A stretch of DNA of 64,000 nucleotides. Source: Octopus vulgaris. Lineage: Eukaryota. Below, one piece after another: positions 1 through 64,000 of this stretch. A model generated the notes under the pieces. The model was not told the DNA's origin, did no database searches, and was given only the letters and a program-made list of their open reading frames with translations. Each line of letters starts with the position of its first letter. Position 1 is the stretch's first letter. The DNA is taken from positions 159,526,001 through 159,590,000 of the forward strand of contig OX597814.1 in NCBI GenBank assembly GCA_951406725.2, in the 5' to 3' direction. The translations under genes were made by a program, and so were the position numbers.

Positions 1-110
1 TTTTGGTCGGATGCCCTTCCTAATGCCAACCACTTTACAGGGTATACTGGATATCTTTCCTGTGCACGAGCACTAGTGAGGCCACAGAGTAACTTGTAAA
101 ATAAGACCCT
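1..110 (-). mobile_element. 3' part of an RTE-tail SINE/LINE-derived repeat
   Basis: ggatgcccttcctaatgccaaccac is the reverse complement of the ggcattaggaagggcatc block in the copy at 16192-16345. Confidence 0.55.
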
Positions 111-831
111 TTCAACAGTGTAGCATTGAAGGGTGGCTTTATGCTAGGTGTTTAAGATATTAAAGTATGATAGAGGGTCAGGAACTGGTGTCTTGCTGAA
201 GAGGAGATACATGGTTTCCCCAGTAGGAAAGAGATAATAGACACTGACAATCAGAAATCGTGGATGGGTAACTTTGTGAGTATGAGTGTGATAGATAGTT
301 AAAGATGGGAATAAAGTAGTGAATAGTCAATATACATATTATCTTTTTAGGGTCCAGGATAAAGAAACTGACTTATACATCACAAAATTAGCTTAAATAG
401 TTTATTCAGCTTTTATCACAGCACAATAATTATAACTGCTTATGCATATGTAGCGAGAGAGACTCCTTTACCACTCATCTAGATAATGAAGTTCAGTTCA
501 CTAGAACCCCCAAATTACCTCCCTTCAACTATAATTGACATTTTGTTTGTTGAGAGCCTCAGATCCTCACTAAGTGTTTTTCTTCTTACTAAAAAGCACT
601 TAACCATTAATTCATGTATAAGCTCACTTTCATGTCTATCTCCTACAGTTCCAACTATAAGCCACTTAAACATTACGTAATGGCATATACATACACAAAA
701 CAAGAATCCTCAATTTGGTTGATATTGTTACAATGTTTCATTTGTTGTGCCCTCCAGTCTTATTTGGGTACCAGTTATAATTCATAATGAATTTGGAACC
801 ATTATTTACATTTGAACTCATCTTGTTTGTT

Positions 832-878
832 AACACAATGTTTCGGCTGAGATAGCCTCCAGCCTTCATCAGATGTCT
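832..878 (-). ncRNA. Minimal type I hammerhead ribozyme-like motif
   Basis: Minus strand reads aagacat CTGATGA a GGCTG gaggctatct CAGCC GAAAC att gtgtt: intact CUGAUGA/GAAA core, 5-bp stem II, stem I gacat/gtgtt; stem III acgt has decayed to acat. Confidence 0.65.
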
Positions 879-1045
879 TGGGAAAATTTCGAACCTAGAT
901 TCTCATTCTTCTTATTATTATTCAGGTTACTGCTTGGAATTGAACTTGGAATCTTGGGGTAAGTAGCCTGCACTCTTAACCACTATGCCATATGCCTACG
1001 GGCATAATAAGAAGAAGAATGAGAACCTAGGTTCGAAATTTTCCC

Positions 1046-1093
1046 AAGACATCTGATGAAGGCTGGAGGGTATCTCAGCTGAAACATTGTGTT
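1046..1093 (+). ncRNA. Minimal type I hammerhead ribozyme-like motif
   Basis: aagacat CTGATGA a GGCTG gagggtatct CAGCT GAAAC att gtgtt; a further degenerate core follows at 1171-1214. Confidence 0.6.
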
Positions 1094-1654
1094 AACAACA
1101 AACAAGATGAGGTCAAATGTAAATAATGGTTCCAAATTCATTATAACTGGTACCTGAATAAGGCTGGAGAGCACTGATGAAGGCTGGAGGGTATATCAGC
1201 CAAAACATCGTGTTAACAACAAACAAGATGAGGACAAATATCCATCAAATGTAAATAATGTTACATAATTCCTCATCTCTTAAATACAGAACTGTAATTT
1301 GGAACCAATCCTTTTATTAAACCCATGAGGGCAGATTGTACTTTTTCCATTATCAATAGAGATGTTCTTTTTATTAGTAATTCTGCAAGTTATGATGCCA
1401 CTAATTTATTACTTTCAAGTAGAACCAAGATATCTAACAGTTGATCAACACTTACACTCACTATACTGTTGTCCACTAGAACAGTTAAGACCACTAAAGC
1501 CCAATCTTTTTAAAAGATTTTCTTTTTTATTTCTTTCTAAGTTTAAAGCTAATCTAATATCTATAAACTTTCCTCTATGACAATGGAATAGTGACTATAA
1601 GTGTTGTTTTGGGAGTTGTGATTAGTGGAGGGCCGGAGTGGGAGTTGGATACAA

Positions 1655-2246
1655 CTGTACTGTAAATACTATGATGTATATATTAGACACATACACAAAA
1701 TATATCACAGCACAAGATGGGTGTGAATAAAACGGCTTGCTGTTTCCATCTTGAGTTTGTCCTTTTTAGGTGTGCAGCTTGGATAACAGAAATGAACCCT
1801 GATGCACAGACATAACACATATGAAGATTTATACTTACAGCAGAAAAATAATATAATGGTAAATAAGATATTGTCTGTGATTAGTTGGAATATCTGATAA
1901 AAGCTTTGAAACTGCATTATAAAGTTTCAGAGATAAAAACCCAGCCAAAGGATACGATAATCCAAGAAAACTCCCGTCGAAATTTGGTATAAAATACAAA
2001 AATAGGGAAGATGTTAATAGTTTAAAAATCTGAAACGACTCTGAAATAAGTGTGAATATTATCTCTAGAAACTTTTTTGGTTGTTTTTAATATTAAAAAT
2101 AAAAACAAAAAACCCTAGATTAATTAAATAAAATTATTCGTAATAGAAAAAGAAGTTCATTGAATTTTTAATTGAAATCGTGAATCGACAACTGAAGGGG
2201 GAAAACGAATTAATTGTAAAATGCTTTTTAACGATGTTTATAAAGT
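1655..2246. repeat. Segmental duplication block A, copy 1 (paralog at about 19560-20125)
   Basis: Collinear similarity, e.g. ggtgtgaataaaac, gaaccctgatgcacagacataacac and acccagccaaaggatac occur in both copies. Confidence 0.9.
1839..2040 (-). CDS. Possible internal coding exon of an unidentified gene (hydrophobic peptide FKLLTSSLFLYFIPNFDGSFLGLSYPLAGFLSLKLYNAVSKLLSDIPTNHRQYLIYHYIIFL)
   Basis: Acceptor ttatttcag| at 2041 (alternative gtttcag| at 2030), donor CT|GTAAGT at 1839/1838, stop-free frame. The paralog shows synonymous third-position changes in PNFDG but also several replacement changes. Confidence 0.3.
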
Positions 2247-3832
2247 TCAAATCCAAAGTAATGTTTTAGATTTAACGTGTGATCAACATTTCTTCATAAA
2301 CGTTGATTAAACAATACTATCAAATACTGCATTAGTTGGAGTTAGTTTACAAAGAAAGTGTTAGAATTCTAAGAAAAGATAGTTAACCCGACAATCAGAG
2401 TTCATTATAAGTATTTTAAAAAAATACAAAAGAATGTAATGATGGTTGAGTAATAAAACTAGCGAATTGGTTTGTATTGAAGTTAAGTTTCAATACATTT
2501 TTTCGAAGGGACCCTTGCGCCCTCAACTTTCCTTGAAAGTACACGAAGTGATCTTGGTTTACATCTACATGAAGTTCCGATACATAATTCATTCATAATC
2601 CCTCATCAGTTCTACCCAACACTAGAAACTAGGTGTATCCTGTTTGAAGCAAAGAGAACGTTAAAGATTGAAACAATATGCGTTAATGAATGAAGTGACA
2701 GCAACAGGTGTTTGTGTTTATCATTTACAAACGATATTTATATAACGTCAGGTCGACGTTCTATTCTATTTTCTTTCGTTTTTTAAGTATCTAAAAGCCT
2801 ACGTACGTCTATAAACTAATTATTTCAAATAAACTTTAACAAATCGATTAAATAATATTGGAAAAAAAAACAACAACAATGAATATACGTTAATTATGTA
2901 ATTATACAATAAAGGATTTGCTAAAATGAAGAAAAAAAAAATTAAAGTTTCATTTTACCTTAATCGCAGGTGATTCTAACAATTCTAAACAGAAGTATGA
3001 CGAAGGGGCGTAAAGGGGCTTCTCGTGTCCTTTTTTTATGTGACCCCCTTTTTTTTTTGTTTTAAATCCTAAAAAGCTAAAGAGAGACAAAAACTGTTTT
3101 ACGCAGCCTGCTGTTATTTCAAACATACTGTCATCAGGGTTTCAAAACTTTTAGGGACAAACACACACAACTATGTATATATACATTCAAGTATGTATAA
3201 CCGTTCACCAGTAGTGGTGACAGTTATTACATACAGTGAAGTAATGATCCCTTAGTATAGGATCAAAGAAGCGATCATTTATTCTACAACGCAATTAAAA
3301 TTACAACAGCTGTACAATACGGAAAATATTGGAGACGTACGAAAATAGATAAGTAACTACAAATTGTATAAATGATGGATAAAGCAACAAATACAAAGTC
3401 GCAATATGTGTCAAGAAAAAAATCTAAGAATCCACCCACTCAGCATTAAGATATTAACTCGAAAACAGAGGGTACGTATGAGTTGATATAGGGAGAAACG
3501 TTTATAGTACAATGCATTCTACGCAACGTAGGTGTTATTGGGACGACGGAATATGAAATAAGGGAAAGTAGTCTTATTATATAATAGATGAATTTAACGA
3601 TCTGGGGGCAGATGAAACATAGAAGTAGGTGAAAATGTCATCAATAGATATTAAGTCGCTAAACACAGGGTTAATTGTGAAAAATCTACATGAATGTACG
3701 ATCTAATTCTGTTTGATGAATAGTCAAAGTTTACAAATAGTGAGCAATTAAATGAATTTAAATTATCAATGTACATATGTGTGTGTGTGTGTATACATAT
3801 ACATTTATATATATATATGTATACACACGCGC

Positions 3833-5110
3833 GCACACACATTATAAAGGGTTTGTTTATCAAGGCGATAGGATTACAAAAATGATATTTTTTAAATATT
3901 ACAAATCATTTTGTTACCTTTTTCTTAACTGATGAGAACAGACAGCTTACATAGAACGATGAGAAAATCCTGATCAGTTAATGTGGGTGCCACAGTCCAC
4001 CTTCATTTTACGACGAAGAATACATCCAGTTATAGCAGGTTGGAATTGTAAATTGACAAAAATCAACAGAAATGAAGACCGAAACAAAACCACTTGAATA
4101 ATATCATGCATTATTTGAATCAGGAAACTCTAACAAGCATTCAATGTTAACTCCCTGAACAAGTGTAGCACAATGACGGAATGATATTGGTCGATCTACG
4201 AAGGAATCGTGTCACCTCCGAAGTCCTGTCTACATCAGTCGACAACAACTATAACACGTTAGGATCGATATTAAACCGAGAAATAATAACATAGCATTAA
4301 AAACAATCTATCAACCATAATATATCAATGAAAAATTCACATTTACCTGACTGTCTTGTGTGAAATATCTTGGTATGTTGATCTCAACAAACTTAAAATA
4401 AGAATTCTCCCGCCATGTTGTTGATGTGCAAAAAAAAGCAATGCGCAATAATCGTAAATTCTTATATTGTTGATAAAAACAAGACTTGAAATGTATGTTT
4501 ACTGTATTTGTTTATTCGATATATCTTCTGAGTATTCTCTGGATAACTTAAGAGATCATCAAAATTTTATTTAGTGTTACAGTTACGAAGATGGTTATAG
4601 TACTACATTTGCAGCGTAATGACACAATTGAATGAGACTGGACTAATTGGGAACCTCGTTTTGAAAAGTGATTTTAAACTTGGACGCGCGCCTTTTGATT
4701 ATCCAATTCGTGCTACTTTAATGGTTCTTGGGTTGAAGATTATTTTTCCATTAGAATTTTATTCTCGATCATGTTACAAATAAAGGCAAATAGGAAATGT
4801 TAACTTTGATAATACTAAAAATTCAAATATTATTCGTTTAATGGTGGTAAATTATACTATAATTATTTTCGCTTAAAATCTTCACTTCAAATTCTAGAAT
4901 TTTATAATGCACAAGTAACTCGAATTTCGAGGGAGGGTACAATCCGTAAGATGATTTTCACTACTTGACTTGTACTTTACATAACTATGAAAGAAAAAAA
5001 AAACCCAACCTCGGTAGGATTTAAATTAGGAACGAAGAAACTAAGTAGGTATTTGGTTACTAACTTCGCCGATCTTTAAAATCCACCCCCTTCTTCATCT
5101 CATCCACATT
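3833..5110. repeat. Segmental duplication block B, copy 1 (paralog at about 22852-24090)
   Basis: Long near-identical stretches, e.g. gactgtcttgtgtgaaatatcttggtatgttgatctcaacaaac and gtactacatttgcagcgtaatgacacaattgaatgagactggac. Confidence 0.95.
4347..4700 (-). promoter_or_regulatory. Putative promoter and short first exon of a leftward gene
   Basis: Donor CAG|GTAAAT at 4347/4346; YY1-like AACATGGCGG at about 4419-4410 (the ATG frame stops after 7 codons); TGCGCA and a CpG cluster nearby; this is the best-conserved part of the duplication. Confidence 0.4.
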
Positions 5111-5129
5111 ATAAATATTGATAACTCTT

Positions 5130-5507
5130 TTAAAGACCTGAAATTTTGGAGGTGAGGACTAGTCGATTACATCGATCAGATGAAAAGGAAAAGTCGACGT
5201 TGGCGGAATCTTAACTCAGAACATAAAGCCAGAAGAAATGCCGCGAAGCATTTTGTCCGGTGCTGTAACGATTCTGCTTGTTCGCTTTAATAAATATTGG
5301 TTTCAATTTTTGGCACCAGGCCAGCAAGTTCAGGGGAGGAGTAAGTTGATTATATCGACCCTAGTGCTCAACTCGTACTTATTTTACCGACCCCGAAAGG
5401 ATGAAAGCAACGTCGATCTCAGTGAAATTTGAACACAGAACTTAAAGACGCACGAAATGCCACTAAGCATTCCCGGCGTGCTAACGATTCTGCCAGCTCG
5501 CCGCCTT
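5130..5507 (-). mobile_element. Two tRNA-derived SINE copies (family with central gcctttcatcctttcggggtcgataaa domain)
   Basis: Reverse complements of the ggcggcgagctggcagaa..gttagcacgccgg head and ctgagttcaaatt B-box seen in many copies in this window. Confidence 0.85.
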
Positions 5508-5911
5508 CGCTTAAATAAATTTTGATAACATAAGTGTACACATATATATACTAATAATATATTTGTGTGTGTTTTTGTTTGTATACACGCCAGCACGTAT
5601 ACACACGCATTTATGACTGACAAATTCAGAAATGAAGAAAAGAGTTATAATAAATACACACATCTATATTTATGTTGAAGTGATTCGACTATATCATATT
5701 ATATCAGCAGGAACAGTGGAAGTTCCACGCTTCATAAATGTTCTTATTTCTGTGTTGATGGATATATTTTTAGACCTTCGTAACATTTTTTCATTATGTT
5801 AAGGCGTAACACTTGAAGACATATCGTGACAAGCAGAATATCACACACACTTCCCCCTCACTTTCTCTCTTCCTCTGTGTGTGTGTATGTATGTGTATAT
5901 ATATGTGTGTA

Positions 5912-6142
5912 TTGTGTTTGGGGAGTCATTCTCTTTTAGTGCCTAATTATTTAACATACCGGTTCAATTTCCACTCATTTATTTATTTATGTATTTAGAA
6001 AAAACAAATAAGTAAATGAGTTGAAATTTTACCGGTGAGTGTGTTAAATAATAAGGCACTAAAAGAGAACGACTCTCCCCAGACACAACAAAATCTGCTT
6101 GAACACACGAATTCGCATAAAGAATCTTGCAAACAAAATCCA

Positions 6143-6150
<8 letters not shown>
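5912..6150. mobile_element. Palindromic (foldback) short element
   Basis: 5912-5990 is inverted relative to 6005-6090; same family as 18155-18297 and 46415-46740. Confidence 0.8.
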
Positions 6151-6192
<42 letters not shown>

Positions 6193-6235
6193 AATGCCAA
6201 AACGAATTTCTGTGTGTCAGTGTGTCACACTTTTA

Positions 6236-6564
6236 CGGTGGGTTGGTAGAAATGTTAGCACGCCGGGCGAAATGCTTAGCGGTATTTCGTCTGCCGTTAC
6301 GTTCTGAGTTCAAATTCCGCCGAGGTCGACTTTGCCCGTCATTCTTTTGGGGTCGATAAATTAAGTACTAATTACGCACTGGGGTCGATATAATCGACTT
6401 AGTCCGTTTATCTGTCCTTGTTTGTCCTCTCTGTGTTTAGCTCCTTGTGGGTAGTAAAGAAATAGGTATTTCGTCTGCCGCTACGTTCTGAGTTCAAATT
6501 CCGCCGGAGTTGACTTAGCCTTTCATCCTTTCGGGGTCGATTAAATAAGTACCAGTTACTGGGG
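6236..6564 (+). mobile_element. tRNA-derived SINE (partial dimer)
   Basis: gttagcacgccgggcgaaatgcttagcggtatttcgtctgccgttacgttctgagttcaaattccgccgaggtcgac; the body is repeated. Confidence 0.9.
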
Positions 6565-6688
6565 TCTTTCTGTAGAAGAGCGAAGGCTCGAAACGTAAAA
6601 GACTTTTTCTATTCCTGAGCGTTATACTAATACATCTGTTTGTTTTGTACACCACCTGTCTTCGTCTTTTGTTTTTTTCGTAAACTCT

Positions 6689-6691
<3 letters not shown>
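6564..6691 (+). mobile_element. Penelope-like terminal fragment with hammerhead-like fold
   Basis: gtcttt CTGTAGA a GAGC gaag GCTC GAAAC GTA aaagac (perfect stems I and II, variant core), ending in a (TA)n tract. Confidence 0.55.

Positions 6692-6750
<59 letters not shown>
6692..6750. repeat. (TA)n microsatellite
   Basis: Direct read. Confidence 0.95.
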
Positions 6751-6757
<7 letters not shown>

Positions 6758-6832
6758 GGGAATATGATTTCAAACTTACAGGGAAAAATTCAGTTTAGTA
6801 ATACCAAATCAAATTTCACAATATATAGTACA

Positions 6833-8040
6833 TATATATATAAATTAGAGAAGAACCACCATGTAGCAATTCAACAATGATATACTTAAATCATACCATA
6901 TAGAAAAAAATTCAAGATACGATAAAGCATTTACCTAGAACTAAATAAAGTACGAAATGATAAATAGTATATATTTAGTAAATAGACTACACGTGTTTCG
7001 TGCATATATTTTCAAATTGATAGCAAATTAATTCAATTAAAATATAGTCACTCATTAGGTCGAAGATAAAAACAATAAAATAATTAAATAAATGTACGTA
7101 TATTATCTTATAAAAAATATAAATATATATTATAATACGTAATTTTACAAAACAAAAAAACACAACAAAATTCAACACTATACCTTAAGATAAAAACATG
7201 AAATATTGAATATATTCTGTTAAATCATTAAACTTAATTCGTAGGACTTAGTGTTTATAATAAATTTATCTCGTTAAAAACGTGGTGTAAATATAACTAG
7301 AATAAATAGATAGAAATATTTATTTTATCTATGAAAATATATTTTAGCTTATAGAAGAAAAAAATAGACTATAGTATATCATTACTGGAAAATTAAAATA
7401 CAAGTAATTAAAACAAAATATTTAAAACAATATATATATAATACATAATATACATTAAGCGAAGCTAGAATACTATAATTTAATCTATATCCATTAAATT
7501 ATTTATTTATGTATTTATTTAATAAACATCTAAGTTTTAATCTTAATCTAATTATGTAATATATACTAAAAAACTTCAAGCCCAAATCATTGCATGATAT
7601 TGTTGAAAAATGGTGAGCTTCAAATGTTATTATTCGTTCTAGCATGCGACAAGCGTTGTTGCTAATGCAACATATTGTCTTCGTCTGTATCTGTTGCATC
7701 AAGCTTGAGACCGTTCAGTGCACTTTGCAGCGAATCACGTAACCAAAGTTCGGTCTCAGTAATAGGTCCCGCACCCTACTCTTATGTACAGTGAGGTATG
7801 ACACAGGGTATCAAACAACAGGACAGCAGTGGCTCGGGAACGAAATTTGCTTAAGGAGTGGAGACCAACGTGCAAATTATTTTACAAACAAGGTCGATTT
7901 TTTTCAATCTTAATATTAAAATTAAAACAGTATTTAATTCTAGGTAAATGTTTTACCTTTATTTTTTTTTTCTATATGGTATGATTTAAGTATGTAATTG
8001 TTGAATTGCTACATGGTGGTTCTTCTCTAATTTATATATA
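6833..8040. mobile_element. About 1.2 kb AT-rich element with roughly 110-bp terminal inverted repeats in TA tracts
   Basis: taaattagagaagaaccaccatgtagcaattcaacaat (6841) is inverted at about 7995-8034; catttacctagaa pairs with ttctaggtaaatg. Confidence 0.75.
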
Positions 8041-8255
8041 TATATATATATTTTTTTTTTTTCAAATATACCGTAAATGGTCTTTACATACCGAATACTG
8101 CTTGGTCGAATTTATTAACAATTAATTAATTCTACCCCTTTTTTTGATGACTATATATATATATATATATACATACATACATATATGTATGCATATATAT
8201 ATATACATACATATATGTATGCATATATATTTATATATAAATATATATATGTGTG

Positions 8256-8324
<69 letters not shown>

Positions 8325-8399
8325 TTAAACACAAGTATAATGATAATAATTACTATTATTATAATTATATTTGTACATCAATCAAATCAAATAAATCTC

Positions 8400-10450
8400 A
8401 TAATAGAAAAGTAATACTTCAAACCAGTCCAATTTTTTTAATGCTCATTCGTTTTGGCAGTAGGACGTTCGAAGCGTTTTCATTCCACAAGTTTTTATAT
8501 ACATGCATTACGGGACAGTGGGTCATACAGTGTTGTGTCGTTGTCCTACGGAGCTAGGTTTTCAAACAGCAAAGTGCGCTGAAAGGTCTCTCGCTTGATG
8601 CAACAGATACAGGCGAAAACAATAAGTTGCATAAGCAACAACGATTAATAGCATTTGAAGTTTACCATTTTTCAATAATATCATGCGACGATTTGGGCAA
8701 AGTTTCCTTTTCCATTCATGGGCCTGTAAAGAGTTTCATTTGTGATGACAGTAAGGGCAAGTCAAAAGAAGGTAGGTATGCATTTGCGAACTTGAACGTG
8801 CCAGAGTTGACTGCTGATAACAACAGATCCTATCGCTCAGTGCATATGTGCATTCTCTTTGCTGAAAGCGGCACTAAATTCACTTTCAATAAATTGCCAA
8901 CACCAGTCGACAGAAAGAGCACCTTCTTCAGTTGTTATGTGTCTGAAATGCAGCAGTGTATTCTTGGAACGAAAAATGTTGGGCATTTTTGCAAAGTCAA
9001 CAGAGGATACTTCATCGGAGCAGTTTTCAAAAATTTCCTCGCTTCTCATTTATGAAAAGAAATCCTTCAACTTATCGATCAGCTTCAAGCAGTCATCGGC
9101 TGTTGTGCCTGGACACCACTGTTTCACACTCTCCAAATATTTTCCCAGCAACTCGTATTAATACCGAAGTGGAAGCTTTGCCAGATTGTTTCCGCAGTCA
9201 TTTGACAGTAGCCTCTGTTGTTGATCTTAGCCATGCGTCTTGCTTTCAGCTTGTTTCATTGTTGTTGCTTTAATGCACCAACAATATTAATGCACGGTTT
9301 GTAGCATGACGATATTCTCACCACAAAGACTTGTTCATAGCGCTTTTCTTTTTGGCGATTCTTGCAGAAAAATGGTGCATTGGTGAACAAGGTTCAGTAC
9401 ATCAACGACAATGGCAACTGTGGAGCCAACTTCTTAGAGGACAATGTCGAAAAAGTGGTTTCCGCAGTGTTCAATATTTGTACCTGGAAACATGTTTTTT
9501 TATCTCTTTTGTACGCCTGTAATGTTCCCAATCAATGGAAAAGCAGCATAATTTTGAGCCCAGCGAAATGTTTTGGCGGCAAAAAAACATTCTGAATAAC
9601 TTTAGTCAGTATTTCCGAAGAGCAGTCAGAAGGATTATAAAAGCCGAGAAAATCTTCGTAGACATTCATGTTTTCAAATACATAACGAACAATAATTTAT
9701 TCTTGTTCCAATCATATATAATACCAATAAACAGAGACTCGTGAACCCTTTTTCTGATCTCATGCAGAATGTTATGAGCATGTGTCTTTAGGATTTCATT
9801 TTGTATGATATCAGATAAGAAATTATCTCGTCGTTTAAGCCACTGACTTCTGCAATGCATTCTTCGACAAGATTTACAAATTTTCCCTTGTCATGATCAT
9901 GCTCTTGTATGCTATGCCTTACCTGCTACATAATTCAACCGTTCCGAAAATTATTATTAATTGCCGCTGGGTCAATCGTTGTTGAATTAGCTACTTATAT
10001 AGAGTCACAGATATGTCTGTCTTTCAAAAAAAAAAAAAAGAAAAAAGCGTTAGCTGCTTTCATATAGTGACTGGAACGGCTACGTGCAGCAGTCTTTCTT
10101 GTAATTTTGCCACAGTTTCCTACTCTAGTCGAGAAGTCAGTCTTTTTAAGCGTTGTGATTCTGTTACACCGAACTCCTTCCAGACAATAGCAGCAGATAC
10201 CAGCATCATACTGAATGTTATAATGATGTCACGGGGCTTCATTGAACCAGTCTGGGCAGCATAAGTGTTTCTTTGCATCCTTGAAAAAGTCGAATATCTT
10301 TCGAGACACAAATTCTTCTGACGTGCAAAATTTTGATGGCACTTCTTGACATGTTGAAAATACGAAGACATTCCAAAGTTTGTTTGATCCTGAAAAGTTT
10401 TGTAAAGCAAATTAGATGTTAATCACTAACACCAATATTACATGCATCAA
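8400..10450 (-). pseudogene. Degenerate hAT transposase (ZMYM1/DUF4371-like with C-terminal dimerisation domain)
   Basis: Minus-strand peptides FLSDIIQNEILKTHAHNILHEIRKRV and PVSVASSERPFSALCCLKT*LRRTTTQ..MHV match hAT transposase motifs; many stops and frameshifts. Confidence 0.8.
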
Positions 10451-10646
10451 AAATGCTTTAAATTAATTGTACAATCAAAATGCCAATTATGGAAGATATA
10501 AAGGATTTCTTACTTTTTCCTTAAAAATACAAACTAAAGACAACAGCTGTGCAAAATACATCCGAGTTAAAATTATAAATGATTTGTTTATTGAAAGCAA
10601 TTACTCTCACTGCCCTTTTTCCCTGTCTCTCTTTCTTTCTCTATGT

Positions 10647-10964
10647 GAAGGCTCATGGCTCAGTAGTTAGAGCGTCGAGCATACACGATCGTGAGGTTGT
10701 GAGTTCGAATCCCTGACTGGGCTGCGTGTTGTTCTTGAGCAAGACACTATATTTCACGTTACTCCAGTTCACTCAGCTGTAGAAATGAGTTGCGACGTCA
10801 CAGGTGCCAAGCTGTATCGGCCTTTACCTTTCCCTTGGATAACATCGGTGGCGTGGAGAGGGGAGGCTGGTATGCATGGGCGACTGCTGGTCCTCCATAA
10901 ACAACCTTGCCCGGGTAACTTTCTAGGTGCAATCCCATGGTCAGTCACAACCGAAGGCGGACTC
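10647..10964 (+). mobile_element. tRNA-derived SINE, second family
   Basis: A box tggctcagtagttagagc, B box gagttcgaatccc; near-identical copy at 44975-45296. Confidence 0.9.
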
Positions 10965-11317
10965 AACATACATGTATGTATGTATATAGAAAAATTATTA
11001 TTTCTAAATCTCTCAACGAAAGACATTCAGTAACAGTACTCTAAAGTAAAGATTATTTGCCATCATAATGTGGGTAGGACGAATGTTACTGCTATTTAGC
11101 CTCAGGAAACATCGTTTCTAGCTGGCTATACAACACACTTTGTCCTTACATATATTGTGTATATATATATATTCTTATATACATATACACACGCACGACA
11201 TACTTAAATACACAAATGAGGCTGTGTATTTATGGACTTAGCAGACTGCTTCTTCCCTTGCTATTCTCTGGCGTCTTTGGTTGGTAGACTGATCACTGGT
11301 TTCCTCACTGATGCCAA

Positions 11318-11349
<32 letters not shown>

Positions 11350-11554
11350 ATACATAAAAGTATGTATATGAGGATGTATAAAGATATATACATTTATATA
11401 TGATATATATATAAATGAATGCTTATATATACTGTATATAGATATATATGTATATATGCAAAAACGCATGCACATAGGTAATCCATATACATACATATAT
11501 ATGTATGTATAATCATATCTGGGTATGTATGCATCTGTCTATCACGGTTCGTCC

Positions 11555-11645
11555 ATACAACCTTGGGGCCAAATGTAGTTTTGTGGTCTGAAAAGGCAAA
11601 GAGAATAATCTTGATCGAGCTTTCAGTCCGTGGGAAGAAGGGTGA
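11555..11645 (+). mobile_element. Fragment of a restriction-like endonuclease of an RLE non-LTR element (HERO/R2-like)
   Basis: Translates to LGPNVVLWSEKAKRIILIELSV(P)WEEG with one frameshift, resembling the PD..ELxVPWE motif. Confidence 0.55.
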
Positions 11646-12039
11646 AATCAGGCCTACAAATCAAAGTGTACCAACTGATTCTTACCATTAACCACACCTC
11701 CACCCTTGTTGCTCACTCACTATATTCACCCCTACTATCTGTCATTACCTCCCAAGACTTTTATGAAATTACCCACCCTCTCCTTTCTCATCGATTCACT
11801 GTCCGAATTCTCTTATACTTACCTTCTTGTACCTTCAGAGTACGCTCTGGTAACTTCGTTACACCATCTTTATTTTTTTTCCAACTGCTCCCACTCATCG
11901 TTTTACAATGTGGGGTAGTCATGTATGTCACCTCTAGCAAGACATTAGTTTTTATCTGTCATAGAGACAAGCACCTGGCATAACACAACCTCCCCTTCTC
12001 TCAAATACACTACTATATAGCCGAAGAAGCTTTTTGCGT

Positions 12040-12228
12040 TGCAAGTTACTTGGCGACCCCACTAGTGCGGTGGCGCGGAAAAAAACATCAAGTATACACT
12101 GTAAAGGGGTTGGTATCAGGTGGGGAACCATGTCAAAGCGAACAAAGGAGTTGATGCAGCCCTGCGGCTTGTCGGATCCTGTCAAATCAAATTGTCCAAC
12201 CCGAATAAACGTGGAAGAAGGACGTTAA
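12040..12228 (+). mobile_element. Degenerate RTE-tail SINE
   Basis: ggttggtatcagg..cggatcctgtcaaa..tgtccaaccc..ggacgttaaa is similar to 16192-16345. Confidence 0.55.
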
Positions 12229-12839
12229 AAGGTGAACATATTTGATAATATTTTGACTCAGCTCCACATTACTTCAAGTTTCATAGGCGCGTCAATCTTG
12301 TCAGATATTCAGAGACAGAATAGAAGTTTTAAAAGTAATTCAAAATGACTTCTAGGTTTTAGACCTTTTATTGGTTAGCTGTGATTACATTTTCGTAATA
12401 CTATCAAAGCGACATAAAGTATTTTATTTTGAGTTCCATGTGTTGCAGTCACGATGTTGAGGCCACTTTGATGGCAGGTCGCAGTTGCTTTCAGGGTCAT
12501 CATTTCCTTGCATTAGGTACCGCTCGTGGTGGGGAAGGCTCAAAGTCCACATCATTCTGTGGACTTTGAGCATATTATTGGTAGCAATCAATTTACAGGA
12601 GTAACCATTTGATGGTATTGGGATACAATTACGGGCAAGTGATCAATGAATAAACTGCAGTCTATAAGGGTACCAGGGATCATATAGCTTTGTGCATCAG
12701 TAAACTAGGCTCAGACTGATATATCCAGGTTATCGGTGGCCAAAGGTTTGAAGTTCATAAACAGAGCGTACCCCTAATGGCAGCAATGATGGTTTATTCT
12801 TCCGATTGCTTGATTCTGCAGGCTAGTGAAGTATATGCG

Positions 12840-13950
12840 GTTTCTCGCAGAGACAGTGTTGGCAATTACGATCTCCCGGTAAAGAAAGACTATCAAGGAT
12901 GGGGAGGTAATTTCGATGATAATGGAGATTTGAGAAAGAGAGAGAGGTGGGGAGGAAACTACAAAGACATCAAATTGTTAGACGTTATAACAAAATTAAT
13001 TAGGAAGATTGGCCTAGATGCGATGCAATTTGGTTGTGCCAGGAGGAATTACCAATGCTTTCTTCCTTGTGTGACAACTGCTTGAGAAGCACCTAAGAGT
13101 GAGACTCTATACCTAGCATTTATAGACCTAGAGGTTTTCAACAGAGACTCTCGCTCTGACGTCTGATGTGTAAAGAAGCTACCGGTAGATGATTGCTTTG
13201 CGAGAGCAGCACAAGATATGAATGTACAGAGGTGTAGCCAGCAAAGTATGAGTTAACAATGAATTAAGCAACAAATTCAGCATGAGGAAAGAGTTCATCG
13301 AGGGCCAATCTTCAGTCCTCGCCTGGTTGTTATAGCTCTTTAAGCCACAACAGAGGAATTTTAGACTAGTTATCTATAGGAACTCCGGTATACTGATAAC
13401 CCTGTCTTTATAGCACAATCTGTGGAAACCTTGGAGAAATTCCAGACATAGAAGCAAAACCTGGGAAAGATTCTTAAAATTAACTTGGCCAAGACTGAAG
13501 TTATTCTTAAGAGAAAAGAATGCAAAAGAAGCTGGGACTTCTGCTCTCAGAAAGATTACCATGCTCAGTAAATATAAAAGGAGTAGGGGAGGAAGTCCAA
13601 AGTGTGTGCTTTATGTAAATCATGGATGCACAAAATTTATAGTGGTATCACACTAACAGCAAAGTTAGCCATCATATATAAAAGGTATGTAGTGGCACTA
13701 AGCATGAAGCACAACTAGGAAATAAATTATCTCATCTGTTCAGAACGGGTCCCTAGAAAAAAATAAAAAAGCAATAGTTTCTCAGCACTAAGTAAATGGT
13801 GCCTATGGGAGAGGAAGATCTAGAAAAATATGGATGAAGTGGTGAAAACCTGATCTCAAGATACTGAACTTCACAAAAGAGATGATAAAGGAACATGACA
13901 ATGGGTGACATGCTGTGCTAGAGAAAACCCACACTCTTGGGTAAGTATAG
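12840..13950 (+). mobile_element. Degenerate RTE-clade LINE reverse transcriptase fragment
   Basis: NYKDIKLLDVITK..IGLDAMQFG, LYLAFIDLE.F.R and ELRYTDN (YADD relic) remnants. Confidence 0.7.
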
Positions 13951-15119
13951 CAGAGAGTACTTTAAAGTGATGAGAAATTCTTGCTGCATTCATCCCGTTC
14001 TCTGTAATACCTTATTACATCCTCCTACTTCTTTTTCTCTCACTGCTCAAACTACATTCATCCACTGCTGCCCAGATCTGTTTTTCACTCTTATGATCTT
14101 CCTTTCTCTGACCCTACTCCACCTTTACCATATCTCTTCTCTTTCTTTCACAGACCTTCTCCTTGCCGAAACTCTGGCTCTTCATCACACTAATCTCTGT
14201 TTTTCATGCATTACAGCCTCCCATATGCATCGTAATATGGTTTAACACTAGTTTCCACTTACTCAACCCACTCCATTCATCCTTACCTTCCTGACTTTTT
14301 CTCACTAATCCTTAACACAACTCTTCCCTTTTCCTTAGTCCCTTTCATGACTCTGTGTGTTACTCTCTCCACTGCTACCTTCTTAAAACAATGTGTTCCT
14401 CCCTTCAAACTGTAGTTTCTCTGAACACTTCAGAAAAAAAAAAGACACCTAATACACAGTAAAAAGAGATTGGTAAAATGAGCAGAGACAATGCAGGCTC
14501 AAGAGAATTTGTTAGTCTTGCCAAAGACAAGACAACCTCTAAAGTACTGGTGCCATGAAAATTGAACTGATACTTTGTAGAAGACACAATTTAAGAGTCT
14601 ACCTACTTGAGAAACTGCATATTCTGAAGTAGCCCAAGATATCTCTTAGCAAGAAATCTGAGTTGATTCACAAGTGCCATCACAGTTGATTATTTCTCCT
14701 TAGTAGAGAAACTCTAGAGGAAATCAAGTAGACTCCGATGCTAATGAAAGATAAGCTTGATCAAACTGCTTTACATTCTAGCAGCACTGATTAGTATCTT
14801 ACAGCAGCAGCCTGTAATAATTTCTACTAAGTTTGTCAAAGACCAAGAAAAGTCTGCCTTTTAGGTTGCATGCAACTAAAACTTTATTCATGGTAGACTT
14901 TTGAAAGAGAGGCTAACAAAGTTAGCTCTCACATGTAACAGATATGCAATAGCCCTGAGTAATGGATGCTTGAATAAACAAATGTCCATCAATACACACC
15001 CATCCACAATCATACAACCACTCCTTCCAACACATAATATATAACAACTTACATTACATAATGCATAAAAAGTATTGGCACTTATTCTATCAGTCACTTA
15101 TGCTGCACCACTAAATTAG

Positions 15120-15373
15120 GGGGTCATAAACCAACACTGGTTGTAAAGTGGTGGTGGGGGACAAAGACAAATGCATCTATATGTGTGTGTGTATATATAT
15201 ATATGTACATACACACACAAAATGGGTTTCTTTCAGTTTCCATCTATCAAATCCACTCAAAAGGCTTTGGTCAGCCTCAGCCTATAGTATAAAACACTTG
15301 CCCATGATGTCATGCAGTGTGACTGAAACCAAAACCATGGGGTTGGAAAGCAAACTTCTTACTACACAACCAT
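15120..15373 (-). mobile_element. tRNA-derived SINE, third family
   Basis: Reverse complement of gtgtagtaagaagtttgctttccaacc..ttcagtcacactgc..gggcaagtg..gaaactgaaagaaaccc; plus-strand relative at 31693. Confidence 0.75.
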
Positions 15374-16191
15374 ATCTGCAATCATCAATTTTATGATACT
15401 TAGGTGAAATTTTTAGGTTTATGTAAAGATTTAATGTGAAAATAATTTTAGCATAATTCATCAACATAAAATATCACCTTAAATTCTACATCAACTGTTT
15501 TGTTTGTTCCAGTGACACATCAAATATTTTTGAAGGGAATTATAAATGAATACATCCAAGTATTTTACTAGTGCACATTTTAACTGATCTCTTTTACCTC
15601 TTCAATTTAATCCTTAGCATTCAGATTATCCTATCAAATGTAATGCTTATTTCTTCATATTGTTTTTAATCTATCATGTATTATGTTGTAGCTTAAAGAT
15701 TTCAATGACGTGATAGTTTATTTTTAGAATGACATTGTAGGGTAGGTGTGAGAGGCTAGACGTGGCCAATTTGAACAAAAAACAGGTAAAATATTTGTGC
15801 CAGATATGCTGACAAATTCATTGAAGGAAAATTCATACATGAATTATTTATGAGAAATATAAACAAATATTCAATTAACAATGTTGTCTTAGACCTACAA
15901 AATTAGGTCTAAAACAATTTACTTCAACTTACTATACTTAAAAGCTATTCTACAAGCTTCTGCCTAGAATGTTGCTTCAATTCTATTCTTTTGTCTCAAC
16001 CAGAATTAGAGTTAGATGTCACCAAATATTTTGGGGACAATGGATAGCTCACTGTCACTTATAAGCACTAACCTGTGCAACTGCAACTTTGCTCTGTGAA
16101 ATGTTACACCTTTAGTGAATTTTCTTTTCTTTTTAATAATTTATAGCATGTCTCAGATGTAGCTATTTTCAAGTTAAAATTTTAGATTTTT

Positions 16192-16345
16192 AGGGCTGGC
16201 ATTAGGAAGGGCATCTAGTGTAGAAAACCAAGCCAAACCAGACTGGAGTCTGGTGCAGCCTTCCAGCTTATCAGCCCCAGTCAAACTGTCCAACTCATGC
16301 AAGTATGGACAATGGGTGTTAAATGATGATGATGATGATGATGAT
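16192..16345 (+). mobile_element. RTE-tail SINE 3' half ending in (GAT)n
   Basis: ggcattaggaagggcatc..gtcaaactgtccaactcatgc..gttaaatgatgatgat. Confidence 0.7.
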
Positions 16346-16355
16346 TTGCTGTATC

Positions 16356-16390
<35 letters not shown>

Positions 16391-16914
16391 CATGTCTCAG
16401 CACCTTGTAAGCAGAAAGTTATTTTCAATAATAACATTAACTAGAAAATTAGATAATAGCAACTACATTTCCATTAAATCACACTCTACTGTCTTATAAA
16501 TGACATATAAGACTACATTTGATAATAGATAAATGTAATATTGGATACATTATACCTGACAAGACAGGATGGTTATGGTTAGAAGGCTTTTGGTCATAGG
16601 TTTCTTCAATCAAAGTTGATATGAAGCCACCAACAACTAAACAGTTAACAAAGTTTAGTTTTTAATTGATTTATTAACCTGTAAATGCATGGTGCTTTAC
16701 AACTGTTATGTATCTTCTTTGTTCTTTTTGTCCAAATTTTAATTATGCTTTATTGTTCATGTTATGATAAATGATCTTGGAACGATGAAATACAAAATTA
16801 ACTTTGGTGGGATTTGAACTCAGAACACAAAGAAATATAACTAAATACTGTTAACAGGTTATCCAGCACTCTAACAATTCTGCTAATCCACTGCCTCTAT
16901 TTCTTTTATTTTTC

Positions 16915-17445
16915 CACCAACAGAGCAGAAACCGTCCTTATGCCAAGCTTAATGTGTGCAGTATGTTCTCAACTCTCTCATGGAATTCGCTAATAGCATT
17001 AGCTATTTGATTTATAGTCAATCACCTGTCATCCACACAATCAACGTTTTTGTCAGTGGTGGCAGTTGCAGGGCATGCAGACATTGGCTCATCTTCAATA
17101 TTCTTCCTTTCTCTCCTAAATTCAGCTGTCCACTTTAGCACTGTTGATAAAGCTGGAGCATCATCCCCTAATGTAGAAGCCATGTCAGCATGAATCTCTT
17201 TGGGGTTTAAACCCTTTTTCTGCAGGTACTTGATAACACCACGATGCCAAATTTCATCCATTTTCAAAAGGAGTTGCTAATAGTTACTTTTGAAGCCTTC
17301 TTTGAACAGTCAGTCAGATGTCAGTTTACCTAAAAAGAAACAATACAGTTATTAAGAAGTGTTAAAATTAATGATTGCAAGATTTCACAGCCCTATCATC
17401 ACTCCTTCATAGCCAGCCTATGAACTTTTCAGCCCACCTTTGTAG
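16915..17445 (-). mobile_element. Mariner/Tc1 transposase 5' fragment with terminal repeat
   Basis: HRGVIKYLQKKGLNPKEIHADMASTLGDDAPALSTVLKWTAEFRRER..IEDEP is a mariner HTH; end aacttttcagcccacctttgta. Confidence 0.85.
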
Positions 17446-18154
17446 ATATCTCAGAATATTTTGAGTTAATGTTTTACACAAAACTAAAAAAAAAAAACTA
17501 AACCAAGATAGTGTCTCTCTCTACATATACATACTGGTAAATTAATAATGCGCTGATTACAAGTTACATTTAAATGATGAGATTCAAACTTTTCTTGTTC
17601 AAGTCCTCAGTACAAAACAATGTTTACAGATATGCAAAGAAAAATGTTTTCTTCCTTAATAGATAAAAGAAAATGCAGGCTGACAGACTGATTTCAATGA
17701 GAACTCTAAGAAATTGTGTGCAATAAATACAAGCAAACAGTCTTAGTCAATTAACAAAGATGGGTCTCAAAAATAGCTGTCCCATTGGATAGATGTATGT
17801 ATGTGTGGGTGGGTGTATGAATATATATATATGTATATGCACATGTATGTAAGCATATGGATATGAAAGTAAACAGATCAACATACAGACGGATAGTTAC
17901 GTAGGTTATATGAACAAACAAGCACACATACGCAAATAAAGACTGAAACCATATATATATATATATACGTACACACACTTTACTTCACACAAGGACACAT
18001 ATGGAGACACACGTCCACACACATGGAGATGCACATCGATACATATAGACATAGTTGCAAAACACACAATACACACTCAGACATGCACACACAAGAAGAT
18101 AGAGGTACACACATATACAAACAAACAAAAAGGAATGCAGTGTAAGTAACAGAC

Positions 18155-18297
18155 AGAGTCAATGACTATTGAAAAGGTTGCAAGACACAACAAAAATTTT
18201 AGAAAATAAAAGAAGAAATAAGTGGAAATTTTACCAGTGAGTGTGTTAAATTATAAGGCACCAAAAGAGAATGGCTCTCCCCAGACACAACAGAATA
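18155..18297 (+). mobile_element. Single arm of the palindromic short element family
   Basis: ctattgaaaaggttgcaagac..gtggaaattttacc.gtgagtgtgtta..ctctccccagacacaacagaat matches 46551-46685. Confidence 0.8.
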
Positions 18298-18399
18298 AAA
18301 AATTAGCCTTGAAACTTTGCATACTGGAGACCAATCATCAACCATTGTAATTAATTTTTTCAAAACAGAGTGAATTTTCTAGAAAGTTTCTCAGAATCC

Positions 18400-19300
18400 A
18401 CAGATGGGGACTTGATATTATTACATGAATTCAAATCATTCATATATCTGGTGAAAATCAATCACCATTTACATTGATCTTCTTACATGACTAAATATGA
18501 CTCACATCAGTTCTTCACAAAAACATATTTTCACATCGGTGATGATGGATTAATTTTCCTGATGCCATGCTAGAAAAAGTAGCTCCAGACTAACTCTTTT
18601 AGAACAATTGGAAGACTTCACAGCAGAAAATTATCCTACTTTTGACAAAAATTGGCTACTTATTCTTGAACCTTATTGTGCAAAAGTTCTCTCTATAATT
18701 CATAACATACACACAAATACTTAAGAAAGTAACAGCTTGCATTTAGTGAGTTTAATATTAGTTGAGTTTTATCATAATTTGTGACTAACATGCCAAAACC
18801 AGATTTGAAGGCACTCCTTGTACTGATAAATGGCCTGACTCACACAGACTTGGAAAAATTTCATACAGCCAGTTGATGTAAAACAATGATGAGAATATAA
18901 TGATCATAGTTGACTCAGCAACTGTTCCAGCAGAAGCTAGGAAAACTGAGGTGCTTATTTTTCATTACTCCTAGATTTGAAGTTTCAATGACAATGCTAG
19001 CATACAATGGGTTGGAATTTATTCAATTAAAGGAGTGATTAAATTGACATGATTGTAAGAAAATAGAAATTATAGTCCAAAATTTAATGGTGTAGTGGAA
19101 AGAGTAATGAAAGCAATCAAATCTACATCGAAAGTTTTCAGTTCAGAGATATCATAGTATGTGTAAGTCATCTCCAACTGAGAAATTACTTTGTAGTCAG
19201 TTAACAAGGTTGAGCAAATAGTTCATTACAAGAACAATATAATGGAATTTCCATCAGATAAACGTCAATTAATTTATGCTGACAGAAATGATTGGATGAA
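18400..19300 (+). mobile_element. Highly degenerate Gypsy-type integrase relic
   Basis: AYNGLEF and SPKFNGVVERVMKAIKS resemble the D-NG..F and NG..ER integrase motifs. Confidence 0.45.
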
Positions 19301-19559
19301 CTTCATTGAAGCAAGTTTTCTATAGTAGAATGGATTTAGTTTCAAATTCTGAGAACATGACTCATTTTTTTAAAATTCTAAGTCAAAGACCCTCCAGGCA
19401 TGATGAGATTCATAACATTAATATTCCTCTTAAATCTTTGTAGGTAAAATATAGAAACAGGAAATCTATGAGCAGAGAGCAAATTCCAGAGGGCCAACAT
19501 TGCTAGAAAGGAAGGTTTGGGCATTATGATTATTGGAGAGCCTGGATAGATAAACACAC

Positions 19560-20125
19560 CTGTACAGAAAATTCTATGATGTATATTGTAGACACATACA
19601 TACAATGCATGCACAGCATGAGAGGGGTGTGAATAAAACAGCTTGCTGTTTCTATCTTGATGTTTTTTTAAGTGTACTGCTTGGAACCCTGATGCACAGA
19701 CATAACACAACTGAAGATTTGTACTTAGACCAGAAAAATAATATAATCACAGTAAATAAGATAGTGTCTGTAATTAGTTGGAATATATGAAAAAAGCTTT
19801 TGCATTAAAAAGAAAAGTTTCAGTGTTATAACCCAGCCAAAGGATACAATAATCTATGAAAACTCCCATCGAAGTTCGGTACACCATACAACAATAAAGA
19901 AGATGCTAATATTCTAAAGATCTGAAACTACTCAGAAATAAGTGTGAATGTTATCTCTAGAAACTTCTTTTGTTTGATTTTAATGCTAAAAATAAAAACA
20001 AAATGTTTGATTGAAAAGTTTTATTAAAAAAATTATTTGTAATAGAAAAAGAAGTGCATTATCCATCACAGAAGTGGGGAAAACCGATTAATTGTAAAAT
20101 ATTTTGTTACGACGTTAATAAAGTT
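19560..20125. repeat. Segmental duplication block A, copy 2 (decayed)
   Basis: Paralogous to 1655-2246; the donor GTAAGT is lost and an in-frame stop follows YPLAGL. Confidence 0.9.
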
Positions 20126-22500
20126 ATGAGGTCTATCTGAAAAGTAATGGGACTGGTGTCACAATTTATTATAATTTCAAACAACAAACTATTTTGTTTC
20201 TCTTTCAAAGTAATCCCTCTTGAGTCTAATGCACTGCTGGAGGGATTCATCTGGGATGCCCCCCACTACCCATACAATGAACTGACTACAACATTGGGGT
20301 ATAATATTACAAAATTATAATTTCAAAATGCAGTATATTCCATTGAAAAAATTTTCTATTGAGACTAATTCCCAAAAGTATGGAACCACTAAAAGATATT
20401 GTGATAGTCGCACTGCAGGCAGAAAATGAAATAAAAAGTATTATGATTAATATTATCCAAGAACTGCCAGTGACTGCACAGGATATCGTTGCGTATTGAG
20501 AAACTATTCGAATTTGTATTTTTATTCTGCTTACTTTTTAAAACTTCTTTCCTCTTTGTTATATACTCATTGCCTACAGATTTCATACCGACTACATTAC
20601 AAAAACGTGTATTGTAGCAATTCTATATCGGACACCCAGAAATGGTGAGGAGCTACGTCGGGCACCCAGAAATGGTGAGGAGCTAACGTCTATTGGCTGA
20701 CTATGGGCCAGGATATTGAAAATTTGGTGAGAACTTGTTGAGGTTGCACACTCGCAGCCAAAGCCGAGCCAGTAAAATATCAATCATGGTCGGATACTGA
20801 GAACCCATGGCCTAGGTTACATATCGACTATGCAAGACCGGTGAACGCCGCTTACTATCTAATCGTGGTAGACAGCTGTACAAAGTGGCCAGAGGTATGC
20901 AAGTGCTAAGACAACTATAAAGTTCCTACATGAAATGTTTGCACTATATGGTGTTCCAGACATGTTTGTTTCTGATAATGGAATGCAATTCTCGGGGTAT
21001 GAATTCAAGAACTTCTATAAAATGCATACGATAAAGCATATTGTCACTCCACCCTACCACCTGAAATCAATTGGGCAGGTAGAAAGATTTGTGGGCACAT
21101 TCAAAAGAGTGTTAAGAAAAGTTAGGAACTAATTAAGTAATGATAAAGCACTAACAAAATTCTTAAGGGTATATAGAATAACTCCTAATCCAAGTATAAA
21201 TTCAGGAAAGTCACCTGCGATTCACGAGAAGAATAAAATCGATTTTTGAGAAAAAAAAGATGTAAAGGAAATACAAAAGATGCAACGAAATATTTCGAAG
21301 TAGGAGATAAAAGTGCATTTTAAAACCTACAGAAATGGTAAAGAAGGTTGGGAGGATGGCCTTGTAACCAAAAAAATATGACATATGATGTATCTAATTA
21401 AAGAACCCTGCTGGGAACATAAGAGACATATAAATCAATTAAAGAAGAGACATAGTGAAGAATGGAGAGAAATTCCTATGGAAGTATTTTTTGATGTATT
21501 TGATGTTACAGCACCGAAAGTAATGAAGTCTCATAGAACCAGCATGAGAAAACTGAAGCAGACCGAACACCTTGAGATAAGGTCCAAGCAAATAATAATA
21601 ATAAATAAAATTTATTCCTTTGGAACTCAAAATCTCAATAGAGGAGATGTGACGAGAGTATGACACCCTTTGACAAGAATGGATGGGACCACTACATATA
21701 AATAGTAGCGGTCTGACGTAGTTGGCAGTTCGTAGTTTGGTCTTCATAGTCCGGGTACAGTTTACAGTTCGGATTAGTGTGTTGGAGATATTGATTGTTG
21801 GTTTGTTACTGCTGCTGTTTCTATTTTGCATTGTTATAACACTGTTACAGAGTATTCTTTATTTATCGTCGATAATATCAATAATATTGGAGGTGTAAGG
21901 ATATAACACTTTCTTTGTCCTTGGATATGTTGGAGACTTCCACTGACAGATCTGGCAATTGGCTTCCTGGTTGTACTCAAAAATCCATGTTTCATCACCA
22001 GTAATGACTCTATAAAGCAAGTCTGGTTCAGTTTGAAGACGTTCGAGGATGTCCTGACACACCTTCTGATTATCATTCAGCACCTTTGGCACCATTTTTG
22101 CACAGACCTTCCATATGCCCAAATCTTCAATGATAACCTTCCAAACACTGTCCTTTTTCATGTCCATCTGACTTGCAATCATTCGTACAGTCAACTGAGG
22201 ATCATCACACACCACCTGGCTTACCTGCTCGACGTTGACCTCAGTCTTGCTTGTTGAAGGCATCCCGCTCCTGGAGTCATCTTCCACCTCCTCGCGCTCC
22301 TCTGTGAATCTCTTGCACCACTCAAAAATACGTGTGCTCGATATGGAGTTATCTCCATACACTTGCTGAAGTATTTCAAGAGTTTGTGACGGAGTTTTCC
22401 CCAACAGAGCCAAAAACTTCAGGTTTATTCGTTGTTCATCGTTCGTTCCTCAGTGCTCATAACTGAACGACCCGAAAAAGTGGAAATGCATGTGAAAAAT
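20126..22500 (-). mobile_element. Mariner element split by a Gypsy insertion
   Basis: ORF 21859-22413 has the HTH, VCAKMVPKVL and VITGDETWIFEY motifs; C-terminal CI.LKRDYFE and a TIR-like end tatgaggtctatctgaaaagt at 20126-20265. Confidence 0.85.
20600..21908 (+). mobile_element. Gypsy LTR retrotransposon 3' part: integrase, polypurine tract and 3' LTR
   Basis: PWPRLHIDYA, IVVDS.TKWPEV, GVPDMFVSDNGMQF and PPYHLKSIGQVERFV motifs; PPT agaggaga followed by TGT(21648)...ACA(21908), after which the mariner sequence resumes. Confidence 0.85.
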
Positions 22501-22672
22501 ACGCAATGGTTGCAGAAAGCTAAGATTACAGTTATATACTTCGCATTTTGGATTTATCATAACCTGCCCGTCGAGGCATGGTATTGTAACGTAACGGTAA
22601 ATAAATACTTTCTTAAAACCTTATGCATTGTCCATCTTTCACATCTTACAGTATGCAATCATAACAATAAAA

Positions 22673-22828
22673 GGCGTAACTTCGGTATAGGTACCGGAAG
22701 TACCGGATACATTTCAAGAGTGTTTTTTTTATATATATGGGGGGTGGGGGTGAAACGGGTTTCTGTTATCTTCAGAAATGTAAACAAAGCCACTTCCGGT
22801 ACTACGGTACCTATACCGAAGGATTGCC
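22673..22828. mobile_element. MITE with about 35-bp terminal inverted repeats
   Basis: cttcggtataggtaccggaagtaccgga versus tccggtactacggtacctataccgaag. Confidence 0.75.
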
Positions 22829-22851
22829 GTTACATATATAGACACACACAC

Positions 22852-24090
22852 TATAAAGAGTCTGTTTATCAAGACAATATGAGGTTTACAGAAATGATAT
22901 ATTTTAAATATTACAAATAATTATTATTTAGTTACTCTTTTTTTTTTACTGATGAGAACAGACAGCTTACATAAAACGACGAGAAAATCCTGATCAGTTA
23001 ATTAATGTAAGTGCCACAGTCCGCCTTCATTTTACGAAGAATACATCCAACTATAGCAGGTTTGACTTGTAAATTGCAAAATGAACATAAGTGAAGACCA
23101 AAACAAAACTATTTGAATAATATCATGCATTATTTGAATTAAGTAACTCTAATAAGCATTCAATGTTAATTCCCTGAACAAGAGTAGTACAATGACGGAA
23201 TGATATTGGTCGATCTACGAAGGAATCGTGTCACCTCCGAAATCCTGCCTACACGTTAGGATAGATATTAAACCGAGAAATAATATCATAGCATTAAAAA
23301 CAACCTATCAACCATAATATATCAATGAAAAATTCATGTTTACCTGACTGTCTTGTGTGAAATATCTTGGTATGTTGATCTCAACAAACTTAAATTAAGA
23401 ATTCTCCCACCATGTTGTTGATGTGCAAAAATGTAAACGCAATGCGCAATGATCGTACATTCTTATATTGTTGATAAAAACAAGACTTGAAGTGTATATT
23501 TACTAAATTTGTTTATTCGATATAACTTTTGAGTGTTCTCTAGATAACCTAAGAGATCATCAAAACCTTATTTAGTGTGACAGTTGCGAAGATGGTTATA
23601 GTACTACATTTGCAGCGTAATGACACAATTGAATGAGACTGGACTAATTGGGAACCTCGTTTTGAAAAGTGATTTTAAACTTAAACGCGCGCCTTTTGAT
23701 TATCCAATTCGTGCTACTTTAATGGTTCTTGGGTTGAAGATTATTTTCCCATTAGAATTTTATTCTCGATCAAGTTACAAATGAAGGCAGATAAGAAATG
23801 TTAACTTTGATAATACTAAAAATTCAAATATTATTCGTTTAATGGTGGTAAATTATACTATGATTATTTTCGCTTAATATCTTCATTTCGAATTCCAAAA
23901 TTTCATAATGCACAAGTAACTCAAAATCCGTAAGATGAGGTTCAGAACTTGACTTGTGCTTTACATAACTATGAAAGCAAAAAAGCGCCAACCTCGGTGA
24001 GATTTGAAATAGGAACTAAAATGAATGGGAATTTTGTTATTAACTTTGCTGATCTTGGAAATCTACCCACTTCTTTACCTAATCCACATA
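22852..24090. repeat. Segmental duplication block B, copy 2 (retains donor CAG|GTAAAC at 23344)
   Basis: Paralogous to 3833-5110. Confidence 0.95.
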
Positions 24091-24149
24091 TATATTAGTT
24101 TCAAATTTTGGCACAAGGCCAGCAATTTTGGTGGAGGGATAAGTCGATT

Positions 24150-24525
24150 CCTGAGTTTCCCTCTTCCACGAGTACTATCCACTTTCAGTGATCGGTACTT
24201 CTTTATACAGCTGTCCTCATTCATACGCGTCACATGTCTAAACTAGCGTAGTCTTCTCTCTTGCATGCTACATTTGATTCCACTTATGCCCAACTTTTCT
24301 CTCAATACATTTGCACTTTGCCGTACATGTGCACTAATGTTGCACATCTCAATGGAGCATAATACCTTCATTTCTCTCCAGTCTACGCATATCTTCTGCA
24401 TTCAGAGCCCATGTCTCACTACCATGGACTATAACTGTCCATACACAAGCATCATATAGTCTACTTTTCACTCTGAGAGAGAATCCTTTTGTTGCCAACA
24501 GAGGTAATAAGCTCTCTGAACTTCC
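24150..24525 (-). mobile_element. RTE LINE 3' region fragment
   Basis: LLPLLATKGFSLRVKSRLYDACV..HGSETWAL..RLERNE is typical of the RTE C-terminal region. Confidence 0.8.
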
Positions 24526-24759
24526 TCCACCCATTATAGATATTGTACACACCGATGTTTTAATCAAAGGCTGTTTCAAGTGTCATAGCAGATTAGTGTT
24601 AGGGGCATACACTGTTGCAGCATATCGCTGCATCCACCATTTACCTGTATTTGCTTGGATCATCTCTGCAGCAAGAGTGAATATTGATTTCAAATTTTGG
24701 CACAAGGCCAGAAATTTGGAGGGAGTGGATAAGTTGATCATAGCGTCGTCAGGTGTGGA

Positions 24760-25960
24760 GAAGCAGCGAGTTTTGACACGAAGGCATCTGAGGGTTTCGT
24801 GCGTGAATTCCGTCAGCTCATCACAACTGAGGAGTACACCGCATAACAGGTGATGAAACTGACCTTTTGTTTTCAGAAAAAAAAATGCCCAGAAGAACCT
24901 ACATAACTGCAGAAAATGTCAGGCCACAAGCCCATGTGCCAATGTGATTGGAGACTTGAAGATTAAGCCGCTCTTTGTCTACCATTGCAAAACCACACGA
25001 ATGTTCAAAATCCTGAAGGAGAATCTACAGGTCATGTGGAGGGCAAATATTAAGATCTGGTTCACTAGGCAATTCTTTACCGAGTGGGTCAACCTTGTAT
25101 TCGGACCAACAGTGAAAAAGTACCTTCTGGAGAACGATCTTCCTCTTAAGGACCCCTCGTCCTCGACAATGCTCCTGCTCACCCTCTTAACCTCGAAGAT
25201 GCATTCTTAGACGAATTTGAATTCATCCATAAAAGTTCTGTACCCTTCACGCAACATAACCCCTATCTTGCAGCCTATGGACCAACAGGTGATTTCTAAT
25301 TTTAAGAAATTGCACACCAAACACCTGTTTCGTCGGTGCTTTGAACTCATCGAAAATGCAAATTTAACCCTTCGTGAGTTTAGGTAGGAGCACTACAACA
25401 TCGTTAACTGCTTGAAAATCATCGATATGGTCTGACAGGATGTAACGAGGAGAACGCTGAATTCTGCATGGTGGAAGTTGTGGCCCGACTGTGTATCCGA
25501 AAGAGACTTCGAGGGGTTTGAGTTTGAGACACCTGTAGTCGAGGAGATAGTGTCTCTTGGCAAGTCCATGGGCCTCGAGGTAGACGATGGTGTCATTAAC
25601 GATCTCGTCAAGGAACACTCAGCGGAGCTGACAACAGATGGACTCCTGCAGCTTCAGGAGCAGCAGCATTCGGAAGAGATTAGTTTTCTAGAGGAGGATA
25701 TTGTAGCGCAGAAGGCTATCTCTTCAAGTGACATAAAGCCAGTGTTGGCAAAGTGGCAGTATGTTCCTGAATTTGTAGAAAAAATCATCCTGAAAAAGTA
25801 TGTACAGGTTGTGCAACTACTTTATTTGATAACACTGCTCTGGCACATTTTCGTAACATTTTGAAAGGCAAGAAAAAGCAAACAAACTTATCTTGATATG
25901 TTTCTAATGATACGACCGGCAGGTGTAAAAAATGAAGAAGTGTGCCCCAAAAGCCTAAAC
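24760..25960 (+). pseudogene. Degenerate pogo/Tigger (TIGD1-like) transposase
   Basis: GDLKIKPLFVYH..VMWRANIKIWFTRQFFTEWV, LDNAPAHP, ILQPMDQQVISNFK and LWPDCV..DFEGFE motifs. Confidence 0.85.
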
Positions 25961-25999
25961 TAAGAGAAGTGAGAGAGAAAACGCATTAGTTACGAGAAG

Positions 26000-26830
26000 T
26001 TACAGAATTTTTCTCTGTCGGACAAGCCCGTTGTAGTTTAGGCTTCCACCGCTAGAAGCCACTTGGTGCAACCCTCAGACATCAGTCTGCCAACCGGCGG
26101 CGTCGGGGAAGCAAGTACTGCCATGTAGTGCGTCTTTGTTTTGCAGTGCTTCTCCACTGTCCGTCGATTTTTGCCATGGCTGAAATGAAAGAACAGAACG
26201 CGTCCCTGAAATTGTTTTCTGCTGGGGAAAACGGCGGCCAGAACAGTTGTCATGCTTCAAACAGGTTTCAAGAACGCTGCTTTGTGCAAAACTCAAGTTT
26301 ACAACTGGTTTTCACTCTTTAGGAACGATCACTTGTCACTTGAAGACCAGTCTTGTTCAGGGCGGCCGTCGACTTCGCGAACGAATGCAAAAATCACGAA
26401 AGTTCATGAACTGATATCGGAGGACTGTCACTGAACAATTGACGAACTTCTTAATATGACCGATGTGTCTTAGAGCTCCTGCCAACGAATTTTGAACGAG
26501 GAATTGCAAATGAAAAAAGTTGCAGCATAATTTGTGCCTCGCTTGCTCACGGAAGATCAAAAACAGTAATGACTGAATGTGTGTCGCGCACTGAAAGAAC
26601 AGTTGGAAGTTGATCCGGACCCTTTTTGTTACCCCCAATGAAAAAAGTCCTTAATGGAAAACTTTTTGTAGATGAAGGAAAAAAACGACGAAGGCGTTAA
26701 AAAGCATCGCTCTTCAAGAGTTCCAGCACTGCTTCGAATAGTGGAAAACGGGCCTGTACCGATGCACTGCTTCAAGCGGAGAATAATTTGAAGGCGATAA
26801 ACGTGTAAACATATAAAACTAAGTAAATAA
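26000..26830 (+). mobile_element. Internally deleted mariner element
   Basis: MLQTGFKNAALCKTQVYNWFSLFRN..LEDQSCSGRPSTS and KVAA*FVPRLLTEDQK motifs. Confidence 0.8.
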
Positions 26831-27023
26831 TATATCAAAATGATGCACAAACACTGCATCAGATCCAAATTGGATTATGGTAGCATTCCCTTCAGGATTC
26901 CAGTCTCACAATAGTAAACTAGTGGACATGTATTTAGATTCCTTTTAAAGCATGTGCCTTCGGTTTTATTAATGGATGAATGTAATATGTTATTTTTCAG
27001 ACTTATGGAAATACTATAGCCAA

Positions 27024-27187
27024 TTTTTCGATGTGGTGTCTATCAAAAAAAAAAAAAAAAAACTGTGTATATTTACGACTAAGAGGAAAGTGTTTGTCTA
27101 TTAGAGTTTTTTCGATATGGTGTCTATCAAAAAAAAAAAAAAACTTTCTATATTTACGACTAAGAGGAAAGTGTTTGTCTATTAGGG
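27024..27187. repeat. Direct tandem duplication of about 83 bp
   Basis: ttttcgat.tggtgtctatc(A)n..tatatttacgactaagaggaaagtgtttgtctattag occurs twice. Confidence 0.9.
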
Positions 27188-27441
27188 TTAGGTGTCTTCC
27201 TATTTTAAATTCTACATTGAGTGAAAATGGGTGTGTGCATCATTTGATATTACAGTGCTTCATTTTAATTATCCTTTATCATTTTAATTAATAATCCTTT
27301 AGCTACTAAGACAGAGGATTGCCTTATTGAATTTTTCCTCATTGGCGGTCATACAAGGGATGTGGCTAAGGTTCATAAACACCAAAGGGTGTTTCATTTG
27401 GTTTGCTGAAGGTTTATGCAATCTAGTTCTTAAACATATTA

Positions 27442-27503
<62 letters not shown>
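27442..27503. repeat. (AAT)n microsatellite
   Basis: Direct read. Confidence 0.95.
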
Positions 27504-27504
<1 letters not shown>

Positions 27505-28458
27505 TGTGTACAGTGCTCGGGTGCACTACAACTCATCTAAAGTGTAACAAGGAAGTGTAATGTGTAGTATCTTTGCTGTATTTCTCAATTTGTTTTATGT
27601 CATATTTGAGCTTAGTCTGGAAGGCTATATGAAAATTAATCTGCGTTACCAGATCTAGGAAGATTGATTCAAAGGGTCCCTGAGTCTTAATTCGCAGAGG
27701 GCAGTTCTGTGTTTTGACACTATGACTGTATAATAATGTATCATTTATGCCAGAGTAAAAAAAAGAGAAAGTTTGCTTTCTTGTATATGCATTGAACTAG
27801 ACCTTCATTTTTACACTGTACTTTCCTGACTTTCCTGGTCAACTACTTTACAGAGTGTATTGAGTGCTTTTACACAGCACCGGAATGAGTGCGTTTACGT
27901 GGTACCAGTATGAGTGTTTTTTTACATGGCACCAGCACCCACGAGCCCGCAGGTTAGGAATGCTCACCTGTATGTGCACATAAGTTTGGTTGAATAATCA
28001 AGAGATACAAAACTTAAGACACGAGTACAGAGTACATGCACATTTTTATTTTTTTAATTGGCAGAAAGATATTAAAGTGACTTGAGGGCATAACACTTAT
28101 CAAACTCTTGATCAGTGACAAACACGGAACTCTCAGCTCTTGAGTCACTTATGCAAGTTTTTCCCATTAATGAAAAAATAAGTATATATGTTTGTGTTTA
28201 TATGAGGTTTGTAAAGAAAGAAATTGTTCTTTCCAGAGATGTCTTACATCCTAGCTTCCTCCGGTTTATCCATATATCTGTGAATTTATTGGAATTTGTT
28301 TCTCTGTGTTAGCCCTGAAGAGATCTCTACCTTTTGAATTTATAATACAATTGTTAATTGTAAGGCCTCATATAATCGACAGTTATGCAAATAAATTGAT
28401 TTTGCTAAATTAAAACTCTCCATTTTCTTTATATTATACTGCTATATATGTGTGTATA

Positions 28459-28544
<86 letters not shown>

Positions 28545-28547
<3 letters not shown>

Positions 28548-28751
28548 ATCTCTTGAGCACCACCAGCAAAAATATTTTTTTCCTCTGTCTTCCCTGCTCG
28601 GGATCTTTCCTTCTCCTTTATTTCCGACGAAGAGCTCCGCTCGAAACGTTAAAACCCTCCTTCCCTTCTTTCCTGAGCGTCAAATAATACTTTAATTGTT
28701 CCACGTCCTCACGTTATGTGTTTTTTTTTCTGTGTTTTCTTGTTTAGATTA

Positions 28752-28756
<5 letters not shown>
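28545..28756 (+). mobile_element. Short Penelope-like terminal element between (TA)n tracts, with hammerhead-like fold
   Basis: ttt CCGACGA a GAGC tcc GCTC GAAAC GTT aaa at 28621-28653; related to 6564-6691 and about 37070-37360. Confidence 0.55.
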
Positions 28757-28833
<77 letters not shown>

Positions 28834-29247
28834 CATATGTGTGTATGTGCATGTATGTATATGACAGCATATATACATGTTTTCACACTCATCAATACAT
28901 ATACACACATGCTATCTTTCGTTTTGTCAACTGAAAGGACCTTGTCCGTTTTTTATTCTTTGCATCTAATGTTAAACTAGAAATGTTTTGCTAGCGACCT
29001 AGTAACTGTAACCTAAAACTTTTGCCGTACGCTATTCCTGTTATTTGATTCCTTTTAATGATAGCCTAACCATGAGTTTATTGGTTACGTATGCTCAGCA
29101 AAATATTTTAAAATTGAAGCTAAAACAACCCAATTGTTTAACGGCAGCAAGGCAAGAAAAGAAAATTTTGTAAGCTGATATATATATATATACACACACA
29201 CACTTATATACATACGCACATATATGCATTTATACACTCATATCTAT

Positions 29248-29278
<31 letters not shown>

Positions 29279-29284
29279 CACAAA

Positions 29285-29345
29285 AAGGCGGTGCTCCAGC
29301 ATGGCCGCAGTCAAATGACTAAACCAAGTAAAAGAATAAAAGAAT
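29285..29345 (+). mobile_element. LINE/SINE 3' tail
   Basis: ggcggtgctccagcatggccgcag..aagtaaaagaataaaagaata matches the 3' end of the LINE at 37477. Confidence 0.75.
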
Positions 29346-29399
29346 ATATATTATATATATATATATACAGACATATATGCATATATAGTTGTCGAACAA

Positions 29400-29792
29400 T
29401 TCATGAGTTAAAAAAAAAAGATAAAACCAAGCACGGATAAATTGGTAAAAAGAGTGAGCTAATCGGGTTGCATACTAAGATTTGAAAACAATCGGCATTC
29501 ATCAGAAAATGATGAAAGGAACAGTATGACGTGGGTTCTTTGCTTCTGGAGATCTGAAAAGGTCATATCCGGTCAGCTGGTCGTATAGCTATTGTAAAAG
29601 CTGGAACAAAATTGTCCCTGAGGGAAAAGAAATTTTTTGTACACCGGAGTAACATCCTTGAATTGGGAGCAAATAAAGCCACCACATTATTTGCTTCTAG
29701 CGTGGGGTTGAGGCTGGAGTGAAGTAGAAATGCAAGAAAGTGGAAATAAAAGATAGCGGAAGATTAATTTCCTCATCATGTAACGTCGTGTG

Positions 29793-29851
<59 letters not shown>

Positions 29852-30900
29852 CAGTTAAGTGTGGTAAGCCTTATACTGATTTCGGTGACAAAAAAAAACC
29901 CGATATGGGTGCTCGAATGCTTATATTTATGGTGCAGTCGGTCAGTATTGTAGGACAAATCTGCGTTTATAAGGGCAGGATCGGAAAATTCTACTCTTAC
30001 AGTTAAAGTAATAAAAGGGTGGAGATAGTTCTTTACTATGATCCTTTTCGCAGCTAAGCAGGGCCTGCCTCTCTTACAATTTTTATCGTAAGGTTGGCAC
30101 TTTTCCACTATCCTCCACTTGAGATCGTAATACGCAGCGTTCTTCCTCAACACCCATATATGCCTCGCTAGGGATGTGACATTCCCCCTCTCTAGGATGG
30201 TAAAAAGGGGAGGACTTTTGGTTGTTGAGTCTGGCTCTAAAGGGATCTTCTGTCGCACCCACATATTTTCACACGTCCGTCACTCCATGTGGATCATCTC
30301 AACTTCACACAGGACAGTTTCTGCATTGCAATGGCCGTTAAGTGGATACACAGTGTTATCTCTGCATCGGCAGCCTGCCCCTATTTTAGATTTGAGCCTA
30401 CTTGTTAGTATTTTCTTCTAAGAGGGACCCTCAAGCTGTGCTTATTAAATATTTTTTATACTAATGTGTTTGGGAAAAGTGTTCATGGACTAAACTAAGA
30501 CAGATACTGCTTACACAGTTCTTTCGTTCAGAGAAAATGGGGTTGTAGACCATATGGCTTGATGGTGGGATTTTCTCTTGGAGAGGGCAGGGTCGAGTAC
30601 CTCAGAAAGTGGTGCTACCCCGTTAATGCTCCCTTGATAGTAGTAATTACACATAGCATTGTTTATTGGTTTATTAAACACCCTGGAATAGTGTAACCCT
30701 ACAATAATCAAGAAAAGTTCATGGCGCTGTTTCGAATTTTGTATACATAACATAGCGGACAAAGTGAAATAAACTGCATCGATTGAAAGGGAAAAGTGAA
30801 CGATTAATCGTTAATAATCGGTAAAAGATATAAAAAATTGATAATAAAGGGTATTCGTAAAATGCAGTTGATTTATTTTAATAGTTCTGCTTTTTGTTTT
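29400..30900 (-). mobile_element. Degenerate Penelope-like element (GIY-YIG C-terminal region)
   Basis: TSLARHIWVLRK..YDLKWRIVEKCQPYDKNCKRGRPCLA aligns by eye with TGLSKLIWNLKD..HLEWLILSISIPYDKGKKFCLLC in the 61734 ORF. Confidence 0.7.
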
Positions 30901-31018
30901 GTTTTTAATTATTTATCCGAACGTTTAATAGCAGAAGATAAAATAGAAATAAAACCTGCGAAATCAATTTTGGTATAAAACATGAGCGCGCACGCCCCCT
31001 CTCTTTCTTTCTCTCTCT

Positions 31019-31092
<74 letters not shown>

Positions 31093-31410
31093 TATGCAAA
31101 CCGCATTTAGGTACACATACATGCACTATGACAGTTGGCACCGTCATTTCACTTTCAGTCGGTGCACTTAGTTTCTTATAATCCGCCATATTATATTACA
31201 TATTATATTACATAAGCCCGAATGATTGCTCAGTTTATTCTACCCAACATTATAATTTGGAATATACGTTAACAAAAAGTTCAAATACGAACACTCTAAA
31301 ACGAACTATTCGTATCATAGAACCAGTGTCTCATTATTGCCAAGTTGATATTTGGAATATACGCTAACAAAGGATTCTCTCTTACGCGTTGACGTCAAAA
31401 CAAATAAAAC

Positions 31411-31557
31411 AGTTCTATATTTAAGAGATGAGAAATTATGTACATTATTTACATTATTTATATTCGACGGAAGACGGCTGGAGGGTATATCAGCCGAAAC
31501 GTTGTGTTAACAACAAACGAGATGAGGACAAATATCTGTCGAATGTAAATAATGTAA
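31411..31557. mobile_element. Truncated inverted copy of the hammerhead-containing short element
   Basis: The inverted 3' end (31411-31470) is joined to ggctggagggtatatcagccgaaacgttgtgttaacaac. Confidence 0.75.
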
Positions 31558-31692
31558 AAACAAATAAACTTTCTCATTTTCACTATCGTAATATAGTCAA
31601 TATCATTAAAAAGGATGATGGCACATTATTTCCAATTAAGTGTTAAATACTTGTTTTCTTTATTTGAGATAAAAAATTTCATGTTTATTTCT

Positions 31693-31969
31693 GACTGTGT
31701 GGCAAGAAGTTTTGCTTCCCAACCGCCTGGTTCTGTGCTCAGTCCCACGGAGAGGCACCTTGAACGAGCGTCTTCTATAGAGCCTCAAGACGTCCAAAGC
31801 CTCGTGAATAGATTTCGTAGACAGAAACTGAAAGAAGCCCGTAGTGTGCATATATATATATGTTTAATTTTCAAGGAAGGATCCGTAGAAATAGTTACCA
31901 GGGTAGCCAAATGTCACATAAGCACTTTTAAGATATTAGTAACCACACGTGTGTATATAAATATGTAAT

Positions 31970-32010
<41 letters not shown>

Positions 32011-32180
32011 ATTTGTCCTTCTTGACAATCGGTTTTGGCGTGTTTACGTCCTCGAAACTTAGCAGTTCAGCAAAAGAGTACCAGGCTTTGAAAGAATAAG
32101 TACTGAGGCTGATTTGTTCGTCTAAAATTCTTCCAGACGGTGCCTCAACATAGCCGCAGACTGAAATAAGTAAAGAGTAA
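31693..32180 (+). mobile_element. tRNA-derived SINE (third family) with LINE-type tail and a small internal insertion
   Basis: gtgtggcaagaagttttgcttcccaacc..gaaactgaaagaagccc, (GT)n, tail cggtgcctcaacatagccgcagactgaaataagtaaa; 31870-31950 resembles the Penelope end near 61305. Confidence 0.7.
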
Positions 32181-32386
32181 TACACACACACACACACACA
32201 CACACATGCATATACATACTTATATACCAATCGGTTTCACACTTCATACCACATTAAATAATGGTGTCTTCAGTAGAGTCGTGAATGGAGCGATTTTGAT
32301 CATACGTTTGTTGGGTCAAGGCTGATCAGCAACTAAGCTCCTCCTCCCCTTCCCCTTCCTGTTCCGCCTCCTGCTCCTCCCCCCCC

Positions 32387-32454
<68 letters not shown>

Positions 32455-32526
32455 ACTACTACTACTACTACAACTACCACCACCAACACCACCACCACCA
32501 CCACCACCACCACCACCACCACCACC

Positions 32527-32567
<41 letters not shown>
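32387..32567. repeat. Compound trinucleotide microsatellite (CTA)n(CTG)n(CCA)n
   Basis: Direct read. Confidence 0.95.
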
Positions 32568-32569
<2 letters not shown>

Positions 32570-33189
32570 GACATTCATTGAATTGATACTACAAGTGAAT
32601 ATATATATATATATATATATATGTATATTTATATATTTATATATATGTATATGTATAATTCTTAGTGTACTAAATCTACTAAACCCATTGGCACCTCTCG
32701 GTGTTGAGCATTTAATTCTATAAAATCAAGTATCTATGATCTCAGATGGCAGTATAAGTGTTTTTGACCTAAAAGAACGGGGACATGAGAATTGGAGCGC
32801 AGCAGGAATTTTATTTATAGTTATATTAACAGTATCAATTCAGTGAGCCTTCATCAAGTGGTATAACCTTTTACTTGATTATATTCTGTTTTCTAAAAAA
32901 TATACTATTTCTATTAGAAAAACAAGATTTTATAAATGAGCCGACGACTTGGTAGAAATAGTAGCTAAACCTCTCTCTCAAACTTCGCTTGATAATCTTA
33001 GAAGAACATCCTTGTATAAATGTAACCAGAAGCGCATTGATGTTACTCCACCCACCAAAAAAAACAAAAAAAACAAAACAAACAAGCAAACAAACAAACA
33101 AACAAAAGGGGGATGATTATAGCTGGGATGTTTTTTCATCATAGGTTTGTTTAGTCAGGGCCGGCCAAGGGCTAAAGAAAACGAGAAAG

Positions 33190-33386
33190 CAAAGAGGAAG
33201 AAGGAGAAGAAGAAGAAGAAGAAGAAGAAGAAGGAGAAGGAGAAGAAGCAGAAGAAGAAGAAGAAGAAGAAGAAGAAGAACAACAACAACAACAACAACA
33301 ACAACAGCAACAACAACAACCGCAATAGCAACAACAACAACCGCAATAGCAACAACAACAGCAACAACTGCAGCAGCAGCAGCAGC

Positions 33387-33417
<31 letters not shown>

Positions 33418-33675
33418 GCAGCAGCAGCAGCAGCAGCAATAGCAACAACAACAACAGCAATAGCAACAACAACAACAGCAGCAGCAGCAATAGCAACAAC
33501 AACAACCGCAATAGCAGCAGCAACAACAACAACAACAACAGCAACAGCAACAACAACAACAACAACAACAGCAACAGCAACAACAACAACAACAGCAATA
33601 GCAACAACAACAACAGCAATAGCAACAACAACAACAACAACAACAACAGCAACAACAATAACAACGACGACGACT

Positions 33676-33741
<66 letters not shown>

Positions 33742-33765
33742 CCACCACCACCAAAAGCAACAACA
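33190..33765. repeat. Long compound trinucleotide repeat (AAG)n(AAC/AGC/AAT)n
   Basis: Direct read; source of the spurious poly-K/N/V/L ORFs. Confidence 0.95.
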
Positions 33766-33784
33766 GTATGATTATACAATCAGA

Positions 33785-33930
33785 TAGGTCGACTTTGCCT
33801 TTCATCCTTTCGAGGTGTCGATAAATTAAGTACCAGTTACGCACTGGATTCGATGTAATCGACTTAATCAGTTTGTCTGTCCTTGTTTGACCCCTCTGTG
33901 TTTAGCCCCTTGTGGGTAGTAAAGAAATAG
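33785..33930 (+). mobile_element. SINE 3' half
   Basis: ggtcgactttgcctttcatcctttcg..gtgggtagtaaagaaatag. Confidence 0.85.
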
Positions 33931-34170
33931 ATTATACAATCAGTTCAATGACTAAAACAAGTAAAAGATACAATCTCATTATATTGGTTGTACGCAACCT
34001 ACAAAGCTTTTTTTTTCTGAAATTTTCCAACTGTAAAGGTAATTTATGCATACGCCTGTGCCTATACATTTATAGTTTTAATTAACATTTAACTATTCAT
34101 TGCTCATGCAGAAGGCACCCCTGGGAAAATTCCTCTATGTCGTTAAGAAATATAACCCTTCTCTAAAATA

Positions 34171-34680
34171 TCTATATATATAAAACTCTAGTTGTGTGAG
34201 TGTCTGTTCCCTTCGATTTAGATTCCTAACTCCTCCCACATTTTGCGGTGCAGTTTAACCAAATTCGGGTATCTTATAGTCGTGATTCATATCGAGCCCG
34301 TCTGGCTATTAGCGCGCGTCAACGATGAGTCTACGATTTTAAAAATAATTTAACATCATTTTTTATTCCATTTTAATGCATAATTTTTCGTGTGTCGATG
34401 GCGGCGGAGTTGGCGTCCACGCTCACAGCTGCATCTGTTTGCTTCTCCACCTTCCCTCCCTCGTGAAGCTGTGGGGAAGGGAGTGTAAAGAAATCAACGT
34501 CGTAATGCGTTGTCAAGGAGACCAGCGTTCTTTTAGAACAACGACTTCATGGCTTGAAGACACCAAAACAGAAATGGCTAAGAAAGCCCGAATTGGCATC
34601 TATAAGGGAAGTAACTCTCTAAAAATGCTTATATAGTTATTTCCCTTACAAACCCGAGCAACGCCGGGCGATACTGCTAG
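34171..34680 (+). mobile_element. Non-autonomous Helitron
   Basis: 5' A|TC start, 3' CTAG|T end, GC-rich subterminal hairpin cccgagcaacgccggg about 12 nt before the end, no TSD. Confidence 0.8.
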
Positions 34681-34728
34681 TTCTTTATACGTATGCCATG
34701 ATGATAGGAATATCGCACTGTATCTGGT

Positions 34729-35142
34729 GGCGGCGAGCTGGCAGAAACGTTAGCACGCCGGGCGAAATGCTTAGCGGTATTTCGTCTGTCGTTACGTTGT
34801 TAGTTCAAATTCCGCCGAGGTTGACTTTGCCTTTCATCCTTTCGGGGTCGATAAATTAAGTACCAGTTCCGCACTGGGGTCGATGTAATCGACTTAATAC
34901 CTATGTCTGTTCTTGTTTGTCCCCTCTATGTTTAGCCCCTTGTGGGTAATAAAGAAATAGGTATTTCGTCTGCGTTACGTTGTGAGTTCAAATTCCGCCG
35001 AGGTCGACTTTGCCTTTCATCCTTTCGGGGTCGATAAATTAAGTACCAGTTACGCACTGGAGTCGATGTAATCGACTTAATACCTATGTTTGTCCTTGTT
35101 TGTCCCCTCTGTGTTTAGCCCCTTGTGGGTAATAAAGAAATA
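34729..35142 (+). mobile_element. tRNA-derived SINE dimer
   Basis: Head ggcggcgagctggcagaaacgttagcacgccggg followed by two tandem bodies. Confidence 0.92.
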
Positions 35143-36349
35143 AGTAATATAGATATGTTGGAGTATCCTGTAATATATTTCAAGTTTGTATTTTGTTTTT
35201 AATGTACCCTAAAATTTCGTTAAGGAAACAATATTGTACTCCTTTCGTTCAGCTTATGTATGTGCAACCAGGCAAGGTGCAGCCAAAACTATGCTATACA
35301 GAATGCCCTTCTTTCCTTAAAAAAAAAAGAAGAATAGTGTGTAATTTGAGAGAGAATCGAGAGCTATTTCTAGAGGATTAATCAACTGAAGAAAAGTTCC
35401 CTCCGTTGAGGAAGGCGATTGAGAACATCTGAATATTTAATACGATGTAGTTTCTCCAGATTATGCCTGATTTGAAATCCTACTGGAGTCTTTTTTTTAG
35501 CTCTTCGTACTTTCGAAATTAATTGAATATATTAATTCTGTTTCTTCCCTAAAGGTATACCTAGATGGAATTTAACATACTTAATGTAGGGAGCAAAGAA
35601 AGAAGTTTTAATCAATTGGAAGAATGAGAAGAATAGCCATTAGAATTTATGATGGTTCTCATAGACCGAGACAGAGGAAAAAACCTGAAATTATTTAAAA
35701 TTAAAACTTGAAGAGAAGAAATGCAGTGGGAACTGAGTTTGATCTTTGGTTCAGGCAGTAGCATTCTCGGATATGTTTCGGTCTTATTATACCTCCACAG
35801 CAAAGGATTACATAGAGGATACTTATCAGGCATTAAAATGACTGAGAACATAGCAATTTTAGCGTAAAACCTTCACAGATGAAGTAGTTTAAATAGTGAT
35901 AGTTGTCTCTTGTATTTTTGATTATAGGGTTAAGTGGTGATTAACATAGCAGTCAACTCATTGCTTTAAATCAATTTCTAATCAATAAAACACATACCCC
36001 CGACATTCACACACGCACAGAATTGTTTTGTAGTATCTAGTGACAAGCAACGTAGAGTAGCAGGACTTTCTTAGTGTGGTGAGCCCAATTTCTTTGTGAA
36101 TCGCTTTCGAAAGTTACATGTGACAAGGATTTAATTGTTATCATATTACTAACGCCCTCGAAAAAGATATAAAATTTCTCTTCTATCGCGTCTATAAATA
36201 TGAGGTTTAGTAGCTATTAAAAATAAATTTATATTCTAAAATATTAGTAGGATCTGTTATTGTTGTGAAGCATAATCTATCCGCGAGACGATATTTGATG
36301 TTATTCCTCTAGTTTCGTTAAAACAAGCAATCTATCACAACTAATTGTA

Positions 36350-37065
36350 ATCTATCTATCGATCTGTCTGTCTGTTTATGTTATGTTTGTATGTATGTAT
36401 GTATGTATGTATGTATGTATGTATGTATGTATGTATGTATGTATGTATGTATGTATGTATGTATGTTTGTGTGTATGTATGCATGCATGTATGTATGTAT
36501 GTATGTATGTATGTATGTATGTATGTATGTATGTATGTATGCATGCATGCATGTATGTATGTATGTATGTATGTATGTATGTATGTATGTATGTATCTAT
36601 CTATCTATCTATCTATTTTGTCTGTCTGTCTGTATGTCTGTTTGTATGTATGCCTACACCAGCGCAGCTACACACACTCCACCTCACCCTCTCTCCATCT
36701 CAAGCACGCACGCGCGCACGCGAACACGCACACGCACACACACACATGAATCCACTTACATCTCCACTCACACACACACACACATGTGCACACATATACA
36801 CGCGCATACATACTCTTCCACATATACACGCACGCGCGCCCATAGACACACACATCCTCACACGCTCACACGTAGACACACACATATATATACAGAGAGA
36901 GAGAGAGAGAGCGACAGAGTGACACAGACCCACACACGCACACATACACATGTGCACACACACACACGCAGTTTCTGCCACACACACACACATACACGCT
37001 ACCATACCTACACACGCTACCATACATACACACGCTACCACACACATACACACACGCACGGATAC
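36350..37065. repeat. (TATG)n/(TCTA)n and degenerate (CA)n low-complexity tract
   Basis: Direct read. Confidence 0.9.
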
Positions 37066-37476
37066 ACATACCGACCATTTTTACACTCTCCTGCCCCTGA
37101 AAGCACTTTCTCTTTGTCCTTCTACTTCTGGTCACTTCAAAAATGTAACCACACGTGGATTATTGGCGATTTTTTTCCTGCTTCTTCCTTCTTCCCATTG
37201 GACTTTACTGTTTTTCCTGCTTCCAAAGAAGAGCTATACTCGAAATGTAAAACAACTACTCTTTTCCTTCTCCGAGCGTCATATTAATACTTTGCTACGT
37301 CCTCACGTTTCTTCTTTTCTTCTTCCCCTGTTTCTTTCTGTGTTTTTTAAATTAACTATGTATGTGCAGGAAAGATCCGTCCATCCATCCATCCATCCAT
37401 CCATCCATCCATCCATCCATCCATCCATCCATACATACATACATACATACATACATACATACTTACATACATATAT

Positions 37477-40093
37477 ACTCTTTTACTCTTTTACTCTTTT
37501 ACTTGTTTCAGCCATCCGGCTGAGGCCATGCTGGGGCACCGCCCTTGTTGCTACCCTCTCTAAGTCCAGTTTGCCGTGGCTGGCCACTGATCTAAGAGAG
37601 AGTTTGTAGCTGCTGCCCTTAGGTTACCTTCGTACCTTGCAGTGGGTTCATCTGGGATCCCGGAAAGCAGCTTGTCTAGATGTTTTTTGAAAATGTCCAC
37701 ATCCGCATCATGTAGATCTCTTAGTTTTCTTGGCAGTTTGTTGAAAAGCTGAGGGCCCCTGAACCCCAGGCTATTACAGTATCTGCTCCTTACCCTGGAT
37801 GTGGAAGACGGGACCTTTGGCACCACACAGTGACGTCCTGTACGGGGATTGGAACAGCTCTCAATTCCAAAATTTGGTGCTAGTCCCTCCAGGATTTTCC
37901 ATATGTATATCACTGCATATCTCTCTCGTCTTCGTTCCAAGGAGTACAAATTGAGTTCCCTAAGCCTCTCCCAATAGTTCTTTTCTTTCATGGTGGAAAT
38001 CCTCTTGGTGAAATGTCTTTGGATTGTCTCAAGCTCTGTGGTTAGTTTGACACTATGCGGTGACCACAGTTGGGAGCAGTAGTCCAGGCGGCTTAGGACA
38101 AATGTCCTCCATAGTGTCAACATGGTGTCGCAGTCTCTTGTCCGGAATGTCCTCAGGATCCAGCCAGTGAGTCGTCTGCACATTGTCGCCACCTTCGCGA
38201 TGTGTGAAGAAAAAGATGCATCGTCACTCATGTCTATCCCCAGGTCCCGTATTGATTTCGATACTGGGATTTCGATCCCTCCTGGACCAGTATAGTTGTG
38301 TTGTAATGTATATGTGTTTACAGCTTGATATTGTAAGGCTTGAAATTTACCAGCATTAAATTGCATGTTGTTGTCTTCAGCCCATTTGTATATGGCATCC
38401 AGATCTTGTTGTAAAAGGTCAGCATCAGCTGGGTTTTTGATTGCCTGTGCTACCTTTGTGTCATCAGCATAGCTAGTGAGGGATGTTGTTTGTGCTACCA
38501 AGGGCATGTCAGAGAGCGCCACCAAAAACAGCAAGGGTCCCAAGACTGTGCCCTGTGGCACCCCGCTTGCTATTGGTGTCTTTCCCGAGAGGGCTCCATT
38601 GGCTGCAACCATCTGGCTTCTGTCCTTCAGGAAGTCATGTATCCACTCACCTACTTTTCCTGTTATGCCGAGTCTGAGTAATTTGTGACATATCACTCCG
38701 TGGTCGACTTTGTCAAAGGCCTTCGCAAAGTCGAGATATACCACATCCACCTGTGAGCGATCCAGTAGTTGTTTCAGTACCCAGTCGTAGTGTTGTAACA
38801 GCTGCGTAAGGCAGCTTCTTCCTGGGCGAAAGCCATGCTGTGTGTCAGTGAGACGGTTAGTTTCTTCGAGGAACGTGATCAGTTTTTTCTGATGATTCGT
38901 TCCATGACCTTACTTATGTGTGACGTCAGGGAGACTGGCCTGTAGTTTTTGGCCTCTGCTCTACTCCCTCCTTTGTGGATAGGGCATATGGTGCCTTCTT
39001 TTAGCGCCCTGGGCAGTTTACCGTTAGCCAAGGAACCACTGAAGAGCTTCTTCAGTGGTCCCGCTAGGGCATGCCTGCATGCTTTTAGGAGGACTGCTGG
39101 GAATCCATCTGGTCCAGCAGCTGAGTTTATTCTCATTTCTTCTATGGCAGATATTACATCCCTCTCTGTTATGTCTATGTGGTCGATGGTTGTTGTTTGG
39201 TTTTGGAGTGTTGTGGCATCAAAGAAAACTTCTGGGTTTGTGATTTGCATGTGCCCCAGAGGGGATGTGAACACACTTTTATACTGTTCCTTTAGTATTT
39301 CACTTATCCCTTGGGGGTCCTCAGTTAGAGAGCCCTTTTTATCAAAGAGTGGGCCAATCTTGCAGTGTACCGAGGTGGTTTCTTTCGCAAATTTAAAGAA
39401 GGCTTTAGGGTTTGTTTTAATATTCTCTATGGCCCTGGCTTCTCTCTCTGCCCTCTCCTTCTCATAGGAAAGTTTGAGTGCAGTTTCCGTTTCAAAAAGT
39501 TTCAGGTGGAGTCCCTCATTGTTTCTCTGCCGTGCATTCAGTTGCTTCGAGAGCTTAGCTCTTCGCCTCATAAGTATTTTCCTGTCTCTGGGAATAACGT
39601 TCCTATGCCCGCTGGCTTTTTTCTCCGGGACAAACTTATGGCATATGTTCTGTATTGTTGTCATGAAATGTTGGAAATGTGTGTTGGTGTCTTGTGTGGT
39701 GATGAAGTCACTCCAGTCATGTTTTCGGATCTCTTCGTTGATCTTCTTCCAGTTTGCCTTATGGAAGTTTAGACTGGATAGGCCTGTGGTATTTTCTAAT
39801 GGCTGCGTCTCAACTAACTCTCTCATACCATATATCATTACCTCTACTAAGTTGTGATCTGAGAGAATTGTTGGTGTTACCATTATGTTGTGGATGAGCA
39901 TCGGGTTGCTTGTGAAACAGAGGTCCAAGACATTCTCACCTCTTGTTGGCCAAAGCACTGCTTGCTCCATGAAAAACTTGCGTGTGAGAGCCAACAAGGA
40001 CTCTGTCTGTCTCTGTTCAAGTGATGTCATTCCAGCGAGGAGATGGCCATCTGGCCATTTGACTTTCGGAAGGTTAAAATCTCCCAGCAGTAG
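37477..40093 (-). mobile_element. 5'-truncated CR1-group LINE (end of APE domain plus complete RT), single frameshift
   Basis: [14 protein letters not shown] and SDH (APE); GPDGFP, NYRPVSLTS, QHGFRPGRSC, YLDFAKAFDKV, GVPQGTVLGPLLF and YADD (RT); 3' (GTAAAAGA)n tail; frameshift in an A-run at about 38885. Confidence 0.93.
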
Positions 40094-40094
40094 A

Positions 40095-40139
40095 ATGTAT
40101 ATGTATATATATATGTGTGTGTGTGTATGTATGTATGTA

Positions 40140-40206
<67 letters not shown>

Positions 40207-40287
40207 GTATGTATGTATGTATGCATGTATGTATGTATGTATGTATGTATGTATGTATGTATGTATGTATGTATGTATGTATATGTA
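40095..40287. repeat. (TA)n/(TATG)n microsatellite
   Basis: Direct read. Confidence 0.95.
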
Positions 40288-40393
40288 TAAAACAACAGGA
40301 TTTCACTGCCGGCAGATGTAAGAGTGAATTTCTAGAGCGACACAGAAGAGATTTGCAACTTTCAGGATATTTCTACTGCATTGGGTTCGAATA

Positions 40394-40975
40394 TTACAAA
40401 GCTGTTACCAAGCTATGAGACACGAATGTAATTCTACTTTGACCAAGTCTAAGTCATCCGTTCACTATGCTTCCTCTATGATCACAACTTCCTAAGGTAC
40501 CCTTGCCTATTATCCAATACAACACCTGTACATTCATCAGATGTAGGCTCTATAACCACTTAACTGCTACAATTGCTACTATATACACTAGTTCATCTTC
40601 TAAAACTCTGTTTATCTCATGCATTGCATATGTCCATCCAGACCATAGTCAACAACTATAACAGAATTTATGAATCAAATTTCTCCAGCTACAGCGATCA
40701 TCAACTAGCTGATACCATTTGTCTGTTGGGATAGACAGATATTTCAGGTTCCGCTTGACAGTGTCCTTGAGTCTCAGTATGGACTTACCAATGTTTCGGT
40801 AGTTATCTGCCAGTTGCGAAAACATGATTTTCTTTGGGAGTCTATCATCGCCAAGTCTTGTTGTATAATCTGTCCAACGGAGATTTATTTGCATCAAGAG
40901 TTATTGCATAGATTGAAATCCAGTCTTCCTGAGGACTTCGGAGTTTCAGATATGTTGTTGCCGTCATTGGTAAGT
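40394..40975 (-). mobile_element. RTE LINE 3' fragment
   Basis: LRWTDYTTRLGDDRLPKKIMFSQL..RNIGKSILRLKDTVKRNLK..DRCSWR. Confidence 0.8.
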
Positions 40976-41430
40976 GATGCCAAGACACCCTCAGCCTTCT
41001 TGGAAATTTTAGCAATGTGTTTTGTCCAATGCAGATCGGTGTCGACAAAAATGCCCAGGTCACGTTCAAAAGAAGACTTTTTGACATTAGTGTTGTGGAG
41101 GGAGTAAGTAGACACTGGGTTTTTCCTCCCAAAATGCATGGTGGTACATTTGTCCACAGCCAGCTTGAGTTGCCAGTCCATGATCCACTGCTGCATTGTG
41201 TCCAGGTCTAATTGCAATAAAGATCTATAGTGTACAGGATCTGTTCTCTTTATTTCGAGGTACAACTTGATGTCATCTGCATATTTCAGCACTGTGGCAG
41301 TCTTTAAGTTGGCATCTATGTCATTAACATATGCAACAAATAAAAGGGGGCCAAGAACAGATCCCTGTGGCACACCAGATGTCATCTCAGAGGGCGAAGA
41401 GTGCTGTCCTTGAACTGTGACAACATCTTT
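40975..41430 (-). mobile_element. CR1-group RT fragment (second family)
   Basis: SGVPQGSVLGPLLFVAYVND, KYADDIKL and ERDLGIFVD motifs. Confidence 0.88.
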
Positions 41431-41939
41431 TCGGCCGATTATGATCATAATAGCTCTCAAATGTCGCATATATTCACTATATACAATTTCAAATGGTAAT
41501 GATCTAAATGTTTCCACTGGGAAGAATAATGTCTTAAATCTTTTATCGAAGATATATTTGACCTTTCGGAGTTATACATGATGCAGGTGAATTGAAACTG
41601 GATCAACTACACCGTGGAAGAGTCATTCTCGCTATTTAATAACAAACAGCAGTAAAATCTACTTTAAGTATGTTTCATGAGTTGCAGTAGAAATGTGTTT
41701 GTAATCAGGCCGCAGTTGTGCAACGAAAATTTTGATACTTCATTAAATAAGTTTAATTTTATAGTGAACTTAATATCTTTGCTTCATTAAATGACTAGAA
41801 TGGGTTTTTTTAACGATATTTTTTTGGCTTTTTCTTTTATAAATATTTAATTCAATCTTTATTTTGTGGGTTTGAAAAATTGATTATTTGATTTCGATAA
41901 ATACATTTCTTCTAACATTAATACGGCATTCACATACAG

Positions 41940-42160
41940 GCATCCATCCATCCATCCATCCACCCATCCATCCATCCATCCATCCACACACACACGCACA
42001 CATACATACATACATACATACATACATACATACATACATACATACATACATACATGCATGCATGCATACATGCATACATACATACATACATGCATACATA
42101 CATACATACATACATACATACATACATACATACATACATACATACATACATACATACGTA
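41940..42160. repeat. (CATC)n(CATA)n microsatellite
   Basis: Direct read. Confidence 0.95.
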
Positions 42161-42529
42161 AGTACCTACATGCATTCGTAAAGACATGTATATGGCTAGC
42201 AACCTTCAGAATTCCAAATACAACTTTCTGTTGTTCCTTCATTGAATATTTCTACAATATTTATTTTCCGTCCATTCCTACATCAAAGACGATTGAGCTA
42301 AAAAGTACTCCATTTCGGGTGAATCCAAATCTCTTACCTTTTCTGATTTATGGATCCGCCAAAGGAAAAAAAACTCTGTAACTCGCGTAAAAATAAATCG
42401 CTCTTCTCGCGACTGAATGCAAATCAGGAATCATTCTCCGAGGAAATATAATTCCTTATGTTTATTTTGTGAGTGTTTAGAACAAAGTGGAATACACATT
42501 ATAGAGTTACACTTTATCATCTTAACTTC

Positions 42530-42970
42530 AATGAGTGCAGGCGACTTCTCTAGCTGTTGCTGATTTCGTAAGTATAGGTGTCATTCATAAATGAAACTGG
42601 CTTTTACAAGCGCAGTTGCCTTTATGGCTGACTTCTACAAATGTTGTTGACTTTCATAAGCAAAGGTCTCATAATGGCAGTTAGTGTAACCAATACAGAA
42701 AGCTGACTTTTATACGTGCTGTTGAGTTGTACAAACGCAGTAGACTTTTTCAAGTGCAGATGGCATGAATATGTGCTTCAGATTTTATAAGTGCAGCAGT
42801 TTATAACAAGTGCAACTGACTTATAAAACAGCTGGCTTTTACAGGTGCAGACGACTTCTACAACATGCGCAGCGGAATTTCACATCTACTATTGACTTTG
42901 ATAGCAAGGGAAGCAAATTTTCACCACAAAGTGATTGGCCCCAGCAAAATGTGCAGTAGACTTTCACAGT
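42530..42970. repeat. Degenerate minisatellite, about 19-20 bp unit (approximate consensus ACAAGTGCAGTTGACTTTT)
   Basis: acaagcgcagttgccttt, acaaatgttgttgacttt, acaaacgcagtagacttt, acaagtgcaactgactt, acaggtgcagacgacttc. Confidence 0.65.
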
Positions 42971-42999
42971 TATATCAGCTCAAGAAGACAAACCGCGAC

Positions 43000-43036
<37 letters not shown>

Positions 43037-43064
43037 CACACACACACACACAAACAAACACACA

Positions 43065-43140
<76 letters not shown>
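43000..43140. repeat. (GACA)n(CA)n microsatellite
   Basis: Direct read. Confidence 0.95.
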
Positions 43141-43896
43141 ACAGAAACAGCAACATATATTTAAGTATATGTGATTATTTTAAATACAAATTTATTTTTA
43201 GTCCTCTAAATATAACTTTCAATATCGTATTTAATTCCCATGTCTTTCACTTTGAAAACTTCATTTTTATACCAACCCTAATATTGGGTTCCTTGGCTGC
43301 TGCTTAAATCGACGTTCTTCTAACACTAAGTTTATGAGAATGTACATGTTAACTTGTTAGTCTTTCACAGAAGTAAATGTTCTCACGAGTTCTTGTATCT
43401 GTTACAGTTAAACTCAGACAAATAACATAAATAGAAGTATCAAAAACATAACGATACGACCCTAATATATTTTTACTCATAATCCATGAACTAGTACTTT
43501 AAAACATTTTTTGACTCAGATATTTCCTTTCTGCCGTCTGCTGAGAATGGTTGGCTGTTTTAGATGCGCATGCAGTCTAACATAAGATACAGTGATATTC
43601 TGAAAAGAAGAGTGACGGTAGCCGCTCGGCTTGTATCTTCACTCACGTCCTGTGTCTTTGAGGTTACTTGTATTTGGTCTCGTGGCGATAAATGTTTTTG
43701 TGGTTTAGCGCTTAGCCCCTATCGAGCAGGCTTATTGAAGATACTACCATGACCATGTCTTCTATTTCAGACACTATTTATCTAGAAAACAGTTTAATGT
43801 GTTCTTTCCTTCCAAGCGAAGTCATCCATGATTTGCAATATTGCAAGGTTGTTACATTTTCTTTACTCATTCCATCTTAACATTTTCTTCCCATTT

Positions 43897-44100
43897 AAGG
43901 TGGTGAACTGAAAGAATCGTTAGCATGCCAGGCAAAATGCTTAGCGGCATTTCGCCCGCCTTTACGTTCTGAGTTCAAATTCCACCGGGATCGACTTTGC
44001 CTTTCATCCTTTCGAGGTCGATAAAATAAGTACCTGTTGAACATTGGGGTCGATTTAAGCAACTTGGCCCCTCCCCCAAACTTGTGCCAAAATTTGAAAG
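43897..44100 (+). mobile_element. tRNA-derived SINE
   Basis: aaggtggtgaactg..gttagcatgcc..ctgagttcaaattcc..gcctttcatcctttcg. Confidence 0.88.
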
Positions 44101-44974
44101 CAATATATTCTTCCAAGTGAGTGATTTTCTAGGCACTCACACAATGTCGCAATTTTTATTTCATCTATTTTTTTTTCCATTTTGCATTTTGACCGTTTCA
44201 ATCACAATTTTGTTTATTTCACAACTATATGTAAAAATAAGTTTACATTTTATTAGATCAGTATTGTGAAGGTTTTGATATTTTTTATATTTGACGTTTT
44301 GTTTCTCATTGTGTTAATAACTGTGGCTACGAAAACAGTATTATCTTTCTTTTGGCTCAGACTACTATATGTTTTCATTAGATGAATTAAAGTTTAATAT
44401 AAAAGGAAGAAAATTGTTTTATCATGTCTTGATTATGGCACAAAAAAATCTCAATATTAATTAGCCAAGCATTATACTATGCAGTGTGTATTCTTATATA
44501 AAAAGACATTATTTTTAGCTCACAGGTCAACATCACAATTACCATACTTAAACACTGTGACTTCATACAAATATGCTATTTGTAGAAACCTATATTGTTA
44601 ATGACTTTATTGATATTTTAGTTATCATTGTGAAACTGTTTTCGTTCTCTCTTTTACCTAATATCATACTTTGAAGATTTGTCATATTTATTTATTACCC
44701 ACCCAAACTACGTTTATTCTTATCCAGTCTCAATAACAAGTAACATGACATTCTTTCGGTATGGTCTATTAGTGACATCAATTTATATAGTTTTTAATCA
44801 ATATTCAGAAGATAATCAAAGACTAAAATATCACTAAATTCTTCGTCGTAAAACTACTAATTTATGGAATATAGCACTACGTTTCTATTTCATACGCCAC
44901 TGTATTAATAAGTAACGATAAGGCAATGGTATATTTCCAAACTTCATAAATCTTGTTTGTATATTCTTTATTAT

Positions 44975-45296
44975 GAAGGCACATGGCTCAGTGGTTAGAG
45001 CGTCGAGGTTGTGAGTTCGAATCCCGGACCGGACTGCGTGTTGTGTTCTTAAGCAAGACACTTTATTTCACGTTGCTCCAGTTCACTCAGCTGTAGAAAT
45101 GAGTTGCGACGTCACAGGTGCCAAAGCTGTATCGGCCTTTGCCTTTCCCTTGGATAAGATCAGTGGTGTGGAGAGGGGAGGCTGGTATGCATGGGCAACT
45201 GCTGGCCTTCCACAAACAACCTTGCCCGGACTTGTGCCTCGGAGAGTAACTTTCTAGCTGCAATCCCATGGCCAGTCATGACCGAAGGTGGTCTCA
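44975..45296 (+). mobile_element. tRNA-derived SINE (second family) with target-site duplication
   Basis: A/B boxes; flanked by atattctttatt at 44961-44972 and 45298-45309. Confidence 0.92.
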
Positions 45297-45367
45297 GATA
45301 TTCTTTATTGTGATGTTATTTCTACTGTGACTTCATGTTAATTACTATTATTTTTAGTTCCACATTT

Positions 45368-45770
45368 AAGGCAACGAGCCAGCAGAATCGTTTGCACGCC
45401 GGACAAAGTCGGTAGTGATATCTCATCTAGCTCTTTAACTTTTGAGTTCAAATTCCATCACTGTCGGCTTTGTCTTTCTTCTCTTTCGAAATCGATAAAG
45501 TAAGTACTGGGACCGGTTTTCTTTTTCCCCTCGAAAATGTTGAGCTTCCGTCAAAATTAGAAAGAATTATTTTAGCACCTCCTTGAAAGAACCGCTGGAG
45601 TGTCGAACAAAATGCTTTGTGATTCTTAGATATGGTTCATTAAGCTATCAGTTCAAATCCTTTCTGAGTCGACCTTGTTTTTTTTAACGTTCTGGGGTAG
45701 GGGGAGCTGATAAAATAAGTACAAAGCAAATATTGGGATCGATATAATCGATTGTTCTCTCATTTGTGAA
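45368..45770 (+). mobile_element. Two old SINE copies
   Basis: aaggcaacgagccagcagaatcgtttgcacgccgg..gagttcaaattcc, followed by a second more decayed body. Confidence 0.65.
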
Positions 45771-46414
45771 TTTATGTCAGTGTAAAAACTGTGTAATACA
45801 GTTACCTGTATTATCATCATTACTAAACCCTAATTCTTTTTCGTAATTCTTGAATGGTACTAACATTTTAGTATTTCATTCTGCAAAATTTATTAATAAA
45901 GACAAATTTATATATTTCAAAGAGCAGCAAACAATGTGGAAAATTTCAAATGTTGAATGTGTAGCATCAATTTCTAATCATAAAAAGTGTCAAAATGCAT
46001 ATAATCCTATGCCATCAATTTAATTCTATTACCTATTGCTCCTATTTTCTGTATCACATATAACCACTTTTTCATACAGTGGAAACAAATAGAATATGGG
46101 AGAAGTGTTGAAGTAATTAAATTAGTATAATAATAAAGGAATGTATATTTTCAAAGATCAATGTCAGTTGTGGAAAGGATGTTATTACAATTCTGCTTAA
46201 ATCACTGAAAAGCAGTTATTGCTAAGGCATAACCATAGATTGTATGTTAATGACTATGAGTGACCCTATGTGATTACTCACAAAATGCTATAAAACATCT
46301 TGAATTTATCAATACTAATAAAAGAGAAGAGAAATATTGCGAATGATGATGAAAACAAAAAGTGTTACGGGTATTGCTTCATAATATTTTATGAGAGATA
46401 AAGAAATATTGTAA

Positions 46415-46740
46415 ATTCTGTTGTGTCTGGGGAGAGTCGTTTTTTTTGTGCCTTATAATGTAACATACTCACCGGTAAAATTTCCACTTTTTTCTTAATT
46501 TTATTTTCCTAAACTTTTCGTTGACTCTCAGAGACTCTTAGAGAGTCAATACTATTGAAAAGGTTGCAGACGCAACGGAAATTATAGGGAAAATAAAAAT
46601 AAGAAATAAGTGGAAATTTTACCGGTGAGTGTGTTACATTATAAGGCACAAAAAGAAAATGACTCTCCCCAGACACAACAGAATATGCTTCAACACACGA
46701 ACTCATATAAAGAATCTTGCAAACCAAATCCAAAAACGAA
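46415..46740. mobile_element. Palindromic short element just 3' of the reflectin polyA signal
   Basis: 46415-46523 is inverted relative to 46573-46685 (arms of about 110 bp). Confidence 0.85.
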
Positions 46741-46796
46741 ATATTGTAAAGATAACTTTAAAATACAATATAAGACATCATATGCTGCAACAAAAT

Positions 46797-46802
46797 TTTA
46801 TT
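46797..46802 (-). terminator. Putative polyadenylation signal AATAAA of the reflectin mRNA
   Basis: tttatt on the plus strand, about 115 nt after the stop codon; first AATAAA downstream of the stop. Confidence 0.55.
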
Positions 46803-46917
46803 GATATAAATTTAAATGTGTTCGAATACTGAGGACGTTAAAAAAATGTGTCAAGTTTCCAATTAACATTAGCCAGTAGAATTTCCGAAAAGTTTTGTCG
46901 TTTGTCTGATTACAAAA

Positions 46918-48183
46918 TTAAAATCTGTGCATGTTCATCCAGCGCCCATTGAAGTCCATCTCGTAGTGAGACATATCAAAGAATCTTTCTGGGTAGTCGT
47001 GGAACCTATGTCCCCAGTTGTAGTTATAGTGGGGATAATAATTATAGTAGTGGCTCCCTCTGTGGTAATGGTTATAACCAAAGAAAGGATAGGAGTATTG
47101 ATTGTACATGTCCATCCAGTTACCGTCGAAATCCATTTGGTAATGGGACATATCATTGAACATGTCGTAATAGTTGTGGTACCTATGTCCCCAACTGTAA
47201 CTGTTACCCGAATGATGATAACCGTTGGAGCCATTGAATGAATGGAAAGGTTGATAGCCATGACCATACATGTTCATCCAGTGACCATTGAAGTCCATCT
47301 GGTAGTGGGACATATCAAAGTATCTTTCTGGGTAGTTGTAAAATCTATGTCCCCAGCTGTAGTTAGAGTGGGGATAATAATTGTGGTAGTGGCTCCCCCT
47401 ATAGTAATGGTTGTGACCAAAGAAAGGATGGGAGTAATGATTATACATATCCATCCAATGACCATTAAAATCCATCTGGTAATGGGACATATCCATGGAT
47501 CTCTCGGGATGGTACATATGCAGGAAATTCATATATGGATAATTCATATAACGCCTGTAATAGTTGTCATATGGACTACAGTGACGTCCGTATCTGTCCA
47601 TATATTGGCCATTCATGTCCATTTGGTAGTGGGACATATCCATGAATCTCTCGGGATGGTACATATGAAAGGAATTCATATATGGATAATTCATATAACG
47701 CCTGTAATAGTTGTCATATGGACTACAGTGACGTCCGTATCTGTCCATATATCGGCCATTCATGTCCATTTGGTAGTGGGACATGTCCATGTATCTCTCA
47801 GGATAGAACCCATAACGACCATTGTAGTAGCTAGAGTTGTAGCCATGTCTTGAAGAATTGAACATGTAGGAGTAGGGGCTAGAGTAGTGTCCGTGCATGT
47901 CCATCCACCTTCCATACATGTCCATCTGATAACCGGACATATCCATAAACATATCTGGGAAATCCATGAAATAATCAAATCTATGGAACCTATCGAAATC
48001 ATGGAAACCGTGATAGTTGTACATAGATCTACCATAGTACCTGTCTTGGTCATGATATCTCCCATCGAAGCCGTAGGATCTGGGATCAACCATTCTTCCA
48101 TAAGAATCCATGTATCTGCCATGGAAGTCCATTGACATCATGTGCATTGGTTCCATTCTACCGTTGTATCTGTGTCCGTACAT
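46918..48183 (-). CDS. reflectin: Reflectin (cephalopod structural-colour protein), 421 aa, single coding exon
   Basis: N-terminal motif MEPMHMMSMDFHGRYMDSYGRMVDP and seven PER(Y/F)(M/F)DMSxYQMDxxGx(W/Y)MD-type repeats; rich in M/Y/R/H/D; no K, A, T or I. First ATG at 48183, preceded by an in-frame TGA and acceptor taatttcag| at 48231. Confidence 0.97.
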   Translation of the reverse strand: MYGHRYNGRMEPMHMMSMDFHGRYMDSYGRMVDPRSYGFDGRYHDQDRYYGRSMYNYHGFHDFDRFHRFDYFMDFPDMFMDMSGYQMDMYGRWMDMHGHYSSPYSYMFNSSRHGYNSSYYNGRYGFYPERYMDMSHYQMDMNGRYMDRYGRHCSPYDNYYRRYMNYPYMNSFHMYHPERFMDMSHYQMDMNGQYMDRYGRHCSPYDNYYRRYMNYPYMNFLHMYHPERSMDMSHYQMDFNGHWMDMYNHYSHPFFGHNHYYRGSHYHNYYPHSNYSWGHRFYNYPERYFDMSHYQMDFNGHWMNMYGHGYQPFHSFNGSNGYHHSGNSYSWGHRYHNYYDMFNDMSHYQMDFDGNWMDMYNQYSYPFFGYNHYHRGSHYYNYYPHYNYNWGHRFHDYPERFFDMSHYEMDFNGRWMNMHRF

Positions 48184-48394
48184 GATGGAATACAAAAACT
48201 GGTTACCAATCTCTGTAAGTTCAATTCAAGCTGAAATTAGAAAATATGTGAGTGAGTTACTGAAAAATTACACAATATATATCTGAAAAATTTTATGGTT
48301 TGCATTTTATTCCCGTCAATGTGCTCTTTACAAATCTACGTATCTATACAGGCAAACAGATAACACACAGATAACGTATAACTTCGCACAAATT

Positions 48395-49354
48395 TATGTA
48401 CGTACGTACGTACGTACGTATGTATGTATGTATGTATGTATGTATGTATGTATGTATGTATGTATTATTTATTTATGTATGTATGTATGTATGTATGTAT
48501 GTATGTATGTATGTACGTATGTATGTATGTATTATGTATGTATGCATGATATTTCATTAAGTTTTAAGTCCTTCTTTAGAGAGTTCAAGCCAGTCGCTAA
48601 CAAAGCGACAAGATTGTTTGAGTTAAGAGAGTTCCCGCTGTTTGTAAATATGTGGTTGAGTTGGTGTGTTGGTCAACTATCGATGCATACACCCAAGTGG
48701 GTGCATATATTCATCTAAAGAATCTCAGCTGGAAATCTTTGGAATATCTTACAAATATTCACTGTACCACTAATAGATTGGATTCGGAGAATCCACGCCA
48801 GCTTCTTTTGCATTTTCTTAAAAAAAAAAACCTTGTATTTCTTTTTTTTTCTTGTAATTTGTTGGTACGTAGCCTATTTTATCTATGATGAGAGGTACAA
48901 ATGAGAATTTATAGTCAGGGTACAAGTGTTGTAAGTTCCTTTTTAATTCACCATATGTATGTACGTATGTATGTATGTATGTATGTATGTATGTATGTAT
49001 GTATGTATGTATGTATGTATGTATGTGTGTGTGTATGTGTGTGTGTGTATGTAGGTATGTATGTATGTATATATGTATATATGTATGTATGAATGTATGC
49101 ATGCATACATGTCTGTCTGTCTGTCTGTCTGTATGTATGTATGTGAGCGTGCATGTATGTGAATATTCAGTTTATTTCAGGATTTCTTGCCAATAGAGAA
49201 AGAACTGGTTTCTAACCTAGATCCAAGGCTCCTTCATTAGAATTTCAGCATCAACAACAGGGTATTTTTGTATGTATGTATGTATGTATGTATGTATGTA
49301 TGTATGTATGTATGTATGTATGCATGTATGTATGTATGTATGTACGTACGTATG

Positions 49355-49388
<34 letters not shown>

Positions 49389-49442
49389 TGTATGTATGTA
49401 TGTATGTATGCATGTATGTATGTATGTATGTGCGTACGTATG

Positions 49443-49474
<32 letters not shown>

Positions 49475-49545
49475 TGTATGTATGTATGTATGTATGTATG
49501 TATGTATGTATGTATGTATGCATGTATGTACGTATGTATGTGCAG
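48395..49545. repeat. Three (TATG)n tracts in the reflectin intron
   Basis: Direct read: about 48395-48545, 48955-49160 and 49268-49540. Confidence 0.95.
48550..48955 (-). mobile_element. 3' fragment of an RLE-type non-LTR element embedded in (TATG)n
   Basis: YGELKRNLQHLYPDYKFSFVPLII..GYV resembles the end of an RLE domain (Y..L..P.I.G..G) of R4/NeSL/CRE-like elements. Confidence 0.5.
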
Positions 49546-52181
49546 TATTTTCGGTTTTAATTCTTCCCACTAAGAAGTTAGTTCTGACAAAGAAAGAAAG
49601 CTTAATCGCTGGAATTGGATACCCAGAAAGGTGCTAAACGCTGAACTCTAGAAAATTCTTGCATATGTTTACTGCTCTGTTTACACATTGTGTTTGTAAG
49701 GTGCATGCTAATTGGTTACTTTGTTTACCTGAAAATGATAGTTTTCAAGAATGAAACATTTACTAACATAACCAAATGCACCAATAATGATTATACGATG
49801 TAAATGTGAATTTATAATAAGGTTTGAGAAGTTGCAAGTTTTGAAGCAGTTGCCTACAAATATTCTCCTTGTCACTGATTAGGGATAAGATGTTCACACG
49901 TTGATATCTGCTGATATCAACGACCAAACATAATTTCTCCTTCCTGCGTATGTGTATTTATTGTGTGTGTGTGTGTGGAGGGGTGTGTGAACGTGCATGT
50001 GCATATATCAAAATGCAGCAAAAGAAAGCAAATGTGTCTAGTTCATTTTAAATAAAATTTTAAAATATCTTTCGTTCAAAATAGAAACTGCACAAACTCA
50101 AAATACAAACCAAATCATAAAAAAAAAATGGATGCATCTTTTGTGTATGAAACGTCACTCAAATTTAAATTACTAAAACAACAAGCTTTGTTAAATAAAT
50201 ATGCACACAATATCATAAAAACATAATGATTATCTATAACTATAGCTCTAAAAATGACCATTACCCTATGAAAATCGATCGAATTAATTGCAAATAATTT
50301 ATATAGGTTTTTAAGGCTACATTCACGGACTAGTTTACATTAGACAATATTGCCTACAACGATATACTGTAGATCAAAGGAATTTGAAACGCGATCCTCA
50401 AACTTATTATGTGTGGTTCCCGAGATGATTTTGGCTTTCAGTGTTACTTTTCCTAAAGCAGCCTTGACATCCTGCCAGCTGTGGAACTGAAGACTTGATA
50501 GAAGCCTTTGCAGTGATTAGGAGTCCAAACGCGAAAAAAGCAGTTCACGGACTTGATTAAGCCACAATCGCATCATACAACTTTCACAAGAACAACCTAA
50601 AAATCGACCAATCAGCTTGAAGCTATCGTGTGAACAGCATCTCGAATGTTCTCGAATGTTTTTTCCTACTTTAGCAGGTTGGCCTATCACAGTAGAGCGT
50701 TGTTGGTATTCAGCCAGGACAAAAATCGGTTTTCATCTTAACGTGCGGCGGACACACATCTTTTGTCATTGGTTTTTCAGATAGCAAATAGCCGAACAAA
50801 CGCAGTTAAGTCAGTTCTTACATATTATTCGGATAACCAGTGAAACATTGATAATTTATGTACGATACGTGTACAATCTTCTCTTAATAAAAATATGTTG
50901 TTAAACATTTGCGAGTTTGCTTTTGTGGACATATATGCAGCCAGTCTGATCTTACATTCAGTTAATAAAGATACAACATCAATCTTTCTCACGACAACTC
51001 GTTCCCATAAAGATTATAAAGATTGGTGACTCACCGAAGAAAGATCTACAACGAACAACAACAGGACCCCTTCAATGAGCAATCATTAATCAATATACTT
51101 AAGTAAGATTGTAGTCATATATATTCTTTTCCTAAATATAATTTAAGAAATATTTTTGTGGATTTTAAGTACAAAAAAATGCCACATATGTCTCGTATCT
51201 AAAACTCGCCCATTTCTGCTATAGATTATGATACCAGGGACAATTTGAATGTTAACTGAAATATTAAAATGGCAGGAGGAATATTTTATTTTATATTGCA
51301 ATTGGTGAAAAATAGTGTCACTAGTTACATGCTTCCAACAGGATATTCATTGGGCCAATGAAATTCCGACATTTTTGCATATAATTATTTATGATAATAA
51401 AGTTATAATTACCTCCACGAACCACACACACACACACACATACACACACAGAGAAAGAAATAAAAACTCTAAAGAAAGCATTCGATAGTACGACTTGGTC
51501 AGCTAATATGTCAATTTATTGCAATTATTTCTTAATTGTCTTCTGCGTGTTTTCTACTGTGAATTGAAAGGAAGTTTGTAAAATTAAAGAAACACAAGGA
51601 AAATGAGATTTGATGCCAATACGAAAGTAAATACTGTTTAGCAAAATCTTCACCTCTTCTGGGTCCACACCATCAACATTGCACATTAGAAGGCAAAAAT
51701 ATAAAGCTCCAATACGCAATACGTTAAAGAATGAATATAGAAATCACCGAACACGTTCTAAGCTTTCATATATTTGTATTTTGTAAAGATTAGAGATTTT
51801 ACCTATTATTATTCTTGTATGTTTAAGTGGCTAACGTGTATAATTAATGAATAGCACATAGTTATAAATTAGTAGCTATGAAATTAATCTGAAATGAAAA
51901 TGAATTGAAACTGGAGAACAGCTATGTATGAAAAAAAATGCAAATTAGAACTGAATATTTGCAAAATGTAAAGAATATAATAATTTTATACTGAATTATT
52001 GTAACTGAATTAATAACAAAATAAAGGAATATGCTTTATAATATAATCAAAGACAAAAGATAGATATAAACTAGCACAGAAACGGTAAAACATAGAAAAT
52101 ATATATCAGTTACTAAGAGAAGAAACATTTGGAACAATTAGCACTGTATTACTATTAGTAATTGTAATCAAATTGTCTCAC

Positions 52182-52243
52182 CTTAAGAAGAGCCGAAGTT
52201 TCTCAATCGAGATGACGAGTAACAGAACACTTGTTCTTGGAAT
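52182..52243 (-). other. Putative non-coding exon 1 of reflectin
   Basis: Starts at Inr TCATTC (A+1 = 52243), contains no ATG, ends at donor AAG|GTGAGA (52182/52181). Confidence 0.65.
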
Positions 52244-52274
52244 GATTTAGGAAAGATATTTTCCACTTTATATA
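52240..52274 (-). promoter_or_regulatory. TATA box plus initiator core promoter
   Basis: TATATAAAG begins at 52274, exactly 31 nt upstream of the A of TCATTC (TCAKTY Inr consensus). Confidence 0.65.
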
Positions 52275-52596
52275 TCTTTACAACGATAATTAAAATGCTG
52301 TGGCAGATTAATTAGTTAATTATATAAGAAGTATTTAACAAGTGTATGTTTAATGACTAGCTAAACTTAGTAATTTGATTAACTTTCATAAAAAATGAAA
52401 CAAAATATTTTTTTTTTTTAATATTACAAAGAACGCTGTATTTTTTGTATATGGCAAAGATATTTTCAGTTTTTATTCTGAACGTTGAATGTTTCATATT
52501 TTATTTAGTAATCTTTATTGCTGAAATAGATCGTTCTTATTGATATAACTGGTTTTACAATTAGTGTCATCCACTTTAAATATTTCACATATTTAC

Positions 52597-53270
52597 GGAG
52601 GATCGTAGTTTCGATTCCCAGACCGGGCGTTGTGTGGGTTTATTGAGCGAAAACACCTAAAACTCCACGAGGCTCCGGCAGGGGGTAGTGGTGACACCTG
52701 TTGTACAAAATGGCAATGCTCCAGCATGGCCACAGCTCGTGAGCTGAAACTAGATAAAATTTAAAAAAAACCCTCAAAAATATACCTTAACTAATCATGT
52801 TTGTATTAAGGTAAAAAAAATAACTGTATCCTTATCAATATTCGGAAGACCGCGGTTTCGATTCCCAGACCGGGCGTTGTGTGGGTTTATTGAACGAAAG
52901 CACCTAAAACTCCGTGAGGCTCCGACAGGGAGTAGTGGCGACCCCTGTTGTACAAAATGGCAATGCCCCAGCATGGCCACAGCTCGTGAGCTGAAACCAG
53001 ATAAAATAAAACAAAAAAACTCGAAAATATACCTTAACTAATCATGTTTGTATTAAGGTAAAAAAAATAACTGTATCCTTATCAATATTCGGAAGACCGC
53101 GGTTTCGATTCCCAGACCGGGCGTTGTGTGGGTTTATTGAACGAAAGCACCTAAAACTCCGTGAGGCTCCGGCAGGGGGTAGTGGCGATCCCTGTTGTAC
53201 AAAATGGCGGTGCCCCAGCATGGCCACAGCCCGTAAGCTGAAACTAGATAAAATAAAAAATAAAATAAAA
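52597..53270 (+). repeat. Tandem triplication (247-bp period) of a truncated SINE plus flank
   Basis: tcgattcccagaccgggcgttgtgtggg at 52611, 52858 and 53105; each unit ends in ccagcatggccacagc..gctgaaac. Confidence 0.92.
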
Positions 53271-53631
53271 TTTAAAAAAATATAAGACGAAGAGAATAAT
53301 AGGTTTATTTTCCAATTTAGTTGCAATACAATCATAGTATCCTAAGAAATACATTCGTCTTGCTTTTACAATGCATAATATTCAACATTTTATGGAAATA
53401 AATTATATTAAAGATATGATTTTTAACCACTTTATGCTTCTTCTGGACCGGCTTCATTCATAGAAGAAAAATGGTTTCAACTGAAATTGTAACTGTTGTA
53501 ACATTGTTCCAATTAGTATCTGACATACAAAATAGTTATGACTAGTTTATACACCTTTAAATAATAGGGTGAATTTTACATTGATAACAGATATACTTAT
53601 CAGTGGTCAAGAAATAGTTGTGTGTTACCAA

Positions 53632-55802
53632 CACAGGCAAACAAATATACTTTCAAACAAAACATAAGAAGCTTAGATATTTTACGAAATCTTATTAAAT
53701 ACATAAAGCAAGTTTGCATGCCTTTTTATGTGTAAATGTCTACATAAGTTTTTAAAGCTGATTTCGGCTCTGTTATTAGATTTTTTCCCATCACATCTAG
53801 TTTTTCAGTAATAAAGTTTTTTTTTGAAATTATGGTATCAGAGAATCAGATGACAGTGACTATCTGATTTATTTTGCTCAACAAAATAGATCGCTATAAA
53901 CCAATGCTGACCAAATATTAGTAAAAGTAAAATAGCAGCCAATGTAAAGTTTATTAAACAGTTGTTGGCAACTCTGACAGACGACGTGGGCCTTGAAAAG
54001 CTGTGTACACGATTGCTAACTCATGCTTTAGTTTTGTTTTAGTAGTTCTAGAGGTAAGTCGTTGGTGATATTTACTTATAAACTCCATTTAAAATGAATG
54101 CATATAGATATAATCCAGACATATTCTGCTATATTAGTGGCAGATATGTTGTCATCAAGCAGAAACAAAACACAACTGATCTTGTAAAAAATCTATATTT
54201 TGCTTATTTGGGTGTAAACTCGGTGATGAAGACAAACCTTGGGGTCCACACAAAGTATATCACATTTGTGTGGAAGGGCTGAGATTCTGAAAAGCCGGTA
54301 AGAAAAAAGAAATGCCCTTTGGCATACCGATAGTGTGGCGAGAGCCGAGTAACCACGCTGACGATTGTTATTTCTACGTTAGTAAAGTTGATGCGTATAG
54401 TGCAAAAAATAAACATAAGATAGTGTATTATAGTATTCCTTCAGTTATACGGCATATAGCATATGGGGTTGACATTCCAGTTCCTCTCCTCCACTTGCTT
54501 TGAAGAATGTCACATCAGATAGTATCGAAGAAGGTAATGACTGCACTCCTGACAAAATCGAAAGTCCGAAGTTATTTAACAGGAAGAGCTCAATGATTTG
54601 GGGAGAGATTTGAACTTAGCAAAGGATGCAGCGGAACTTCTTGGTTCTAGACTAAAAAATGAAAAAAAGCTTTTGTTACCGGGAACCTTCTTCTCTTGGT
54701 ATCATCACAGGGAACATGAATTGTTACCATTCTTTGCTGAGGATGAATCAGTAGTGCTTTGCTATAATATTCCAACCCTGCTAAACTATTTTGAGATCGA
54801 GAGCAATCCCTCAGAACGGCGGCTATTCACTGATTCCTCCCATGTAAATGGGACAGCAGAGCTAAAGAAAAGCACTGGATGGTTAAAAACTGGCCACAAA
54901 GGAAAAGTTTGTTACCTGGATCCAAAAGCAGTCAGCATGAGCCATTGATTGAATCTACAAAAGTACTGCGACCACCTTTGCACATCAAACTGGGTTTGAT
55001 GAAACAGTTCGTTAAATCTTTGCCTGCAGACGGACCATGTTTGCAGTATCTATCAAAAAATTCCCAAATACAACCAGTGAGAAAATTAAAGCAGAAATAT
55101 TTGTGGGTCCAGATTATGAGAAATCTATGAATGAATCTCAAAAACAGGCATGGGTGAGCTTCAAGTATGTTGTCGAGAACTTTTTTGGGAAACAATAAGT
55201 GTCCAAATTACAAAGTCATAGTTGATACAATGTTACAAAATTTGAGTGCAACATGAATGTTAAAATGCACTTTCTTCACTCACACCTTGACTATTTCTCG
55301 GAGTACCTTGGTAATCTAAGTGAAGAGCACGGTGAGAGATTTCACTAGGACATTAAAGAAATGGAACGGAGGTACCAAGGGGGTGGAATGTAAACATTAT
55401 GGTGGAGTGCTGCTAGACCATAAAGAGAGACTGTAAGCAACTACCAAAAGCTGGAAGAAAATGAAAGTAAAAGAAGTTTGAAAAATAGTAAAATTAATTT
55501 AAAGCCATGGTATGTGCATTAAAAAATATATTTAGTCAATATATAGGCCTACATACTACTCATATCTTTTTTATTATTGTTCTATATCATTTGTTCTTAA
55601 CTTCATCATACCTTTATCTAAAAGTTTGCTACTAAATAGAATGAATGGCAAGAAAAATCATGTCTTTGGCAGCCATTTGTACAAACTCTGTACATGATAG
55701 GCAAAAACTAAAAGCATATTTGAAATCAGCGTTAGCAAATGGTTCAGAATCACCTATAAGTAGACAAATATCGTTTACTTCATTTAAAAATGAAGACTTG
55801 TG
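53632..55802 (+). mobile_element. Chapaev3-like (CMC) DNA transposon with decayed transposase (about 54094-55480)
   Basis: NPDIFCYI.G, MPFGIPIVWREPSNHADDCYF, ELNDL.RDLNL.K..AELLGSRLK, PPLHIKLGLMKQFVK and HFLHSHLDYF..EEHGERFH motifs; CAC...GTG ends. Superfamily assignment is from memory. Confidence 0.7.
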
Positions 55803-56971
55803 AATCATAACTACTAATTTCTGTTATTGGGCATTTTAATGAATGAAATGGAATCCCACTACTTTTAAGTCAAGAATAGTTACTGAGTTAATAAATAACT
55901 GACCGGATTAGAATACATTATTGAATACATGTGACAGGAATATAACACAAACATGAATATCCATGTTGTAAACATGGCTCACCTGCACAACCACACAGCA
56001 AGCAGGCAGACAATATAGTCATGCCAATACAATGAGGTACAATGGAGATATCTGATCTGAAATTTCAGAGGCACACGGTGAGAAGATGATGCACGTAGTC
56101 AAAGACTTTGCATACTGATGTTATCAAGGAAGAGTTAACACTGATAAGTGACCAAACATAGCTTGTTTGTCAGTGTGTCATAGATGTGGCTTAACTACAA
56201 CCGTGGAGTTTAGAAAGGACATTTGGAAGGAGCATATTGTGGCTTAATTGTCGAATGTTTAAGGAGTTCACTCAGTTACCTCGAAGGCCCGGGTCTGATT
56301 ATGTGACATTTTGGGAAACTGCCTTTTTCTACAGTCTCAAATTGAAACCAAGTCTTATGAGCGAAATTATATAGGCAAAACCATATGGAAGTCTACAGTC
56401 CATCATCCTGTTTCTGCCCAAGGAGTACGTTAGAAATACAGGAGTCTGTAGAAGATTTAAAGTTTGGTCAATTGAACTGCAATTCAAAGAGTAGATGGTT
56501 CTGCCGATCGAACAACTAGATATTCATCGTTGAAACCAATAAATAACCATTCATTTCACAGTGGTATTCTTCGTAAGACAATAAATGGATGTATCCATAA
56601 CATTTGCAAACAACAGCTTCTTGCAAAAACATAAAAGGGAAATGAAAAAATAAATGTCAAATGTCATAGTAAAAAAAGAGCAGTCATTAGGGCAATTATA
56701 CAGGAGACGTGAGGACTGTGTAGGCTTGCAATACAAACAGTATAATACAATCAATTGCTCAGCTATATCAAAAGATCACTTTCTGAAGATAAGCACGTAT
56801 CTTTGCATTACTTATTATACAACAGTCGTCGGACACTAATAATCTGTTTACAAGATGTAGTCATGTCCATAACATAATCCAACAATGTAGAAAGAATAAA
56901 ACAGGACAAACTAAAATATCGTAACAGCTGCTACTCTGAAAACATTTTAACATGACACCACCGTTTACACA

Positions 56972-57190
56972 TACGAGGGGATACTGAAAAGTTCCTGGCT
57001 TTGAGTGAAAGAAAATACAGGAGGATCAATTAATTATGATTTTATTAAACATATTCCCCTCCCAGATTCACACATTTATTGCAGCGGCTTTTCAATTTTT
57101 CGAAGCCCTGTGAAAGAACTCAGAAGGTTGAAGCTCCAGCCAGGCCTTTCGCGACACCCTTAAAGCCAGGAACTTTTCAGCACCCATCAT
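56972..57190. mobile_element. Mariner-derived MITE
   Basis: TIRs tacgaggggatactgaaaagttcctggcttt and aaagccaggaacttttcagcacccatcata. Confidence 0.88.
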
Positions 57191-57824
57191 ATTCTTTGAA
57201 AAAGAACTTGTTTATTAGTAGGTTTGGCTATTTGGTTATCGCAAAATCAGATATTACTGCTATCGTACACAGAGTTTCCAGAACATTAAATATCCAGTTG
57301 TAAATATTGGGGTAAAAGTAGTCTTTGTTATTTATGTGGTCGTTCAAATCGAAAAATAAAATGTATTTTGGCAGACTTACTCATATATGATAATATTTAT
57401 TACTCCTGAAGAATGTAGAAGTAAAGAAATGCGTCAGTTGTTACACATCAAAGTTTGGTGACTCAGAATTAATCACAAAGTAGAATGAAGTAGAAAAAAG
57501 GATTGCATAAATGTTTGGTTGCTGAATCTAACAATAATATTCACTTGTATTATCTCTATTTCTGAGAGAATATTGGCTGAATGTAATAGGATTTGTTTGT
57601 TGTTATTGATTACACCTCGAGAAGTTATGTATTTTTGCATGAAGTAATATACGCGTTGCTATTGATTTCTCTCCAGATTTTAAAACTTAAAACGGTCTTG
57701 ATTTACATTTTTTCATTGTTTTTGTCTGATTGAAATCGGCAAGACTAACACAATCACTCATTGAACACTACGTACCATCACATACAGATTTTTTGTAGAA
57801 TTTGAAAATGTTCTTTTCTACCCT

Positions 57825-58382
57825 AGGCACAAGGCTTGAAATTTTGGGGGAGGGGGCCAGTCGATTACACCGACCCCAGTGCGCAACTGGTACTTAATTT
57901 ATCGACCCCGAAAGGATGAAAAGCAGAGTCGACTTCGGCGGAATTTGAACTCAGAACGTAAAGACGGACGAAATACCTATTTCTTTACTACCCACAAGGT
58001 GCTAAACACAGAAGGAACAAACAAGGACAGACAAACGGATTAAGTCGATTATATCGACACCAGTGCGTAACTGGTACTTATTTAATCGACCCCGAAAGGA
58101 TGGAAGGCAAAGTCGACCTCGGCGGAATTTGAACTCAGAACGTAGCGGCAGACGAAATACCTATTTCTTTACTACCCACAAGGGACTAAACACAAAGAGG
58201 ACAAACAAACGGATTAAGTTGATTATATCGACACCAGTGCGTAACTGGTACTTATTTAATCGACCCCGAAAGGATGAAAGGCAAAGACGACCTCGGCAGA
58301 ATTTGAACTCAGAACGTAACGGCAGACAAAATACGGCTGCGCATTTCGCCCAGCGTGCTAACGTTTCTGCCAGCTCGCCGCC
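57825..58382 (-). mobile_element. tRNA-derived SINE trimer
   Basis: Three tandem bodies (cgaccccgaaaggatg at about 57903, 58087 and 58261) and one head ending at 58382. Confidence 0.92.
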
Positions 58383-58923
58383 TAATGAATGTATATGATA
58401 TTGGAAATATACATGGTGAGTTTTGCTTTGTGTTAATTGCAAAATGGTTGAAATTTGAATAAATTTAGCAATGTTTATTGTTAAATAGAGAGGAGATGAA
58501 TGATTGTTAATTCCTACGGAATTAAAGCAAAACTGCAAATAAGGATGCAGAATTCAAAGATTTGGGGATTAAAGATTAGGAAATAGGAAGAGGTAGTAAT
58601 ATTCGTTGACATTCTTGGTAGAAATCGTCCGATTACATGACATCAAATAGAAAGAGTTGATCCACAATACTTGTGTATTCTCTTGATGGTCATTTCATAT
58701 AAATTTTGTTTGCGGGTGAAATCCTCAAGATGAAGACGATGGCTTTTTTTTTTAGTTGTTGTCTATATTATTGCTTTTTTTAGTTGTCTATTTTATTGCT
58801 TTTACGGTAGAGATGAACTTTCAGTAAATTATTCCAAAATTATTTAGTTTGTGAGCCTTGTAGTGGTGGTTGATGTTCAGTGACATATTGAGAAAGATTG
58901 CTTCAATTGCTTATGCTGGATGT

Positions 58924-59120
58924 TCGAGGAGTGCTGAAAATTTCCAGGCTTTAAATGTGTCATAAAAGGCCTGGTCGGAGGCCCAATCTTCCGAATTCTT
59001 GTTCAGGGATTAGAAAAACCGAAGGACCTTTGTAACAAGTGAATGAATCTGAGAGGGGAATATGTTCAATAAAATCACTTTTCTCTTACCCAAAGCCAAG
59101 AACTTTTCAATATCCCTTTG
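58924..59120. mobile_element. Older copy of the mariner MITE in opposite orientation
   Basis: gaggagtgctgaaaatttccaggcttt...aaagccaagaacttttcaatatcccc. Confidence 0.75.
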
Positions 59121-59250
59121 CAAATAAAATATATTTTCTGTCATGAGTGACTTTCATACATTTGACAAAGTATCGGAATTCTTTGATATTTTGTCAGAGT
59201 TTGAAATGTTGTGATGAAGTAGTAATCAGATTTAATATTTATCGATATTA

Positions 59251-59445
59251 AGACGGCAATGTGCTCGAATCGTTAGCACGCCGGACAAAATGCTTAGCAT
59301 TTAATTTAGAGATTTAATTCCGCCGAGGTCGACTTTGCATTTTTATCCTTTCGGATGAAGTAAGTACCAGCTGAACACTGGGGTAGATGTAATCGACTTG
59401 TCCGTTCCCCGAACTTGCTGATCTTGTGCCAAAATTTGAAATTAA
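59251..59445 (+). mobile_element. tRNA-derived SINE
   Basis: gaatcgttagcacgccggacaaaatgcttagc..attccgccgaggtcgactttgc. Confidence 0.8.
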
Positions 59446-60416
59446 TATTTACCGATATGGTAATATTATTTAAACAGTGACGTGTACGTAACCATTGTGC
59501 AACACTGTAAAGAATGCTGTTTGAGAGAGTTTGATCGTATCAGTAAGTCTATCAACTGTAAACTATTGGATGAACTAAGTGGTAAGAGAAACGTTGAACG
59601 TGTGAGAAATTAGACTAAGCAGTTGAAAAAGTCACATCATTTCCTTTGAGTAAGATACCAGCATCAGGTATCTTAGAGTTACCTGATGCAGGTAAGATTT
59701 TCGTAATTCTGCTCTAGCTGAGAGTAGGTACCAATCACAAGATAAGGAATAAAAATATCTTGAATATGTTAACTGAAGGAATAGCTTTCCAAGATGTCCC
59801 ATAAGAACTCTGAGACCAAGTTATTTGTCTACGAGTTGAAATGGTAAGATTTTGCATTTTTACAAAAAATTGTTACATTTATTCAGGCATACCTATTGTT
59901 TGAAAGTATAGAAGCAGAGACCATATTAACAATGAAAACAAGCAATAAATTAGATCATTAACAGATTTTACTAGCCCTGTTTGACCTCCAATCTTTCCAC
60001 AGTAAACCACAATAAACCGCAATAATATAAAACGACACACTTTACATTATCACAGGTTGAACGTATGTGGAATAGATTTTGTCGCCGCAGCAAAATTTAA
60101 ACCTTACAAAACCTGCAACCAGATGAAATGTCATTTCCAAACAACTAAATACATATGAAACACTATAGAATATTACTATTACAAGTCAGTGTTAGCGCCT
60201 CAATGTGAATGCTCGACCGGTTAGAAATAACAGACAAATCTGCATCACCTTATCGTCTTGAAAAAAAAAAGAGAGAAAAAAGAAAAAAATGACACTTTAA
60301 ATAATGTTGTTCTGGGTTCCCTGCACATAGTAAAATGGCGGAATGATGATGGTCTGAATACCTTTGATTATAGGTCTGCTTAAGCAGCAACAATAGCTGC
60401 AACAGCAACAGCAGCA

Positions 60417-60497
60417 ACCACTACGCTATATGCCCGCGGTAAAGAGCGCGGGCTACTAACCCCAAGGATTCCGAGTTTGATTCCAGGCAGTGAACTG

Positions 60498-60561
<64 letters not shown>

Positions 60562-60573
60562 ATAATAATAATA

Positions 60574-60641
<68 letters not shown>

Positions 60642-60683
60642 AATAATGATAGCAATAATAATAATAATAATAATAATGATAAT

Positions 60684-60756
<73 letters not shown>

Positions 60757-60920
60757 TCGAAAAATACCTTAGGAATGAGAACTTTCCCCAAGACATCTAA
60801 TGAAGGCTGGTGGGTATATCAGCCGAAACGTTGTGCTAACAACAAACAAGATGAGGACAAATATCCATCAAATGTAAATAATGTAAATAATGTACATAAT
60901 TCCTCATCTCTTAAATATAT
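60417..60920 (+). mobile_element. tRNA-headed hammerhead-containing short element with expanded internal microsatellite
   Basis: Head agagcgcgggctactaaccccaag..gagtttgattccaggcagtga; (ACT)n(AAT)n(GAT)n(AAT)n; then aagacat ctaatga a ggctg..cagcc gaaacgtt gtgct and the same 3' end as the 1005-1293 copy. Confidence 0.78.
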
Positions 60921-61061
60921 AAATGTAAAAGAATATATATAAAGAAATTATGTAATGCTTTATAATTTCTTTATATATCATAGCTTTCTTTGTTCTATAT
61001 TTTTGGAGCTGCATGTAAACATACATATCAAGCCAAATTTATGTTTATCTTCCTGAATGCC

Positions 61062-61064
<3 letters not shown>

Positions 61065-61093
<29 letters not shown>

Positions 61094-61219
61094 TGTATGT
61101 ATGTATGTATGTATGTATGTATGTATGTATGTATGTATGTATGTATGTATGTATGTATGTATGTATGTATGTATGTATGTATGTATGTATGTATGTATGT
61201 ATGTATGTATGCATGTATG

Positions 61220-61252
<33 letters not shown>
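61065..61252. repeat. (TATG)n(TA)n microsatellite
   Basis: Direct read. Confidence 0.95.
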
Positions 61253-61260
<8 letters not shown>

Positions 61261-61447
61261 GAGTGTATTTTACCTTGTTAACAATTAACACGGATAAATG
61301 AATGAATAGTTACCAGGGCAGCAAAAATCTCACAAGTAAAGATGTTGTAACTCCTTGTTTATAAAGGTTGAAACTTCGTGTTTACGTTGAATATTTGAAT
61401 AATAGGAATAAAAAATGGAGTTAACGCAGGTTTAAACAAGTATTTTT

Positions 61448-61532
61448 CTTTCTACATATGTTTCAAAAATTCCACTGATACTTATTCAAAAGAATAAAAG
61501 GTATAAACAATGCAATCTTCTCTTCGGGAAAG
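61448..61532 (-). ncRNA. Hammerhead ribozyme-like motif in the Penelope pLTR
   Basis: Inverted copy of 63824-63908. Confidence 0.6.
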
Positions 61533-61733
61533 TGAAAAAACGAAACTTGTCAATACGACATTTTAGCAAAAAATGATGGATTCGTATAGCGATAGACAGA
61601 ACGCTATTAATATTGTTTAAAAAAACGTTATATGATATAACGTCATAAGTAGCTAACAGAAAGAGTAAGGATATTAATAGTGAATGTTAAATATAAAGGA
61701 AATTAAAGTCTAAACTATATATAATGATAGATA

Positions 61734-63505
61734 CTATTTATATGCACTAAAAGTATGTTTTTGCCAATGCTTACATCTGTATGCTCGTTCTATAACCGTG
61801 TTTACTAGAGTATTTTTAGAAAAAATAATGAAAAATAGCTCAGAATTGCAGAGAAGACAGAATTTCTTGCCTTTGTCATATGGTATCGAAATTGAGAGGA
61901 TCAACCATTCCAAATGAAATTGTTCATTGTGGTCTTTTAAATTCCAAATCAGTTTGCTGAGACCGGTACTATTCCGTTTATTTCTATCCCTAAATGTTGA
62001 GTAATGGATAGAAATTCTCTTAGATAACTCTAACGATGTGCTTCCAATGTAAAATCGTACTTTATTACGAGTACTGATTATACACTGGTATATAGAATTT
62101 TTAATCTTAGAGTTACTTGACATAAATTTAATTCTATTGGGATTGACTTCAGATACAATAACCTTGTTATTAATATTTCTAGAGGGTTGGATGGTAGTAG
62201 CTAAATTAATGTTAGTATTAGTAAATGTATTAATATTTAACAGTTTGTTATTATGAGAAGATATAATTTGCAAGAGATTTTTTGTGTTTGAAAAACCTAT
62301 CCTAACCTTATGTGAATTAATTATAGAGTAATATCTAGAATTATTTGGAAAATTCCTAGCAATAGCTTGACGAAACAGCAGTGGGAGATTAGATTTAATT
62401 TGTCTCCCGTAAGGAATTATTAACCAAATATTTTTACTAGTATTCATAGCGTAATTACTTTTGAAGGTGTTATATTTACTTTTAGATCGGTAATAGGGGA
62501 ATAAATAAGGGTTATCTGCCTTCATTCGCTTTGTATCGGTGCGTAAGTTATGTTTGTTACCAATAATTCTTTTACGACTAGAAATCTTATCTACATTATT
62601 GAATTTACAATTAGACTGAGCAGAATCAATGTAGAAAATTTTTTCTGTATAACCTGCTTTGATTAAGGCAGAGTTATAGAATTCAGCGTTATTATTGAAA
62701 ATATCAACATTAGCAGATAATTTAGATAATCTAAATGAAATATTCTTAACTAAATTCTTAGTAATTGCTCCAGGATGATTACTAAATTTGCTAATGTACT
62801 TAAGATTGGTCAACGGTTTATGATATGGGAAGTAAGAGTCACTGTGTAAATTAAGCGTAATATCTAAAAAGTTGGCCTTCGTCAGATCGTCATCAAAAAC
62901 GATTTTTAAGCCCATTCTACTGAAAAAATTAACTAAACTGTTCTTAACTTTTTGTACCTTTTGGTTAGAAACATTTTGGAGGTAAAGTAAACAATCATCA
63001 CGATATAGACCTCCATAAATGTTAGGGAACTCTTCTGCCATTTCAAAAAGAATATATATACAGACCAAATCAGCTATCTGTGCTGAATCAGAACTTCCCA
63101 TAGGTATATCGAAACTATCTGGTGTGTCTTTACGGACCCACAACTTTAATAATAGATCTTCTGGCTGCCAACACAACATTAATTTCTTCTCGGGTGAGAC
63201 CAGCTTTGTTATGAGCAAGCCAAAGTGCCTTATTAAGTACTATTGGATTAATAGACGAATAAAAATTGGAAATATCAAACTGGATAAACTTCGTACTCAC
63301 CTTACTGTTAATAGACCTAAACCAGTCAACTACGTCAAATGAATTAGTCCATAAACTAAGTTTTAATGTTTTGATTAGATTAGGAATATATTTATCTAGT
63401 ATATTTTTACTAAGGATACCGATGTCAGAGCTAGAAGGGCAGATAAGCCTTAATGATGGGTTAGTAAAAAAATTTGGTTTGTGATCCTTCAAAATAAAAC
63501 TAGGT
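61734..63505 (-). pseudogene. Penelope-like RT plus C-terminal GIY-YIG endonuclease, one frameshift near 63145
   Basis: FDISNFYSSI, FDIPMGSSDSAQIADLV, GLYRDD and FLDITL (RT); SIYQC..FYIGST..KRISIH (GIY-YIG); terminal CLLC..E..CKH. Confidence 0.9.
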
Positions 63506-63823
63506 TGCAATTCTGAGCTATTTTTCATTATTTTTTCTAAAAATACTCTAGTAAACACGGTTATAGAACGAGCATACAGATGTAAGCATTGGCAAAAACA
63601 TACTTTTAGTGCATATAAATAGTATCTATCATTATATATAGTTTAGACTTTAATTTCCTTTATATTTAACATTCACTATTAATATCCTTACTCTTTCTGT
63701 TAGCTACTTATGACGTTATATCATATAACGTTTTTTTAAACAATATTAATAGCGTTCTGTCTATCGCTATACGAATCCATCATTTTTTGCTAAAATGTCG
63801 TATTGACAAGTTTCGTTTTTTCA

Positions 63824-63908
63824 CTTTCCCGAAGAGAAGATTGCATTGTTTATACCTTTTATTCTTTTGAATAAGTATCAGTGGAATTTTTGAAACATAT
63901 GTAGAAAG
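63824..63908 (+). ncRNA. Hammerhead ribozyme-like motif in the inverted Penelope pLTR
   Basis: CTTTC ccgaaga [gaagattgcattg..cagtggaattttt] GAAAC ATAT GTA GAAAG: stem I ctttc/gaaag, long stem II, palindromic stem III, GUA cleavage triplet. Confidence 0.62.
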
Positions 63909-63951
63909 AAAAAAATACTTGTTTAAACCTGCGTTAACTCCATTTTTTATT

Positions 63952-64000
<49 letters not shown>

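What the first reader, a model, noticed from the sequence alone, without database searches (positions are those of the whole stretch)
46918..48183. Atypical His-rich, net-acidic reflectin: candidate pH- or metal-switched variant
Seen (hand counts, approximate): about 45 His, 34 Arg, no Lys, and about 42 Asp+Glu in 421 aa. Six of seven motifs read DMSHY(Q/E) instead of DMSGYQ/DMSNY. GRW becomes GHW or GNW in motifs 4-6, and the C-terminal linkers are H/Y/N-rich (GHNHYYRGSHYHNYYPH). Net charge is about -8 with neutral His and strongly positive when His is protonated. Known: well-studied squid reflectins have cationic Arg-rich linkers and assemble on charge neutralisation (phosphorylation, or pH titration of His in vitro). 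Inference: this protein would cross neutrality near physiological pH and may be constitutively condensed (static reflector or leucophore) or tuned by pH or Zn/Cu. It has an Arg-rich N-half and a His-rich C-half.
Basis: partly seen in the sequence, partly recalled or inferred. Interest (0 to 1): 0.72.

Follow-up and report, generated by a model that had tools for sequence, protein, structure and literature searches.

The report
Histidine-swapped, pre-neutralised octopus reflectin pair
This is a real octopus gene for reflectin (the protein behind cephalopod shine) that, with a near-identical twin nearby, has swapped arginine and tyrosine for histidine and likely lost most of its positively charged front end, so it probably packs into fixed reflectors without a trigger rather than acting as a pH or metal switch.

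Summary
Counts confirmed: intact 421-aa reflectin, 45 His, 34 Arg, no Lys, 42 Asp+Glu, computed pI 6.6-7.1. It is one of six clustered reflectin genes. A 96.5%-identical twin 27 kb away shares the trait; the other four have 3-7% His and pI 7.7-8.4. The pair tops 29 compared reflectins for His (10.5-10.7%) and alone has more His than Arg+Lys. The change is directional: 11 of 36 polarised substitutions go to His (9.5% expected), with 5 Arg lost and none gained. RNA-like contigs cover the gene, one with a poly(A) end. The switch reading is weaker: squid A1 already has 8.9% His, so the computed pH slope is only about 20% steeper. The linkers remain net cationic, His residues are not clustered as metal sites, and net-acidic reflectin-like proteins occur elsewhere (7 of 27). 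Best reading: a pre-neutralised subunit that would condense without phosphorylation in static reflectors and lower the charge of mixtures with its cationic paralogues. Untested; tissue unknown. The scan's earlier notes held no report on this protein.

The parts
46918..48183 (-). Reflectin coding sequence, 421 aa, single coding exon
   Evidence: homologues named reflectin
48157..48183 (-). Shortened N-terminal linker L_N: 9 aa with 2 Arg, against 18-25 aa with 4-7 Arg/Lys in the ordinary paralogues and in squid and cuttlefish reflectins with a full N-terminus
   Evidence: no ATG in the 14 open codons upstream or in the candidate first exon
48082..48156 (-). N-terminal reflectin motif RMN (aa 10-34)
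   Evidence: matches the consensus given in PMC11931252
47890..47958 (-). Repeat motif RM1 (aa 76-98), canonical DMSGYQ...GRW
47471..47804 (-). 147-bp tandem duplication holding RM2 (47734-47802) and RM3 (47587-47655); one unit is absent from the twin gene
46924..47508 (-). RM4-RM7 (47440-47508, 47263-47331, 47101-47169, 46924-46992) with three His-rich linkers between them (8, 6 and 6 His; 2, 1 and 2 Arg)
46778..46917 (-). 3' UTR with AATAAA at 46797-46802 and poly(A) site at 46778
   Evidence: contig of run X4 ends at 46778 in a T run plus adapter-like letters; the genome is not A-rich there
48184..48230 (-). 5' UTR part of the coding exon; candidate acceptors before 48230 or 48212 (inferred)
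   Evidence: contig cover ends in bin 48190-48259
52182..52274 (-). Candidate TATA box (52267-52274) and non-coding first exon ending in a GT donor at 52181 (inferred)
   Evidence: 70.6% identical over 52165-52587 to the block 5 kb upstream of the twin gene; not covered in 4 of 4 runs laid

Best explanation
This gene and its twin encode a low-charge reflectin that likely condenses by itself at cell pH and serves as a building block of fixed (non-tunable) reflectors. Shown: seven repeats plus RMN; Arg and Tyr replaced by His across the linkers and repeats; whole-chain charge of -0.8 to +0.6 per 100 aa at pH 7.4-7.0, against +0.4 to +2.3 for the four ordinary paralogues. Likely: the cationic N-terminal linker is cut from about 18 to 9 residues. 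Inferred from squid A1, where lower net charge gives larger assemblies and deleting the N-terminal linker with RMN mimics maximal phosphorylation: this protein starts out in the neutralised state, so the Tyr/Met/His contacts win without a kinase signal. Inferred: His keeps a ring-shaped sticker and the refractive increment while dropping fixed positive charge, and where co-expressed with the cationic paralogues it would lower the charge of the mixture and set particle size or packing. Acid would still disperse it in vitro, as for A1, but that is a property of the family and not shown to be used in the animal.
For: Composition and charge table of 29 reflectins. Directional change: 11 of 36 changes to His with three outgroups after collapsing repeat-equivalent sites (p 3e-4 against a 9.5% null); 5 Arg lost, 0 gained; sister branches 3 of 28 versus 18 of 58 (Fisher p 0.03). 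Purifying selection, dN/dS 0.13-0.31. The pair forms a clade, 100/99, stem 0.16-0.18. L_N has 2 and 1 Arg/Lys against 6 in all four paralogues. Charge rule and deletion result in 10.1101/456442; that paper says structures are static in most cephalopods and tunable in loliginid squid. Mixtures of reflectins shift each other's phase boundary (10.64898/2026.03.13.711711). Contigs with this gene's 3' UTR letters in X1, X14 and X16, and a poly(A) end in X4. Computed refractive increment 0.213, same as the closest paralogues (residue values recalled).
Against: Linker-only charge, the better predictor in A1, is +6.3 per 100 aa at pH 7.4: lower than 7.7-10.0 in three paralogues, Sepia reflectin 1 and squid A2, but above 3.1-5.7 in L005, P0003, P0004, P0008 and P0032 (where degenerate repeats were counted as linker). 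So the shift is moderate. At pH 6.5 its whole-chain charge (+3.5) equals that of ordinary reflectins. In the non-repeated head alone the His bias is not significant (3 of 12, p 0.10). The A1 mutant removed RMN as well as L_N, whereas this protein keeps RMN. No tissue, protein or assembly data. Direct splice evidence for the 5' end is thin (see full report).
Confidence: 0.5

Rival explanations
1. No special function: His accumulated by drift and by homogenisation among repeats in a redundant duplicate, and the protein behaves like any other octopus reflectin.
For: The DMSHYQ variant pre-exists in repeat 2 of paralogues. Most His gains lie in the repeated half, and the head alone is not significant. 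Internal duplication and contigs mixing letters of the two twins show sequence exchange; gene conversion among reflectins is proposed in PMC9635652. Cuttlefish reflectin 14 has linkers with 6 His each.
Against: The bias survives collapsing of repeat-equivalent sites (11 of 36); Arg loss is one-way; the N-terminal linker changed in the same direction; GC3 (0.48-0.50 against 0.40-0.47) and His codon use give no strong sign of a mutational cause.
Confidence: 0.22
2. A proton-tuned reflectin: small changes in intracellular pH move it through its neutral point and swell or condense the reflector, replacing the squid kinase switch.
For: pI 6.6-7.1; the steepest charge slope of the five compared, 2.37 per 100 aa from pH 7.4 to 6.8 against 1.04 for L003 and 0.68 for A2; adding 10 His to A2 made its assembly acid-reversible (10.1101/456442).
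Against: Slope only about 20% above squid A1 (1.97), whose in vivo trigger is phosphorylation; tunable reflectors are reported only for loliginids in 10.1101/456442; no evidence here of pH swings in octopus reflector cells.
Confidence: 0.17
3. A Zn/Cu-cross-linked reflectin: His side chains bind metal ions between chains and harden or switch the condensate.
For: 45 His, 20 of them in the three C-terminal linkers; neutral His is free to bind metal at cell pH (general chemistry).
Against: His spacing: HH 1 (4.8 expected), HxH 4 (4.7), HxxH 6 (4.7), HxxxH 1 (4.7); the densest 20-residue window has 6 His, as in shuffles. Only 2 Cys. A search for reflectin, histidine, zinc and metal listed 2 papers, neither on this by title or abstract. 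Free cytosolic Zn/Cu is very low (recalled). Dispersed His can still bind metal in a dense phase, so this is not excluded.
Confidence: 0.08

Closest known systems
Canonical reflectins of octopods (paralogues L003 and L004; Argonauta hians P0003; Octopus bimaculoides P0004 and P0022)
   Same: RMN plus MD(X)5MD repeats, Tyr/Met/Arg-rich, clustered single-coding-exon genes; falls inside the octopod clade (97/97 and 98/97).
   Different: His 10.5-10.7% against 2.5-6.6%; His/(Arg+Lys) 1.3-1.4 against 0.26-0.62; L_N 9 aa against 18-19; net -8 and -6 against -1 to +4.
Doryteuthis reflectin A1 (tunable)
   Same: Block copolymer of acidic repeats and cationic His-containing linkers; high His (31 of 350, PMC11937991).
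   Different: pI 9.06 (D. pealeii A1, PMC11931252) against 6.6; A1 has 38 Arg in about 350 aa against 34 in 421; A1 keeps a strongly cationic L_N. The A1 sequence itself was not retrieved, so only these published numbers were compared.
Engineered A1 delta-L_N-RM_N and A2+10H mutants (10.1101/456442)
   Same: Loss of N-terminal positive charge and added linker His, the two changes seen here.
   Different: Those are separate laboratory mutants; this natural protein combines both, keeps RMN and trades Arg for His rather than adding His.
Acidic reflectin-like proteins P0010, P0013, P0021, P0033 (unnamed)
   Same: Net-acidic, computed pI 5.2-5.8.
   Different: Short (152-211 aa), acidic through excess Asp/Glu, His 4.7-7.9%; P0021 falls outside the octopod clade.

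Membership tests
Canonical reflectin | N-terminal motif RMN (MEPM...MDF(Q/H)GR(Y/L)MDS.GR(M/I)VDP) | tested here: met
   aa 10-34 against the consensus in PMC11931252
Canonical reflectin | Several (M/F)D(X)5MD(X)5MD repeat motifs | tested here: met
   7 repeats; RM5 and RM7 end in MN and RM6 starts ND
Canonical reflectin | Rich in Tyr, Met and Arg; almost no Lys or aliphatic residues | tested here: met
   Tyr 18.1%, Met 12.4%, Arg 8.1% (low for the family), Lys 0, one Val, one Leu
Canonical reflectin | Cationic linkers between acidic repeats | tested here: met
   Linkers +6.3, repeats -9.5 per 100 aa at pH 7.4
Canonical reflectin | Intrinsic disorder | tested here: inconclusive
   Atlas model pLDDT 0.32, no PDB match: consistent, not a measurement
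Canonical reflectin | Present in reflective platelets or leucosomes | not testable with these tools
   Runs are coded and carry no tissue
Cationic A1-type reflectin (charge-neutralisation switch) | Net cationic chain (pI about 9) with a long, strongly cationic N-terminal linker | tested here: not met
   pI 6.6-7.1; L_N has 9 aa and 2 Arg. By percentage it is still 22% Arg, within the 19-26% of 10.1101/456442, but it carries 2 charges rather than 6-7
Cationic A1-type reflectin (charge-neutralisation switch) | Acetylcholine-triggered phosphorylation drives reversible assembly | not testable with these tools
   Needs tissue and phosphoproteomics
His-cluster metal-binding structural protein | Clustered His (HH, HxH, HxxxH) above chance | tested here: not met
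   No spacing enriched in 2000 shuffles
His-cluster metal-binding structural protein | Measured Zn/Cu binding | not testable with these tools
   Bench assay needed

The most novel reading that the evidence does not exclude
Some octopuses evolved a proton-gated reflectin: by trading fixed Arg charge for titratable His and dropping the cationic leader, the protein sits on its neutral point at cell pH, so intracellular pH rather than phosphorylation sets condensation and reflectance, giving octopus a tunable reflector by a route independent of squid.
Probability: 0.15. Interest if true: 0.8.

Novelty: new variant of a known kind. Interest (0 to 1): 0.42.

Why it matters
It is open why cephalopods keep many reflectin paralogues and what separates static from tunable reflectors (stated as unclear in 10.64898/2026.04.14.718489). 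This pair is a natural test of the net-charge rule built on squid A1: a near-neutral variant beside four cationic paralogues from the same genome. It is also a ready candidate for pH-responsive optical materials that switch near neutrality. It does not by itself overturn anything.

Tried and rejected
Pfam: 0 families. PDB sequences: 0 matches. Atlas: holds the sequence letter for letter, no usable look-alike, TM under 0.3 by query; no fold job was sent because the model is of too low confidence to compare. Exact look-ups: neither twin nor L003, L004 or L006 is in the 15-billion collection, so that collection under-samples reflectins and the absence of a His-rich orthologue among O. bimaculoides or argonaut hits is not evidence of absence. 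No RNA holder is on record as RNA; the runs used are guessed RNA or unlabelled contigs. The candidate first exon was not covered in 4 of 4 runs: no proof either way; the same blank over promoter and intron fits those runs being RNA. Four same-label runs held next to none of the words: not used. P0002 (pI 6.57) was rejected as a counter-example: it starts at RMN, and its full-length cluster mate P0022 has pI 8.09. Higher refractive index as the purpose: not supported, 0.213 as in L003 and L004 (recalled values). In one search RMN was missed by my pattern and two binomial counts were entered by hand; replace them. Papers not held: PMC4795812, PMC4463464, PMC4759182 and one recalled DOI for Lychko et al., which from memory studied an octopus reflectin across pH and may bear on novelty. 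Supplements searched without finding sequences: PMC9635652, PMC7266819, PMC11927725. The table of 141 reflectins in the supplement of 10.64898/2026.04.14.718489 was not seen (bioRxiv supplements closed) and may include this protein.

Full report
Observation. The ORF at 46918-48183 (-) translates to 421 aa with 45 His, 34 Arg, 0 Lys and 42 Asp+Glu, so R+K-D-E = -8. The computed pI is 6.63, or 6.66-7.43 for His pKa 6.0-6.8. It has RMN and seven repeats, six reading DMSHY(Q/E), with GHW, GHW and GNW in repeats 4-6. The hand counts are right. The homologues found are octopod, cuttlefish and squid reflectins.

Genomic setting. Three searches of the own genome give the same six reflectin loci within about 145 kb on C1 (counts are lower bounds). 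L002, 27 kb away on the opposite strand, is 96.5% identical over 919 nt. It encodes 372 aa with 39 His, net -6, pI 6.7, and lacks one 147-bp repeat unit. The other four have 3.2-6.6% His, net +1 to +4 and pI 7.66-8.39. The twins form a clade (100/99) inside the octopod group; their sister gene is unresolved.

Gene structure and expression. Contigs of 4 of 4 runs laid (three guessed RNA, one unlabelled; three organism labels) cover parts of the coding region. An X4 contig ends at 46778 in a T run plus adapter-like letters, 19 nt past AATAAA, where the genome is not A-rich. Contigs in X1, X14 and X16 carry this gene's 3' UTR letters rather than the twin's. Some carry twin-type coding letters, which may be alleles, conversion or assembly mixing. 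A block with a TATA box and GT donor lies 4 kb upstream here and 5 kb upstream of the twin, 70.6% identical, with no ATG between box and donor. One X1 contig of twin type fits splicing to it, but only 5 letters beyond the acceptor were shown and they differ from the unspliced genome by one letter. The window's own block was covered in 0 of 4 runs. The 5' model is therefore inferred. In the four ordinary genes the whole N-terminal linker lies in the coding exon; in the twins the corresponding stretch has no ATG until 9 codons before RMN. Tissue is unknown.

How unusual. I compared 29 sequences: 6 from this genome and 23 retrieved, many of them near-identical cuttlefish copies. Left out were P0009, P0011, P0012, P0014-P0018, P0023 and P0029 (fragments, large atypical proteins or an apparent duplicate of L005). 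The twins rank first and second for His (10.7 and 10.5%; next 7.9%) and are the only ones with His/(Arg+Lys) above 1 (1.32 and 1.39; next 0.86). Negative R+K-D-E is not unique: 7 of the other 27 have it, four of them with pI 5.2-5.8. Eight studied wild-type reflectins have pI 8.60-9.06 (PMC11931252, section 2 parts 1-2 read). Squid A1 has 31 His in 350 aa, 8.9% (PMC11937991, passages), so the His fraction is only a fifth higher than in the best-studied member. What differs is fixed charge.

Direction of change. At columns where L003, L004 and the argonaut protein agree and both twins differ (aa 10-336, repeat-equivalent sites counted once), 11 of 36 changes are to His against at most 9.5% expected (p 3e-4). 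Two His are lost, 5 Arg are lost and none gained. With two outgroups it is 14 of 46. The commonest swaps are Tyr to His and Arg to His. In the non-repeated head alone it is 3 of 12 (p 0.10), so the signal rests mainly on the repeated half, where homogenisation can inflate it. dN/dS is about 0.2 between the twins. The N-terminal linker has 9 residues with 2 and 1 Arg, against 18-19 residues with 6 Arg/Lys in all four paralogues.

Mechanism. In squid A1, assembly size follows net charge density, the sensor lies in the linkers, and removing the N-terminal linker with RMN gives particles like the maximal phosphomimic (10.1101/456442; passages, section 20 and the first part of the Discussion read). 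With His pKa 6.5 the window protein has +0.6 and -0.8 charges per 100 aa at pH 7.0 and 7.4, against +1.0 to +2.3 and +0.4 to +1.4 for the four paralogues. I infer that it begins in the neutralised state and condenses without a kinase, as a subunit of static platelets or leucosomes. It would lower the charge of mixed condensates, as squid reflectins shift each other's phase boundary (10.64898/2026.03.13.711711, passages). Against this: the linkers stay at +6.3 per 100 aa at pH 7.4, below three paralogues (7.7-10.0) but above L005 (4.5) and cuttlefish reflectin 14 (5.7), so the shift is one of degree. Confidence 0.5.

Rivals. Drift plus repeat homogenisation, 0.22. pH tuning in vivo, 0.17: the slope from pH 7.4 to 6.8 is 2.37 against 1.97 for A1 and 1.04 for L003, and tunability is reported only for loliginids in 10.1101/456442 (abstract). 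Metal cross-linking, 0.08: His residues are dispersed, with HH and HxxxH below expectation and none enriched.

Novelty. It is a canonical reflectin by every sequence feature tested, but not of the cationic A1 type. Nine searches of the held library listed no paper describing a His-rich, near-neutral octopus reflectin. The two of three parts read of the 2026 survey of 141 reflectins do not discuss one, but its supplement and several key papers could not be seen. The sequence itself is already in the Atlas. Other papers seen as passages only: PMC9068888, PMC9635652, 10.1101/2024.11.26.625517, PMC11354490, PMC11427776, 10.64898/2026.08.27.747642. The scan's earlier notes hold nothing on this protein by place or sequence; two notes concern a reflectin-tagged transglutaminase near the cluster, not checked here.

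Verdict. A real and directional compositional variant of a known family, kept as a duplicated and apparently transcribed pair. The static, pre-neutralised reading is more likely than a pH or metal switch. Interest 0.42.

Noticed in passing
window 46415-46684: Palindromic element of about 270 bp (arms 92-94% complementary) about 90 bp beyond the poly(A) site, with very high contig depth; looks like a MITE-type repeat. The twin diverges from the window just past 46740.
   Followed up: partly
G000:C1:159601348-159602466 (L002): Twin His-rich reflectin, divergently oriented; similarity is confined to the coding exon, the UTRs, the first-exon block and one 338-bp downstream block (window 44975-45298), with no long duplicated intergenic stretch.
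   Followed up: yes
window 47471-47804: The extra repeat unit appears variable: X1 and X14 contigs look like one-unit forms, X16 pieces fit two units; X14 shows a 15-nt gap at 47526.
   Followed up: partly
window 37560-41469 (-): LINE-type retrotransposon pieces: RVT_1 hits in two ORFs and a weak endonuclease hit.
   Followed up: partly
window 61734-63528 (-) and 21859-22263 (-): ORFs that look by eye like a Penelope-type retroelement and a mariner transposase fragment (recalled resemblance); no Pfam hit at E 0.001.
   Followed up: partly
P0010, P0013, P0021, P0033: Short, strongly acidic reflectin-like proteins (pI 5.2-5.8) from unnamed assemblies, an anionic class outside the usual cationic description.
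   Followed up: no
P0009, P0012, P0015, P0016: Large proteins (757-1270 aa) carrying degenerate reflectin repeats within other sequence.
   Followed up: no
   Followed up: no
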